From Promethearchaeota archaeon (lineage in GTDB: Archaea; Asgardarchaeota; Lokiarchaeia; Sigyniarchaeales; SOKP01): a DNA stretch of 64,000 bases. Below are positions 1-64,000 of this stretch, piece after piece (positions within the stretch are counted from its first letter, which is position 1; each line of letters starts with the position of its first letter). The translations under genes were made by a program, and so were the position numbers. A model generated the notes under the pieces. That model saw only the letters and a list, made by a program, of their open reading frames with translations, was not told the origin of the DNA and did not search any database. The stretch lies in NCBI GenBank assembly GCA_048937405.1, contig JBHLNF010000001.1, forward strand, positions 816,785 to 880,784. The letters are read 5' to 3'.

Positions 1-771
1 AGACTGACTTACTGTAGTAACCAAGTCACTGACAAACGCGCCAATCAACTCCACAGTAGGATGTTGATACCGCTCACTCATTCTTTCACAAATAGAGAAA
101 ATTTCATGAAATTTTAAAGTTTTAAGGCCTTCTTTTAAATGAATAGTAATAGGGGTGTGGTCTATTCCACATGTTCTAAAAAAATCAATTGGATATCTTG
201 GCCAAGTTAACAGATGGATTGTAATTAAAGATCCTACATCCAGTCCGTTTTTAGCTAATATTTGTTTTATTCCAATAAAAGCTATAACTGAATGATAATC
301 GTGTATGTGGATTATCTCAGGTATTTTTTCTCTTGAATTGTCAATTAAAAAATCAATATAACAACGCATCCCTATACTAAAAAGACATATCTTTCCGCTA
401 AGAGTATCTGGATTATAAACAATTTTATCATCAATAAATTTTGAAGTAAATGGATTTTCTCCACATAATATAATAATATTAACATTATTGATTCTCATCT
501 TATAAAAAGAAATATTATAGCTTGTTTCAGGATTATTTGTTCCAAATGGAGAAGGATTTATTTGTCCAACGCAATTAAATGGAAGTTTTTCTAATTGATG
601 GGATTTTCGTAACATTTCTAATTGACCATGTGAAGGAATGAATACAGTGATATCATAATCATTTGCTAAATGTTTAGTTTGGTTTGCAGGTACTTCTCCA
701 AGACCGCCTACTTTCGCAATTCCCGCATATTCAAAAGTAAAAATCCAAATATTCTGTTTTTCTTCTGTCAA
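1..771 (-). CDS. glgA: Glycogen/starch synthase (GT5/GT4), 3' end outside window
   Basis: Not in ORF track because it runs off the edge. TTG at 771 reads MTEEKQNIWIFTFEYAGIAKVGGLGEV (KxGGL ADP/UDP-glucose motif), later IIHIHDYH and VSDLVTTVSQS. Confidence 0.85.
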   Translation of the reverse strand, partial: MTEEKQNIWIFTFEYAGIAKVGGLGEVPANQTKHLANDYDITVFIPSHGQLEMLRKSHQLEKLPFNCVGQINPSPFGTNNPETSYNISFYKMRINNVNIIILCGENPFTSKFIDDKIVYNPDTLSGKICLFSIGMRCYIDFLIDNSREKIPEIIHIHDYHSVIAFIGIKQILAKNGLDVGSLITIHLLTWPRYPIDFFRTCGIDHTPITIHLKEGLKTLKFHEIFSICERMSERYQHPTVELIGAFVSDLVTTVSQS

Positions 772-1088
772 CTTAGTTCAAATATCAAATAAGATAGAAA
801 ATTATTTTAAATCCAAATCTTAAGAAATAATATAAAAATAACAAATTTTAATTCGTTAATTATTGAATTTTATTAAAATTTATCGAAAATGTATTTGATC
901 GGGCTAAGTACGACAAAATTAAGTTCCTTAAAGAAGACATAATCAGTATTGATGATCAAAGTTGTAGAATCGATTTTCCTCAGTCTAATACTAATCCTGC
1001 TTCTAAAAATTCATAAATTAATAATTTATTGTATTTTTATATTAACCAAAACTTCAAAATTATAAAAGCAAAATTATCAATAGAAATT

Positions 1089-2255
1089 ATGTGCGATACT
1101 CTTGTTGCTCTTGGAAATTCAACTGAAGATGGAAGTGTAATATTTGGTAAAAATTCAGATCGCCCTTTTAATGAAATACAATTAATAACTTATTCTCCTA
1201 AAATGAACTTTTTAAAAAAAATTCCTCTTCAATGTACTTATATTTCTATTCCACAAGTTAGTGAAACAGCAGCAATTATATTAAGTCAACCCTACTGGAT
1301 GTGGGGTGCAGAAATGGGTACTAATGAGTATAATGTTGTAATTGGAAATGAAGCTGTGTATACTCATGAACCTTTAAGAAATAGTGGTCTATTGGGTATG
1401 GATTTATTAAGATTAGGTCTTGAGAGAGGCAAAACAGCTAAAGAAGCAATGAACATAATTATTGATTTACTAGGAACATTTGGACAAGGAGGTGGTTGTG
1501 CTTACAACGATCCAAGTTGGAAGTACCATAACTCATTCATAATTGCAGATCCAAAAGAAGCATATGTATTAGAAACAGCGGATGAATGGTGGATAGTAGA
1601 AAAAGTTAAAAATGTTAGATCTATCTCAAACGGAATAACTATTAGGGGAAAGGGTGATTTTCGAAAGAAGGGAATAATTCAGCATGCGATTGATAAAGGT
1701 TATTGTAAAGATGATAATGATTTTGATTTCGCAGTGACATTTTCAGGATCTCCTCCTTCCTCAACTCCATCACCTTATTCAAGAGAAGGAAAATCTAAGC
1801 TTTTACTACGCGAGAACAAAAATAAAATAACTCCTAAATTGATGATGGAATTTTTGAGAGATCATCAAGCAGGAATATGTATGCATGGTGGATTTGAATC
1901 TACGGGATCTCAAGTTTCACACTTAAGAGACGGAAAGAATTCAATTCACTGGTTTACAGGAACGACTCTTCCATGTATTAGTCTTTATAAACCTTATACT
2001 TTTCCAATTGAAGGTCTAAAATATTATAATCCTGGACCCTATCAAATGATAAATTATGATTGGTTTTGGTGTAAACATACAAAATCAAAACCTATTGATA
2101 AGAAAATTTTTCTAAAAGATATAGAACATTCTATTATCTCCAAAATTGATGACCTAATTAATCAAGAAAATGAAATAACTAAGAAAAAATTCCAGGAAAA
2201 ATTAAAAGCTATTAATTTAGAGGCTTGGAATAAATCATATGAAATGATAAAATAG
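1089..2255 (+). CDS. Secernin/dipeptidase, peptidase family C69
   Basis: ATG 1089 gives MCDTLVA (N-terminal Cys nucleophile); FGKNSDR, WGAEMG.NE and LLGMDLLRLGLER motifs. Confidence 0.88.
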   Translation: MCDTLVALGNSTEDGSVIFGKNSDRPFNEIQLITYSPKMNFLKKIPLQCTYISIPQVSETAAIILSQPYWMWGAEMGTNEYNVVIGNEAVYTHEPLRNSGLLGMDLLRLGLERGKTAKEAMNIIIDLLGTFGQGGGCAYNDPSWKYHNSFIIADPKEAYVLETADEWWIVEKVKNVRSISNGITIRGKGDFRKKGIIQHAIDKGYCKDDNDFDFAVTFSGSPPSSTPSPYSREGKSKLLLRENKNKITPKLMMEFLRDHQAGICMHGGFESTGSQVSHLRDGKNSIHWFTGTTLPCISLYKPYTFPIEGLKYYNPGPYQMINYDWFWCKHTKSKPIDKKIFLKDIEHSIISKIDDLINQENEITKKKFQEKLKAINLEAWNKSYEMIK

Positions 2256-2514
2256 GATATTTTTAAAATCAATAATTTTCATTTCATTAGTAAATCCCAT
2301 TATCATTATTTCAGTATAATATCCACAAAAAGATTTTAAACAAGTATTTAGTATGTTTCCGCTTCTCAAAGATTGTATCAATTTGATATGTACCCAATTT
2401 GTCAATTAATAGTAATTATAATTTTATTAAAAGAAAAATATTTGAAAAAACTTAATAGTTTTGAAATATTTCAGAGATAATAGATTGATGTAATGATTAA
2501 ACAGGTTTTACTTA

Positions 2515-2808
2515 ATGTCTTTAAATAAATTAAACATGCTCGGAATGGAAGGTGTGATCTCAAACTATAAAGGAGGTCGCCACACAATACATCAGAAACA
2601 TTGCATATTAGTATTCCCTAATATAAAAACAAGAAATGATGCTAATAAACTTATTGGAAGAATTGTTGTTTGGAATAGCCCTACTGGTAAAGAATTAAAG
2701 GGTGTTATAACTCGAGCTCACGGAAACAATGGAGCTGTAAGAGCTCATTTCAAGAAAGCAGGTTTACCCGGTCAAGCCTTAGGAAAAAAAATAAAAATAA
2801 TTAGGTAA
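2515..2808 (+). CDS. rpl35ae: 50S ribosomal protein L35Ae (eL33)
   Basis: GVITRAHGNNGAVRAHF...LPGQALG signature. Confidence 0.95.
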   Translation: MSLNKLNMLGMEGVISNYKGGRHTIHQKHCILVFPNIKTRNDANKLIGRIVVWNSPTGKELKGVITRAHGNNGAVRAHFKKAGLPGQALGKKIKIIR

Positions 2809-2967
2809 TAATTAATCAATCAGATCTTATTTTTCTCTAACTATATCTGGATATTATATGATACTAGAATATTATAGCTTTTTTTATGTTTTGCATTTTG
2901 TTATTCATCTGATAAAGCGATTTTAAAGGTAAGTTTTACCATATTTGGTTGGGTTTAAGTATTAAAA

Positions 2968-4956
2968 ATGTCAGAACAAGTGTGTAGATTTTGTCACAGA
3001 TACGTAAAGTTAGCTTATTATTGTGAAGAGTGTGGCTCTAGTTGTTGTTCTGAATGTCTTCATGAAAAAAAAGTAGAGTTCTATATTTGTCAAGATTGTA
3101 AATCTAAAAATATCAAAATTTCAGAGTCTGAAAATAAGAAAAGTTGTAATGATTGTGGGAATGAAAATATCACTAAAACAAACCAACTGTTAAAATCTTG
3201 CCCAAAATGTGATTCTCATCAAATTATTAATATTTATGAGAAAAAAGAAGAATTGGAAAAGAATTTTTTAGAATTAATAAAAAACTCTCGTTTATTTATT
3301 CAACCTTTGAAAGAAATACTTGAAAAATTATATCAATATCAATCCAAATTTAAGGAAATAAGAGATCCACCTAATAAGTATTATCATTTTCCTCAAATGG
3401 AATCAGATTTATTAGCTCTGTTCAAGTTATTTCTTTATATAAGGAACACCTTATTTGAAAAAGTTAATGTTCATTTTTATCAACTAAATCAAAATAAGGA
3501 ATATTTTTTTGATATTTACCCTCAACCAAATTCGAATATAGTGATCATAGAAGGCATATTTGAAAATTTGTCAAGAAGTTATAATACTATTGAAGAGTTT
3601 ATTAAAAAAAATTTAAGTACTTTTAACGATAGTTTTGAAACTTTCGAAAAAAACTTACAATTTATTGGAAAAGTAAATTTTTATTTCTCTGAATTCAAAA
3701 AATTTTTACGACTTGCGGATGGAGAAAAACCTGTTTATGCAATATTTGCTAAATTAACTAATGGACTAAATACTCAAGAAAAATTTAAGAAAGATAAAGG
3801 GATTTTGTTTATTACCAATTACGATTTATCATTTGTTCATGAACATGGTGTAGTTAAAAAAAAGAAAGAATTAATATTCAAAGCCCCAGTTAAAGATTTA
3901 ACTAGAATAAAGGAAAAAGGTAAACTCTTCAAAAAATTATATATTGAATTCTCTTATGGGAAGTATGAATTTACACTACCTCCTAAATCAATTTCTAGAG
4001 TGGTCGAATACATTTTATTAGCGAGATCTTTCGATGAAACAACGATCTATGATGAAAAAAGTGCCAAAAGACTTCTACAAATTGATTTGGATTTAAATGA
4101 GTTATTAAATTTCATTGAAGAAAGCATTAATTCGTTTTTCAGTATTAAATGTCAATATAATAAAAATTATGAGAATTCATATGTTAATCATAAAGAATTG
4201 TTACCTCCATTTGGTATACAACCCACTTTAATGTCTAATATCGCTTCTCCTCCTTCAAATCAATATATGCATCATCATCCCCAAAATAACGCTCAACCTT
4301 GGTTTAATTCTCCTGGTAATTTTAGTTACTATAAAAAGAATAGTAATTCACCATATTATCCCCCTAACATTATTCAATCACCTCACATAATTAATAATCC
4401 AGAAAGACAAACCCATACTGAAAATAACATCTATTCACCAAATATGTACAACCCAATTTACTATCAAAATCATAATCCTCAATCATTAATTCCTGAAAAT
4501 GAATTATACAATAGCCTAAATCAACCAATACAAAATCAAAGAAGAAATAATAATAGTGATCCTTATAATCAAAATAATTATGTCTTAAAAAATGGCGTAT
4601 CATTTCAGGATTATAATAGAAATCATTTATCAGATATGTTCGATCCAGATTATAGTCAACGAGATAGTTCTTATCGATACAAACGTAAATTATTTAAGAT
4701 AGATAAAGAAAAACATGAAAAGATGTTAGAATTAGATAAAGATAGATATAGTCTAAAGGAAACTCTAAAAAAGTTAGATGCGAAATTCGATCAAGGTATT
4801 ATCTCTGAAGTGGATTATTTTAGAACCTTTAAGAATCTACAAAAAGAAATTTACCTAATTGAAAAAAAAATACAAACACTTCAAAATAATCTCGAGGAAA
4901 TCGAAGAAATTAAAAGAAACAGTAGAAATTTTGATAAAAAAAGATATTTTTCATAG
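2968..4956 (+). CDS. Multidomain protein: FYVE-like Cys cluster, coiled coil, PH/GRAM-like domain, N/P/Q-rich linker, C-terminal Vps23 steadiness-box-like hairpin (ESCRT-I-related)
   Basis: Six CxxC pairs at the N-terminus; GILFITNYDLSFVH beta segment; C-terminal SLKETLKKLDAKFDQGIISEVDYFRTFKNLQKE; snf7 about 1.7 kb downstream. Confidence 0.6.
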   Translation: MSEQVCRFCHRYVKLAYYCEECGSSCCSECLHEKKVEFYICQDCKSKNIKISESENKKSCNDCGNENITKTNQLLKSCPKCDSHQIINIYEKKEELEKNFLELIKNSRLFIQPLKEILEKLYQYQSKFKEIRDPPNKYYHFPQMESDLLALFKLFLYIRNTLFEKVNVHFYQLNQNKEYFFDIYPQPNSNIVIIEGIFENLSRSYNTIEEFIKKNLSTFNDSFETFEKNLQFIGKVNFYFSEFKKFLRLADGEKPVYAIFAKLTNGLNTQEKFKKDKGILFITNYDLSFVHEHGVVKKKKELIFKAPVKDLTRIKEKGKLFKKLYIEFSYGKYEFTLPPKSISRVVEYILLARSFDETTIYDEKSAKRLLQIDLDLNELLNFIEESINSFFSIKCQYNKNYENSYVNHKELLPPFGIQPTLMSNIASPPSNQYMHHHPQNNAQPWFNSPGNFSYYKKNSNSPYYPPNIIQSPHIINNPERQTHTENNIYSPNMYNPIYYQNHNPQSLIPENELYNSLNQPIQNQRRNNNSDPYNQNNYVLKNGVSFQDYNRNHLSDMFDPDYSQRDSSYRYKRKLFKIDKEKHEKMLELDKDRYSLKETLKKLDAKFDQGIISEVDYFRTFKNLQKEIYLIEKKIQTLQNNLEEIEEIKRNSRNFDKKRYFS

Positions 4957-5036
4957 AATATTCTTTTGATTTTTTATGCAGGATTTGCATATTTCATATA
5001 TCTTATATTTATATTTTTTTCCCTTCTTTATATCTT

Positions 5037-6059
5037 ATGGAAAAAGAAGATACTCCATTCACGACAGTCGTAGGTAGTTGGCCTTTAGAGCATAATGAAA
5101 AAAATATGTTAAAGGTTTTCACTGATCTAATTCAAATTGGTATTGATTATCCATGCTACCCTCAATTTATAGATATGAATTATCAGTTCTTATCTCCTTT
5201 ATCCAAAAAAGTTCAAAATTTAGAAGAAATTGATAAAAAATTTTATTTACATGGAGATTTTAAAATACCAAAACAACCTATAGCTCTAGAATATGGAGAA
5301 TTTATGATTAAATTTTTTAAAGATCATCCAACTCTTAAAGAATTAATTAAGGGTACGAAAGCTTGTTTAACTGGACCTTTCACTTTATCATTTGAAACAA
5401 TATTAAAGAATGATATAGCAAAAGGTTTAAAACCTAGAATCTTTGAAGAACCAAGAGCTGTTATGGTAGATTGGATAGTTGATAAATATGCTGAAATTGT
5501 GAAACAATTAGGGTCAGCTTATAATGATATGGGAATAGATATAATTTCTTGCGATGAACCAATTCTTGGACTATTAGTAGGAAAGAAAATTCTTTTCCAC
5601 TCAGAAGATTTCATCATTAATACTATTAATAAAGCAATATCAGGAATAAAAGGTTTATCTTCTCTTCATGTGTGTGGAACTATTAGTCCAAATTTGCGAG
5701 ATCTTCTCTTAAAAACAAATGTTAAGATTTTAGACCATGAATTCAGTACAAATGAACAGAACTTTAAAATCTTTGAAAGAAAACATTTTCAAGAAACAGG
5801 GAAACTTTTAGCACTAGGAACTGTTGAATCGAAATTTGTTCCTATTAAAGATAAGTCAATCGATGATTACGTGGAAAATGTTGATCAACTTAAGACATAT
5901 ATAAAGAAAGGTATTGAACAATATGGTAAAGAAAATTTAATCATAAAACCTGATTGTGGTTTCTATCCCTTAAGGGTTTTCGGAGAGAAAGATGGTTATG
6001 AAATTGCAATAAAAAAAGTTAAAAATTTAGTTCTTGCATTAAAAGAATTGAAAAATTAG
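5037..6059 (+). CDS. Cobalamin-independent methionine synthase, catalytic-domain-only (core MetE-like)
   Basis: TTVVGSWP start, LTGPFTL, DEP, and Zn ligands in HVC, DHEF and PDCG. Confidence 0.75.
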   Translation: MEKEDTPFTTVVGSWPLEHNEKNMLKVFTDLIQIGIDYPCYPQFIDMNYQFLSPLSKKVQNLEEIDKKFYLHGDFKIPKQPIALEYGEFMIKFFKDHPTLKELIKGTKACLTGPFTLSFETILKNDIAKGLKPRIFEEPRAVMVDWIVDKYAEIVKQLGSAYNDMGIDIISCDEPILGLLVGKKILFHSEDFIINTINKAISGIKGLSSLHVCGTISPNLRDLLLKTNVKILDHEFSTNEQNFKIFERKHFQETGKLLALGTVESKFVPIKDKSIDDYVENVDQLKTYIKKGIEQYGKENLIIKPDCGFYPLRVFGEKDGYEIAIKKVKNLVLALKELKN

Positions 6060-6061
6060 GT

Positions 6062-6550
6062 TTATTTTAATATCCTCTCCATAAAGCAAACTGTAAAAGG
6101 TAAATGATTAAATTTCTTTAATTCTGTCTCAAAAAATCCATTATTAATATAATAATCTTTTAAAATGATATTATCATTTATTATCCCTATTGAAACTTTG
6201 TTTCCATTGTTTTTTCTAACGTAATTAAAAACAAAATCCATTAATTCTTTTCCATATCCATTATGTCTAAATTGTGGTAGTACACATAATTTCTCCATAT
6301 AATATAATGCATTATTTGCTTCTTCTATGGCAACAAATCCTATTTGCTTTTTATTATTTTTATTGAAAAACCCATACAGTTTTACACCATTATCTTTCAA
6401 TTCTTTTAATTTATCAAAAGTTATAAAAGCGGGATTTGTAGGAGCATTTTCTTTATTTAAATTGAAATCATGTGTTACTGTAAGAAAGGAAGTTCTTATC
6501 ACTTGTGCACTTTCTAAAAGCTGTTTCTTACTTTTTATTTTTTTTATCAT
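6062..6550 (-). CDS. GNAT family N-acetyltransferase
   Basis: LCVLPQFRHNGYGKELM acetyl-CoA motif A; YINNGF. Confidence 0.88.
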   Translation of the reverse strand: MIKKIKSKKQLLESAQVIRTSFLTVTHDFNLNKENAPTNPAFITFDKLKELKDNGVKLYGFFNKNNKKQIGFVAIEEANNALYYMEKLCVLPQFRHNGYGKELMDFVFNYVRKNNGNKVSIGIINDNIILKDYYINNGFFETELKKFNHLPFTVCFMERILK

Positions 6551-6672
6551 CTACTTTTCTCAATACTACTAAAAATAAGCATTATTCATATAATTAAAAA
6601 ATAGAATGTAGAATCTAACAATTGTTTCTAAAATCAATTCTTTCTAAAAAGAAAATGATGAACAAGAAAGAA

Positions 6673-7323
6673 TTATCCTTCCAATTCTTTTCTCAATTTC
6701 TCAATTTCGTCTTTTAACTTATCTTTTGATTTAACTTCAGCTTCCTCTTCAAGTTCATCGAACTCAGGAATATATTGTAAATCATCAGAAGGAATTTCGG
6801 GCATCGTTCCTCCTTGATCAAGCAACATTTCTGTTTCGAGCTGATTCAATTCATCTGTAACATCAATAGCAAGATCAATTTCCGGATCTCCCCCTAAAAT
6901 ATCTGCTGCTTCCTCGATTTCAGAAACATATGCTTCAGAATCCTCGGCAATTTCGGCCACCTTTGTAGGAGATGCTTTTGTAGCAATATATTCCAACTCA
7001 TCCCTAATTCCGCCCATCACATCTCCAGTCTGAGAGATCAGCATTCCTTCTTCTATTGCTTGAATTTGTCTTTCTATTTTTAATCTTATATTATTAGATC
7101 GGTCAACTTTTGCTTGATATGCCTTATATTGCACCAGATAACTTTTAGCACGATCTTTTTCTCCTCGTTTTAATGCGATTTTTGCATTCTTTCTGCTTAT
7201 CTCAGCTCGTTTAGTGTAATTTTTATTCATCATATTTAATCTATGAATATGACCTTTCGCTTTTGCTACTAAATCATCCTTTTCTTTACCTTTACGAGGG
7301 AAAAGTTTCTTTTTTAGACCCAT
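6673..7323 (-). CDS. Snf7-family ESCRT-III protein (Vps20/32/60-like)
   Basis: MGLKKKLF amphipathic start, basic helical hairpin (AKIALKRGEKDRAKSYL), acidic C-terminal half, DELNQLE and MIM2-like MPEIPSDDL. Confidence 0.85.
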   Translation of the reverse strand: MGLKKKLFPRKGKEKDDLVAKAKGHIHRLNMMNKNYTKRAEISRKNAKIALKRGEKDRAKSYLVQYKAYQAKVDRSNNIRLKIERQIQAIEEGMLISQTGDVMGGIRDELEYIATKASPTKVAEIAEDSEAYVSEIEEAADILGGDPEIDLAIDVTDELNQLETEMLLDQGGTMPEIPSDDLQYIPEFDELEEEAEVKSKDKLKDEIEKLRKELEG

Positions 7324-7474
7324 TTCAAGATTACTCCTTTTAGAGTTTTAATTTAATTTTATCTGATTTATGAATTATATGATTTTTCTGACTTAAAAAT
7401 TTAATATTGTTTACTATAATATTATAAAATAGTTCATATCAAAAAAGTTTTCATAGACCAAAGTTTGATGCAAT

Positions 7475-8590
7475 ATGAAAAAAGTAATATTAGGTTTTGA
7501 AGCTATAAGAGATAATTTCAAGGAATTAGTTCAAGAAGCTTTTAATAAAAATATTTTAAATTTTTTAGTTTCTCAAGAGACTTTTCCTGATTTTGAGAAA
7601 ATTGAAAGGGTACAGCTCTATTCAAGAGATCTTAATATCCCTTCTACATATCTGGTTTTTGATGATAAAAAGCTATTTGAAGAAAAAATTGAAAAAGAAA
7701 AGATTATTCCTCAGAATTCTGGTCTTTTTATTGAATTAAAAAGAAAAGAAGATGAAAGAGAAATAATTGAAATTTCGAAGTCAGGAACTATAGATTTTAT
7801 AATAGTCTCGGCTAAAGATTGGAAGATAATACCTTTTGAAAATTTAATAGCAGAGATGCAAACAAACAACACAGAATTGATTGCGGCGGTTGAGTCAATA
7901 GAGGAAGCTAAATTACTACTAAAAACTCTAGAAATTGGGGTTGATGGTGTACTTATAACTCCTAAAAGCGTGGATGAAATTAATGAACTCAAAAATTTGA
8001 TTCATGATTCCTTTCAAATTGAACTTACTAAGGCTAAAGTAGTGAGTATTGAAAATATTTCTGAAGCAGAAAGAGTATGCGTTGATACGGCATCTCTTTT
8101 TAATATAGGAGAAGGACTTCTTGTTGGATCGACGGCAACTGGGTTCTGTTTGATTCATTCCGAGACATTTGAAACAGAATTTGTGGCATCTAGACCATTT
8201 CGTGTCAATGCGGGGGATGTATCTTCATATGTGTTGGTACCTAATGATGATCCAAAAAAAGTATATAGAACAAACTATTTAAGTGAATTAAAGGGAGGAA
8301 AGAAAGTTCTAGCAGTTTCCAATAAAGGAGAGGCTCGAATTATTTCTGTTGGGCGGGTAAAAATTGAAACACGTCCAATGCTCCGATTTGAATTAGAAGC
8401 AATGAAAGAAAGTAAGAAAATAACAATAAGCTGTATTTGCCAAAATGCTGAAACAATTCGTTTAGTTGATGTTGATGGGAAAGCGAAATCTGTAGTTGAT
8501 ATTAAAGTTGGTGATGAGGTGTTAGCCCATATTGGACCTGGAGCTACACATTTTGGGACAGCAGTAAAAGAAACTATCATAGAAAAATAA
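7475..8590 (+). CDS. aroB': 3-dehydroquinate synthase II (archaeal AroB')
   Basis: DWKIIPFENLIA, ERVCVDT, SRPFRVNAG, GRVKIETRP, QNAETIRL, ATHFG motifs. Confidence 0.93.
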   Translation: MKKVILGFEAIRDNFKELVQEAFNKNILNFLVSQETFPDFEKIERVQLYSRDLNIPSTYLVFDDKKLFEEKIEKEKIIPQNSGLFIELKRKEDEREIIEISKSGTIDFIIVSAKDWKIIPFENLIAEMQTNNTELIAAVESIEEAKLLLKTLEIGVDGVLITPKSVDEINELKNLIHDSFQIELTKAKVVSIENISEAERVCVDTASLFNIGEGLLVGSTATGFCLIHSETFETEFVASRPFRVNAGDVSSYVLVPNDDPKKVYRTNYLSELKGGKKVLAVSNKGEARIISVGRVKIETRPMLRFELEAMKESKKITISCICQNAETIRLVDVDGKAKSVVDIKVGDEVLAHIGPGATHFGTAVKETIIEK

Positions 8591-8614
8591 CATAATAAAA
8601 ATAAATAGTTAAAA

Positions 8615-9733
8615 CTAGACGTTAGCGTTTTTAAATAAAGGAATTATTTCTTCACTTATTATTCTTGAAGCATCCCAGTACGTGAACGGTGCATTTTTAC
8701 TAGAACTGCTGTTTGTAGACGAAAATACGAAGTAATTAGCACCATTTTCTACGAACTTACGAATTTTATTTATTATTTCATCTTTTGATCCAATCATCAC
8801 ACTTTCTCTTATTAAATCATCTGGAATTTCCCTAATAATCGGTTCTAATTTATTGAGATTAATTTTTTTCCTATCATTTCCGTCAATCTTTAGAATATTC
8901 AATTGCTCGCTTTTATGTCCAGTAGCCTCTAAATAGAGTTCTTCATACTCATCTCTCCAATATCCTAATTCTTTTATTCGACGTGGATTTAAAAGCAACC
9001 CGTACTTATTTCCATGTATTCTCCTGTTAATCAGTTTTTCATCATCATTAATAAATATGAATTGAAAAATACCAAATGAAAAATCCTTTAAGTTTCTTCC
9101 TTTATCTTTCATTACCTTAACAATCTCCTCTTTTTTATTTTTGTACGTTTTGGGATCAATTCCAGCAGGCATCCATCCATCAGCTACTTCACCAGTTAAC
9201 TGTAATGTTTTTGGACTATTGGCTCCTATCCAAATAGGAATTTTCGATATAGGTTTTGGAAGTAATATAGCATTATTTGCATAATAATGCTGTCCCTTAA
9301 ATGATTCAATTCCACCTTTATTCCAGTACGACTTCATCATACTTATGGATTCTCTCATTTTTGAAAGAGCATGGTCAGAGGGTATGCCGTAAGCTTTTAG
9401 ATTCATTGCTTCTCCAGCTCCAAATCCTAAAATAAAGTTACCACCTGTAAGATGATTAACCGAAGTGCACAATTGTGCTAGCACTGCGGGATGCATTCTA
9501 TGAGGATCCGTAACAGCTGTCCCAAAAGTTTTTCCTTCCACCAATTCAGTCATTGAGCCAAATAGTGACCAAGGGCTTAAAAAATCATTAATTAATGAAC
9601 CCTCCGTACCAGCAAGATGGTCGGGAAGCCATAGAGAATCCCAATTTTCTTTACTTGCAGTCAAGACTTTTTTTCGGAAAAAGTCATAAGAGTGAAGAAA
9701 AAACAATTGATGACCAAATTTTATTTCGGCCAT
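8615..9733 (-). CDS. LLM-class flavin/F420-dependent oxidoreductase
   Basis: SLWLPDH, GTAVTDPHRMHPAVLAQ, LGFGAGE, IPIWIGA, ADGW motifs. Confidence 0.88.
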   Translation of the reverse strand: MAEIKFGHQLFFLHSYDFFRKKVLTASKENWDSLWLPDHLAGTEGSLINDFLSPWSLFGSMTELVEGKTFGTAVTDPHRMHPAVLAQLCTSVNHLTGGNFILGFGAGEAMNLKAYGIPSDHALSKMRESISMMKSYWNKGGIESFKGQHYYANNAILLPKPISKIPIWIGANSPKTLQLTGEVADGWMPAGIDPKTYKNKKEEIVKVMKDKGRNLKDFSFGIFQFIFINDDEKLINRRIHGNKYGLLLNPRRIKELGYWRDEYEELYLEATGHKSEQLNILKIDGNDRKKINLNKLEPIIREIPDDLIRESVMIGSKDEIINKIRKFVENGANYFVFSSTNSSSSKNAPFTYWDASRIISEEIIPLFKNANV

Positions 9734-9858
9734 TTTATATCACGATAAATATAATTGAATAATTCAATAAAAAAATATTATTAAAATAAATCTAATTTTA
9801 ATTTAACTATAATTGAAATTTTAAAAGATATAATTTAAAGTTAGGGTTATTAATTAAA

Positions 9859-11121
9859 ATGGTAACTTATTGGGCGCCTTTATTACATGCTTACCAGCCA
9901 CCGACTCAAGATTTTAAAGTTTTAAAAGATATTGATAAAGAATGTTATAAACCAGTATTTTCACTTCTGGAAAAATATGATGATATTCAAATTACCTTAA
10001 ATATCAATGGAGTTCTTATTGAGTTATTTTATCAATTTGGATTATCAGATACAATTGATTTAATAAAGAAATTGGTTGCTGAGAGAAAAATTGAAATAGC
10101 TGGGACTGCAAAATATCATCCAATTCTTCCTCTTATTCCTCAAAAGGAAGTTCAACATCAAATTCAGATGAATGAAGAATTAAATAGAAAAGAATTTAGT
10201 CGCTGGGAAAAAAAGGGTTTTTTTCCTCCAGAATTGGCAATCTCAGGAAGTTTAGTTAAAGAAATTCGTCAATTAGGATATAAATGGGTAATTTTAAGTG
10301 GTATCGCATGTCCAGCAGAGTGGACATATGACAAGATCTATGCATCTCCTAATGGCCTTCAATTATACTTTAGAGATGATATCCTAAGTAATAAAATTGC
10401 ATTCAAAGATATAACAGCAAAAGAATTTATCAAAGCTTTACTAAAAATGTATAAGAATGAAAAAGATATTATAGAAAATGATACATACATCATTTCTGCA
10501 TTAGATATTGAGACATTTGGGCATCATATTAAAAAGTATGAAAAAATCTTTTTAGGTAAAACCCTTGATCTAATTACTATTGATGATAAAATCAAAACTA
10601 TTTTTATTTCAGATTTAAATCAGTATTTTCCAATAGCCAAGAAAAAAATTATTCCAAGAGAGTCAAGTTGGAGTACAACTTATGAAGATATTAAAAAGAA
10701 TATCCCATATCCTCTTTGGGATCATCCAGATAATAGTGTGCATAAATATTATTGGAAACTTATGAAAAGTCTAAATAATTTAATATATTTATCAGATAAT
10801 TTAGATCTTACATTGGATTGGGAAGTAGCTAATTATTACAATACAGCTAGATATTTCTATGATCGTGGTATTTATTCTTGTCCTATGTGGTGGTCTAATC
10901 CTCTTAATGGCACTTGGTCTCCAAATTTAATATACAAAGGTCTTGAAATTCTAATGAGATCGGCATTAAATGCTCAAATGGCATTAGTTTATGCTGGTAA
11001 ATCAGATTTAGGTGAAAGTTATTTTGATTCAATTTCTTATTATCACGGTCTTTTGCTTATGGAATTGAATAACATTACAAAAAAGAATTTAAAAGAATCT
11101 AATCAGAATAGATCTACATAA
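9859..11121 (+). CDS. Glycoside hydrolase family 57
   Basis: HAYQP, HPILPLIP, catalytic FFPPELA and ALDIETFGHH, SSW. Confidence 0.9.
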   Translation: MVTYWAPLLHAYQPPTQDFKVLKDIDKECYKPVFSLLEKYDDIQITLNINGVLIELFYQFGLSDTIDLIKKLVAERKIEIAGTAKYHPILPLIPQKEVQHQIQMNEELNRKEFSRWEKKGFFPPELAISGSLVKEIRQLGYKWVILSGIACPAEWTYDKIYASPNGLQLYFRDDILSNKIAFKDITAKEFIKALLKMYKNEKDIIENDTYIISALDIETFGHHIKKYEKIFLGKTLDLITIDDKIKTIFISDLNQYFPIAKKKIIPRESSWSTTYEDIKKNIPYPLWDHPDNSVHKYYWKLMKSLNNLIYLSDNLDLTLDWEVANYYNTARYFYDRGIYSCPMWWSNPLNGTWSPNLIYKGLEILMRSALNAQMALVYAGKSDLGESYFDSISYYHGLLLMELNNITKKNLKESNQNRST

Positions 11122-11309
11122 ATCTTATCAATGTTCTCTTGAAAAATAGTTATTTAATTCATTTTTTTAATATTTTTTTTTATATCTACATTTCTATTCA
11201 CATTGATATCTAATGACTTTAATAAAATGCAAGCAAAAATTATATAATTTCTGATTTATATAATTTACAAAATATATAATGAAAAAGAAATAAAGCATAA
11301 ACCTGAAAA

Positions 11310-12371
11310 ATGTCAGAAAATATTGAAAAGAAGATAAAATACTGTGTTTACTGTGGAGTGGAAGTGCCAGAAAATAAGACTTATTGTCCAAAATGTGGAA
11401 AATTAATAGTTAAAATTGATTCTAAAAAAACAGAACAGAAACCTGCAATGATTCAAAAAATGGATATTTCAAGAAAATGTCCTGGATGTGGATCTATAAT
11501 AACATCTACAATTATCGATCAATGTCCGATATGTGATACACCATTAGAGAAGATTTCTGATGTCAAAAAAGTATTAATTCAGAAAAAACCTGGCTTAATT
11601 TTTACAGAAAAAAAACTTGTACCTGAAGAAGATTTAGTATTAAAAAAAGATGTATGGAATCTGAAAGAAGGTATTAATGTTTTTCTGACTAGTATCTATG
11701 TTTTAATAATTATCTATTTTTTATTATATGCTTTTATTTCATTTCAAGCAGATACAACTACTATTGATGTTAGTATTCAACAAATCTTATTATTCCAGAT
11801 ACCTGATTTAATTTTTGGTGTGTATCCAATTTGGTATATATATAATAAAAAACATCATTTTAATAAATTAGGATTTAAACTGAAATCCAAAAAAATTCTT
11901 ATCGCTCTTATTCTTGGAGCAATAGGTACTGCTGATTTATTAGTAATTAATTTTTTCTCTGATTTTTTTATAGATTACCTTTCAGATGTAGGTTTTAATT
12001 TTTTACAAGTTACTGAGAGCATTAGCGAGCAAAATCAGGTGATTAAGGAGGCGGAACTATTATGGAAAATTCTATTTATTATAGTAGTTTGTATAGGAAC
12101 AATTTCTTCGGAGATTGTATTTAGAGGGGTATTACATAACACTTTAAAACAAAAATTTCAATCAAATTTTTATGTTATTCTAATAGTTGCTCTTGTATAT
12201 TCATTTATAGTACTAATATTTTCTTTTCAAATTGGATTGATATTATTTCTGGCAAATTTCTTATCTTTTGTAATCTTAGGTCTTCTTTACGAGTGGAATG
12301 GAAATATTCTTAATACAATGATTGCAAATGTCGCATTTAATATTTTGATAATATTCCTTTTTTATTTTTAA
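11310..12371 (+). CDS. Double zinc-ribbon + CPBP (CAAX protease-like) membrane protein, catalytic motifs degenerate
   Basis: Four CxxC pairs followed by multiple TM helices; SEIVFRG instead of EExxFRG; ANVAFN instead of HxxxN. Confidence 0.7.
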   Translation: MSENIEKKIKYCVYCGVEVPENKTYCPKCGKLIVKIDSKKTEQKPAMIQKMDISRKCPGCGSIITSTIIDQCPICDTPLEKISDVKKVLIQKKPGLIFTEKKLVPEEDLVLKKDVWNLKEGINVFLTSIYVLIIIYFLLYAFISFQADTTTIDVSIQQILLFQIPDLIFGVYPIWYIYNKKHHFNKLGFKLKSKKILIALILGAIGTADLLVINFFSDFFIDYLSDVGFNFLQVTESISEQNQVIKEAELLWKILFIIVVCIGTISSEIVFRGVLHNTLKQKFQSNFYVILIVALVYSFIVLIFSFQIGLILFLANFLSFVILGLLYEWNGNILNTMIANVAFNILIIFLFYF

Positions 12372-12480
12372 TTTTGACACTACATTACCTCTTAAATATA
12401 AAATTTTAATAATAAGGAAAATCAATAATCTCAATAGTTTTATTAACACGACTTGATCTTCCTGATTCGGAGAAAAAATT

Positions 12481-13191
12481 TTGAGTAAAACTATTTATAG
12501 AAATAAAGGGTCAAAAGATAATATAGTCATATCTATTGCAGGTGTTCATGGTGTGGGAAAAACAACAGTTTTCAATCTTCTTAAATCAAAAGTTAAGGAA
12601 AATAATAAATTTAGATTTTTTCCTGAAAGATATATAAAAAATCCCCCTTTTCCCTTTGGTTCTTCGGATAAACAGATTGGTTTTCGAAGCGAGCTTCATT
12701 TTCTTCAACAATTAATTAGACGTAATCAAAATATTACCAATTTTGACAACAAATATAATGGTAGAATTATTATCTTAGATAGAACGCCTTTATGTGTTTT
12801 AATTTATTCCAAAAGTTTAAACCTAAAAGAAAAAGACTATAATCTTATTTTAGACACATACAATTCCATCCAATGGAAAGAAGATTATATTTTCTATTTA
12901 TACGCTAATCCGAATACGATTATGAAACGTATAATCCAAAGGGGGTCTTTAGAAAAAATAAGAAAAGATTGGAATGAAGAAGATAAAGAATACTTGCTAA
13001 CTATTATTTCTTATTATAGAAAATATCTTTCAACTAAAGAGAATATTTTTATGCTTGATACAGATAACCAGAATCCGGAACAAGTTATTAATGAGATAAA
13101 AAAATTAATAACACAGGTATCTGGATATTCCTTTGATAAATCAGATAATTCTATTTCAACCCAAATGAATATTTTAAAATTTTTAAAATAA
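12481..13191 (+). CDS. Deoxynucleoside/thymidylate kinase family P-loop kinase with C-terminal PIP box
   Basis: GVHGVGKTT, ILDRT, lid RIIQRG; ends QMNILKFLK. Confidence 0.8.
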   Translation: MSKTIYRNKGSKDNIVISIAGVHGVGKTTVFNLLKSKVKENNKFRFFPERYIKNPPFPFGSSDKQIGFRSELHFLQQLIRRNQNITNFDNKYNGRIIILDRTPLCVLIYSKSLNLKEKDYNLILDTYNSIQWKEDYIFYLYANPNTIMKRIIQRGSLEKIRKDWNEEDKEYLLTIISYYRKYLSTKENIFMLDTDNQNPEQVINEIKKLITQVSGYSFDKSDNSISTQMNILKFLK

Positions 13192-13291
13192 GATGACAAT
13201 AAAATATATTAAAATAGTCTTTCTATTTATACATAAATCTAGATTAAATAAATCGTGTATATTCTGATAATATTATAAAGGGAAAAAATAA

Positions 13292-14278
13292 ATGTCTACA
13301 ATTGCAGAAGATATCCGCATAAAAATGATGGGTGTTTTAAAAGAAGAAGAAGAAAATACTGATTTAGAAAATCTCGCAGTTTTATCTCGAGTAGGAATGA
13401 AAATAGCCAGTGCTAAATCTTCAGAATTGGATGCTGATGCAACTTCAGCGTCTAGTACTGCTTTAATAGATCTAGGACTAAGACTTAACCAAGCAACGGT
13501 TCATGGGGCATTAACAGAAATTATATTGCATAACACATCAGGTTATAGTATTTTGGTAGCAATTAATGATGAATATATAGTTTTTGGAGGATTAAGAGCG
13601 ATTTATAGAATTGGCTATTATCTCGGGTACTTGAGAGAGTTAGCAAAAAAGCTGAATAGATTGATTTCAGGAGATCAAGAAACTGAGATGATGCTTTCAC
13701 TTGAAGAATCTGAAATCAGAAAGATTGAACAACAAAAAGCAGATGAGGAAGAAAAAGCTATTGTAAAACCCTCAATAGCACAAGATAAAGCTGCTTTAGA
13801 TGATCTTTTAGGATTCTTAGATGACTGGGAACAGGAAGGAGAGGATTTTGAGGAACTTGAAGTAACTACTGAAAACAATATTGTTTCAATACCAAAATCA
13901 ATGGGTTTAGGGATTAATAAAGAAGTAAAAGTGGCTGTTGAATCTGATGTAAATCAAGTAACCGAAGGCACTACTCCTGGATCTCGGTTTAAAGTTTATG
14001 ATGATGAAATTCCTCCAATTCCTCTTAATGATTACACTCCAATGGAAATTGATGAAGAATCAACTACGGAGGCTCCAAATATTGCTTCTCAAGAACCTAT
14101 TTCAACACATAAATTTCCATCCTTGGCTGAATTACCTTCTTTTGATGAATTAGCTCCACCTGACTTTGATTCAGAAATTTCTGCATCCGAATATGATACA
14201 GAATTTGTATTAGAGGAAGAATCAGAAACTTTAGGTTCAGTTTTAAAAGATCTTGGTTGGGATCAAGAAGAAGATTAG
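13292..14278 (+). CDS. Roadblock/LC7-domain protein with long acidic tail
   Basis: N-terminal about 125 aa has the roadblock pattern (AVLSRVGMKIAS...SASSTALIDLG...GALTEIILH...SILVAIND); about 200 aa D/E/P-rich tail. Confidence 0.75.
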   Translation: MSTIAEDIRIKMMGVLKEEEENTDLENLAVLSRVGMKIASAKSSELDADATSASSTALIDLGLRLNQATVHGALTEIILHNTSGYSILVAINDEYIVFGGLRAIYRIGYYLGYLRELAKKLNRLISGDQETEMMLSLEESEIRKIEQQKADEEEKAIVKPSIAQDKAALDDLLGFLDDWEQEGEDFEELEVTTENNIVSIPKSMGLGINKEVKVAVESDVNQVTEGTTPGSRFKVYDDEIPPIPLNDYTPMEIDEESTTEAPNIASQEPISTHKFPSLAELPSFDELAPPDFDSEISASEYDTEFVLEEESETLGSVLKDLGWDQEED

Positions 14279-14593
14279 CTCTTACTGATATTGTTTTTAA
14301 AGTTAATATATTATTACTTTTGGTTTTTTACGTCTTTTTTTAAACTCAGTTATAATCTAATATCTAAAGAATATATTTTTAAATTTTAAATAATCAATTT
14401 TCCACTTCTATACAAAGAAATGTGTTAAATTAGATTTTGATTGGGAAAAAAATAGCTAAAAAGAATTGGTTTTTTTATTTCAGTTATTTTTCTGAAGGAT
14501 TTAAGAAATTTTCAATTAATCATCTTTATCTCATTTCAACTGTTAATAAAATAAAGTTTTTAGAATAAGTTTAGTACTAATTCTTTTAATGAT

Positions 14594-14827
14594 TTAATAT
14601 CTTCTATCTTTTGAAACTACCTTTACATTTAAAGCTTCAGGTCCCTTTCCATTTTTTGATTGTTTTAGTTCAAATTCTACCTCATCGCCCATATCGAGCT
14701 TTTTAAAACCATCCATTTCAACATTGGAAAAATGAACAAAAACATCTTCCTGATCTTTAACACTGATGAAACCATATCCTTTTTTAGCATCAAACCATTT
14801 AACAAATCCGACTTTCATATCTGACAT
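14594..14827 (-). CDS. Cold-shock domain protein
   Basis: GFVKWFDAKKGYGFI (RNP1) and DVFVHFS (RNP2). Confidence 0.95.
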   Translation of the reverse strand: MSDMKVGFVKWFDAKKGYGFISVKDQEDVFVHFSNVEMDGFKKLDMGDEVEFELKQSKNGKGPEALNVKVVSKDRRY

Positions 14828-15015
14828 TTGTAATTCTCTTGTTATTGATTTTTATTTCATTATATAATATTACCAAAAATCTTCTTAGGATATTTTATAA
14901 CAGTAATATTAATTGAAATTAAATAAAAAAATAAATTTTTATTTTTAAAATTTATTTAAACACACCTTCTTCATCAAAAAATCAATAAATCATTAAATAC
15001 TTTTTTTATACAAGT

Positions 15016-16374
15016 ATGATTTTCAATAAGGTTCTAGAAATTTATCAAAAATACCACATATGTATTCACTGTTTGGGGAGAATGTTTTCACTTCTAGCAA
15101 CAGATACAACTAACTATGAAAGAGGGAATTCCTTATTGCTTTCAATAACTATGGAAAACCATAAAAATTATATTAGTGGAAATGATGCTTTACAAAAAGA
15201 ATCAATCAATAATTTGAAATTACTAGCCGAAAATGCATGTTATAATCCCGCTCAGAAGGTTTTAACCAAGGAAGGATTGGGATATTTAAAAAATAACATA
15301 AATCAAATATGCCATCTATGTAATAACATTTTTGACACCATCCAAAAATATGTGAATAAAACCAAAGAAGTACTTAAAGAAATTGAATTTAATAATTTTT
15401 TAATTGGATCGAGCCCAGAATCAAGAATAATCAATCGAGAAGACAAATTCAAAGTAGAATTCAATCTTTTAGAAGCAGAATCCTTTAAAAGTCATATTAA
15501 TCGAGTAATTGGGAAAAAACTGCAAGCTGCAATTGGCAAACCTCCAGAATTCAATAATCCTGACATTTTAATTATATACTCTATTGATTATGATTCTTTT
15601 GATTTTAACATAATATTCAAATCTCTTTTTATATATGGAACGTATAATAAACTAATAAGAGGTATCCCTCAAACCCATTGGTTTTGTAGAATTTGTAAAG
15701 GAAATGGATGTAAAGAATGTAATTTTACTGGTAAACAATATTTATCAAGTGTAGAAGATTTAATTAGCCCCTACTTTATTAAAGAAACAAAATCAAGTGA
15801 TTCAAAGTTTCATGGCGCTGGAAGAGAAGATATTGATGTAAAAATGTTAGGTTTAGGAAGACCTTTTATTCTTGAATTAAGAAATCCTAAAAAAAGAAAT
15901 ATAAATTTAACCAAAATCGAAAAAAAAGTTAATAAAAAAAATAGAAAAAAGATTCAAATCAGGAATTTAAAGTATAGTAATAAGCGTGAAGTAATTAAGC
16001 TTAAATCTGAAGCAAAAAACACCAAGAAAATTTATAAAGCGATAGTATTAGCTGAAACTAAAATTAATAGAAATCAATTTGATCAAAAACTACTGAAATT
16101 GAAAAAGATCTTTAACAATTGTAAAATTAAACAAAGAACTCCATACAGAGTCTCTCACCGTCGAGCAGATAAAATACGTCAAAAAATTATTTACAGTGTT
16201 GAAGGAAAATTTATTAAAAAGAATCTATTCGAATTTAAAATAATCTCTCAAGGTGGAACTTATATAAAAGAATTGATAAATGGAGATGAAGGACGTACAT
16301 CTCCTTCTTTTTCAGAAATTTTTGAAACTAAATTAGTATGTAAAGATTTAGATGTACTAGGAGTATCACTATAG
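15016..16374 (+). CDS. pus10: tRNA pseudouridine(54/55) synthase Pus10
   Basis: CxHCLGR, FHGAGREDIDV (catalytic Asp), QRTPYRVSHRRAD, GGTYIKELINGDEGRT. Confidence 0.95.
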   Translation: MIFNKVLEIYQKYHICIHCLGRMFSLLATDTTNYERGNSLLLSITMENHKNYISGNDALQKESINNLKLLAENACYNPAQKVLTKEGLGYLKNNINQICHLCNNIFDTIQKYVNKTKEVLKEIEFNNFLIGSSPESRIINREDKFKVEFNLLEAESFKSHINRVIGKKLQAAIGKPPEFNNPDILIIYSIDYDSFDFNIIFKSLFIYGTYNKLIRGIPQTHWFCRICKGNGCKECNFTGKQYLSSVEDLISPYFIKETKSSDSKFHGAGREDIDVKMLGLGRPFILELRNPKKRNINLTKIEKKVNKKNRKKIQIRNLKYSNKREVIKLKSEAKNTKKIYKAIVLAETKINRNQFDQKLLKLKKIFNNCKIKQRTPYRVSHRRADKIRQKIIYSVEGKFIKKNLFEFKIISQGGTYIKELINGDEGRTSPSFSEIFETKLVCKDLDVLGVSL

Positions 16375-16490
16375 TGCTTGTTTTTCATCTTAGACTTCGT
16401 TTTAAATCAAAAAATAAATAAATTATGATACATAATTCTACCAAATCAATTATGTTATTTTTGCATAAACAATTATTAAGGTGTATTGAA

Positions 16491-16802
16491 TTGGTTAAAC
16501 ATAGAGGATATCGTACAAAAACAAGACATAAACATAGAAGAAATGTCCGTAATAGAGGATTAACTTCTGTCGAGAAATATTTAATAGATTATAAAATTGA
16601 CGATAAAGTTGATATTATTACAGATTCTTCACAACATAAGCGAGGAATGCCCCATTCTAGGTATCATGGTCGTACAGGGACCATTATTGGTCAACGAGGG
16701 CGTTGTTATCTAGTTGATGTAAAATTAGGAAACTCTAAAAAGACCTTGATAATAGGGAGAGAACATTTAAGATTAAATTCATTATCAAATAAAATAAACT
16801 AA
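16491..16802 (+). CDS. rpl21e: 50S ribosomal protein L21e
   Basis: TTG at 16491; GYRTKTR and GMPHSRYHGRTG; conserved pus10-L21e-rpoF order. Confidence 0.95.
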   Translation: MVKHRGYRTKTRHKHRRNVRNRGLTSVEKYLIDYKIDDKVDIITDSSQHKRGMPHSRYHGRTGTIIGQRGRCYLVDVKLGNSKKTLIIGREHLRLNSLSNKIN

Positions 16803-16821
16803 ATTTTTATAGAGATAAACT

Positions 16822-17187
16822 ATGTCTGGAAGAAAAATAGACGAGAAAATCGTTTCAATACCAGAAGTAAAAGAAATTATGGAAAACTTAAAAGATCATA
16901 TAACAGAAATTGATGCAGAAGAAGGGATGTCCCATTTTCAAGAAATAACCTATAATTATGTAAATAAATTTGCAAAGTATGATGTGAAAATAGCGCAGAA
17001 AATACAAAAATTACTAATTGAAAAGTATGAGATAGAGGAAATTTACGCTATTAATATTATAAATATAAATCCAAAAACAATCCCTGAACTTCGGATGATT
17101 TTGGAAAAATCTTTTGTTGGAAAAACTTTTGATGATGAACAATTACAAGAAATACTCTACCAAATAGAAGAAATAAAAACATCTTGA
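16822..17187 (+). CDS. rpoF: RNA polymerase subunit F (Rpo4)
   Basis: VSIPEVKEI...YNYVNKFAK...NIININPKTIPELRMIL; follows L21e. Confidence 0.88.
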   Translation: MSGRKIDEKIVSIPEVKEIMENLKDHITEIDAEEGMSHFQEITYNYVNKFAKYDVKIAQKIQKLLIEKYEIEEIYAINIININPKTIPELRMILEKSFVGKTFDDEQLQEILYQIEEIKTS

Positions 17188-17354
17188 ATTAAATCATATT
17201 TAATGAAAAATTTTAATTATTTTCTAAAAAATTAGAAGAATTTATAAGTTTCAATCTCTATAATTCTAATGAAGAATCTCTACTGTTAAAATAGATTATT
17301 ACAATTAAAATTCTGAAATGGTAATCGGAAAAGTAAAAAAACAGTTAACTAGTA

Positions 17355-17999
17355 ATGATGGAAAGAAGAGAGCGATACAGACGTCCTCCACGCAAAAGAG
17401 ATTATCGTGGTGGTCCGAAGAAAAAAAAACAATTTATAAAGAAGTTTCGGGAAGTAGTTATCTTAGATTCATTAATACATGGACATCCCGAAGAAGATAG
17501 ACCTAGTTGGGCTAAAACTCCAATTGCTCAAGTTCTTACTTTTCCAGATTTTGTACTTTATGAAGTTAAGCTAAATAAAACTTCAAATATTGAAGTACAA
17601 GAACAAAAAACATATGAAGAATTCTTGAATGAAGATAAATTAGGAGAAGTTTTGAAAAAGATTGACTATAATGATTTAACAAGTACATCAAAAGCTTTAA
17701 TACTGCCAATTCTTGAAAAAGAAGTTTTAAAATATGAAGAAGAATTTATTAGATTCTTCAATAACTCTACTTCAATAACTCCAAGAATGCATGCATTAAA
17801 ATTATTGCCCGGAGTTGGACAAAAACATATGTGGGAGATTCTTGATGCTAGAGAAAGACAAAAATTTGGAACGTTTCAAGATATCGCTGATAGAACGAGC
17901 ATTTCTAATCCAGCGAAACTAATTGCACAGAGAATTATTAAGGAACTTCAGCGAGATGTAAAATATTACCTTTTTAGCAAGACTCAAAAATATGAATGA
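17355..17999 (+). CDS. DUF655 family putative RNA-binding protein
   Basis: FFNNSTSITPRMHALKLLPGVG helix-hairpin-helix; conserved position between rpoF and ksgA. Confidence 0.88.
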   Translation: MMERRERYRRPPRKRDYRGGPKKKKQFIKKFREVVILDSLIHGHPEEDRPSWAKTPIAQVLTFPDFVLYEVKLNKTSNIEVQEQKTYEEFLNEDKLGEVLKKIDYNDLTSTSKALILPILEKEVLKYEEEFIRFFNNSTSITPRMHALKLLPGVGQKHMWEILDARERQKFGTFQDIADRTSISNPAKLIAQRIIKELQRDVKYYLFSKTQKYE

Positions 18000-18841
18000 G
18001 CCTTATGGATAAAAAAGAAGTACAACTTATTTTAAAACAACTTAAAATAACTCCAAATAAAAAATTAGGACAAAATTTCTTAATAGATAAAAATGTTGTT
18101 AAGAAAGTCATTTCGCTCTCAGAACTTTCTAATGATGACATTATTTTAGAAATTGGTCCTGGTTTAGGGGCTTTAACAAAAGAATTGGTAAAAAAGGTCA
18201 AAAAAATATATGCAATTGAAATAGATCGTCGCCTTGTTTCATATTTAAATAAAAAATTTTCAAATTTTGACAATATTGAGATTATTCATGGAAATATACT
18301 TGAATCAGAAATACCGTATTATAATAAAGTAGTATCCAATATTCCATATTCAATAACAGGACCAATCTTTGAAAGAATTTTTTACAAAAAAGATCCTCCA
18401 ACTGGTATTTTAATTATTGAAAAAAGTCTTTCAGAACGAATTTTTATATCAGATAATTATAAAAATTTTTCAAGAATTAGTGTTACTGCCAATATATTTA
18501 TAAATCCTTTATCTAAATCAACTATTTCAAGAATGAGCTTTTATCCTATTCCAAAGATACCATTATCACTAATTAAAATAATCCCAAAACAAAATATTAA
18601 TCCATTCCTAATGAAAAAAGATGCCATTGTCTTTTTTTTAAAATTTGTTGCGGGGATAATGCCATATAAAAACAAAAATATTGTAAATGCTTTAGATCTT
18701 TATTTCAAAACATCTAATAGAAAAAAATATACTAAAGAAGAAATCTTTATAATTTTAAATAAAAATAATTACGATAATAAAAAATTATTTAGCTATACAA
18801 TCGAGGAATTTATTGAGATTTGTAAATTATTTTATTCTTGA
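17996..18841 (+). CDS. rsmA: 16S rRNA adenine dimethyltransferase KsgA/Dim1
   Basis: KKLGQNFL, LEIGPGLGALT, AIEID, VSNIPYSIT. Confidence 0.95.
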   Translation: MSLMDKKEVQLILKQLKITPNKKLGQNFLIDKNVVKKVISLSELSNDDIILEIGPGLGALTKELVKKVKKIYAIEIDRRLVSYLNKKFSNFDNIEIIHGNILESEIPYYNKVVSNIPYSITGPIFERIFYKKDPPTGILIIEKSLSERIFISDNYKNFSRISVTANIFINPLSKSTISRMSFYPIPKIPLSLIKIIPKQNINPFLMKKDAIVFFLKFVAGIMPYKNKNIVNALDLYFKTSNRKKYTKEEIFIILNKNNYDNKKLFSYTIEEFIEICKLFYS

Positions 18842-18858
18842 AATATAAATAATATTAA

Positions 18859-19554
18859 GTGATGAAAATAAATCTTCTAACCGATCCAATAATTAATTGT
18901 GATTTTAGTAGCGTTTACACTCCTTCTGATGATAGTTATTTAATAATTGACTATTTTAAACACAAAATTGATAATAATAATTTTGATGGGATTAAATTAA
19001 ACAAAATAAAAAATATACTGGATTTAGGTACTGGGACCGGAATAATTGCTATATTTTTGCAATTAATTAAATTAGAGAATTCAAACTTCAATCCAAAAAT
19101 ATATGCTTCTGATATCTTAGAAGATTCAATAAAATGTATGAGGTTGAATCAAAAGAGAAATAAAATGAATAATCAAATTACTCTACTAAACTCTGATTTA
19201 TTTAAATCCTTTCCGGATAAGTTGAAACACACCTTTAACATAATAATCTTTAATCCTCCATATCTACCTTCCTCCTCTTTAGTTAAGGAAAATCACAATA
19301 AACAGAATATTGATTTTAGTTGGGATGGTGGTTTAAAAGGATATGAAGTTTTAATTGATTTTCTTACCGTTGCCAAAACATTTCTAAATTTGAGAGAAGA
19401 ACACTATATCTATTTTATTAGTTCTAGCAGAACAAATCTGAAAGAACTAGATAAATCAATTATAAATCTAGGGTATACAAAGAGAATTGTTGCTAAAAAA
19501 CATATTTTTTTTGAAGATATTATTTTATATAGATTAAATATTAATTTCAGTTAA
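18859..19554 (+). CDS. HemK2/Mtq2-like protein glutamine methyltransferase
   Basis: VYTPSDDSYL, LDLGTGTG, FNPPYLP, WDGG. Confidence 0.88.
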   Translation: MMKINLLTDPIINCDFSSVYTPSDDSYLIIDYFKHKIDNNNFDGIKLNKIKNILDLGTGTGIIAIFLQLIKLENSNFNPKIYASDILEDSIKCMRLNQKRNKMNNQITLLNSDLFKSFPDKLKHTFNIIIFNPPYLPSSSLVKENHNKQNIDFSWDGGLKGYEVLIDFLTVAKTFLNLREEHYIYFISSSRTNLKELDKSIINLGYTKRIVAKKHIFFEDIILYRLNINFS

Positions 19555-20831
19555 AAAGGTCTTCTATTTCTTCTTTTTTCTAACAAAGAAATGCCATATA
19601 TGCCTAATGTTCTAGTTAAATTATTGAGTAATAAATCTACTTCTTTTGGTTTAAAGACGGCCCTCTTATGAGCTTCAATTTGAGGGATTGGTAAACCATA
19701 GTGTTCATTCAAACTTGAAATTGGTAATAGTATCGAAGATATTAAATCTGCTTTCTCTGAAGCTTTATTAAAACAGTGTTTTTCTTCCATAAAGAATTCT
19801 ATTCTACATGGAGTATCAAAATGAGTTGTTTTCAGATAAAAGGCATAAAATGACAAAGGAAAATAATAGGGAATTTCTTTTTTTATTCCAGTATCTCTAA
19901 TTTTATCGATCTCTCTCTTGCAATTGAATATACAAGTTCTTTCGGATTTTTCCAAGATTCGATTGAATAAATCAATATCAGAAAAAAATTCAATAATTTG
20001 TCGGTAATTTAAAGTAATAAAATCTGTTAATTTTGAATAATTAGGTTTTAATAATTGTATCGTATCTCTTATAATGTGTGATAAGGCAGATGTTCTTGTA
20101 TCTTTTATTGAACCAATTAATAATATCCCATTTTCTTTACAATTCAGATATAATTTATGGTATTCCTTTAATAGTTCATCATACTTTCTTGATATTTGAA
20201 GATCTTTTGAAAATAATAAATTTATTGGCATAATAACAATTGATCCATCAATTATTATCATATCAATTCCAGAAGATTTTTCTATTAGTCGATTTAAAAG
20301 ATTTATTTCCATGAAAGTCATATCAATAGAAATTTCGGTCTCAGTCGTAGTTTCATCTCGATTTAAAAAATTACTTTGAACATAATAATTATTAAAACCA
20401 CTGAGGTCTGGATAATAATCGATTTTTGCATTATGATTTTTTTGAAAATAATATTTTGCTACTATAGCCTTTAAAAATGAAAAATCTACATTCATGTATT
20501 TTTTCGTAACAGAGCTTCCATCTACGCTAACAACATTTAATCCCCGAATATTAGCACAGGATATCTTTTTTTTCAAGAATTTTTCTTTAATATAAAAATT
20601 GGGAGAATATATAAATTTTGTAAAATCTAAATTTTCAAGATTCTTCAAAATGCAATCTACAAAAGAATTTTTTAATTTTTCTATCTCTAAATATTCTTCA
20701 GCAATAACTTTAAGATCATTTAAAAGAAGTTGCTCTTTAGTTAATCCAAGATAATTAATTCTATCATTATCTCGTTTTACTATTTGAGAAGAATTCTTTT
20801 CTGATTCAATAAAATTATCTCCAATTGTCAT
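19551..20831 (-). CDS. nurA: NurA-family 5'-3' nuclease
   Basis: SVDGS, IIDGS, GSIKD, YGLPIPQIEAH motifs. Confidence 0.85.
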   Translation of the reverse strand: MTIGDNFIESEKNSSQIVKRDNDRINYLGLTKEQLLLNDLKVIAEEYLEIEKLKNSFVDCILKNLENLDFTKFIYSPNFYIKEKFLKKKISCANIRGLNVVSVDGSSVTKKYMNVDFSFLKAIVAKYYFQKNHNAKIDYYPDLSGFNNYYVQSNFLNRDETTTETEISIDMTFMEINLLNRLIEKSSGIDMIIIDGSIVIMPINLLFSKDLQISRKYDELLKEYHKLYLNCKENGILLIGSIKDTRTSALSHIIRDTIQLLKPNYSKLTDFITLNYRQIIEFFSDIDLFNRILEKSERTCIFNCKREIDKIRDTGIKKEIPYYFPLSFYAFYLKTTHFDTPCRIEFFMEEKHCFNKASEKADLISSILLPISSLNEHYGLPIPQIEAHKRAVFKPKEVDLLLNNLTRTLGIYGISLLEKRRNRRPF

Positions 20832-20925
20832 TTAGTAGTAAAATTATTAGAATTAATATTAATAATAATGAGATATTTAATTTTTTGATTTATTAGGACT
20901 TATCAATAATGATAAAATAAGGAAA

Positions 20926-21567
20926 ATGGCTATTAATTTAGGAGAAAATCCATGGATTTTAATAAGTTTAATATTTTTGGAATTTTTGTTAATTATTATA
21001 CCCGCTTTAGTATCCAGTAAATTGGAAAAAAGACCATTTCAAGATATAATAAAAGAAATGGGTTTTCAAAAAGATAATGACCTGCTTATAAAAATTATAT
21101 CAGGAATATCTCTTGGAATAATTTTTTTCTTTCTTGGTACTTATATCATAATATTTTTTAGAGATTTTATTGTTAAGAATCTATTTGGTTCCGATTTTGT
21201 TAAAACTGGTAAAGAAGGCACTATTAGCACAGGACCAATGCAACCTAATACTACTCAACTAGTAATACTTATAATCTTAAATTTGATTATTACGGGACCT
21301 TGTGAAGAAGCTTTTTTTAGAGGATTTCTTATTAAAAAGTTTGAAATCAAATTTAAAATGAGTTACAGTACTTTCTTTTCATCGATTATTTTTACTCTTT
21401 ATCATATTCCTCCATTTTTGGTGCCTATAACTACAATAGTTACATATTTTGGATATTATTTTGCATTTGGGGTGCTACTTTCACTTGTATTTGTCTATTT
21501 CAAATATTCTTTAATTCCTTGTTCAATAGCTCATTCTTGTTTCAATATTCTGATTTTATTAATATAA
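20926..21567 (+). CDS. CPBP/CAAX intramembrane metalloprotease
   Basis: Intact EEAFFRG, FTLYH and AHSCFN motifs; multiple TM helices. Confidence 0.88.
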   Translation: MAINLGENPWILISLIFLEFLLIIIPALVSSKLEKRPFQDIIKEMGFQKDNDLLIKIISGISLGIIFFFLGTYIIIFFRDFIVKNLFGSDFVKTGKEGTISTGPMQPNTTQLVILIILNLIITGPCEEAFFRGFLIKKFEIKFKMSYSTFFSSIIFTLYHIPPFLVPITTIVTYFGYYFAFGVLLSLVFVYFKYSLIPCSIAHSCFNILILLI

Positions 21568-21691
21568 TTAAGTTTTATTTTGAAAATGGTAATTTTAATA
21601 TACATAAAAATAAATTAATATTGGAGATATTAATATTATAAAAATATGCAAGGTCTTTCCAAAATTAAATTAATAAATTTTTGAAAAAAAA

Positions 21692-22216
21692 ATGACAAAT
21701 TACGACTATACATTTAAAATAATGATGCTAGGTGACGCATCAGTAGGTAAAACATCGCTTACTATGAGATATATTTCTGGATATTTCATGGAAGACCTCA
21801 AATTAACTATCGGAGTAGATTTTTATAGTAAGACAACCTCATTTAATGATAAAAAAGTCAAATTGCAGATTTGGGATTTTGGAGGAGAAGAACGATTTCG
21901 GTTTTTACTTTCTCAATATAGTAAAGGTGCAAATGGGGCATTTTTTTTGTATGATATTACTAATCAAACATCTTTAGATCATCTACCAGATTGGACTCAA
22001 GTAATTAGAGAACATGCAGGGGAAATTCCTATAATGTTAATTGGTTCGAAGGTTGATTTACATGAATTCCGTTCTGTATCTCGTGATGACGGAATATTAG
22101 CAGCAAAGAAATACAATCTTTCTTCTTTTGTGGAATTATCTTCTAAAACAGGAGAGAACGTCGAGAAAGCTTTTAATGTAATGACAGAAATTCTTTTTGA
22201 AAAGTATGAACATTAG
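21692..22216 (+). CDS. Rab-like small GTPase
   Basis: G1 GDASVGKT, G2 TIGVDF, G3 WDFGG, G4 SKVD, G5 SSK; no prenylation tail. Confidence 0.92.
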   Translation: MTNYDYTFKIMMLGDASVGKTSLTMRYISGYFMEDLKLTIGVDFYSKTTSFNDKKVKLQIWDFGGEERFRFLLSQYSKGANGAFFLYDITNQTSLDHLPDWTQVIREHAGEIPIMLIGSKVDLHEFRSVSRDDGILAAKKYNLSSFVELSSKTGENVEKAFNVMTEILFEKYEH

Positions 22217-22336
22217 TTTTTAATAAAATTGATTATCTCTTTTATTACTACTAATTTTTGAAAATAATAATACTTTTAAAATTATCATATCTAATTCTTA
22301 ATTAAATTTTATAAATGCAATATTTAAGTGGAAATT

Positions 22337-22870
22337 TTGACTGAAATAAACAAAGAAGAACCACCAAGACCTGAAGGACTAAAATTACATTCTAAAGCAC
22401 CTCAAATAGATACAACAGATATATATGACAATCCTGTTAAACTAGATAAGCTGTTATTGTCCTATAATGGTGTTTTAATTGATTTTTTTCGAGGAAATTG
22501 GTGAAGTCACTGTAAAATGCATTTAAAACTCTTAACTGAACATATCTCTGAATTTAATGATAAAAAAATTAAATTACTTTCAATTGCTAGCGATAGTGTC
22601 AGACTTTTAAGGAAATTTAAAGAAGAAAATGAGTTTGTGATTGATATGATTTCTGATAGAGGAGCTAAAATTGCTAAACAATATGATGTTTACTGGTTTG
22701 CTCCTGGAGGAGGAAAAGATTATAAAATAAAACAAGCGGTGCCTAGTAAATTTCTTATAAATAATAACGGTGAAATTATCTGGAAATATATCGGAAAAGA
22801 TAAAACTGATAGACCTTCGATTGATATGATGATGAGTATAATTGATAAATTTATTACAAATCCCAAATAA
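22337..22870 (+). CDS. Peroxiredoxin-like (AhpC/TSA) selenoprotein, UxxC, in-frame TGA at 22502-22504
   Basis: Frame is open from TTG 22337 (or GTG 22328) through KAPQI...LIDFFRGNW-TGA-SHC-KMHL and continues into the 117-aa ORF at 22517; SECIS downstream. Confidence 0.9.
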
Positions 22871-22910
22871 GTATGAGTTGACCGTAAAAAAAAGAGACGT
22901 TCAATGACAA
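22871..22910 (+). promoter_or_regulatory. Eukaryote-like SECIS element in 3' UTR
   Basis: AUGA (22873-76), stem GUUGACCGU / ACGUUCAAU, A-rich loop and closing GA, giving tandem GA/AG core geometry. Confidence 0.82.
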
Positions 22911-23054
22911 CCTTGCAAGGGTTTTGGGATTATTCTTTCTTTTTTTAAGCAATTTCTAAATAAATAATGTTAAATGTGAGCTTAATGATATATGAATTAA
23001 TCTTTTTTCATTTGATTTATAAAAAACAATGGTAAAATTGTAAATAACAGAATT

Positions 23055-23246
23055 TCATCTATTTTTTATTGCTCTGTTTTTAATTGGAGATCTAGATTTA
23101 TATAACTTACAATCTAGTGCAACACATTTATCAGAAATCCTCTCGATATGAAGACATTCTCCCATAGAATAATAGAAACATTTCTTATTGTCTTTAATTG
23201 ACTTTTTAAAATTAATTTGCTCAGATGAAAAATTATCTCTCCTCAC
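23055..23246 (-). CDS. Small Cys/His-rich hypothetical protein
   Basis: 63-aa ORF with pattern C-x6-C-x-H-x6-C-x4-C; GTG start. Confidence 0.4.
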   Translation of the reverse strand: MRRDNFSSEQINFKKSIKDNKKCFYYSMGECLHIERISDKCVALDCKLYKSRSPIKNRAIKNR

Positions 23247-23443
23247 ATTTTTCTGTTGAGATTTTCTAATATAATTTCTCTACAATTAATATTGGTAAAT
23301 AGTAATAATTTTAATATAACTTACTAAATTTTCATCGTAGTAAATTTATATGAATTATAACTCAACCAACTGAAGATATAAGAACTATATCAATCAATTA
23401 TTAATAGGATTTCGTCCTAGTACATGTCCTAAATAAATAATCA

Positions 23444-23623
23444 TTAATTAAAACGTATGTATCTGATATATTGCTTAATTAATGAATTATACCGAAATCC
23501 AGATTCATATTTAAATCCACATTTAGAACAATAGTACTGAATGCACTCTTTATTATCTTCTTTAAAAAGAACATCATCTTTCATAAGATGCCCACATTTA
23601 TCACAATATATACTTTTTAACAT
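23444..23623 (-). CDS. Small zinc-ribbon protein (59 aa, below ORF-track cutoff)
   Basis: MLKSIYCDKCGHLMKDDVLFKEDNKECIQYYCSKCGFKYESGFR...; two CxxCG knuckles. Confidence 0.65.
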   Translation of the reverse strand: MLKSIYCDKCGHLMKDDVLFKEDNKECIQYYCSKCGFKYESGFRYNSLIKQYIRYIRFN

Positions 23624-23832
23624 AATTTATAATTAGTTTTAGAAACATATTTAAAATCCACAAGTAAGGAGATTTAGTAATAATTCTATAGCATCTAGAG
23701 AGGGATTAATAATAAGCTTTTTGTACACAAAAAGAACTTGTTTTGTATCAAAATCACATAATAATTTTTTTTGTTATCTATTTATATACAAAAAGTTACT
23801 TCTACTCATTCAGGAATGGTGAAAATAAAAAA

Positions 23833-24387
23833 ATGACATTAAATGCTTTCTTAGAATTAGATAATCAGCAGAGTAAAAAGGACTTCAGTTTTAAAAGTAT
23901 ATATGATTTTTCTCCACCCCCTTTTATTGGGTGTATCTTATCAGATAAAGAAGGAAAAACAATTGCATTATTTGAGAGTCATAAGGGAGCTTTAGAATTT
24001 TATCTTAAAAACAATATGAAAGATCCATCAAAAAGTGAATGTTTTAATATTGAACTCATTCCTATGTTTATAAGTGCCTTAGAAAGATTTTCAGAAGAAA
24101 TTAATATTCAAGATGTGCCCTGTATTAATCTTAAAGGAATTAATATCAAATTACATTCTATTTTTGATTTAGATAATTTTATTGTTATATTCTTCCTAAA
24201 TCCATACGTTCATATTAAATCGTTTGAAAATTTAATACATAATTATTTTATAAATCTTTATGATGATTATAGATGTGAATTTAATGATATCAAGAAATTA
24301 AGCTCATTAAATTTCATAAATAGCCTAGAAAATCTTGGAATGGAATGGATAAAGCATTTAAACAATCTATTTTTAGAAAGAATATAA
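23833..24387 (+). CDS. Longin/roadblock-like domain protein
   Basis: ATG 23833; IGCILSDKEGKTI...LIPMFISALERFSEEI...IVIFFLNP resembles the longin/roadblock strand-helix pattern. Confidence 0.55.
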   Translation: MTLNAFLELDNQQSKKDFSFKSIYDFSPPPFIGCILSDKEGKTIALFESHKGALEFYLKNNMKDPSKSECFNIELIPMFISALERFSEEINIQDVPCINLKGINIKLHSIFDLDNFIVIFFLNPYVHIKSFENLIHNYFINLYDDYRCEFNDIKKLSSLNFINSLENLGMEWIKHLNNLFLERI

Positions 24388-24700
24388 AAATTTAATAAAT
24401 TATATACTGAAAAATATATCTCTATTCATCTTAGAGTCAATGCTAATTCAATATAAAGGATTATTAAATTGACCCTAAAGTCTTAATATGGTTAGAAACG
24501 ATTCTGTCTCAACCAATTTCTTTAAATCTTTCTATGAAGCCATATATTAGTTATATTGGGAATAGGAACTCTTTGAATAAATATCGTTATACTAATACGA
24601 ATAATTGATAAAAATATAAATTTTTATAATAAAGATTTTATTAGTAGATTGAGAATTTTCTAAAATTTTATGATTAATCTTTGTCTGGAGAAAAACCAAT

Positions 24701-25255
24701 TTGAGACAAGTAAAAGGAACGATGCTTTTAATGATTATAAAGTCAATTAAAGCAAATTATATTAAAATTGGTGAATATAATGGGATCCTTTCAGACAAAG
24801 CAAAAGAATTCCTTACACATAGAATTTTGAGTACGTCTTGGTATCCATTTGAAGTATATCGAGAACTTTATGATGCTTTATGTCTTATTGAAGCCCGAAA
24901 TGATCCAAAAATCTTAGAGCAATGGGGTATAATTGAATCAAAACGTATGTTTTCAACAACTTATCAGTCTATTGCTGTTAAAGAAGATCTTCAAATGGCT
25001 ATTGAAGGATACACACGTTTTCAAAGAAGGATTTTTAATTTTGGTGATATTATTTTCGAATTCATTTCTGATAACGAAGTAATGTTTTCATATAAAGACA
25101 TGCCTCTTGATTGGGAAAATTTCTATTACACAGCAGTGGGATATTTGAAAGGATTTTTGGAATTATGTGTTGATAAAAAGGTTGATTCGTCCTTTTTAAA
25201 AAAATCTTGGAAAGGGGAAAGTTCGACTGAAATCAAAATTTCATGGTCTCTTTAA
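24701..25255 (+). CDS. H-NOX/V4R-fold-like protein, tandem copy 1 (Gln at position 108)
   Basis: 184 aa; VKG, SWYP, DALC, FNFG, KSW, W-terminal motifs shared by all seven copies. Confidence 0.6.
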   Translation: MRQVKGTMLLMIIKSIKANYIKIGEYNGILSDKAKEFLTHRILSTSWYPFEVYRELYDALCLIEARNDPKILEQWGIIESKRMFSTTYQSIAVKEDLQMAIEGYTRFQRRIFNFGDIIFEFISDNEVMFSYKDMPLDWENFYYTAVGYLKGFLELCVDKKVDSSFLKKSWKGESSTEIKISWSL

Positions 25256-25509
25256 ATAATTTAGAATTCCTAAAGTTAAAACTAAATTTGTTATTACCCT
25301 TTAAATTGAGATAATCTTGGAGAGATACTTTGTACAATTCTAAAAAATTAATCTGTCATTAGATTTACAAAAAGGTTCATAATAATCAAAAAAAATAAAA
25401 TGAACTTCATTTCGTAAAAAAACTTTATATAAATGAATTTACAATATAATTTTGTAAAACTCTTCATAAAAAATAATAAATTTTAAATATTAATATAAAG
25501 GGGATTTAT

Positions 25510-26064
25510 TTGAAACAAGTAAAAGGATCAATGGCGGTAACGATTATAAAGAATATTAAAACAAGTCCTAAAGGATTGGGACCATATAACCAGATTCTTT
25601 CAGATAAAGCAAAAGAGTTACTTAATCGAAGGATTCTTGCTGGATCATGGTATCCTTATGATGCATATAGAGAATGTTTTGATGCTTTATGTTTAATTGA
25701 AGCAAAAAATAATCCAAAGACCTTAACAGAATGGGGTTTAAATGAGTCTAAAGTTTGGCTTTCAACTGTTTACCAATCTACTATTGATAAAGGAAACCTT
25801 CAAGCGCTTACTACACAATATACACGTTTTCATAGATTGGTTTTTAATTTTGGAGAAATCATAGCAAAATTTCTCTCTGATACAGAAATAGAATTTACAT
25901 ATGTAGATCTTCCTCGTGATTGGTCAAATTATTATTACATAGCACTGGGGTGGATAATTTCATTTGTCGAGGCTACTGTTAACAAAAAAGTCGATTATGT
26001 CTTTCTTAATAAATCATGGGAAAGAGGAGGCTGGACTAAACTCAAGTTTTCATGGTCTCCTTGA
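25510..26064 (+). CDS. H-NOX/V4R-fold-like protein, tandem copy 2
   Basis: 184-aa paralog; RFH108, YVDLPR. Confidence 0.6.
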   Translation: MKQVKGSMAVTIIKNIKTSPKGLGPYNQILSDKAKELLNRRILAGSWYPYDAYRECFDALCLIEAKNNPKTLTEWGLNESKVWLSTVYQSTIDKGNLQALTTQYTRFHRLVFNFGEIIAKFLSDTEIEFTYVDLPRDWSNYYYIALGWIISFVEATVNKKVDYVFLNKSWERGGWTKLKFSWSP

Positions 26065-26416
26065 AAAGTATATGAACCTATACATTAGAAATGAAGGCTC
26101 AAATCGGATAAGAACAAATATACCTTTAAAGAATTCTCAAAATTATTTTATTATTCTAAAAACATTTTTATTAAGTAGATTTCTAAAAAAGTTTATGAAT
26201 ATATTCTGTTAAAAAAGCACGAAATTTCTGCATAAATAAAGGTTTATATAATTAGACTTAAACTATGATTTTAGAAAACTCTTTAAAATTTCTATAATGT
26301 CTAAGTTAAATTGGATAATCTTAAGAAAGTATAAATTATGTCAACTAGCTTAGATTATTTTAGATAATTTTAGATTAGTTAAACTATATTTAGTTAGGAA
26401 AAATAAGGGGATTTAT

Positions 26417-26971
26417 GTGAAAAAAGTAAAAGGATCGTTAATAATAACGATTGTAAAATCAATTAAAACAAGCCCTAAAGGATGGGTTGAATATGACAGA
26501 ATACTTTCAAACCAAGCAAAAGAATTTCTTAAAAAAAGAATTCTGACAGGATCATGGTATCCTTTGGAAGACTATAGAGAATGTTTTGACTCAGTATGTT
26601 TTGTTGAAGCACGAAATAATCAGAAAATCATTCTCGAATGGTCTATAAGGGAAGCAAATCGTTGGCTTACAACACTTTATCAGGCTATTGTTCTTAAGGG
26701 AGACCTTGAAATGGCTATAGAGAAATACCAACGTTTACACAGGAGATTTTTTAATTTCGGTGAAATTATAACAAATTTCATCTCTGATAATAAGATAGAG
26801 TTAATTTACATAGATATTCCTCGTGATTGGGAAAATTGGTATCAGTCAGCAGTAGGATGGGCAATGGCATTTATTAAATTATGTATTGACAAAGAAATTG
26901 ATTATACATTCTTAAATAAATCATGGGTGAATGGTGGTTGGACTACAATCAAGTTTTCATGGTCTCCTTGA
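26417..26971 (+). CDS. H-NOX/V4R-fold-like protein, tandem copy 3
   Basis: 184-aa paralog; RLH108, YIDIPR. Confidence 0.6.
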   Translation: MKKVKGSLIITIVKSIKTSPKGWVEYDRILSNQAKEFLKKRILTGSWYPLEDYRECFDSVCFVEARNNQKIILEWSIREANRWLTTLYQAIVLKGDLEMAIEKYQRLHRRFFNFGEIITNFISDNKIELIYIDIPRDWENWYQSAVGWAMAFIKLCIDKEIDYTFLNKSWVNGGWTTIKFSWSP

Positions 26972-27124
26972 AAATGCTCTGAATACATAAATTAAAATTA
27001 AAGGTTTCAATCATTAAATAACATGCTTTTCTTTAAGAGATGTTTTAAATCGTTTTACTAATTTCTAACAATTTTAATTAATTTTAATTGAGAAAAAAGC
27101 CGTGAAATTATTATGTTAAAATGA

Positions 27125-27194
27125 CACGAAATAAATGTATATATATAAATTTTTATAGTCAAATAAATACTATATTTCTGAAAAACTCTCTAAA
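27125..27194 (+). promoter_or_regulatory. Repeated promoter module of the tandem array (CACGAA, TTTTATA box, GAAAAACTCTCTAAA); representative copy
   Basis: Same module at 24596, 26218, 27125, 28733 and 29562 with near-constant spacing. Confidence 0.65.
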
Positions 27195-27323
27195 ATTACT
27201 TAATTCTCTAAGTAAAATTAGATAATTCTATATAAGAATATATTTGAAAACAATAACTTAGACTATTTTAGGTTTTTCAGATTAGTTAAAATAAGTTTAA
27301 ATAGGAAAAATGTGGGGATTTGA

Positions 27324-27878
27324 ATGAACAAAGTAAAAGGAACGATGCTCTTAATGATTGTAAAATCAATTAAAGCAGATCGGTCTAAAAAAGGTAAATA
27401 CGATCAGTTACTTTCAGAGAAAGGAAAAGAATTTCTTCAACAAAGAATTCTGTCAGCATCATGGTATCCTATGGGATATTATAGAGAATGCTTTGATGCT
27501 TTATGTTTAGTTGAAGCAAAAAATGATCCAAAAACCTTAATTAAATGGGGCTATTTGGAAGGAAAACGTTGGCTAACAACGATTTACAAATCTACTGTTT
27601 TCAAAGGAGATTTGCACCAGGCTATTGAAAAATATACTCGCTTTCACGATATGTTATTTAATTTTGGTAAAATTGTACCAAGTTTCAACTCGGGTACAGA
27701 GCTAGAAGTAACATATATGGATATTCCTCGTGATTGGAAAAATTGGTATTATACGGCATTAGGATGGGCAATGGTGTTTATAGAATTATGTATTGACAAA
27801 AAAGCCGACTATACATTCTTAAATAAATCATGGGTGAATGGAGGTTGGACTAAAATCAAATTTTCATGGACCTATTAA
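27324..27878 (+). CDS. H-NOX/V4R-fold-like protein, tandem copy 4
   Basis: 184-aa paralog; RFH108, YMDIPR. Confidence 0.6.
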   Translation: MNKVKGTMLLMIVKSIKADRSKKGKYDQLLSEKGKEFLQQRILSASWYPMGYYRECFDALCLVEAKNDPKTLIKWGYLEGKRWLTTIYKSTVFKGDLHQAIEKYTRFHDMLFNFGKIVPSFNSGTELEVTYMDIPRDWKNWYYTALGWAMVFIELCIDKKADYTFLNKSWVNGGWTKIKFSWTY

Positions 27879-28029
27879 AAAATTTGGAAATTTATCAGAA
27901 AATGAAAAAGATCTGAAAAAAATAGAGATTTTAAAATTAGTATGCTTATTAGACCATTTTGAAGGATTATCTATAAATCTTTATTAGGTTATAATTCTTT
28001 ATATTAATTTGGTAAGGTGGGATATTTAT

Positions 28030-28584
28030 ATGAAACAAGTAAAAGGAACTTTATTATTAACAATTGTAAAGATACTTAAAGCAAGAAATCGAACTAGTGG
28101 TTATTATAATAGTGCTCTTTCAGATAATGCAAAAACATTTCTTGAGCGAAGAATACTTACAGGATCATGGTATCCTTTAGAATATTATAGAGAATTATTT
28201 GATACTTTATGTTCTGTTGACGCAAAAAATGATCCAAAAACTTTAATCGAATGGGGTTTGGAAGAAGGAAAGCAATGGTTTACAACAATTTACCAGTCCG
28301 CTATTGTTGAGGGGGATCTTGAATCGGCTATTGAGAGATATAAACGTTTTCATAAAAAAGTTTTTAATTTTGGTGAAGTTAAAGTAGAAGCCATCTCTGA
28401 TACGGAATTAGAATTTACTTATGTAGATATGCCTCAAGATTGGAAAAATTATTATTACACATCATTAGGATACGCATTAGTATTTATTGAACTATGTGTT
28501 GGAAAAAAACCTGAATATTTCTTTCAAAATAAATCATGGGAAAGGGGAGGTTGGACTAAAACGAGGTTTTCTTGGGTTCCTTAA
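28030..28584 (+). CDS. H-NOX/V4R-fold-like protein, tandem copy 5
   Basis: ATG 28030 gives 184 aa; RFH108, YVDMPQ. Confidence 0.6.
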   Translation: MKQVKGTLLLTIVKILKARNRTSGYYNSALSDNAKTFLERRILTGSWYPLEYYRELFDTLCSVDAKNDPKTLIEWGLEEGKQWFTTIYQSAIVEGDLESAIERYKRFHKKVFNFGEVKVEAISDTELEFTYVDMPQDWKNYYYTSLGYALVFIELCVGKKPEYFFQNKSWERGGWTKTRFSWVP

Positions 28585-28858
28585 GAAATCTCTAAATTCA
28601 CAGGTTGGAATTGAAACTTTCAATTTGCATAAAAATAAGGTTATCTCGATATAAATTCTTTAAATCATTCTAAATCAATCTCCACTTCAGATAATCTCCA
28701 AAAGAGATTATGATTATTTTCTATTAAAATCACACGAAATTTTGGTTTATATGAAACTTTTTATAATCCATCTTATATTATAATTTTGAAAAACTCTCTA
28801 AACACTCTTCGTTAGGTTAAGTTTGTTTAGATTAATTAAAAATAAGAAGGATATTTAT

Positions 28859-29413
28859 TTGAAACAAGTAAAAGGAACAGTATTGATAACGATTGTGAAG
28901 TCAATAAAGGTAAACCATAATAAAAGAGCGGAATATGATAGAATACTTTCAGACAGAGCAAAAGAATTTCTTAAAAAAAGAATTTTAAATGCATCGTGGT
29001 ATCCTTTTGATATATTACGGGAACTTTTAGACGCTATGTGTTTAGTTGAAGGAGGAAATGACCCAAAAATCTTAGTTGAATGGGGACGTATTGATGGAAA
29101 ACGTTGGTTTACAACAGTTTATCAGGCTATTATTCTTAAGGGAGATCTTGAACTGGCTATAGAGAAATACCAGCGTTTTCACAGAAAGGTTTATAATTTT
29201 GGTGAGGTTATAGTTAAATTTATTTCTGATACAGAATTAGAATTTACTTATGTAGATCTGCCTCGCGATTGGGAAAATTATTATCACATAACAGCAGGAT
29301 GGGCAAAATCATTTGTAGAATTATGTCTTGGTAAAGAAGCTGATTATATGTTCATAAATAAGTCCTGGAAGGGAGAAGGTTGGACTAAAACAAGAATTTA
29401 TTGGGGTCCTTAA
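28859..29413 (+). CDS. H-NOX/V4R-fold-like protein, tandem copy 6
   Basis: TTG 28859 gives 184 aa; RFH108, YVDLPR. Confidence 0.6.
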   Translation: MKQVKGTVLITIVKSIKVNHNKRAEYDRILSDRAKEFLKKRILNASWYPFDILRELLDAMCLVEGGNDPKILVEWGRIDGKRWFTTVYQAIILKGDLELAIEKYQRFHRKVYNFGEVIVKFISDTELEFTYVDLPRDWENYYHITAGWAKSFVELCLGKEADYMFINKSWKGEGWTKTRIYWGP

Positions 29414-29700
29414 ATAATTTACAATAAGATTATTTCAAACTAAATATTCTTATTAGTTATAAAAAAAATGTATTTTAAGGAGTTTTTTTAAATCCACTTA
29501 AAAGCAATTATCATTTCATCTGGTTAGTAGAATATTTTATAGATTTTTTATGTTAAATTAACACGAACTTACGAGTTTAAAAATAAATTTTTATAAATAG
29601 GTTTATACTATCATTTTGAAAACTCATCTAAACTTTTTTTTAAAATAAGTTAGTTTAGGTTAATTTAATTATTATTATTTAATTAGGACAGGGGATTTGT

Positions 29701-30255
29701 TTGAAACAAGTAAAGGGAGTAGTAATAATATCGATTGTAAAGTCGATTAAAGCAAACCATCAAAAAAGGGATGAATATGACAGAATACTTTCAGTTAAAG
29801 CAAAAGAATTTCTTAAGCAACGAATTCTGCCAGGATCATGGTATCCTTTTGAAGAATATCGAGAATGTTATGATGCTTTATGTTATGTAGAAGCCAGAAA
29901 TAATCCAAAAACTATTGTCGAATGGGGTATGACGGATGGAAAAAGTACATTTTTATCAACATATCAGTCTACAGTTATTAAAGAAGATATCCAACTTGCG
30001 GTTGAGAGATATGTACGATTTCACAGAAGAACTATGAATATTGGAGAAATTGTAACAGAAATCATCTCTGATAACGAAGTAAAATTTGCTTATACAAAAA
30101 TGCCGCGTGAATGGGAAAATTGGTATCATACAGCTGTAGGGTGGGCAATTTCATTTATAGGATTGTGTCTTAATAGACAAATAGATTACACTTATTTAAA
30201 TAAATCATGGAAAAACGAAGGTTGGACTGAAGTTAAATTTTCGTGGTCTTCTTGA
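29701..30255 (+). CDS. H-NOX/V4R-fold-like protein, tandem copy 7
   Basis: 184-aa paralog; RFH108, YTKMPR. Confidence 0.6.
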   Translation: MKQVKGVVIISIVKSIKANHQKRDEYDRILSVKAKEFLKQRILPGSWYPFEEYRECYDALCYVEARNNPKTIVEWGMTDGKSTFLSTYQSTVIKEDIQLAVERYVRFHRRTMNIGEIVTEIISDNEVKFAYTKMPREWENWYHTAVGWAISFIGLCLNRQIDYTYLNKSWKNEGWTEVKFSWSS

Positions 30256-30319
30256 ATTTAAGATAATTAGAAAAAAAAAATGATAAATATTTAAATGAAA
30301 ATAGCAAACTGAAAACGGC

Positions 30320-30526
30320 TTATACTAGTCCAATAGCAATTTTCATATCTGCAGCGGTTACTTTCTTTCTACCAGAGTGTTTTGCAATATCAAGCGCACA
30401 GCCAGTCAAACTTTTGGCATATTCTTCTAAATAATCCATTAATTTGTCAACTGCGGCTCGACTTACAATTTCTGCTCCGGCTTTCTTCATTAAAGCCCGT
30501 AAAGGACTCCATGCAAATGCGGCCAT
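30320..30526 (-). CDS. Archaeal histone (HMf-like, tailless)
   Basis: PLRALMKKAGAEIVS...IAKHSGRKKVTAADM histone fold; GGAGG RBS upstream. Confidence 0.93.
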   Translation of the reverse strand: MAAFAWSPLRALMKKAGAEIVSRAAVDKLMDYLEEYAKSLTGCALDIAKHSGRKKVTAADMKIAIGLV

Positions 30527-31035
30527 TTTTTATTCCTCCACTTGATTATACTTATTTTATATTCTTTTTTTAGAGTGTATTTAAATTTTAATTAGTATTA
30601 CTTATATTTAAATGTGTTGGTCGATTATCATTAATCCGATGCATATGATCAATCAAATATGGTCGACAAAAAAAAATGATTAAAAAAATTAACAAATTTT
30701 TTACTAGTGAATTCAATTAAATGAAAATGATCAATTTTTGATTTCAGATGACTAGATTATGATCGAACACTAATATAAAACCTATTATAAATATTGATAC
30801 ATTCATCCACTTCTCGATAAATCATATATGAGATAAAAGATTAAGGTATCTATCATCAAAAGATTTTATAATATAAAACTTATAAAGCACAATTTAGTTG
30901 ATTTCAAAATTCTTTATCTAGATTATTTAAATAAATTTTTTGCTGATATAAACAGGAGTCATTCTCTTTAATAATTTTATTTTATTCTATTATAATTATA
31001 TGTTAATAATTTACGTAAAAAATGGATGATAGAAA

Positions 31036-32121
31036 ATGGGCGAAACAAAACCTAAGATTTTAGTGGTCTCAGATATTCACTTAGGTTCCTTGGATTGTGA
31101 AAGGGATTTGTTTATTCAATTTTTACAAAATATTATTAATGGAGATTTAGGAGATGAAATAGAAACTCTTGTAATATTGGGAGATTTTATTGATTTATGT
31201 ATGGATGTTCCTGAACGTCTTTTAAAAAGAGACAAAGTGCAAAAAATATTTAGTCTTTTGCAAGATATTAGAAAATCAATAAACCTCGTTATTGTTTTGG
31301 GGAATCATGAGATTCCTGTTACTGGAGATTACGATGAGAAATTTAAACGTCGAGAGCTAAAGTTTTTACTCAAATTTAAGAATAGTACTTTCAATGAATT
31401 ATTTAACAAAGAGCTATACTGTCAATATTTATTATTAAAAAATTGGAATGATGAAGCTGTACTTTCATTATACGACTCGCGAGATCAAATTGAAAATAAT
31501 CCAATCAAACAAATAAAAATTAAAGGTATTGATTTAGATATGGAATATAAATGCTTTCTAACCCATGGATATCAATTTGATAGTGATATGTATAGGTTTT
31601 TTGTAGGACCAATATGGAAGTCTTTAATCTCTAATAATAAATTTGAAGTAAAAGAAACTTATGATTATTTTTGGAATGAGGTTGTTAAAGAGAAAAGAAA
31701 GATCAAACCAATTAAGCTTGATCAGATGAAAAAAGAATTAGTTGTTCTAAAGAAAATGCCTAAGGAAACGATAAACAGATTATTTTCTGGCTTAAGCCAT
31801 TTAGAATTTAACTTAATCAAAACAAACATGCGTATAATGACTAAATGGCAACGTGCGAGTCATCCTGATTATTATTTTGGTGAGATAAAAGCGTTTTTAG
31901 AGGATGACAAGTATAACCTTTCAAAAATTAACCACGTTATATATGGACACACTCATCACAGCGGGGTATCATATGGAAATATAAATAATCAGAGAGTCGA
32001 AATATTGAATAGTGGTTCTTGGCAGCACATGCAACCTTCTTTTATAGAAATTACTTCTGAAGGAAAATTGAATTTAAAGGGATATAATAAGAAAAAAGCA
32101 AATTTTTTTAGTTTAACCTAA
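31036..32121 (+). CDS. Calcineurin-like metallophosphoesterase
   Basis: SDIHLG, LGDFID, GNHE, THG, YGHTH, NSGSW motifs. Confidence 0.9.
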   Translation: MGETKPKILVVSDIHLGSLDCERDLFIQFLQNIINGDLGDEIETLVILGDFIDLCMDVPERLLKRDKVQKIFSLLQDIRKSINLVIVLGNHEIPVTGDYDEKFKRRELKFLLKFKNSTFNELFNKELYCQYLLLKNWNDEAVLSLYDSRDQIENNPIKQIKIKGIDLDMEYKCFLTHGYQFDSDMYRFFVGPIWKSLISNNKFEVKETYDYFWNEVVKEKRKIKPIKLDQMKKELVVLKKMPKETINRLFSGLSHLEFNLIKTNMRIMTKWQRASHPDYYFGEIKAFLEDDKYNLSKINHVIYGHTHHSGVSYGNINNQRVEILNSGSWQHMQPSFIEITSEGKLNLKGYNKKKANFFSLT

Positions 32122-32432
32122 AAAATTCATGAATTTATTTATATTCTCATGTCGAATTGTCTTATTTTTTTAAAAATTTTAAATATTAATGAAATTGAAT
32201 CATATATTTAATTATGAAAGGTATTAGTAGCAATAATTGAATAATAGTCTGATAAAAATACTTCTTAATTCATGGTTCATTTAATTTAGATTTATTTTTA
32301 TATGTTCAAAACTTATAAATCCCAGCTTTTATTTTTAATAATTATTAATTTTAAAATATAAGAATTCAATTATAAAAAACTAAAAATATCTATTACTTAA
32401 ATTATATCAAGAATTAGGAGTCTTACCCAATC

Positions 32433-33014
32433 ATGCAAAAGTCCGAGGAAAAGCCTGTATATATATTTAAGTTTTGCATACTTGGTCAAGAACGTGTAGG
32501 GAAAACATGTATTGCAAAAAGATTATGTTTTAATACCTTTGATGTCAATACTAAAGAAACATTAGGAATTGAGTTTTATACAAAAGACCTTCCAATAGTT
32601 GTGGATGGTGAGAACTCATTTGTACGAATTAGTATCTGGGATTTTGGTGGACGAGAGCAATTCAAAAAATTATTTCCCTATTATATTAATGGAGCCAATG
32701 GTATTTTCATGGTATTTAATTTAATAGACCTTCAAACATTACTAAGATTAGATTGGTGGTATGAAAAATTGGAAGAGTATGAGCAGTATAATACCCCGCG
32801 AATGATAATAGGTGCAAAAAATGATCTTGTTATAACTGCAGATGAAAAAACTAGGGTTGATGATTTAGTTATTAAAAGATTTAAAGAAAGACATAAGGAA
32901 ACGGATTTTTATAGAACTTCTTCTAAAGAAAACTTTAACATTGAATTAATCTTTAAAGAATTGGTTATTAGAGTTTTAGAGAAAAATAAATTAGATTATG
33001 ATCGATTGTTATAA
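32433..33014 (+). CDS. Rab-like small GTPase
   Basis: GQERVGKT, TLGIEF, WDFGG, AKND, SSK. Confidence 0.9.
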   Translation: MQKSEEKPVYIFKFCILGQERVGKTCIAKRLCFNTFDVNTKETLGIEFYTKDLPIVVDGENSFVRISIWDFGGREQFKKLFPYYINGANGIFMVFNLIDLQTLLRLDWWYEKLEEYEQYNTPRMIIGAKNDLVITADEKTRVDDLVIKRFKERHKETDFYRTSSKENFNIELIFKELVIRVLEKNKLDYDRLL

Positions 33015-33169
33015 AGAAGTTTGTTATATAGTTTTTTTAAGACAAATCTTTTATCTATCATCATATATTTATATTTAGGGATCTAAATAAAAGATAATAC
33101 TAATTTTTCATGAATCAGTTGGAGATCTTTCAATTTTAAACAATCCTGGGAATAATTTAACCTTTTTAT

Positions 33170-34147
33170 TTAAAATAAAATGATAAGAACACCCAAAATT
33201 GTTAAAACTACTCCTAAAAAGCCCCATTTTGGTATTTTTTCCTTATTTATAAAATAAGTTAGCGGAAGTGCAAATAAAGGAGAAGCACTTGCGATTAAAG
33301 ATACAACACTAGCCCCAGCAATATGTACAGCTTCGGTATATAGATATGCTCCAAGTGAAGTACCAATTATAGAAGCAACTAATAAATAGATCCATGAGTT
33401 AAGCGATATCCTTTGCTTTAAGGAATCATTCTCTTTTTTCTTTAAATTATTTTCTCTCAATACCATTAAACCTAAGAGAGATAATGCAAATGGAAACCGG
33501 ATTACATTTCCTACGATAGAACTCAATTCTTCAACATTTATAATTTGATCTATTTGATTAGTTGCATAATCAATTAAGACAGCTCCTACAGCCCATCCTA
33601 GAGCTGCTGTAAGACAAAATGCTAATGCCTTCATAAAATTCTTTTCAAAGACTTTCTGAAATCTGGTTTTTATTGATCCTCGTGATGTCATATCCTTTTC
33701 CATTATTGAATTATCAGATTTATTTTTAGATTTTCCAATTATTATGATTCCAATTCCAATTAAAATTAGAGATAAAAGTAAATTCAGTTTTAAAGATTGT
33801 TTAAGAAAGATCATAGATAAAATAAAGGTAAAAATTGGAAAAATCATGGATATGGCAAGAGCTATTGTGGTCCCTAATTCCTTTTGAGCAGTAAAATAAG
33901 CAGTATCAGCAATTACCTGACCAAAAATGAAACTTAAAATTAATAATAACCACAATTCCCATGGTATAATTAGTATTAGATTGAATTGGTTTAAGAGAAT
34001 TATAATAAGTAGGAAAGTTAAAGTTCCAATTCCTGTTCGAAAGAAATTGATTAAAGTTGGACTAACTTCTTTTTCTGTTTTACGAAAAAGAACATTAGAT
34101 CCTGCAAAAGTTAGTACTGCTGAAATTGCAATAAGTTCCCCAAACAT
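33170..34147 (-). CDS. DMT/EamA family transporter
   Basis: Ten TM helices in two repeats; ASASPLFALPLTYFINKEKI. Confidence 0.88.
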   Translation of the reverse strand: MFGELIAISAVLTFAGSNVLFRKTEKEVSPTLINFFRTGIGTLTFLLIIILLNQFNLILIIPWELWLLLILSFIFGQVIADTAYFTAQKELGTTIALAISMIFPIFTFILSMIFLKQSLKLNLLLSLILIGIGIIIIGKSKNKSDNSIMEKDMTSRGSIKTRFQKVFEKNFMKALAFCLTAALGWAVGAVLIDYATNQIDQIINVEELSSIVGNVIRFPFALSLLGLMVLRENNLKKKENDSLKQRISLNSWIYLLVASIIGTSLGAYLYTEAVHIAGASVVSLIASASPLFALPLTYFINKEKIPKWGFLGVVLTILGVLIILF

Positions 34148-34224
34148 TGAGCATATGAATTAAAGGAAACCTAAATTGTTTAGTATAATATCATACTCTG
34201 CAATAAAAATAAAAATGTTATGTA

Positions 34225-35691
34225 CTAATTATTTTTATTATGCAACATTGCTATTTTCTTTCCAAATTCATATAATTTTAAAAAAGATTTAGCTCCCCGT
34301 TCAATTGAAGGATAAACGATAAACCCATCATCAATAAGAAGTTCATAATAATCGTTGCGAATTTTCATTGGGGTTTCTGATAAAATTAATATCAAAATCT
34401 TATTTAAAGATTCAACATATTCTCTTATCTCCTTTAAATTGACATAATATTCTTTAAATCGTTCCTTATCTTCAAAACCAAAAGCATTTGTGTGCATAAT
34501 TACCAGATTAATATCTTCTGAAATCGCCGCTTTACATAAATCAACATAATGTTCTGATCGTGAAACCCATGGTAAGTCTAATGGATTATTGAGAGATCCT
34601 ATTTTAATTGGGAAGACTTTCATTAACCGTTCTTTAGTTTTTCCTTCAAATAAAGGTAAATTAAGTTTTAACCTTGTTAGAGTATCAGTATCAAGAATTC
34701 CTAATCCACCTGACCACATAATAACTAAGACATTTTTTCCTTTAGGATAATACTTGATCTGTTTTTCAAAAGTTAATTCTCTATATTTTTTAAAAAAACT
34801 ATCAAAAATGAACATATAATCAATCATTTCATCTAAACAGCTTCCTACTTCAATTAGAGATGTTTGATTAAATATTGCTCTCCATATTTTTTCATCTGAT
34901 CCCAAGGAACCAGTATGTGTTTGAACAGCAGATTGAGCGCGCTTAGTCATACCACCACGTAAAAATAATATTGGTTTTTTCACTTTCTTTAACCTCTTAA
35001 GTAATTCTTTTCCTGCTGATTTTTGATATTTTGAAAAACCTTCAAAATAAATACTAATTAAGTCAATTTCATCATCTTTCTCGAAATAATCTAAAAAATC
35101 GGTTACTTGCAAACTTACACAATTTCCTATACTAGCTCCTTTCGAAAATGTAAGGCGATATCTACTATATCCATAGTTTATAGCTCTTGAATGTAAATCA
35201 CCAGAATGATAAATTAAACCTATATTCCCCTTATCTAGGGGGAATCTAGGAAGGTATGCTGTTTTCCCACTGGGACAATACACACCCATGCAATTTGGAC
35301 CTATTGCTTTTATACTAGGGTGATTATCAAAAAAGTTTTTCAATTGTTTTTCAATATTTGCTCCAATTTCATCAAATTCTCCTGTTCCTGCAGTAAAAAT
35401 GTGTATAAATTCAATTTTCTTTATGTCTGTAATTTCTTCTAAAGTTCTTAAAAGAATATCTCTTCTAACAGCTAAAATCAGTAAATCAATTGTATCATCA
35501 GGTATATCTTCAATCTTTTTATAACACTCAATTCCAAAGATTTCTCTCTCAGTTGGTGATATTAGATATAATTTCTCTAAATCATATCCTTGCATTTTAA
35601 AGCCCTCAATAAAAAACTTATATCTCTCTTTTGCTTCAAATATTACTACATTTCGGGGTTTAAATAAAAGATCTAATGATTTTTTTTCCAC
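34225..35691 (-). CDS. Acyl-CoA synthetase (NDP-forming) alpha-subunit-like CoA-binding protein
   Basis: IGPNCMG, SIGN, phospho-His motif HTGSLG, SGG, NNPLDL. Confidence 0.85.
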   Translation of the reverse strand: MEKKSLDLLFKPRNVVIFEAKERYKFFIEGFKMQGYDLEKLYLISPTEREIFGIECYKKIEDIPDDTIDLLILAVRRDILLRTLEEITDIKKIEFIHIFTAGTGEFDEIGANIEKQLKNFFDNHPSIKAIGPNCMGVYCPSGKTAYLPRFPLDKGNIGLIYHSGDLHSRAINYGYSRYRLTFSKGASIGNCVSLQVTDFLDYFEKDDEIDLISIYFEGFSKYQKSAGKELLKRLKKVKKPILFLRGGMTKRAQSAVQTHTGSLGSDEKIWRAIFNQTSLIEVGSCLDEMIDYMFIFDSFFKKYRELTFEKQIKYYPKGKNVLVIMWSGGLGILDTDTLTRLKLNLPLFEGKTKERLMKVFPIKIGSLNNPLDLPWVSRSEHYVDLCKAAISEDINLVIMHTNAFGFEDKERFKEYYVNLKEIREYVESLNKILILILSETPMKIRNDYYELLIDDGFIVYPSIERGAKSFLKLYEFGKKIAMLHNKNN

Positions 35692-35936
35692 AATACTTAC
35701 CTTTTATAATATCCATCAATTAACTGGGATTATAATGATTTAATATTAAGTTAAAATATCTTATTAAGCATTAGATTTAGAGTTTTGGATTTTTTTATAT
35801 ATAATAAATGAGATTTGATGTAGATTTACTATGTTGAGAATTTCAAGAAAAGAGTAAAAATTTGAATATATATGACTTTTTCTTGTAATTATTATAATTT
35901 CAAAAATAGATTGTCCCTAATACCAATGTATACATT

Positions 35937-36545
35937 CTACTTTTTTTTTTTACTCTCATTGTTACTTGACATTGTTAAATCCATATTACAATTATAGCAA
36001 AATTTGGGGATAGAATCAAATATGGTTCCACAATTAGGACATTCACTTTTATTTTTGTTTGCTACAATAAATAAATCTTCAATCTGAGATTCAATTTCAA
36101 TCTTTTTAAGTTTTTTCAATAGTAAAGAAAGGAAAATTGAGAATCCAATAATTACAATCCCAAGTATGATTGATTGACCAAGAAGAGGATAGAAATTTGA
36201 TTTAAAATATAATTTTGACTTTTTTTTTAAAAATACGTAAAAAAAAAAGCAGGGAAAGAATAATGTTGAGAGATTCATTGAAGAAGCCTTTTTGAAATTG
36301 TTAAATAGAAATATTGGAATTAGTGATATTAAAAGCCAGCTTATGTATATAAAATAAAAACCTTGTAAATTATCAAACAAAGTTAAGTTTGCTAAGTATT
36401 GTATTATAAATTCTTGAGCTTTTGTGGTTTCATCATCAAAATTTATAGTCGTCTCATTTCCAACTATAAAAAATAAAATATTTAGAAGGAGTATTTGAAG
36501 AGTAAATATGATTATTCTATTTCTTAAAATATCAATTATCTTCAT
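35937..36545 (-). CDS. Membrane protein with C-terminal zinc ribbon
   Basis: About four TM helices, then CPNCG...FCYNC. Confidence 0.65.
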   Translation of the reverse strand: MKIIDILRNRIIIFTLQILLLNILFFIVGNETTINFDDETTKAQEFIIQYLANLTLFDNLQGFYFIYISWLLISLIPIFLFNNFKKASSMNLSTLFFPCFFFYVFLKKKSKLYFKSNFYPLLGQSIILGIVIIGFSIFLSLLLKKLKKIEIESQIEDLFIVANKNKSECPNCGTIFDSIPKFCYNCNMDLTMSSNNESKKKK

Positions 36546-36916
36546 TATTATGTAATTAAATTTGTTTATAAATTAAATTCTTTTTTAGAAATTAAAAATT
36601 CGGAGGACAAAATTTTTCAAATATTTATTTTAATTCAAATTTAGACACAAAATCTTTTTAAAATCTAAATTTAGATACATTAAAACTTGGATTTAGAATA
36701 CATTTAATTTTATTAAGTAATAGAATTATATTAGTATTGCCCAAAACAATAAAATTTTTAATATTTCCTTCCTATTATTAATTACAGTGGAAGAATTATT
36801 TTCTTATTTTTTAAAATTAGTATTTTATAATTGTTATAAAGGATGTTTTCTCCCATGATTTGTACTTCTTCTTCAAAATTAATAGGTGAAATAAACATTA
36901 TTGAGGTCTTATTTTT

Positions 36917-39838
36917 ATGAGTTATACCTTTTCAAGAATGAAAATGATTGAAAAAATCAAATTTGGACTTTTAAGCCCTAATGAGATACGTAAAATGTCA
37001 GCAGCCCGTATAATTACCGCGGATACTTATGACGAGGATGGGCTCCCGATACCAAGCGGACTTATGGACCAAAGATTGGGTACCATCGAACCTGGACAAC
37101 GCTGTCAAACCTGTGGTAATCTCGTATCAAATTGTATGGGGCACTTCGGACATATAGAATTGGCAAGACCTGTTATTCACGTTGGATATGCAAAAAAGGT
37201 TTTAAAAGTTCTAAGGAGTATATGTCCTGAATGTAGCAAATTAATGCTTACTGAAGAGGAAAAAGAAAAATTCAGACAAGAACAACAACAGCATCGGAAA
37301 ATATTTTTTGAAGGTGATGAGGATGCTGCAAAGATTGTATTTAAAAGGGCTAGAAAAACTAAAATTTGTCCATATTGTGAATCAAAAAAGAAGAAGATAA
37401 TTATCGAAAAACCAACTACTTTTTATGAAGAAGAAGAAGGAAAAGGTTCACGGAGAATAACACCAATTGAGATTTTAGAACGCTTAAAAAAAATTGGTGA
37501 TGCTGATCTTAGAATACTTGGTATTTCTCCTGAAAATGCACGTCTTGAATGGGTTGTATTTACAGTATTACCAATTCCTCCAGTGTGTGCGAGACCGTCA
37601 ATTACTTTAGATAGTGGTATTCGTTCTGAAGATGATCTAACTCATAAATTGGTTGATGTTATTCGAATTAATCAAAGATTGAGAGAAAATATTGATGCTG
37701 GAGCTCCACATTTAATAGTTGAAGATCTCTGGGAATTATTACAATATCATATCACAACTTATTTTGATAATCAAGTTTCTGGGATTCCTCCTGCTAGACA
37801 TCGTTCTGGGAGAGCTCTTAGAACATTAACTCAGAGATTAAAAGGCAAGGAGGGCAGATTTAGGAGCAATCTCAGTGGAAAGAGAGTTGATTTTTCTGCT
37901 CGTAGTGTTATATCACCAAATCCTTATATAAGCATTAATGAAGTGGGAGTACCAATTGAAATCGCAAAAATTTTAACGATCCCTACTAATGTTAATGATT
38001 GGAATATTGAAGAAATGAAACAAATGGTCTTAAATGGACCCTTTAAACATCCTGGCGCAAATTATATTATTCGTAATGATCGGAGAAGAATCGATCTTAG
38101 ATATGTAAAAAACAGGAAAATTATTGCTGATATGTTAGCACCAGGATTTACTATTGAACGGCATCTAAATGATGGAGATTTAGTGCTATTCAATCGTCAA
38201 CCTTCACTTCATAGAATGTCAATAATGGCTCATGAGGTAAGAATCATGGAAGGAAGAACTTTTCGATTAAATTTAACTGTATGTCCACCATATAATGCTG
38301 ATTTTGATGGAGATGAAATGAATTTACATGTACCACAAAGTGAAGAAGCTCGTACAGAAGCAGAGTTACTTCTTAAAGTTCAAGAACATATCTTATCTCC
38401 GCGATTTGGAGGTCCAATTCTTGGGGGTATCCAAGACTTTATTTCAAGTGTGTTTCAATTTACTAGTAAGGATTCATTATATAGTAAAAAGGATACTTTA
38501 AAACTTTTATATATTGGTGACGTATATAAAAATAATCCAAATTTTAATTTTAATCAACTTATTCCAGTAACAACTGATCCAGAACCTAAATATTCTGGAA
38601 AACAAATTTTCAGTACATTATTTCCTGATGATCTTAATATTAAAGTAAAATCAAAATTTTGCAAGAAATGTGAGGTATGTGAGGAAGAGGATTGTCCTTA
38701 TGATGCATATGTTGTTATAAGAAATGGTCAATTGATAAAAGGAACAATCGATGAAAATTCATTTGGTGCTATGCAATCAAATAGTATTTTGCAGCGTATC
38801 ATAAAAGATCATGGTAATGCTCTAGGTAGACAATTCTTGGATAGCGCCACTAAAATGCTCTTGTATGTTATTAGACAAAATGGAATGACTATGGGATTAG
38901 ACGAGGTTTATGTACATGGACATGCATATGAAGAAATTCAAAGGATTCTACAAGAAGCAAATACTGAATCTGAGAAGTTAATTGACGCCTTCTATAACAA
39001 TGATACGAAAACTTTAAGAAGAGCGCCAGGACGTTCAATGAGGGAGACATTAGAATTAAGGATCAGACAGGTATTAGCAGAAGCCAGAAAAAAAGCAGAA
39101 GAAACTGCAGCCGAATTCATTGGAGATGAAGCTCATTCGGTTATTATGACTAAATCTGGAGCGCGAGGTAATATTTTAAATTTGGGACAAATGTCTGCAG
39201 TTGTTGGACAACAGGCAATTAGGGGCGAAAGAATTAATCGAGGATATAGTATGCGAACTTTACCTCATTTTAAGATTAACGATCTGACTCCTAAATCTAG
39301 AGGTTTTGTTTCTTCTTCTTATAGAAATGGATTAAAACCGGTAGAATTCTTTTTTCATGCAATGGGAGGAAGAGAAGGATTAGTTGATACGGCAGTAAGA
39401 ACATCTACATCTGGTTATATGCAACGAAGATTAGTAAATGCATTACAAGATATGGTAATAGAGAATGATGGTACTGTCAGAAATTCGGATAAAAATGTTA
39501 TCCAGTTTACATTTGGAGATGATGGCGTGGAACCTACTCATACAGATCATGGAAAAGCAGTAAATCTAGATGTATTATTGCTTAAAGCAAAAGCTCTTGA
39601 TGTAGACGCAATTCGCGAAGAAATTAAAAAAGATTCCAAAACAACTAAATCAACTTCAAAAAAAGAAAAAATCTCTGAAGAAAAACCAGTTAAAACTACT
39701 AAAACAAAACCACAAAAAAAAGAATTAAATGAAGAAGACTTGATAAAACAATTTAGTGATGAAACTGGTAAAAATGCTATATGGCGAGGGAAAGAAACCA
39801 AGGCTTATTTAGATTGGAAAACCGAAAAATTTGGATAA
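36917..39838 (+). CDS. rpoA1: DNA-directed RNA polymerase subunit A' (Rpo1N) with C-terminal extension
   Basis: NADFDGD catalytic motif, GHFGHIELA, GGREGLVDTAVRT. Confidence 0.98.
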   Translation: MSYTFSRMKMIEKIKFGLLSPNEIRKMSAARIITADTYDEDGLPIPSGLMDQRLGTIEPGQRCQTCGNLVSNCMGHFGHIELARPVIHVGYAKKVLKVLRSICPECSKLMLTEEEKEKFRQEQQQHRKIFFEGDEDAAKIVFKRARKTKICPYCESKKKKIIIEKPTTFYEEEEGKGSRRITPIEILERLKKIGDADLRILGISPENARLEWVVFTVLPIPPVCARPSITLDSGIRSEDDLTHKLVDVIRINQRLRENIDAGAPHLIVEDLWELLQYHITTYFDNQVSGIPPARHRSGRALRTLTQRLKGKEGRFRSNLSGKRVDFSARSVISPNPYISINEVGVPIEIAKILTIPTNVNDWNIEEMKQMVLNGPFKHPGANYIIRNDRRRIDLRYVKNRKIIADMLAPGFTIERHLNDGDLVLFNRQPSLHRMSIMAHEVRIMEGRTFRLNLTVCPPYNADFDGDEMNLHVPQSEEARTEAELLLKVQEHILSPRFGGPILGGIQDFISSVFQFTSKDSLYSKKDTLKLLYIGDVYKNNPNFNFNQLIPVTTDPEPKYSGKQIFSTLFPDDLNIKVKSKFCKKCEVCEEEDCPYDAYVVIRNGQLIKGTIDENSFGAMQSNSILQRIIKDHGNALGRQFLDSATKMLLYVIRQNGMTMGLDEVYVHGHAYEEIQRILQEANTESEKLIDAFYNNDTKTLRRAPGRSMRETLELRIRQVLAEARKKAEETAAEFIGDEAHSVIMTKSGARGNILNLGQMSAVVGQQAIRGERINRGYSMRTLPHFKINDLTPKSRGFVSSSYRNGLKPVEFFFHAMGGREGLVDTAVRTSTSGYMQRRLVNALQDMVIENDGTVRNSDKNVIQFTFGDDGVEPTHTDHGKAVNLDVLLLKAKALDVDAIREEIKKDSKTTKSTSKKEKISEEKPVKTTKTKPQKKELNEEDLIKQFSDETGKNAIWRGKETKAYLDWKTEKFG

Positions 39839-39870
39839 ATATTTTATTTTAAAAAGAAGGGATTTTAATA

Positions 39871-41073
39871 ATGGTTAAAACAACTACAAAATATTTGGAT
39901 GAACAACTTGCTATTCTTAAAGAGGATGGAATTCCTGAAGATTTAATAAATCTAATAAGAGAAAGAGTAATCGATGAGGATTTAGAGGAAGAGCAACTTG
40001 AATATCTATTAAATAAGATCTATATTAATTTTAGTAATGCTCTTGTAGAAACTTCAGAACCAGTAGGAACAGTTGCTGCTCAATCTATTGGTGAACCTGG
40101 AACACAAATGACACTAAGAACTTTTCATTACGCAGGTGTAGAAGAATTCTCTGTCACTCAAGGGTTACCTCGTCTTATTGAAATTGTGGATGCTCGTCGT
40201 TTTCCTAGTACTCCTCAAATGACAATTTATTTAGAAAACCCATATAATGAAAGCGAAGTTAAAGCAATTGAAGTTCATAATCGAATAGAACAAATTCGTA
40301 TACAACAAATAACCCATGATGTTGATCTTGATTTTGTCAATTGGAATATAGTAATTAACTTAATCCCAGAAATTTGTAAGAAAAAAGGAATTGAAATTGA
40401 CGAAATTCCTGATATTTTAAAGCGCTATAAAAAAAAGGGAACAATTAAACGTGAAGGAAATTCGATAATTATTGATCCAGGAATAGAAGATCTGCAAAGT
40501 TTACAAAAATTAAGGGAAAAAATTCTTAAAAAAGTTGTAAAGGGTATTAGAGGTGTAAAAAGAGGATTATTGACTCCTTCTGACAATGGAAAAGAATGGA
40601 TAATAAAAACTGAAGGTACTAACATGCAAGGTGTAATACAAATTGAAGGAGTAGATGTTACAAGAACAACCTCAAACCATATTCATGAAATTGAAAAATT
40701 ATATGGTGTTGAAGCAGCACGACAAATGATAATAATAGAATCTCAAAAAGTACTTGAGCAACAAGGTTTAGATGTGGATTTAAGACATTTATTAATTTTG
40801 GCTGATTTAATGTGTTATTCTGGATCTATTCAATCTATTGGTAGACATGGAATATCAGGCTCAAAATCAAGTGTATTCGCTCGGGCGGCTTTTGAGGTCA
40901 CTGTGAATCAATTACTTGATGCTGGATTATATGGTGAAGAAGAACGATTACTTGGGATTCCAGAAAACGTTATAGTAGGACAGATTTCACCAATTGGTTC
41001 GGGACGTGTAAACGTAATGTTTGATCTGGATGCTAACCTAGATTTATTAAAAAAGAAAAAGAAAAAGACTTAG
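39871..41073 (+). CDS. rpoA2: DNA-directed RNA polymerase subunit A'' (Rpo1C)
   Basis: [39 protein letters not shown]. Confidence 0.98.
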
Positions 41074-41179
41074 TTAATCAAAAACTTTTATTTATCAAAA
41101 AATAACATTAATAAGCTTTAAAAAAAAGTTAAAAAGTATTATATGTTTACTAATTATATAGATACTGATTGAAATTACT

Positions 41180-41554
41180 ATGGCAAAAAGAAAAACCAAA
41201 ACAGATACTACGAAACTTGATCTAAGCAGGAAAAAAACTAAGGAATTTGATATTGATACCAATATTAAAGTTGCTTATAAAACCGGTAAAATCTTATATG
41301 GAAAAAATCAAGTAATGAAAAACCTGTTTAGAGATAATCCTTTTAAAATGCTTATTATTAGTAATAATTGTCCAATAGAATTACTGAATCAAATAAATCA
41401 TTTTAATTCTCTCTTAAAAGATAAACTTTTTATCTATAAATATAATGGATCGAGTTGGGATTTAGGATTAGCTTGTGCCAAACCTTATATGATTTCTCTT
41501 ATTGGTGTAATTAATTTTGGAGATTCCGACTTAAAAGCATTAAAAACTAAATGA
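41180..41554 (+). CDS. rpl30e: 50S ribosomal protein L30e
   Basis: KTGKILYG...DLGLACAKPY...GDSD; operon position. Confidence 0.92.
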   Translation: MAKRKTKTDTTKLDLSRKKTKEFDIDTNIKVAYKTGKILYGKNQVMKNLFRDNPFKMLIISNNCPIELLNQINHFNSLLKDKLFIYKYNGSSWDLGLACAKPYMISLIGVINFGDSDLKALKTK

Positions 41555-41582
41555 TTTAAATTAGATTTAACTTGAGATCGGC

Positions 41583-42059
41583 ATGCTAAAGAAGAATATT
41601 AAAATTGATCGGGAATCAATGGAACTTATTTCCTTATTCAATAATATTTCAGGTGCTATAATCAAAGATTGTTTGATTTTTAAATCAAACGATAATGGAA
41701 CTGAAATTATTATTTTTCTAGTAAAGGAAGAGGATGTTGGGAAAGCTATAGGAAAAGCTGGTGAACATGTCAAAGATCTGAAATCAAAACTTAATAAAAA
41801 GATAGACGTCATTGCCTTTTCTGAGAATCTCAATAAATTTATCCAAAACATCTTGCAAACTTCTAAAAATTCTGTTATAGTTCAAAATATTGAAATAAAA
41901 GAAAGTAAAACCCAAAAAAAGACAGTGATTATAAGTGTACGACCCCAAGATCGTGGAAAAGCCATTGGAAAAGATGGTTCAATGATAAGAAAAATAAAAG
42001 AATTGGTTTTAAGACATTTTGAAGTGGATAATGTAATTATTAACACTAAGAATATCTGA
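41583..42059 (+). CDS. nusA: Archaeal NusA (two KH domains)
   Basis: Two GKAIGKxG KH motifs; follows L30e. Confidence 0.93.
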   Translation: MLKKNIKIDRESMELISLFNNISGAIIKDCLIFKSNDNGTEIIIFLVKEEDVGKAIGKAGEHVKDLKSKLNKKIDVIAFSENLNKFIQNILQTSKNSVIVQNIEIKESKTQKKTVIISVRPQDRGKAIGKDGSMIRKIKELVLRHFEVDNVIINTKNI

Positions 42060-42142
42060 TTGGCGTGCTTAAAAGTCATACTTATAATTTAATACTAATT
42101 TAATCATTAAATTACTCATTAGAGGACATTATTATTTCAAAA

Positions 42143-43381
42143 TTGAATCTATATGAGGAAAATGCTGCTATAAATCATATAAAATCATTAAGGTTTCCAC
42201 GTTATGCTGCAACTGAGGGAGAAACCAAAGCTATAAATTACATCCGAAAGCAACTAGATAAAGAAAATATTGAAATTAATATAGAATCTTTTGAATGGTC
42301 AAAATCATTTATTATTTTAAGAAAATTGATTTTTTTGTGGATATTCTTATTTATTTTGGGAAGTGAGATATTGTTGTTATTTCCTGATTTTTCATGGCTA
42401 ATTTTACCTCTTGATGGTTTGTTTTTTCTTGTTTTATTTTTAGTAGGTAAAAATTTATTTGATTATTCAAGGAATATATCCTTTGGAAAGAAGAAAGAGT
42501 CAAAAAATATTATAGCTATCATACGGGCTAAAAATTTATATCCCAAAAGACCTGTTATTATTTTTTCAGCTCATTATGATTCTGTTTCTAATAATTTTCC
42601 ACACAAGTTGACAAAAATATTGCTTCTTTCTGCAGTGTTTTTATTACTCTCATATATAATAATTAACTTAACCCTTTCAATTTGGTCTATTATTATTTTA
42701 TCAAATATAATTCAAATTGAATTTATTTATTTAGGAATAAGAATGATTTCCTTAATCATAGGAATCATATTGCTTGTAGAAATACTGATATCATTTTTTA
42801 TGAAATCTACCAATATATCTGTTGGAGCTATTGATAACGCATCTGGAATAGCAATTCTTATTGAATTAGCGAAATTAATCAAAAAAAATCCTCTCGAAAA
42901 AATCGATGTGGTCTTTTTATGGTGTGGAGCCGAGGAAATGGGACTTTGTGGTTCGAAAAGTTATTGCTCTAACCATTTTGAAGAATTAGATTATGATTAT
43001 AACTTGAATAAATCATTCAATATAAATATAGATATGGTTGGTACTTACATAGGATTAATTGATGAAACGGGGTTATTTAAAAAGAAGAAATTAAATAAAA
43101 ACTTAAATTATGTTTTAAAAGCATCTGACACGCACAAAAGAATCCCTTCTGAAAAATCAAAACTCTCTTTTGGAACTGGAAGCAGTCATTTAGTTTTTAA
43201 AACCATTACAAAAAAAGAGGACAAGAAAGGGTTCCAAGTAACTTGTTTTTTATCAAAAAAAGATTCAAAATATATACATTCCAAGAAGGATATTCCTGAG
43301 TTATGTTCTGCTGAAAACCTAAATGGATGTATTGATATTTGCTATAATGCTATAAGAAGTCTCGATTCGAGAGTAGAATAA
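42143..43381 (+). CDS. Membrane-anchored M28 family metallopeptidase
   Basis: SAHYDS, GAIDNASG, GAEEMG, NIDMVG, YIHS; four TM helices. Confidence 0.85.
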   Translation: MNLYEENAAINHIKSLRFPRYAATEGETKAINYIRKQLDKENIEINIESFEWSKSFIILRKLIFLWIFLFILGSEILLLFPDFSWLILPLDGLFFLVLFLVGKNLFDYSRNISFGKKKESKNIIAIIRAKNLYPKRPVIIFSAHYDSVSNNFPHKLTKILLLSAVFLLLSYIIINLTLSIWSIIILSNIIQIEFIYLGIRMISLIIGIILLVEILISFFMKSTNISVGAIDNASGIAILIELAKLIKKNPLEKIDVVFLWCGAEEMGLCGSKSYCSNHFEELDYDYNLNKSFNINIDMVGTYIGLIDETGLFKKKKLNKNLNYVLKASDTHKRIPSEKSKLSFGTGSSHLVFKTITKKEDKKGFQVTCFLSKKDSKYIHSKKDIPELCSAENLNGCIDICYNAIRSLDSRVE

Positions 43382-43482
43382 CTTATTTAAATTCTAGAAA
43401 AAATACTCTTTAACAATTTTACCTTATATACATAAATTTTAAGTTCTAGGAGATATTTTTACACATTATATTAAATATTATT

Positions 43483-43926
43483 TTGGTGACAAAAGAAGTG
43501 CCAAAAGGATTATACTCTGCAAGAAAACTTAAAGCAAATCGAAAAAAATATCGTTGGTCCAAAACAAAATACAAAAGAAGAAAACTCCAATTAAAGAAAA
43601 AGGTTGACCCTCTTGAGGGTTCTTGCCAAGCTCTTGGAATTGTACTTCAAAAGGTTGGACGAGAGAGTAAGCAACCAAATTCAGCAATTAGAAAATGTGT
43701 AAGGGTTCAGTTGAAAAAGAACGGAAAAGGTGTGACTGCCTTCCTTCCGGGAGATGGAGCTCTTAACTTCATCGAGGAACATGATCGAGTAATAGTCGAA
43801 GGAATCGGAGGCGCAAAAGGTAGAAGTATAGGTGACCTTCCTGGTGTAAGATATAAGGTTGTGAAAGTAAATGGTGTAAGTCTTGAAGCACTTTTATCTG
43901 GAAAAAAAGAGAAACCATTACGATAA
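43483..43926 (+). CDS. rps12: 30S ribosomal protein S12 (uS12)
   Basis: [25 protein letters not shown]. Confidence 0.97.
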
Positions 43927-43940
43927 AAAGGTTAATATAT

Positions 43941-44558
43941 ATGAGTAAAACAAAGAAGGAAATAAGACTCTTCAACAAATGGCCATTTGATGATATTCAA
44001 ATTAAAGATATAACACTTAAAAATTATATAAATTTAAAACCTATTATTATTCCTCATTCTGCTGGTAGACATGAGCACAAAAGATTTTGGAAAACTTCTA
44101 AAGTCTCTATAATTGAAAGATTCGCAAATAGATTACTATCTCCAGGATACATAGGGAGTAAAATTAAAGGTCATAAAAGTTCTTATAATTCAGGTAAAAA
44201 AAGTAAACTAATTAAGAGTATAAAAAATGCGTTTATCTTGATCGAATTACTAACCAATCAAAATCCTATTCAAATCCTAATAGATGCTATAGTTGCAACT
44301 GCACCTCGAGAAGAGACCACTAAAATTGCAATGGGAGGAATTAGTTATGCATCAGCTGTGGATATTGCTCCACAACGCAGAGTTGATCTTGCTATCAAAT
44401 ATCTCTCTCAAGCCATAAGTGCTAGGTCTCACTCAAATGAAAGGCAATTCGAAGAAAATTTAGCTCAAGAATTAATCTTAGCATCAAAAAATAGTCAAGA
44501 ATCAAGGGCGATAAAACGCAAAGATGAGATAGAGAGAATAGCTGTTTCTGCTAGATAA
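43941..44558 (+). CDS. rps7: 30S ribosomal protein S7 (uS7)
   Basis: NPIQILIDA...PREET...VDIAPQRRVD...ERIAVSAR. Confidence 0.97.
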   Translation: MSKTKKEIRLFNKWPFDDIQIKDITLKNYINLKPIIIPHSAGRHEHKRFWKTSKVSIIERFANRLLSPGYIGSKIKGHKSSYNSGKKSKLIKSIKNAFILIELLTNQNPIQILIDAIVATAPREETTKIAMGGISYASAVDIAPQRRVDLAIKYLSQAISARSHSNERQFEENLAQELILASKNSQESRAIKRKDEIERIAVSAR

Positions 44559-44611
44559 TAAAATAATTTTATGAAGTTATTTTATTCATATTAGAATAAG
44601 AAAAAAAAATT

Positions 44612-45283
44612 TTATTGTAAGGCACCACAAAATACGCAATATTTAGCTTCAGGTTTCGCAGGTGCTCCACATTGTTCACACGTATTTGTATAACCCTCAA
44701 CACTAAATTTAACATGAGTTGAAGAACCATGGATAACTTCAACTTCGCTTAAATTTGTTCCACATTTTACACAATATTTTGGGTTACCTTTTACTTTCAC
44801 ACCGCAAGAGGGACATTTCATAAGAATACTCGTTCCACATTCTTGACAGTAATCCCTATTTTTTTCGAATTTTCTTCCACATTTAGGACAATATTTTACT
44901 TCCCCAGCACCGTATTCTAATATTGTGGGTACAATCGATAGAATAAATAAAGTACCAACAGGTATTATAGGAATCCAAATCTCATCAATAGTAAACACCT
45001 CTCCAACAATTAAAGCTGCCATAACAATTACAGTTATCCAAAATATTGCCCAAATTCCAATTATACCAATCCTTTTCTTGTTTTCAGAGTTAAAATCTAT
45101 AATTGAAGCAGTAATAGCGATTACTAGAACAACTCCAATAGGAATTATTGGAATCCAAATCTCATCAGTAGTAAACACATCTCCAATAACTAAAGCTGCC
45201 ATAACAATTGAAACAATTCCAAAAATAACCCATAATCCTATTGTTCCTATACTTAATTTCCTCTTAAGTTCTTTAGATGGCAA
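44612..45283 (-). CDS. Membrane protein with duplicated 60-aa TM hairpin and three zinc ribbons
   Basis: VMAALxxGxVFTxDEIWIPIIP occurs twice; six CxxCG knuckles. Confidence 0.75.
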   Translation of the reverse strand: MPSKELKRKLSIGTIGLWVIFGIVSIVMAALVIGDVFTTDEIWIPIIPIGVVLVIAITASIIDFNSENKKRIGIIGIWAIFWITVIVMAALIVGEVFTIDEIWIPIIPVGTLFILSIVPTILEYGAGEVKYCPKCGRKFEKNRDYCQECGTSILMKCPSCGVKVKGNPKYCVKCGTNLSEVEVIHGSSTHVKFSVEGYTNTCEQCGAPAKPEAKYCVFCGALQ

Positions 45284-45420
45284 AAAATAACCTTTTAGTT
45301 TATAAAATTGTAAAAATTAATTTTTATAATGTTATATTTTCCTTTAGTATTAAATAAAATAGGAGTCTAATTTTTCAATTCTATTAAAATTAGGAATATA
45401 GAATTAAGGAAAAAAACTAA

Positions 45421-46902
45421 TTATTTTCTGAATGTATAATCTAAAACCGTGCCAATAATTACTAATATAAGGAAAGTACTAATAGAAACATTTTGAATCA
45501 AATACTCGCTAGGTGGGAGAATTCCAATGTAAAGTATTGTAAGAATGAATGAATATACTAGAAATGAAGTCCAAAGCGCCAATATTGTTGTTTTAACTGT
45601 TTTTTTTAAGGTAATACTAAGTATTAGTCCAATAGCAGCATAAATAAGAATTATAATTAAAGGGATTGGTACCCAATCAATTAGAGGTGGAGTTAGCCAA
45701 ACATACATAGTATATACTACTACAGGAAATATTAAGAAAAAGTTTACATAATACAACAAACGTCTCATTATCCTTTTTTCTTGATCTATTTTATACCATA
45801 AAACTCCAAAAGGAATAAATATGATCCAAGCATAAATTAAGAGTAATGCATCAAAAAAGGTAAATCCAACATTTATCAGATAATGTGTACCACTCCATGC
45901 AACGATCATTCCGTATCCTAAAATTTGTGTAAGCAAAATATGATATGTTGACTTTCCAATTAATGAAATCATCCGTGAAAATCTATTTTCCGAATATTGA
46001 GGTAATATAATCATTACCATTAGTACTAATACTGCTGAATAAGGGAATACTAAGAAATGATAATCTCCTCTGATTAATGGAATATCATTAATCATAAGAC
46101 GAAATCCAAAAAATTGGTAGTAAATGATATATGTCAAACTAATTGGGAATAAAATCCAAATAAATAAATTACGTCTTGAAAAAGGTTTAGGATTAAATGA
46201 AAACCAAAGCCCTAGACCAATTGCAGATAGATAGAATGGAAAACTTGTCATAAATATGCCAAGTAAATGAAATTCTTCCCAAGATGTAATTTCACCTATA
46301 AAAAAAAATACTATTAATTGAAGTACAATTTCAACAATAAAACATATGATTAATGTAAGGATTTGTTTCTTTGTAAAAGCCCAATAAACTAATGGAAAAA
46401 TTATAATAGATCCAAAAATTACAGGTATAAACCAATTTCCAGGACCCCAAAATGGTAAAATACCAGTAAATAATTGTATAAATCCATGATCCGGATAATA
46501 TTGTCCATGATACATTGCTGTAATATTAAATTGATAAAGAATTAGCCCTATTAATGTAGAGAAAGCATATAATACTAGAAAAGGAATAACATATCTTAAG
46601 ATTTTACTTTTAAAATAACTCCATGAGTATAATTCATTCAACTTAGCAAGTCCTTTCCTCTGAAAAGAAATACCCATATTAAATCCCATTATAACTAAAA
46701 ATACAGGAATTGATATGCGTTCCCATAATGTCACTCCAATCTCACTTTTAATCCCCCAATCTACTATATGATCAAAGATCACTAAAAAGATCATTACTGC
46801 CTTTAAAAAATCTATTTGGAAAAAATTTTTCCCTCTTTCTTCTAAAATTTCTGTATCTTTTTGAATTAAAACTAATTTAGTCAATGGTTTTCTTTTTGAC
46901 AT
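45421..46902 (-). CDS. Acyltransferase-3 family membrane protein
   Basis: IDFLKAVMIFLVIFDH, IPVFLVIMG, WFIPV, IGKSTYHILLTQ. Confidence 0.8.
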   Translation of the reverse strand: MSKRKPLTKLVLIQKDTEILEERGKNFFQIDFLKAVMIFLVIFDHIVDWGIKSEIGVTLWERISIPVFLVIMGFNMGISFQRKGLAKLNELYSWSYFKSKILRYVIPFLVLYAFSTLIGLILYQFNITAMYHGQYYPDHGFIQLFTGILPFWGPGNWFIPVIFGSIIIFPLVYWAFTKKQILTLIICFIVEIVLQLIVFFFIGEITSWEEFHLLGIFMTSFPFYLSAIGLGLWFSFNPKPFSRRNLFIWILFPISLTYIIYYQFFGFRLMINDIPLIRGDYHFLVFPYSAVLVLMVMIILPQYSENRFSRMISLIGKSTYHILLTQILGYGMIVAWSGTHYLINVGFTFFDALLLIYAWIIFIPFGVLWYKIDQEKRIMRRLLYYVNFFLIFPVVVYTMYVWLTPPLIDWVPIPLIIILIYAAIGLILSITLKKTVKTTILALWTSFLVYSFILTILYIGILPPSEYLIQNVSISTFLILVIIGTVLDYTFRK

Positions 46903-47214
46903 TGTTTCAGGTCAACCTTTAGTAAAAATTTAAAATTTATTTAATAAATTATTTGAAGCTTATTAAAATATAAAAAATATACAGTCCAATTTTTATAATT
47001 AGAAAATATGTAAAAATTAAATTACCATTTATATAATTTTTACAGGTTAAACTAATCTAAAGAGAAGATTAATCTTTTTAAAATATAGATTCATATCACC
47101 CACATATTATCTAAAATCATTTATAACTTAGAAAAAACCTAAATTTTTAAATAAAATTTGAACACATTATTTATTTAAGTAGATTAAAAAAAGAATATAG
47201 AGAATTATATAAAA

Positions 47215-49203
47215 TTGGGTGCCGACAAAAATCAATCACTTTTAGAAAAACAACTAAAGACATTAGGTCAAAAGATTAGAATTGACATATTAAAAAAATT
47301 AAAAAAAAAACAATCTCCAATATCATTTTCAAAGTTACAAAAAGAAGTTTTAGGTCATAATCTTTCATCCATAAATTTATCTTTTCATTTAAACACATTG
47401 AAGGAGAGTGAATTAATTCTAACTTCTGATGAAGGATACTCCATTTCACTTTTAGGCGAAAAAATAATTGAAAAGATTTTGTCTATTGAAGAAATCCTTA
47501 ATAAGCAAAAAAATGCACAAATGATTCGAACCTCGAAATATTCGAAAGAATTATTTGATACAAGTAAGATTGAGGAATATCTTGTAAACGAGGGAGATTT
47601 AGAGCGATATTTAGCTAAACAAATATCTCATGAAGTAGAAGAACGTCTTTCTAAAACAAATATAGAATATATGACGGCTCCTTTAATGCGTGAATTTATT
47701 AATGTTGTTTTACTTGAAAATGGATTAGAAGAGGTTAGACACAGATTAACTCGATTGGGAACGCCCCCATTTGAAGTATTTCGGCTATTTGAATCTAAAG
47801 AAAAAGAGTTTTCACCAGAAACCTTTATAAAAAGACTAGGATCTGATGTTTCTGAGCAATTTTTACTGTTAAATCTACTTTCTAAAAATTTAGCTGATTT
47901 ATATTTGTCTGGTGAAATTGCACTATTACATTTAAATTATTGGAGCTTAAGACCATTAAGTATTTATATTAATTCTAAAACTCTAATTGATTATTTTTCC
48001 AAAAAGAATTCAATAAATCTCAAAAATGATATTAGTAGGAGTAAAAAAAACAGATTAATTTCTCAATTTATTGATATTTTATATCTTTTGAAACATTTTT
48101 ATTCAGAAGATTTACTATTAGGAGAATTCAACAAATATTTTCTATCGTGTTTTGCTTCACCTAAAATAAAACAATCCCATTTCAATATATTAGCATCCCA
48201 ATTACTCCGATTCAATACTTTTCTTAATGATGGTAAATCCCATTTATCTTTAGGATTCAATAACAATGGAAAAATCCCTGAAAATATTTTTAATCTTTCT
48301 CGTGTTGATAAGGAATTTTACAATTCCATGGTGTTTCAAAGCAAAGATCGCATTATGCCCTTATTACTTTCAAATATATTTGATAATAATTTATTGGATC
48401 CACAAGATAGTCTTTTAAAAAATTATATTGCAGAAAAAAATAATGGAGATCTCTTTCTGTGCAATTCAAATAATGAAACATTGTTGAATTCCTCTATAAT
48501 TCAAATACCTGACACTTACAATAACATGATTATATTAGATAAAATTCTAATAAATTTACACAGAATATCTGAAGAAGCAAAACAAAATGATGATAAATTT
48601 TTAGAATTATTGGAAAACAAGTTGAATTCTGTATTTGAATTCTTTAAATATAAAGAAAAATTGGTAAGAAAAAAGTTATATCCTCTTAAACAGTGGATAT
48701 TCTTTGTTTCAGAAATTCTAAATGAACAATGCGAGGATCTACTAAGGAAATCCCTGAAATCTATCAGTTTTTTCGGATTAAATGAAGCCATCCTTAATCA
48801 TTGTGGAATCGAACTCGACAGGACAGAAAATAGTAAGAAATTCGCATTTAATATTTTATCATTAATGAAAGAATTAATTGAGGAAAAAAATGAATTGGAT
48901 GATAATAATTTTATTCTGAGTCAACCTCATTACGATTCATATCTAAAAGATACATGGTATAATGGTAATTTACAATTAAATAAAGAAAAAAACCAATATT
49001 CCTCAAAATTGATAAGGGGAGGAACAAATCTTTCTCTGAATAAAAAGATATCCCTCTTTAAAAAGTTTCAAAAAATTATCAATGGTGGTACATTGTTTAT
49101 AGAAAAAATTAATAGAGATGAATTATCAGTTGAGGAATTATTAAAAAATCTTTTTAAATCTGAAGTAAAGGTTATATCTATTAAGGATTGTTTTTTTGGA
49201 TAG
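47215..49203 (+). CDS. ArsR-like wHTH + ATP-cone + degenerate class III ribonucleotide reductase (NrdD-like, predicted inactive)
   Basis: RIDILKKL...LSFHLNTLKESELI HTH; IRTSKYSKELFDTSKI...TAPLMREFINVVL ATP-cone; TRLG.P, SISFFGLNEA, INGG NrdD motifs; no catalytic Cys and no RxxGY loop. Confidence 0.75.
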   Translation: MGADKNQSLLEKQLKTLGQKIRIDILKKLKKKQSPISFSKLQKEVLGHNLSSINLSFHLNTLKESELILTSDEGYSISLLGEKIIEKILSIEEILNKQKNAQMIRTSKYSKELFDTSKIEEYLVNEGDLERYLAKQISHEVEERLSKTNIEYMTAPLMREFINVVLLENGLEEVRHRLTRLGTPPFEVFRLFESKEKEFSPETFIKRLGSDVSEQFLLLNLLSKNLADLYLSGEIALLHLNYWSLRPLSIYINSKTLIDYFSKKNSINLKNDISRSKKNRLISQFIDILYLLKHFYSEDLLLGEFNKYFLSCFASPKIKQSHFNILASQLLRFNTFLNDGKSHLSLGFNNNGKIPENIFNLSRVDKEFYNSMVFQSKDRIMPLLLSNIFDNNLLDPQDSLLKNYIAEKNNGDLFLCNSNNETLLNSSIIQIPDTYNNMIILDKILINLHRISEEAKQNDDKFLELLENKLNSVFEFFKYKEKLVRKKLYPLKQWIFFVSEILNEQCEDLLRKSLKSISFFGLNEAILNHCGIELDRTENSKKFAFNILSLMKELIEEKNELDDNNFILSQPHYDSYLKDTWYNGNLQLNKEKNQYSSKLIRGGTNLSLNKKISLFKKFQKIINGGTLFIEKINRDELSVEELLKNLFKSEVKVISIKDCFFG

Positions 49204-49777
49204 TGAACTACACACAGCCTAAAAGCTGTGGCTTCCTACGAGTACACAACCGCTTCTAGTACGGGTTGGTCTGTATATCGTAGAAAACCATTCCATCGTG
49301 TCAGGAATGATTCCTCGTCCACAGAGGGTTTATGCGATAGGAATTCATAGTAATACTTAAAAGTTAAAAATTAAGTCATGATATTGAGTACTGAGTTGAG
49401 ATCTCGGTCTACATGAGTTCCACAGTCACATATAATATTTCTTTTGAAGAATAACCTTATTTTCAGTTTTTTGCTTTTACAACAGGCTTTTGTATTCTTG
49501 GACTCATCAATTCTTATTACTCTTTTACCTATTTTTTCAGCTTTATAGGTTAAGAATTCGACAATCCTAGATATAAAACCTGTACTGTGAATCAAATTGT
49601 CAAGGATTTTGTGTGTTTTATTCTTTTTAGTATCACCTATTTCTTTTTTTTAAAGTTAGGTTCATTTTAATATATTAGAGAACAATTAGTTTAAAAAAAG
49701 GAGTGTTTAATCATTTAATGATTTCTTATCTTATCCTCAAATCAATCTTTCCTTAAAGAGAGGGATTTTTTTGGATA
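49203..49777 (-). mobile_element. Internally deleted IS200/IS605 (IS1341-type) tnpB element (MITE-like remnant)
   Basis: Inverted homolog of 50872-52314 retaining left-end hairpin, ATGAACCTAAC start (49665), 3' tnpB fragment and right end GTTCAC. Confidence 0.85.
49371..49665 (-). pseudogene. tnpB: tnpB fragment (C-terminal RuvC/Zn-finger only)
   Basis: EFLTYKAEK...IDESKNTKACC...CDCG..DRDLNS is nearly identical to the intact copy; most of the gene is deleted and there is an early stop. Confidence 0.85.
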
Positions 49778-49810
49778 ATAAAATAAGAGATTTTTCAACT
49801 ATTTTTAGAA

Positions 49811-50728
49811 TTATTCAGTCATTAACTCAGTTAATAAAGCTTTTCTCATAGGTATCCCATAAAAAGTCTGTTTAAAGTAGATAGCCTTCTCTGAAGCGTC
49901 AACATCAGGAGATATCTCTAAAACTCGAGGTAAAGGATGTAATAACCTGAAATTATCTTTTGTGTCTTTTAGATCATGTTCTCTAAATATATAAAAATCT
50001 TTTAACTTCTCGTATTCTTCAATATCCACAAATCTCTCTTTTTGGATTCTTGTCATATAAAGAACGTCTAATATATCTAATATTTTCCTATAATTCATTA
50101 TTTCTTTATATGGAACTTGTCGTTGTTGCAAAAAATCTTTATCTCGATTTCTCATCCTTAAGCTTTCTGGACTAATGAAATAAATATTTACATCAAAATT
50201 TGATAATAAAATTGAGAGTGAATGTACTGTCCTTCCATATTTAAGATCACCCATTATTCCAATATTCAAACCATCTAATGGGCCAATTTCTTCAGTGATG
50301 GTTAATAAATCTAATAATGCTTGGCTAGGATGTTCTCCACTTCCAGATCCTGCATTTATAATAGGAACTTTTGAAAATTTAGAGGCCATTCTAGCGGCTC
50401 CTTCAAGTGAATGCCTCATCGCTATACAGTCGCTATAATTTTCTACAGTTCTTATTGTATCTGCAATAGTTTCGCCCTTTTTTATAGAAGATACATCGCC
50501 TGAGTGGAATCCGATAACACTTCCTCCTAATCTATACATAGCAGATTCAAAACTAAGACGAGTACGAGTAGATGGCTCAAAAAATAATGTAGCCAAAATT
50601 TTCCCCTGAAGGAGATTTGAATTTTTAATGTGAATCATTTCACTGGCCTTCTTTAGTATATATTCAATATCTTCTCGATCAAATTGCTTCGCACTTATGA
50701 TACCTTCGCTAAATTTCTCTTTGAACAT
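49811..50728 (-). CDS. pyrB: Aspartate carbamoyltransferase catalytic subunit
   Basis: FFEPSTRTRLSF, HPSQALLD, GDLKYGRTVHS, HPLPR. Confidence 0.97.
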   Translation of the reverse strand: MFKEKFSEGIISAKQFDREDIEYILKKASEMIHIKNSNLLQGKILATLFFEPSTRTRLSFESAMYRLGGSVIGFHSGDVSSIKKGETIADTIRTVENYSDCIAMRHSLEGAARMASKFSKVPIINAGSGSGEHPSQALLDLLTITEEIGPLDGLNIGIMGDLKYGRTVHSLSILLSNFDVNIYFISPESLRMRNRDKDFLQQRQVPYKEIMNYRKILDILDVLYMTRIQKERFVDIEEYEKLKDFYIFREHDLKDTKDNFRLLHPLPRVLEISPDVDASEKAIYFKQTFYGIPMRKALLTELMTE

Positions 50729-50871
50729 TTAAAATCTCATTCAATATGTTTTTATTAACATTATGTAAATAAGATTTAAATTATTTTTTATTATGTGATG
50801 TTTATTCGAATAAAACCAATAGAACTAAAAAAATTTAAAATTTATGAATAATTATTATTTTTTTCATAAAA

Positions 50872-52314
50872 GCTCAAGGATACAGCTCCCTTTAGGGAGG
50901 TGATAAATTGAGCATTAACAGAAAATCACTAAATCCTTATCCACATCTCTTTTTTACTTCCCGAATTACTATCCTTCTAGAAATGAAGCTAACGCAAAGA
51001 ATTAGAATATTTCCCACTCACAAGCAAGAATTCCTTCTTTGGATCTTATCGGAGAAATGTCGTCTTTTATATAATTTTGCGTTAGCGGAACGAATGGAAA
51101 ATTGGCACAAAAATAAAAATCTACCAAGAGAAAAACGTCATTGTGTTGATTATCTTATCCAATCAAGAGCATTACCGGGGTTAAAAGAGAAATATCCAGA
51201 ATATAAATGGGTATATTCGAAGGTTCTCCAAACAATCCTTAAAAAACTCGAGCTAAACTATAAATCTTTCTTTGCATTATGGAATAAGGGAGATCAAAAT
51301 GCAAGACCCCCCCGATTTAAAGGGAAGAAGCATTTCACTACTCTTTGTTATAATCAGTCTGGCTTTAAATTACAAGAGAGATCAATCATCTTCTCTCATA
51401 AACATCCTTCAAATATCATACTTAAGTTTGAATTTCCCTCTCATCTTATTCCTCAAGGGATTATTAAGCATGTAGAACTCTTTCAGTCTGATGAGAGATG
51501 GTATATTTCCCTTACATATGATCTCAAAGTGCCTGAATATCATGATAATCACTCATATCAAGCATTTGATTTAGGAATAAATCAGACTGTAGGAGTAAAC
51601 CTTTCTGGAAACTCAATACAATTCACTCACAGAAGAGCAGACCTCTATTGGAAAAAAAAGATAGAGGAGGTACAGTCAAAACGAGATCATTGTAAGAAAT
51701 ATAGTAATAAATGGCATTGGTATCACAAAAAACTGCTTCAGATGATTAAAAAGTGCGCGTATCAACTGAAAGATTTCCAGCATTGGCTTTCAAACCAAAT
51801 TGTATCTAATACAAAAGCGAATACGATTATTGTTGGAGATTTAAAAGTAAAACAGATGGCTCAAAAGAAGAAAGGAACAAGTATTGCTAAAAAGAATAGG
51901 GTAAATAACACACTTAACCATTCAGTTCACAACACAGGTTATTTGTCACGATTTGTCGAATTCTTAACCTACAAAGCAGAAAAAAGAGGTAAAAAAGTAA
52001 TAAAAATTGACGAATCCAAGACTACAAAAGCCTGTTGTAAATGTGGAAAGCTCGAAAAGAGGACAATTTTCGAGAGAATTATTACTTGCGACTGTGGAAA
52101 TCGGATTGACCGAGATCTCAACTCAGCAATCAATATCATGATACGCTTTTTGTCAGAGAAACATAAATTCGATTTCTTATCGCATGAATCCTCTGTGAAC
52201 GAGGAATCATTCCTAACACAATGGAATGGTTTTCTACGACATACAGGTCAACCCGTACTAGAAGTGGTTGTACACTCGTAGGAAGCCACAGCCTTTAGGC
52301 CGTGTTTAGTTCAC
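50872..52314 (+). mobile_element. IS200/IS605-family (IS1341-type, tnpB only) element
   Basis: Left-end hairpin GCTCAA..CTCCC-TTTA-GGGAG..TTGAGC (50872-50913); right end CACAGCCTTTAGGCCGTG..GTTCAC (ends 52314); no tnpA. Confidence 0.85.
50983..52281 (+). CDS. tnpB: RNA-guided endonuclease TnpB with rearranged RuvC-II
   Basis: ATG 50983 MKLTQRIRIFPT; RLLYN, PPRFK, AFDLG, IVGDL, IDESKTTKACCKCG, CDCG, DRDLNSAINI. Confidence 0.93.
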   Translation: MKLTQRIRIFPTHKQEFLLWILSEKCRLLYNFALAERMENWHKNKNLPREKRHCVDYLIQSRALPGLKEKYPEYKWVYSKVLQTILKKLELNYKSFFALWNKGDQNARPPRFKGKKHFTTLCYNQSGFKLQERSIIFSHKHPSNIILKFEFPSHLIPQGIIKHVELFQSDERWYISLTYDLKVPEYHDNHSYQAFDLGINQTVGVNLSGNSIQFTHRRADLYWKKKIEEVQSKRDHCKKYSNKWHWYHKKLLQMIKKCAYQLKDFQHWLSNQIVSNTKANTIIVGDLKVKQMAQKKKGTSIAKKNRVNNTLNHSVHNTGYLSRFVEFLTYKAEKRGKKVIKIDESKTTKACCKCGKLEKRTIFERIITCDCGNRIDRDLNSAINIMIRFLSEKHKFDFLSHESSVNEESFLTQWNGFLRHTGQPVLEVVVHS

Positions 52315-52334
52315 TCTTAAAGATAATGGTTATT
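52150..52334 (+). ncRNA. Putative TnpB omega/reRNA: scaffold ending at TTCAC 52314 plus flanking guide
   Basis: Region strongly conserved with the non-coding part of the remnant (49203-49370); position typical for TnpB guide RNAs. The 5' boundary is approximate. Confidence 0.6.
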
Positions 52335-52447
52335 ATTTAATGAAGTACCCTAGAACTGTGTCCTCTTTGATTGTTTATTTTAAATTAATAAAATTTAAAA
52401 TTTTTAATATGTTATTAGTATTAATAATAAATAAAAAGAGTATAACA

Positions 52448-52729
52448 TTGAAGTACCCGAGAACTGTCAATCGATATTGTCCATCTTGTAGATCACATAC
52501 TACACATAATGTATCACTATATAAGAAAGGAAAGGAGCGTATGCTAAATCATGGACGGAGAAGAGTCGAAAGGAAAAAAAAGGGATATGGTAGCTTTCCT
52601 AAAGAAATATTCCATAAAAATGCTAAGTTAAATAAGAGATCAACACCTTTGTTAGAATGTTCTGAATGTGGTAAAAAACAATATGCTAAATCTTATCGTG
52701 TAAAACGTCTCGAATTACAGGAAGTATAA
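52448..52729 (+). CDS. rpl44e: 50S ribosomal protein L44e (eL42)
   Basis: TTG 52448 KYPRTVNRYCPSCRSHTTH...GYG...LECSECGK. Confidence 0.93.
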   Translation: MKYPRTVNRYCPSCRSHTTHNVSLYKKGKERMLNHGRRRVERKKKGYGSFPKEIFHKNAKLNKRSTPLLECSECGKKQYAKSYRVKRLELQEV

Positions 52730-52743
52730 AAAAGTGAAAAATT

Positions 52744-52947
52744 ATGGCTAATAAGAAAGAAAAACAACTTATCCCACAAGCAAAAAGTAGGTTCTTACGT
52801 GTAAAATGTTTAAACTGTGGTAATCAACAAATAATTTTTGGTTGTTCTGCGACGGATGTAGAATGCTTAGTTTGTGGGAAAACGTTACTCCAATCAACTG
52901 GTGGTAAAGCTCGTATTCTTACTAAAATTTTAGAAGTACTTTCTTAA
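52744..52947 (+). CDS. rps27e: 30S ribosomal protein S27e
   Basis: [18 protein letters not shown]...[13 protein letters not shown]. Confidence 0.96.
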
Positions 52948-53022
52948 TTTCTGTTATATTCTTCTTTGATATATTTATTTCAAAAAAGAAAAATAGAATT
53001 TTAGTTATTATATCTTATTTAT

Positions 53023-53469
53023 TCATTTATTACCCAATATTTCTTTAGCAGGAAGTGCTATACCAATCACATAAAGAGCAGCTCCAAGGGCAAATATAAT
53101 CATACTTACTCCAATATATCCAATTATTATCTTATAAATAATAAAAGTTAACCATGGTATACCTCCTATAACCAAAAGGGTAAACCAAGCCCATTTCTCT
53201 CCTTTTTTATAACCATGATGTGTTATTATAACAATAGAAATAGCGATCCCACATAGCATTAATCCTATCATTTTTTTTGTCATTATATACAGCTCAGCCA
53301 TTCTACGGTCAACGAGTAAGTAATCACTATAAGATGTTCCTACGTATGCTTCAAAATCACTTACAAACATTATTTCTGTTACAAATATCCAAAATAGTGA
53401 TAGTACTAAAGTGTACATCCCCATTGTAAGCATAGCTTTCCAGCCAATTTTGCTTAGCGATTCTTCCAT
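53023..53469 (-). CDS. Four-TM membrane protein
   Basis: Hydrophobic helices, GYKKGEKWAW loop; probable start MEESL. Confidence 0.6.
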   Translation of the reverse strand: MEESLSKIGWKAMLTMGMYTLVLSLFWIFVTEIMFVSDFEAYVGTSYSDYLLVDRRMAELYIMTKKMIGLMLCGIAISIVIITHHGYKKGEKWAWFTLLVIGGIPWLTFIIYKIIIGYIGVSMIIFALGAALYVIGIALPAKEILGNK

Positions 53470-53629
53470 ATTTTTTACCAATAAATTTGATATTAACAAA
53501 ATATTTTTATTACTTATTTATAAATAAAGTTATTGGAAAATCACTAAATAGAATAGGATGAACGTGAAACTATTCTTTTACGATGATTCCTATATATCTC
53601 AATAATATATTAAGATTAATTATAATTAT

Positions 53630-53968
53630 TTAATATTCACGCCAAGTATGTTTACACTCAGTGCATCTAAAAAAATGAGTACTTGGCTCATCTGCACTTC
53701 TCATTTGTTTTTGCCAAGTTTCGGCTTCCTTATTACCACATTTTGGGCAATCTTTTTTTGTTTTAGGGAATACTGAAATTTTATCGTCTTCACTTACAAT
53801 TACTAAATTCTTTTCTAAATCCTTCTTCTTTTTTTGAACATGACTTTCTATTTTATCATTATCAGGTAAAATTTCTTTTTGATAACCACATTTACATACT
53901 AAAAATGATTGGTCATTATCTTTTCTTTTACGCAATAAGTTTGAGCATTCGGGGCAAAATTCGACCAT
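53630..53968 (-). CDS. tfs: Transcription factor S (TFS)
   Basis: FCPECSNLL...CPKCG...QMRSADEP.T.FFRC..C.HTWREY. Confidence 0.95.
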   Translation of the reverse strand: MVEFCPECSNLLRKRKDNDQSFLVCKCGYQKEILPDNDKIESHVQKKKKDLEKNLVIVSEDDKISVFPKTKKDCPKCGNKEAETWQKQMRSADEPSTHFFRCTECKHTWREY

Positions 53969-54242
53969 ATTGATTACTATTTCTATGATTTTTAATTATA
54001 ACTTTTAAAAATCATATTCTTTAAAAAATTTTGTTTTAGCTATAAAAAAATATTAATTTTTAAACCCTTTATAATAACCAATTATCTATATATAAGTTCT
54101 GTACTATTTAAAGAGTTTGTTGTTTTTTTAGTGCCAAATGTTTTCAAAGGTATATCTAATTTCCATTAACATCTTATAGGATTAAGAAAATCTAAGGAAT
54201 ATGGTATTTATTCAATCCTTAACATTAATAATCAAAATAAAA

Positions 54243-54563
54243 CTAACTCATTTCCTTTTTAATGAAATAAATTTTTTGGTAATATTCAAAATTAAGTTTA
54301 TTCATATCTTGGACTATATCAGCTATGATTGATTTTTCTCCAGTAGATTGAATCTCAAGGTCTCCTATAACATTAATCAAGTCATTTTCTTTAAACTTTA
54401 ATTTCTCAATGTTTTTAAGGTTAACATTTATCTGACCAGTTTTATCATCTAAAACAATCTGATTGTCATTGACTCTCTTCTTTACATATCCAGTTACTTG
54501 GATTCGCTCATCATCACTAGCAATATCTTTAATTATTCTTTGCTTTGCGTAGGGAATAGACAT
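54243..54563 (-). CDS. Single OB-fold protein, RPA3/RPA14-like
   Basis: ATG 54563; RIQVTGYV...LDDKTGQI...INVIG, then C-terminal helix LNFEYYQKI; divergent from PCNA. Confidence 0.7.
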   Translation of the reverse strand: MSIPYAKQRIIKDIASDDERIQVTGYVKKRVNDNQIVLDDKTGQINVNLKNIEKLKFKENDLINVIGDLEIQSTGEKSIIADIVQDMNKLNFEYYQKIYFIKKEMS

Positions 54564-54746
54564 TTTTTTTTTATATATGAATGATCTAGTTATTTTCTTA
54601 TTACAAAATTGAAAATTTAAGAGAGTATAAATAATTAATTTAAAACCTAATATTAGAATTATTAAAAGACTAATATCAAACATTATTAATAAAGGGAATC
54701 AAACATTATTATCTTAAATATGATTGAATAAATTTGCTGAAAGAAA

Positions 54747-55550
54747 ATGACTTTTACATTAAAATTAGAAAATAGTCGGATTTTGAAAGGAATAGTTGAA
54801 ACTCTTGCAAGTATAATAGATGAAACTGAATTTCGAGTAACTCCTAAAGAGTTTACTATCTCTGCGATGGATCCAAGCAGAATCTGTTTATTAAAACTAT
54901 CAATTAAAAAGGATGGTTTTGATGAATATAAATGCGATAAAGAATCAAAAGTTGGTCTCAATTTGGATGATTTAGATAAGATCTTAAAAAGAAGTGCAGC
55001 TAGTGATTCCGTAGAAATTGATTTTAATGAATCAGAACAGAAAATAAAAATAAAAATGCAGAGAGAAGGTATGACGCGTACAAGAACATTTAGTTTAGCG
55101 TTGTTGGATATCGATATCGAAGAAATTCCAATGGACAATTTATTAAAAATTGAGTATCCTTCAAAATGGGTTATTGAACCAGATTTCTTGGTTGAAGCAA
55201 TAAAAGATGCTGAAATATATTCTGAAATTCTTAATATGACGGCTACTGAGGGAAAGGGATTAGTATTTAGCTCAACAGGACAAATTGGTGAGATGGAATA
55301 TGATTTGAGTGAGGATGATTTAATTGAGACTGATATTAGCGGAACTAGTAGTGGAGCATACTCATTAACATTTCTGAAAGCAATCTTAAAAATAGCCTCA
55401 ATTACTGAGAAGTTAGAGATATCATTAAAAACAGATCATCCATTAAAAATGATCTTTAATATTCTTGAGGGTGGGGAACTAAGTTACTTCCTAGCACCAA
55501 GAGTAGAAGAAGCTGAATTTGAAGATGATGATGACATGGATGAATTCTAA
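54747..55550 (+). CDS. pcn: PCNA sliding clamp
   Basis: AMDPSRICL, YSLTFL, LSYFLAPRVEE; acidic tail. Confidence 0.96.
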   Translation: MTFTLKLENSRILKGIVETLASIIDETEFRVTPKEFTISAMDPSRICLLKLSIKKDGFDEYKCDKESKVGLNLDDLDKILKRSAASDSVEIDFNESEQKIKIKMQREGMTRTRTFSLALLDIDIEEIPMDNLLKIEYPSKWVIEPDFLVEAIKDAEIYSEILNMTATEGKGLVFSSTGQIGEMEYDLSEDDLIETDISGTSSGAYSLTFLKAILKIASITEKLEISLKTDHPLKMIFNILEGGELSYFLAPRVEEAEFEDDDDMDEF

Positions 55551-55741
55551 TTAAATTAAGTATAATATAGATTTTTTAAAAAAAATTTATAAATTTCAAA
55601 AAAGATTAGAAAAACACCAAATTATATTAGAAATCTTAAAATTTTCCCTCATAACTTTTAATTTGGGAAAGCTGGTTCAGTTTCTATTAATTTGAATCCT
55701 TTTATTTCTGGATTTTGAAAAAAAAAAATATTACATTAAAT

Positions 55742-56497
55742 TTATGATTCGGCTGTATTTTTGGACCTTAATCTATTTGATATTGCTTTTGGTAGGAACC
55801 AACCCAAATAATAAAATATTGCACTCAATATTAGTATTAACCTTACCAAAACTAATGATAGTTCTGTGGGTTTTCCTAACCCTGTATCCATATATGCACC
55901 TATAGTAAATAAAAACCAAGCAATTAATAAGAAATATGCCTTCAATTTAATTTCAGGATCTCCAATTCTAATTGATCTAATCGAAAAGATAATTCCTGTT
56001 ATTAGAAAAGTTGCTATCGCTGAATATGTAAAAATATCTGAAACAGCGCTGTGTTGCGAATCAAAACCTTCTGGTTCTACAGTTCCAATCCAATGAATAT
56101 TTTCTGTTGTTAATGCTGTAATAACAATTATCAACCAAATGGTATTGAAGATGATAAAAGCAATTACAAGAATATTACCTCTCTTAAGATCCATGATCAT
56201 TACAAATGCGTACATCCAAATCATTATTGTAAAAGGAAGAACAAGATTTCCAAATGCTAAATATTGGGCATCACTCAATTTATAGTCAAAAAATCCATAG
56301 GTAATAAATTGAGTTGCAACTCCCCACCAACCTGAACTCATTAGGAGCCATGTTATTCCTACAGCGACTAAATCCTTTCTCTTTAGGGAAATTGCTTTTA
56401 TCATGATCCTTACACCTATGATTATAGCAATAATTACCCATATAAGACTAAAACATCCTTTGAAAAAATTAATTGTCCCTAAATCCTCAAGTGCCAT
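55742..56497 (-). CDS. Stand-alone seven-transmembrane protein
   Basis: Seven hydrophobic segments (approx aa 11-36, 42-70, 77-102, 108-129, 152-176, 185-205, 214-236); no cytoplasmic output domain. Confidence 0.7.
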   Translation of the reverse strand: MALEDLGTINFFKGCFSLIWVIIAIIIGVRIMIKAISLKRKDLVAVGITWLLMSSGWWGVATQFITYGFFDYKLSDAQYLAFGNLVLPFTIMIWMYAFVMIMDLKRGNILVIAFIIFNTIWLIIVITALTTENIHWIGTVEPEGFDSQHSAVSDIFTYSAIATFLITGIIFSIRSIRIGDPEIKLKAYFLLIAWFLFTIGAYMDTGLGKPTELSLVLVRLILILSAIFYYLGWFLPKAISNRLRSKNTAES

Positions 56498-56772
56498 AAT
56501 TATCCCAATTATTATTTTATGATAGATACTTCTTATTCGATTTATTTAAATATATCTTTTTTAATATTGCTTAATTAAACAAAAATACTTCTAACAACCT
56601 GATTCATTTCTTTTATTTTAAGGTTCTTCTTAATTGAAATTATGACATCTTTTAAAAAAATCAAGTAATTTAAACATCACTTATTTGTGAAAGCTAATAT
56701 GGTTATTTGAATTAAAATTATGATACTCTTAGTAATTCTTTATTAATTGTCTTTTTTTTGAAAAAGTGCTCT

Positions 56773-56919
56773 ATTATTTACTGAGTATAATTTTCTTAAA
56801 TTCATTTATAATGGATATTCAATCTTTTCCCACATAGCTTTATAAATCAAAAAAACAATATGATAGATGTCTCTCTATAAATTTTATAAATTCGTGAATT
56901 CAAATAAGATTTCAAGAAA
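56773..56919. repeat. Non-coding ~150-bp promoter-region repeat (second copy 61021-61168)
   Basis: ATTATTTACWGAGTATAATT...ATAGCTTTATAAAT...AACAATATGATA...TTTCAAGAAA upstream of SBP genes 1 and 3. Confidence 0.85.
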
Positions 56920-56994
56920 AATTTAATAATTACTAAATGAATTGTCAAATCTAAAATTCAATTTTTAAATACAACATAATAATTGATTAAATCC

Positions 56995-58416
56995 ATGATA
57001 AATTTGTCAAAAAGAACTTTAGCTATTTTACTTATTGCGATTATAGGTATTGGAAGTGGAGTAGGGCTTCTTTATCTTTATCTTGGTGGATGGATTTTCC
57101 AAGATGGAAATAAATATTCTGGATGGACTTCGTGGAGAGTCCCAGGAGTCTCAGGTATATATGAATGGCAATGGATTAAGATCGGAATGATGGGTGATAT
57201 AGGTGATATAAGAGGGGATGCAAATTATCAGGGAGGTTACCTGGCTGCTAAGGAATTAAATGAAGCAGGGGGTGTTATCGTTAATGGCACTCCTTATTAC
57301 GTTGCCATTGCTGGTGAAGATACAGATGAATGTGCAACAGATATTGTTATACCTAGACCTATCACACCACAAAAGATGGTTTATGAACTTAAGTGTCAGT
57401 ATGGTGTTGGAGGCTATAGAACAGAATTCCTCTTAGCTTATCGGGAACCTTTTATGGCTAATAAAATACCCTTTTTGGGCACAGGAGCAATGTCAGATAT
57501 TTTCTGTGAAAATGTTGGAAGTGATTATTCGCGTTATAAATACTTCTGGAGAGTTAGTCCTTATAACTCCTCATGGTCGAGTACTGTTTTTACAACTTCT
57601 ATAAAGGGAATGTATCAATCACTCCTAAATAAATATGGATCTGATGATATTGATCATATGGGTATATTAGCTGAAGATCTAACCTGGACAACTGGCATAC
57701 GATCTATAATCCCTGATTTAATAAATACTGAATTCGGGGGAGGGACTGTAACAAATGATTCAGTAATCGCTTTTGCTCCAGATGCTGATTCATCATCTAT
57801 GAATGGCCATTTGCAAACTTTAGAGGATGAAGGATGTGACTTAGTACTTATAGCAATTTCATTGGACGCAGGACTTGTAATGGCACAGCAATGGGCACAA
57901 TATGAACACAAATTCTTGCTCTTTGGTTCTAATTTTCAAGCTCAAACCGCGGGATATTGGGACGAAACTGATGGAGCCTGTGAATATGAAATAGGTACAT
58001 CATATACAGTAAGATGTAATAAAACAGAATTTACAATCCCCTTCTGGGATGCTTATTATGAAATGTGGGATGAAGATCCTCTTTATATGGCAATCGGTGC
58101 ATATGATGCCGTAAATCTTATCGTGGATTCAATTAACAAAACACAATCATTTGATCCAGATGTCTTTGTGGCAGATATGGAGACATATACACCCGCCAAC
58201 CCTAAACATGGTTGTGTTGGAGGTGATCCCCTCGCTTGGGACGATAATCATGACATTTTTGCAGGTTATCCTTTTTCATATGATATCTGGTTTCAGTGGC
58301 AAAACGGAACGAAAGTGCTCATTCCTTCATTCACAGACCCTGAACAATATCCCAACACACTATCACCAATAGAAGAATTGAAAATCCCTCCTTGGTTTGA
58401 CTGGGACGAACTCTAA
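56995..58416 (+). CDS. Membrane-anchored LivJ-type substrate-binding (Venus flytrap) protein, no FN3 module
   Basis: N-terminal TM; IKIGMMG, LAAKELNEAGG, YKYFWRV, AYDAV. Confidence 0.82.
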   Translation: MINLSKRTLAILLIAIIGIGSGVGLLYLYLGGWIFQDGNKYSGWTSWRVPGVSGIYEWQWIKIGMMGDIGDIRGDANYQGGYLAAKELNEAGGVIVNGTPYYVAIAGEDTDECATDIVIPRPITPQKMVYELKCQYGVGGYRTEFLLAYREPFMANKIPFLGTGAMSDIFCENVGSDYSRYKYFWRVSPYNSSWSSTVFTTSIKGMYQSLLNKYGSDDIDHMGILAEDLTWTTGIRSIIPDLINTEFGGGTVTNDSVIAFAPDADSSSMNGHLQTLEDEGCDLVLIAISLDAGLVMAQQWAQYEHKFLLFGSNFQAQTAGYWDETDGACEYEIGTSYTVRCNKTEFTIPFWDAYYEMWDEDPLYMAIGAYDAVNLIVDSINKTQSFDPDVFVADMETYTPANPKHGCVGGDPLAWDDNHDIFAGYPFSYDIWFQWQNGTKVLIPSFTDPEQYPNTLSPIEELKIPPWFDWDEL

Positions 58417-59026
58417 TCTTTTTATTTAATATTAACAAATCTTTAGCGATTAAACTAACTATAATCTTTAAATAATGGGATTTTTATCAATAATATTTCT
58501 TAATTTTTAAAAAAAAATCCTAACATTTATCTTTTTTACCATTGCCTAATAGTGTAATAATAACTTAAAAGAGTTTAATTGAGTTGATTTACTTTACAAT
58601 TTTCCTTAGTTGAGGTTAACATTCATTTTAAAAATGATATTGAAAATTGATGGAGCTTAATGAAAAAAAGACATATAAATATATTTATCAAAAATGACTT
58701 TACTCTTGTGATTTATTTAGATTCTCTTTCTCTAAAAAAAAAATTCCTTATCAAATTTATAATATTCTTCTTTTGGTAAAATACTTCTAAGTTTTTCAAC
58801 ATTTTCTTTTCTTATTTCGAAGGCTTTTTCAACTCTATTACAAGGCTAGTCTTTCCAAATAGCCTTATTTTTCAGAAAAGTAACTTTTGACACTAAAGTA
58901 AATATTTATATTAAATGTTATTTTACAAGAGACTTAAAAATCTAATTTCTTAAAAAAAATTAAGAAGCTAAATCAAAAATAAAAATAAAATATATTATCA
59001 ATTCAAATAAAGAGTTGATTAAATCC

Positions 59027-60736
59027 ATGATAAATTTGTCAAAAAGAACTTTAGTGATTTTGCTTATTGCGATTATAGGTATTGGAAGTGGAGTAGGAAT
59101 AGGAGTTTATTTCCTTTTTTTTAATAGAGAATCTCCTTCAAATGAGCCTCCTGGAGCTTTTACTTTATCTTCCGACGCTGATAATCCTGATGATGATGGT
59201 ACTTTCACACTCACATGGGATGCTGCTGATAGGGCTATGAATTATTCCGTATATAGATTCTCTAGTAATATTACTGTTATAAATAGCAGTTTAACTACAT
59301 TAGCGACCAGCATTACGAATCTTTCACGTTCATTATCAGGATATAGTAATGGAACCTATTATTTTATTGTTGTTGCTCACAATGCTCAAGGCAATACTCT
59401 CTCCAATTGTCATAGAGTTATTGTCGCAGTCCCTCCTGAAAATTGGATAACCCCAGGAGTAATTGGTATATCTGAAGAAAAATGGATTAAAATTGGATTA
59501 ATGGGTGATAAAGGTAAACTTGAAGGGGATCAAAACTACATGGGTGGTTACCTAGCAGCGAAAAAAATAAATCAAGAGGGTGGTGTTGTTGTGAATGGTT
59601 CTACTTATTATATTGCCATTGCAAGTGGAGATACGGACGAACAGGCTGAAGATTTCTCTGCAGCCGCAGGTGTTGCCGCAGCGGTGAAAATGATCAACGA
59701 AAGTGGGGTTCAATTTGCTATTGGAGGTTTCAAATACGAAGCCTTGGTTGCATATCGGGACCCTTTTATGGACAATCACATACCATTTTTGAGCACAGGA
59801 TCAATGAATGATTATTTATGTGTAGATGTTGGAAATGATTACCCACATTATAAATATTATTGGAGAGTTACTCCTTATAACTCATCATATTCGAGTATTA
59901 CTTTTGTAAGTAATACATTGGGTATGTATCAAACACTCCAAGCAACATATGGATCTGATGATATCAATCACATAGGTATATTAGCAGAAAATTTACCTTG
60001 GACGCAGGGCATACGAATGGGAATCCCTGGTATTATAGATTCGACTTTTGGCCCCGGAACTGTACCGTCAGGGGGAATCATTGCTTTTGATCCAGAGGTT
60101 TCTCCTATAGTTATGAATGCTCATTTACAACAATTAGAAGATGTAGGATGTGATGTAGTACTTATAGCGATTTCATTAGGTGCTGGACTCACAATGACCC
60201 AACAATGGGCACAAGCAGAAAGACCATTTTTACTATTTGGTTCTAATATTCAAGCCCAAACAGCGGGATACTGGGATAAAACTAATGGAGCCTGTGAATA
60301 TGAAATAGGCTCAACGACAGCAACAAGATGCAATAAAACCCCACATACTATCGAATTTTATGATATGTTTTTTACTGAATTCAATGAACATCCTATTTAT
60401 ATAGGATTTGGTGCTTATGATGCCGTAAATCTAATTGTAGACTCAATTGAAAAAACACAATCATTTGATCCAGATGATTTTGTAGCAGATATGGAAACTT
60501 ATACGCCAAGTAACCCTAAACATGGCGGCGCTGGTGGTGACCCCGTCGCTTGGAACAGTAATCATGACCTTATCGCAGGGTATCCTTTCTCTTATGGTGT
60601 TTGGTTTCAGTGGTACAACGGTACTAAAACACTCATACCCTCATTCGCATATAATAATCCAGAATATCCTAGCACTCTAGCACCAATGGGCACAATGAAA
60701 ATACCTGATTGGTTTGGTTGGGATCTTGTACCATAA
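59027..60736 (+). CDS. LivJ-type substrate-binding protein with one FN3-like domain
   Basis: Paralog with one PPGAFTLSS...LTW...YSVY...GTYYFIVVAHN module. Confidence 0.82.
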   Translation: MINLSKRTLVILLIAIIGIGSGVGIGVYFLFFNRESPSNEPPGAFTLSSDADNPDDDGTFTLTWDAADRAMNYSVYRFSSNITVINSSLTTLATSITNLSRSLSGYSNGTYYFIVVAHNAQGNTLSNCHRVIVAVPPENWITPGVIGISEEKWIKIGLMGDKGKLEGDQNYMGGYLAAKKINQEGGVVVNGSTYYIAIASGDTDEQAEDFSAAAGVAAAVKMINESGVQFAIGGFKYEALVAYRDPFMDNHIPFLSTGSMNDYLCVDVGNDYPHYKYYWRVTPYNSSYSSITFVSNTLGMYQTLQATYGSDDINHIGILAENLPWTQGIRMGIPGIIDSTFGPGTVPSGGIIAFDPEVSPIVMNAHLQQLEDVGCDVVLIAISLGAGLTMTQQWAQAERPFLLFGSNIQAQTAGYWDKTNGACEYEIGSTTATRCNKTPHTIEFYDMFFTEFNEHPIYIGFGAYDAVNLIVDSIEKTQSFDPDDFVADMETYTPSNPKHGGAGGDPVAWNSNHDLIAGYPFSYGVWFQWYNGTKTLIPSFAYNNPEYPSTLAPMGTMKIPDWFGWDLVP

Positions 60737-60788
60737 GTTAAAAAACATCAAACAATAATACAATTAAATAATTAAAAAAATCTTTATT

Positions 60789-60980
60789 TTCTTTAATTTT
60801 TAACAATACTCCCTTGAAACTGAAATCTAAATTCTTCAAGGTAAAATGAAATTATTCCTCAAAAAAGCAAATTGATGTGGTATCATATCATATATTGACT
60901 TTATTAAGTTAGATTAATTTATTTTTAAAAATAGTAAAAAATCAATATTATCTATCCAGCAAAAAAACTTTAAATGAATT
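60789..60980. repeat. Non-coding ~190-bp direct repeat (second copy 63318-63511)
   Basis: Shared blocks CTCCCTTGAAAC, TTCCTCAAAAAAGCAAATTGATGTGGTA and TTATCTATCCAG downstream of SBP genes 2 and 3. Confidence 0.88.
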
Positions 60981-61239
60981 CCATTCTCTTTCTTTTGATA
61001 AAATACTTGTAAAGTACTTGATTATTTACAGAGTATAATTCTCTTAAAACCATTTATAATATAAATTTAAATTTATTCCAAATAGCTTTATAAATAAAAA
61101 AAAACAATATGATATACATCTATCTATAAATTTTACTAATTTGTGAAATCAAATAACATTTCAAGAAATTAAATATTCAATGGAAATTGAAATCCAAAAA
61201 AAATAAATTCAATGAATAAAAGAATAGTTGATTAAATCC

Positions 61240-63264
61240 ATGATAAATTTGTCAAAAAGAACTTTAGCTATTTTACTTATTGCAATTATAGGTATTGGAA
61301 CTGGTATAGGAATAGGAGTTTATTTCTTTTTTTTTAATAGAGAGAATCCTCCAAATGAACCTCCTGGAGCTTTTACTTTATCTTCCGACGCTAATGATCC
61401 TGATGATGATGGTACTTTCACTCTCACATGGGGAGCTGCTGATGGGGCTGTGAATTATTCTGTATATGAATATTCCAGTTATATTACTGTTATAAATAGC
61501 AGTTTAATCACATTATCGACCAGTATTACAAGTCTTTCACGTGCATTAACGGGATATAGTAATGGAACCTATTATTTTATTGTTGTTGCTCATAATGCTC
61601 AAGGCGGCACGCTCTCCAATTGTCATACAGTTATTGTCGCAATCCCTCCTGAAGAAGATCAACCTCCTGGAGCTTTTACTTTATCTTCCGACGCTAATGA
61701 TCCTGATGATGATGGTACTTTCACTCTCACATGGGGAGTTGCTGATGGGGTTGTGAATTATTCTGTATATGAATATTCCAGTTATATTACTGTTATAAAT
61801 AGCAGTTTAACCACGTTATCAACTAATATTATAAGTCTTTCACGTGCATTATTAGGATATAGTAATGGAACCTATTTTTTTATTGCTGTTGCTCACAATG
61901 CTCAAGGCGATACTCTCTCTAATTGTCATACAGTTATTGTCGCAATCCCTCCTGAAGAACCGATTTGGATAACCCCAGGAGTAACTGGTATACCCGAAAA
62001 TCAATGGATTAAGATTGGTATGATGGGAGACATAGGTGAGATTCAGGGTGATGCCAATTATCAGGGAGGGTACTTAGCAGCATATGAAATCAATCAAGCG
62101 GGTGGTGTCGAAATTGACGGTACCACCTATTATGTTGCTATTGCGAAAGAAGATACAAATGAAACTGCTTCTGAAATTTCCTCCTCTAGTGCTGTTGCTG
62201 CAGCAGAAAGAATGATATATAGTCATGGGTGTCAATTTGCTGTAGGGGGCCATGAAACAGAATCTTTACTGGCTTATCGGGAACCTTTTATGGCTAATAA
62301 AATACCCTTTTTGAGTACAGGAGTAATGACAGATAAGTTCTGTGAAGATGTTCGGAATTATTATCCCCGTTATAAATATTATTGGAGAGTTAGTCCTTTT
62401 AACTCATCATATTCATCCTTCACTTTTGTACCTTCTGTACTTGCGATGTATTCATATCTCCTAGCTGAATATGGACCTGATGATATTGATCACGTAGGGA
62501 TATTGGCTGAAAACCAAACTTGGACAGAGGGTATACGAACTGTACTCGATGATTATTTAAATGCTGTATTCGGAGCAGGAACTGTAACACCCAATTCGGT
62601 TATAGCTTTTGATCTAGAGGTTACTCCATCAGTTATGGATAGTCACCTACAACAATTAGAGGATGAAGGATGTGATTTAGTACTCATCGCAATTTCAGGA
62701 GAAGCAGGGATTGTAATGTCTCAAGTATGGGAAGAACATGAACGACCATTTCTATTATTTGGATCTAATATTCAAGCACACACAGCTGGCCATTGGAATA
62801 GAACTAATGGAGCCTGTGAATATGAAATAGGATATACAACTACTGTAAGATGCAATAAAACAGAAAAGACGATCCCCTTTTATGACGCATTTTATGGAAT
62901 GTGGAATGAACACCCTCTTTCCATAGCAGTTGGTGCTTATGATGCTGTTAACTTTATTGTAGAATCAATCAATACAGCACAATCATTTGATCCAGACGTT
63001 CTTGTAGCAGAAATGGAAACTTGGAATAGAAGCAACCCACAAACTGGTGCTGGTAATCAATACGCTTGGTGGTCAGGAACTCATGATCTTGTTGGGGGAT
63101 ATCCTTATGGTTATGATGTTTGGTTTCAGTGGCAAAATGGTGTTAAAATATTAATTCCTTCACTCACACCTTACTTATCGCAGCCACCACAATATCCTGA
63201 TACTTTATCCCCAATGGGATCAGTGCAAATACCAGATTGGATAACTTGGGACGTAGGGCCATAG
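61240..63264 (+). CDS. LivJ-type substrate-binding protein with two FN3-like domains
   Basis: Paralog with two tandem 101-aa modules. Confidence 0.82.
   Translation: MINLSKRTLAILLIAIIGIGTGIGIGVYFFFFNRENPPNEPPGAFTLSSDANDPDDDGTFTLTWGAADGAVNYSVYEYSSYITVINSSLITLSTSITSLSRALTGYSNGTYYFIVVAHNAQGGTLSNCHTVIVAIPPEEDQPPGAFTLSSDANDPDDDGTFTLTWGVADGVVNYSVYEYSSYITVINSSLTTLSTNIISLSRALLGYSNGTYFFIAVAHNAQGDTLSNCHTVIVAIPPEEPIWITPGVTGIPENQWIKIGMMGDIGEIQGDANYQGGYLAAYEINQAGGVEIDGTTYYVAIAKEDTNETASEISSSSAVAAAERMIYSHGCQFAVGGHETESLLAYREPFMANKIPFLSTGVMTDKFCEDVRNYYPRYKYYWRVSPFNSSYSSFTFVPSVLAMYSYLLAEYGPDDIDHVGILAENQTWTEGIRTVLDDYLNAVFGAGTVTPNSVIAFDLEVTPSVMDSHLQQLEDEGCDLVLIAISGEAGIVMSQVWEEHERPFLLFGSNIQAHTAGHWNRTNGACEYEIGYTTTVRCNKTEKTIPFYDAFYGMWNEHPLSIAVGAYDAVNFIVESINTAQSFDPDVLVAEMETWNRSNPQTGAGNQYAWWSGTHDLVGGYPYGYDVWFQWQNGVKILIPSLTPYLSQPPQYPDTLSPMGSVQIPDWITWDVGP
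61360..61956 (+). repeat. Tandem 303-bp FN3-coding repeat (third copy at about 59147-59440)
   Basis: CCTCCTGGAGCTTTTACTTTATCTTCCGACGCT at 59147, 61360 and 61663. Confidence 0.93.
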
Positions 63265-63517
63265 GTTAAAAATCGTTTGAAACCAATAATTAAATATTTT
63301 ATAAAAAATTCTTTTTTTTCTTTAATTTTTAACAACACTCCCTTGAAACAGATCTTTAGATTGTTTAAGATAAAATGAAAAGATTCCTCAAAAAAGCAAA
63401 TTGATGTGGTACCATATCATATATGACTTTTCTTAAGTTAGATTATTTTACTTTTAAAAATAGTAAAAAAATCAAAATTATCTATCCAGTAAAAAAATCT
63501 TTAAATGAATTGTTTTA

Positions 63518-63931
63518 TCAATATTTATGATCTTTTCCTATGTTCTCTAAATTCTCTTTCTTTTGAAAAAATGCCTTGTTAAATATGTCATAATCTTCTT
63601 TCGATAAAATAGTTTTAAATTTCTCAGTATTCTCTTTTGTTATTTTGAAAGCTTTTTTCACTCTATAGCAAGGATAATCCTCACAAATTCCACAATTCTT
63701 AATTCTTTTTTCTAAACAGCATTCTCTGATATTATATTCACAAATTCCATTAAATTGATCACATCCCATGCATCTTATCGTTTCTACAGGTTCTATATTT
63801 TCTCTCCATCCAACTTTCATAAATAAAGTAGCGATTTTTGTGAGGTCTTTTTTAGTATTTTTTAAATTCAGATGATATCTTGGGCAATAACTACAATCAT
63901 CTCCACAACAGGCTAAATTAATATTATCTAT
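63518..63931 (-). CDS. DUF3795-like Cys-rich (Fe-S/Zn) protein; start non-canonical or mutated
   Basis: Frame stays open upstream of ATG 63820 and contains LACCGDDCSYCPRY; downstream CMGC...C..RECC......CG.C..YPC. Confidence 0.7.
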   Translation of the reverse strand: MDNINLACCGDDCSYCPRYHLNLKNTKKDLTKIATLFMKVGWRENIEPVETIRCMGCDQFNGICEYNIRECCLEKRIKNCGICEDYPCYRVKKAFKITKENTEKFKTILSKEDYDIFNKAFFQKKENLENIGKDHKY

Positions 63932-64000
63932 TAGTTCTCGTATTAGTTCTAAAATTAAATTTAGAGAATATGATAAACATCCTTATTTTTTTTACCTTAA

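Follow-up and report, generated by a model that had tools for sequence, protein, structure and literature searches.

Introduction

How most archaea match the expression of their ribonucleotide reductase (RNR) genes to dNTP pools is an open question, because the regulator NrdR is rare in these organisms (PMC9110341). The window analyzed here, a 64,000-nucleotide stretch from a Loki-type Asgard archaeon with a GC content of 29%, whose close homologues carry Promethearchaeota or Lokiarchaeia names, contains a gene whose product looks like a class III RNR (NrdD) without its chemistry and with a DNA-binding head. Databases label the proteins of this family anaerobic ribonucleotide reductases. Is such a protein still an enzyme, the wreck of one, or something else altogether? 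The original prediction, made from the sequence, saw in it a conserved pseudo-enzyme repurposed as an archaeal analogue of NrdR, and we followed up that reading here.

Results

Domain layout and lost catalytic parts

The gene (Table 1) lies between an RNA-polymerase/S12/S7 cluster on one side and a pyrB-L44e-PCNA-primase cluster on the other. The proposed order of a winged HTH (wHTH), an ATP-cone and an NrdD-like barrel was borne out by Pfam, by alignment of the cone, and by AlphaFold and Foldseek. Pfam places DUF7347/HTH at residues 14-88 (E 3.7e-10) and NRDD at residues 441-644 (E 6.3e-17) of the 662-residue protein; its ATP-cone match at residues 103-174 is below cut-off (E 0.012) and was confirmed when aligned with active NrdD cones, the cone being of the archaeal NrdD type. 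In the AlphaFold model, which was built on an alignment of 78 homologues and has a pLDDT of 77.6, a long helix (residues 79-100) joins the wHTH to the cone. When this model was compared to the PDB with Foldseek, the top 36 matches were all class III RNRs (E 2e-16 to 7e-9), and the ten-stranded RNR barrel fold is retained. On TIGR02487 (NrdD) the protein scores 64.7 bits, below the cut-off of 326.35 bits, compared to 446.9 bits for the genuine NrdD encoded elsewhere in the genome.

Table 1. Features of the fusion gene and its surroundings, in window coordinates
Feature	Position	Strand	Remarks
wHTH + ATP-cone + dead class III RNR gene	47215..49203	+	662 aa, TTG start, frame intact
Putative TATA box of the fusion gene	47144..47153	+	conserved in 14 genus genomes; sequence inference only
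Candidate operator CCGACAAAA across codons 3-5 of the fusion gene	47222..47230	+	also at nrdD and class II RNR promoters
ArsR-like winged HTH, DUF7347 (aa 14-95)	47254..47499	+	Pfam, conservation, dN/dS 0.115
ATP-cone (aa 103-184)	47521..47766	+	Pfam, alignment, dN/dS 0.077
Retained NrdD dimer helices (aa 200-250)	47812..47964	+	dN/dS 0.08; contains S249
Degenerate ten-stranded RNR barrel	47965..49200	+	stops before Zn site and glycyl loop; specificity-loop region looks eroded
Internally deleted IS200/IS605 (tnpB) remnant at the stop codon	49203..49777	-	incidental
pyrB	49811..50728	-	adjacent, convergent; promoter without the motif in the window's family

Catalytic positions were anchored by aligning the intact NrdD of this genome to that of T. 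maritima, and 84 distant and 15 close family members were compared with eight active NrdDs. The finger-loop thiyl Cys pair is replaced by S426/S427 (nt 48490-48495), and no Cys occurs within 8 columns of that position in 15 Loki members, compared to 8/8 active NrdDs that have it; the second active-site Cys is replaced by S249, a position held by E, S, T, N or D across the broad family; and the Asn-x-Asn flap is deleted. Thiyl Cys, second Cys and flap are, in fact, missing from every family member aligned. NrdD of T. maritima cannot do without these cysteines (PMC4493059), nor that of S. thermophilus without the flap-bearing connector (PMC12662201). The replaced Cys of the original prediction is therefore real, but it corresponds to S249 and hence to the second active-site Cys and not to the radical Cys, and the radical pair, which lay outside that earlier check, is likewise lost. 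The four Zn cysteines are missing here and in Loki members, and are retained in 52-54 of the 84 distant members (about 60%). The alignment to active NrdDs also agrees with the earlier view that the protein stops before the Zn-finger and the C-terminal glycyl-radical loop; among the HTH-bearing members found by distant profile search, no glycyl motif was seen, and the same losses are common to the family, with neither the Cys nor the RxxGY tail kept in orthologues.

A retained dNTP specificity site, which had also been suggested, now appears less probable. In this region the dimer helices are kept, and the loop and helix that follow are poorly conserved in Loki members (42% identity and a dN/dS of 0.47 over residues 251-435, by sequence comparison). 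The site looks eroded in this lineage, so that sensing of other dNTPs is unsupported.

Gene end and selection

The IS200/605 remnant is bounded by a 12-nt direct repeat (49191-49202 and 49766-49777). Excising it leaves GGA-TAA and thus the same protein end, and homologues that lack the insertion stop at the same place, which rules out truncation by the IS, as originally argued. A full tnpB element at window positions 50908-52326 and the deleted remnant (49191-49777) flank pyrB in inverted orientation; the two are 78% alike over 459 nt, and the site is empty in the related genomes examined.

A total of 474 homologues was recovered, and nearly all of the best 120 are 647-671 residues long. Among 13 genomes of the genus, dN/dS of the fusion by NG86, to be taken as approximate because dS is near 1.1-1.6, was 0.077 for the cone, 0.082 for the dimer helices, 0.115 for the wHTH, 0.18-0.47 for the barrel and 0.23 overall. 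Active NrdD gave 0.07 throughout (0.071 for its cone), and the barrel of the fusion evolves 3-6 times faster than active NrdD. Purifying selection on the orthologues, one of the checks named in the original prediction, is thus evident, especially in cone, dimer helices and wHTH. Judging from these sequence comparisons, selection is shifted from the active site to the HTH head, the cone and the dimer interface. Across the 84 distant members, residues R22, L29, H58, Y75 and G81 of the wHTH are 96-100% conserved, and the residues of the recognition helix are nearly invariant. The most conserved part of the family is the ATP-cone (R105, S107, E112, R159, N163, R175, R180), in which the basic and acidic hairpin residues and those of helix 4 are retained.

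Distribution and origin of the family

An HTH+cone profile matched 58 of the 61 genomes of the window's family, members of seven other Asgard families, and about 185 of 301 Thermoproteota genomes, in the latter nearly always as a single copy; no match was found in 65 genomes of family f10 or in the searched Asgard families f8, f24, f15, f17 and f28. Profile searching reached divergent members named Hel-, Odin-, Loki-, Bathy- and Thaumarchaeota, and the fusion is a single-copy gene across two phyla (several Asgard lineages and Thermoproteota). In a tree of cone and barrel, the family sits on one side of a 100/100 branch that separates it from active NrdDs, which is consistent with a single origin although not proof of it, as the tree is midpoint-rooted and has long branches. 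We found no published description of the fusion in the largely open-access literature searched, RNR phylogeny papers included.

RNR genes elsewhere in the genome

A separate intact NrdD (710 aa, contig C25) and nrdG (contig C19) are present in the genome, as the original prediction anticipated, and no nrdG lies near the fusion gene, again in agreement with it. Contig C13 carries a class II RNR of the RTPR type with an N-terminal ATP-cone (C13:42961-46644 (-), a 1251-codon frame), which was missed by Pfam PF02867 and found by TIGR02505; its sequence probably includes an intein, and such a class II RNR is present in 108 of the 121 genomes of the order. No TIGR00244 (NrdR) match was found in the genome. 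Next to the fusion and the intact NrdD there is also a second dead NrdD (C26:92323-94131, 602 aa), with an ATP-cone and without HTH, finger loop, Zn site or glycyl tail. This HTH-less paralogue is conserved across the window's family, is under purifying selection (dN/dS of its cone 0.075), and arose as a separate, later duplicate of the lineage's own NrdD (tree support 100/99). Most genus genomes have this same trio. Five Loki genomes of family f2 have the HTH fusion and the class II RNR, and gave no NrdD match. Several active nrdD genes of the genus contain long insertions, with frames near 1190 codons (L031-L034), that on sequence grounds are probably inteins.

A dimer model of the fusion and its HTH-less paralogue, joined via helices 204-220, scored 0.69 compared to 0.00 for the best control, on a scale whose mark is reached by 58/80 solved and 2/110 mismatched pairs; runs agreed in at least 84% of contacts, and the pLDDT of the partner was at least 78. 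Because the modelled interface is the known NrdD dimer surface, the pair probably passed by its likeness to solved NrdD dimers, and we read the model as indicating intact dimer helices only.

Neighbour genes

The adjacency of pyrB, already pointed out in the original prediction, proved to be old and conserved: nearly every Loki locus has pyrB next to the fusion, as do several loci of other Asgard and of Thermoproteota, mostly in convergent orientation, and within Asgard no neighbour of the fusion is conserved more widely than pyrB(I). In several Asgard and Thermoproteota lineages (L099, L101, L103, L106, L116, L162, L167), pyrB and pyrI are divergent beside the fusion gene. Genes for working reductases are neighbours as well. 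The fusion lies directly 5' of the class II gene nrdJ, at a distance of 200-440 nt, in 27 of 29 Nitrososphaeria-like genomes (so classified from named cluster members and from gene content), and no intact NrdD was found in the five of these that were checked; it lies directly 5' of (nrdH)-nrdD in 10 of 60 other Thermoproteota genomes, and tail to tail with nrdH-nrdD in one Asgard family. Because it adjoins RNR genes of either class, the fusion can be said to accompany the working RNR, be it class II or class III.

A candidate operator shared by RNR promoters

Aligned upstream regions of the genus contain an invariant CGACAAAA block about 87 nt 5' of the nrdD start (18/18), and (C)CGACAAAA is found at nrdD in 16/16 loci of the family's other genera and in 4/4 loci of two other families; it is missing from the divergent second NrdD type of some genomes. 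In this genome the nrdD site lies at C25:29920. Of 19 family members of the D-K type, 18 also have the motif at the start of the fusion gene itself. Residue 3 of the fusion is A, S, T or P in 127 of 148 homologues, all of them residues with NCN codons, and GAC makes up only 11% of the Asp codons of the genome; a DNA sequence that stays fixed while residue 3 varies, with a rare codon in it, argues for a DNA-level constraint. Class II RNR promoters, which are non-homologous and were out of sample, have the motif in 21 of 28 cases compared to 4.6% of gene-upstream windows, arranged as two tandem copies near -270, spaced 11-12 nt apart, with a degenerate copy near -48, and a second batch has it in 11 of 18 with a slightly wider pattern. 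On contig C13 of this genome the copies are located near -275, -263 and -48. It is found, in addition, upstream of some copies of the HTH-less dead NrdD. Inverted pairs 50-160 nt apart around the promoter, often seen in families f2 and f3, point to a DNA rather than an RNA element, and in the window's family the sites lie mostly just 3' of the putative TATA box. Since the motif is missing from the pyrB promoters of the window's family and from nrdG, these two genes were rejected as targets. A further block of 18 nt at window positions 47094-47111, 5' of the putative TATA box of the fusion gene, is kept in 14/14 genus genomes and is unlike the RNR motif.

We acknowledge that the motif is short, is not a clean palindrome in the window's family and was defined post hoc for nrdD, that genomes of one genus are not independent in these counts, and that the count of the class-wide pattern is about equal to the control in the window's family. 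Thorarchaeia-type nrdD promoters, from genomes where no fusion was found, have the 6-mer in 4 of 19 cases, two of them inside codons and with no common position, although this is a weak control because their GC content is mostly 42-55%. Outside Lokiarchaeia, an unseeded search in the Nitrososphaeria-like set returned the palindrome GGTGTCAA-N5-TTGACACC about 95 nt before nrdJ, which has a TGTC core in common with the Loki motif. De novo searches for palindromes 5' of nrdD in 30 Bathyarchaeia-type and other Thermoproteota genomes yielded only AT-rich, TATA-like words, slightly above shuffles, and no common motif was found 5' of nrdD in fusion-bearing Asgard other than Loki.

Family f4 keeps the motif 5' of nrdH-nrdD (3/3), and no full-length fusion was found in the four f4 genomes, which are 63-88% complete. 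These genomes encode stand-alone wHTH proteins of 210-275 aa (L362:1237-1869 (-), L378, L379, L380) that score near the top against the Loki-type HTH profile and have the motif 150-175 nt upstream in 4/4 cases, in L362 as a clean inverted repeat. Stand-alone ATP-cones of 165-209 codons also exist (L361:1354-1965, L363:1306-1935 (-), L334:1420-1917 (-)), two of them directly 5' of class II RNR genes and two with the motif upstream, and the f4 stand-alone cone precedes its class II RNR. From their sequences, wHTH and cone of f4 may represent the fusion in pieces; the HTH tree gives no placement.

Discussion

Taken together, these results make it likely, in our judgement, that the fusion is an ATP/dATP-sensing, probably autoregulated repressor of RNR genes, with predicted DNA binding, and a non-homologous analogue of NrdR. 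The core of the original prediction was in fact strengthened by the losses shared across the family, by purifying selection and by the intact nrdD and nrdG elsewhere in the genome, and it gained further backing from gene neighbourhoods that include working RNRs of both classes and from the common promoter motif. The presence of one motif at the fusion's own start and at both RNR promoters suggests a switch for DNA-precursor synthesis in archaea.

A likely course of events is that an ancient duplicate of a class III RNR gained an N-terminal wHTH, lost its chemistry and became a transcription factor that would act on the working RNR genes of the same cell. The cone domains of class III RNRs change their position on the dimer in response to dATP and ATP (PMC12662201), and in NrdR the cone switches DNA binding (PMC9110341). 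By the same token, the fusion would dimerize via the old NrdD helices, with the barrel acting mainly as a dimer scaffold; its cone would read the ATP/dATP ratio and move upon dATP binding, and this movement would reposition the two wHTH heads on or off the operator. In Lokiarchaeia the heads would recognize the (C)CGACAAAA copies in front of nrdD and of the class II RNR gene, as well as the one at the fusion's own start. That these sites lie mostly just 3' of the putative TATA box in the window's family is in keeping with repression at high dATP levels; repression rather than activation is our inference, as is the ligand.

By membership the fusion is neither an NrdD nor an NrdR, and the comparison indicates that it most likely works like the latter. 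Both join an ATP-cone to a DNA-binding domain, and just as NrdR is predicted to control RNR genes of any class, and often its own gene too (PMC9110341), the candidate site of the fusion lies in Lokiarchaeia at class III and class II RNR promoters and at its own start. NrdR, however, is a protein of 140-220 aa with a Zn ribbon (PMC9110341), whereas the fusion measures 600-850 aa and has a wHTH and a whole dead barrel; the two CxxC motifs of the NrdR-type N-terminal Zn ribbon are not found in it, its N-terminus being the wHTH, and its candidate site is unrelated to the palindromic NrdR boxes. With the double-cysteine class III NrdDs of T. maritima (PMC4493059) and S. thermophilus (PMC12662201) it has in common the cone, the dimer helices and the ten-stranded barrel. 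Unlike them, it lacks the thiyl Cys, the second Cys, the Asn-x-Asn flap and the glycyl loop, with the Zn site lost in this lineage, has an additional N-terminal wHTH, and is kept in genomes without a class III system. Its N-terminal domain matches, at the level of family profiles, the ArsR/SmtB-type regulators NolR, HlyU and CadC (E 6e-5 to 9e-3), but it scores below the NCBIfam metalloregulator cut-off (NF033788, 23.7 vs 55 bits), which leaves a resemblance in fold only, and here the wHTH carries a 560-aa RNR-derived body. Transcription factors derived from enzymes have precedents. PurR of Bacillus is a wHTH joined to a PRT domain. NrtR combines an HTH with a Nudix-like domain (PMC2330246). 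In both, as in the fusion, an enzyme fold of the regulated pathway is joined to an HTH and serves as sensor or scaffold. Both differ from the fusion in folds and pathways, and in the fusion the best-conserved sensor is the allosteric cone and not the dead active site.

Other readings of the locus need to be considered. The fusion could be a nucleotide-sensing, DNA-binding regulator with targets of its own (pyrBI, or wider nucleotide or replication genes), while the motif belongs to a different, Loki-wide factor of whose regulon the fusion gene is a member. Such a reading, which we regard as unlikely but worth keeping in mind, would account for the motif of f4 without a full fusion, for the lack of a common RNR motif in Bathyarchaeia-type genomes, and for pyrB(I) as the most widely conserved neighbour in Asgard, also present in several Thermoproteota. 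It fits poorly, however, with pyrB promoters that lack the motif in the window's family, pyrB being usually convergent, with the recurrent direct adjacency of the fusion to RNR genes of two classes, with the motif-bearing wHTH of f4 that is one of the top-scoring hits of the Loki-type HTH profile, and with a genome that has no NrdR. A role at the protein level, in which the dead subunit pairs with active NrdD or with the HTH-less paralogue to inhibit, store or localize it and the HTH is secondary, seems to us improbable. The recognition-helix residues are almost invariant, the HTH-less paralogue is later and limited to a lineage, and the fusion is kept without NrdD in five Loki f2 genomes and in Nitrososphaeria-like genomes, so that an obligate heterodimer with active NrdD, an option raised by the original prediction, is unlikely; these points have to be set against the strong conservation of the dimer helices, the co-occurrence of the trio in most genus genomes, and the modelled heterodimer with the paralogue (0.69 vs 0.00 for the best control), which likely passed by likeness.

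Could the protein still work as an RNR or another radical enzyme, with a separate glycyl-radical domain supplied in trans, much as the spare-part protein does for pyruvate formate-lyase? The barrel fold is retained, the Zn site survives in 52-54 of 84 distant members, and databases carry the reductase label, but this idea is contradicted by the alignment, in which all members lack the thiyl Cys, the second Cys and the flap, those cysteines (PMC4493059) and the flap connector (PMC12662201) being essential in active NrdDs, and by a barrel that evolves 3-6 times faster than active NrdD; we therefore consider it very improbable indeed. Least credence of all is due to a decaying pseudogene or an IS-truncated gene: although the IS remnant is located precisely at the stop codon, a frame that is open and ends alike in hundreds of IS-free homologues, an overall dN/dS of 0.23, in the purifying range, and single-copy retention across two phyla rule it out for practical purposes.

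Going beyond the repressor reading for this locus, we lean slightly towards the view that the fusion represents an undescribed ancient family, derived from a whole dead RNR, that would serve as master switch of the RNR regulon in Asgard, Bathyarchaeia and ammonia-oxidizing archaea, reusing the ATP/dATP-driven movement of the cone to position two wHTH heads, and that pairing with a second NrdD, killed independently, may tune its action in Lokiarchaeia. If true, it would be a clear case of the allosteric machinery of an enzyme recycled to control the enzyme's own genes, and the family now has named candidate target promoters and a testable site. The annotation, too, can be corrected, as the reductase label is applied even in genomes without a class III system, where it misleads metabolic reconstructions. 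The fusion and the paralogue might not be the only dead NrdDs, as a further group of NrdD-like proteins of about 690 aa (P0247, P0257, P0276, P0279), with a cone and without HTH or glycyl tail, forms a branch of its own and is possibly a third dead lineage.
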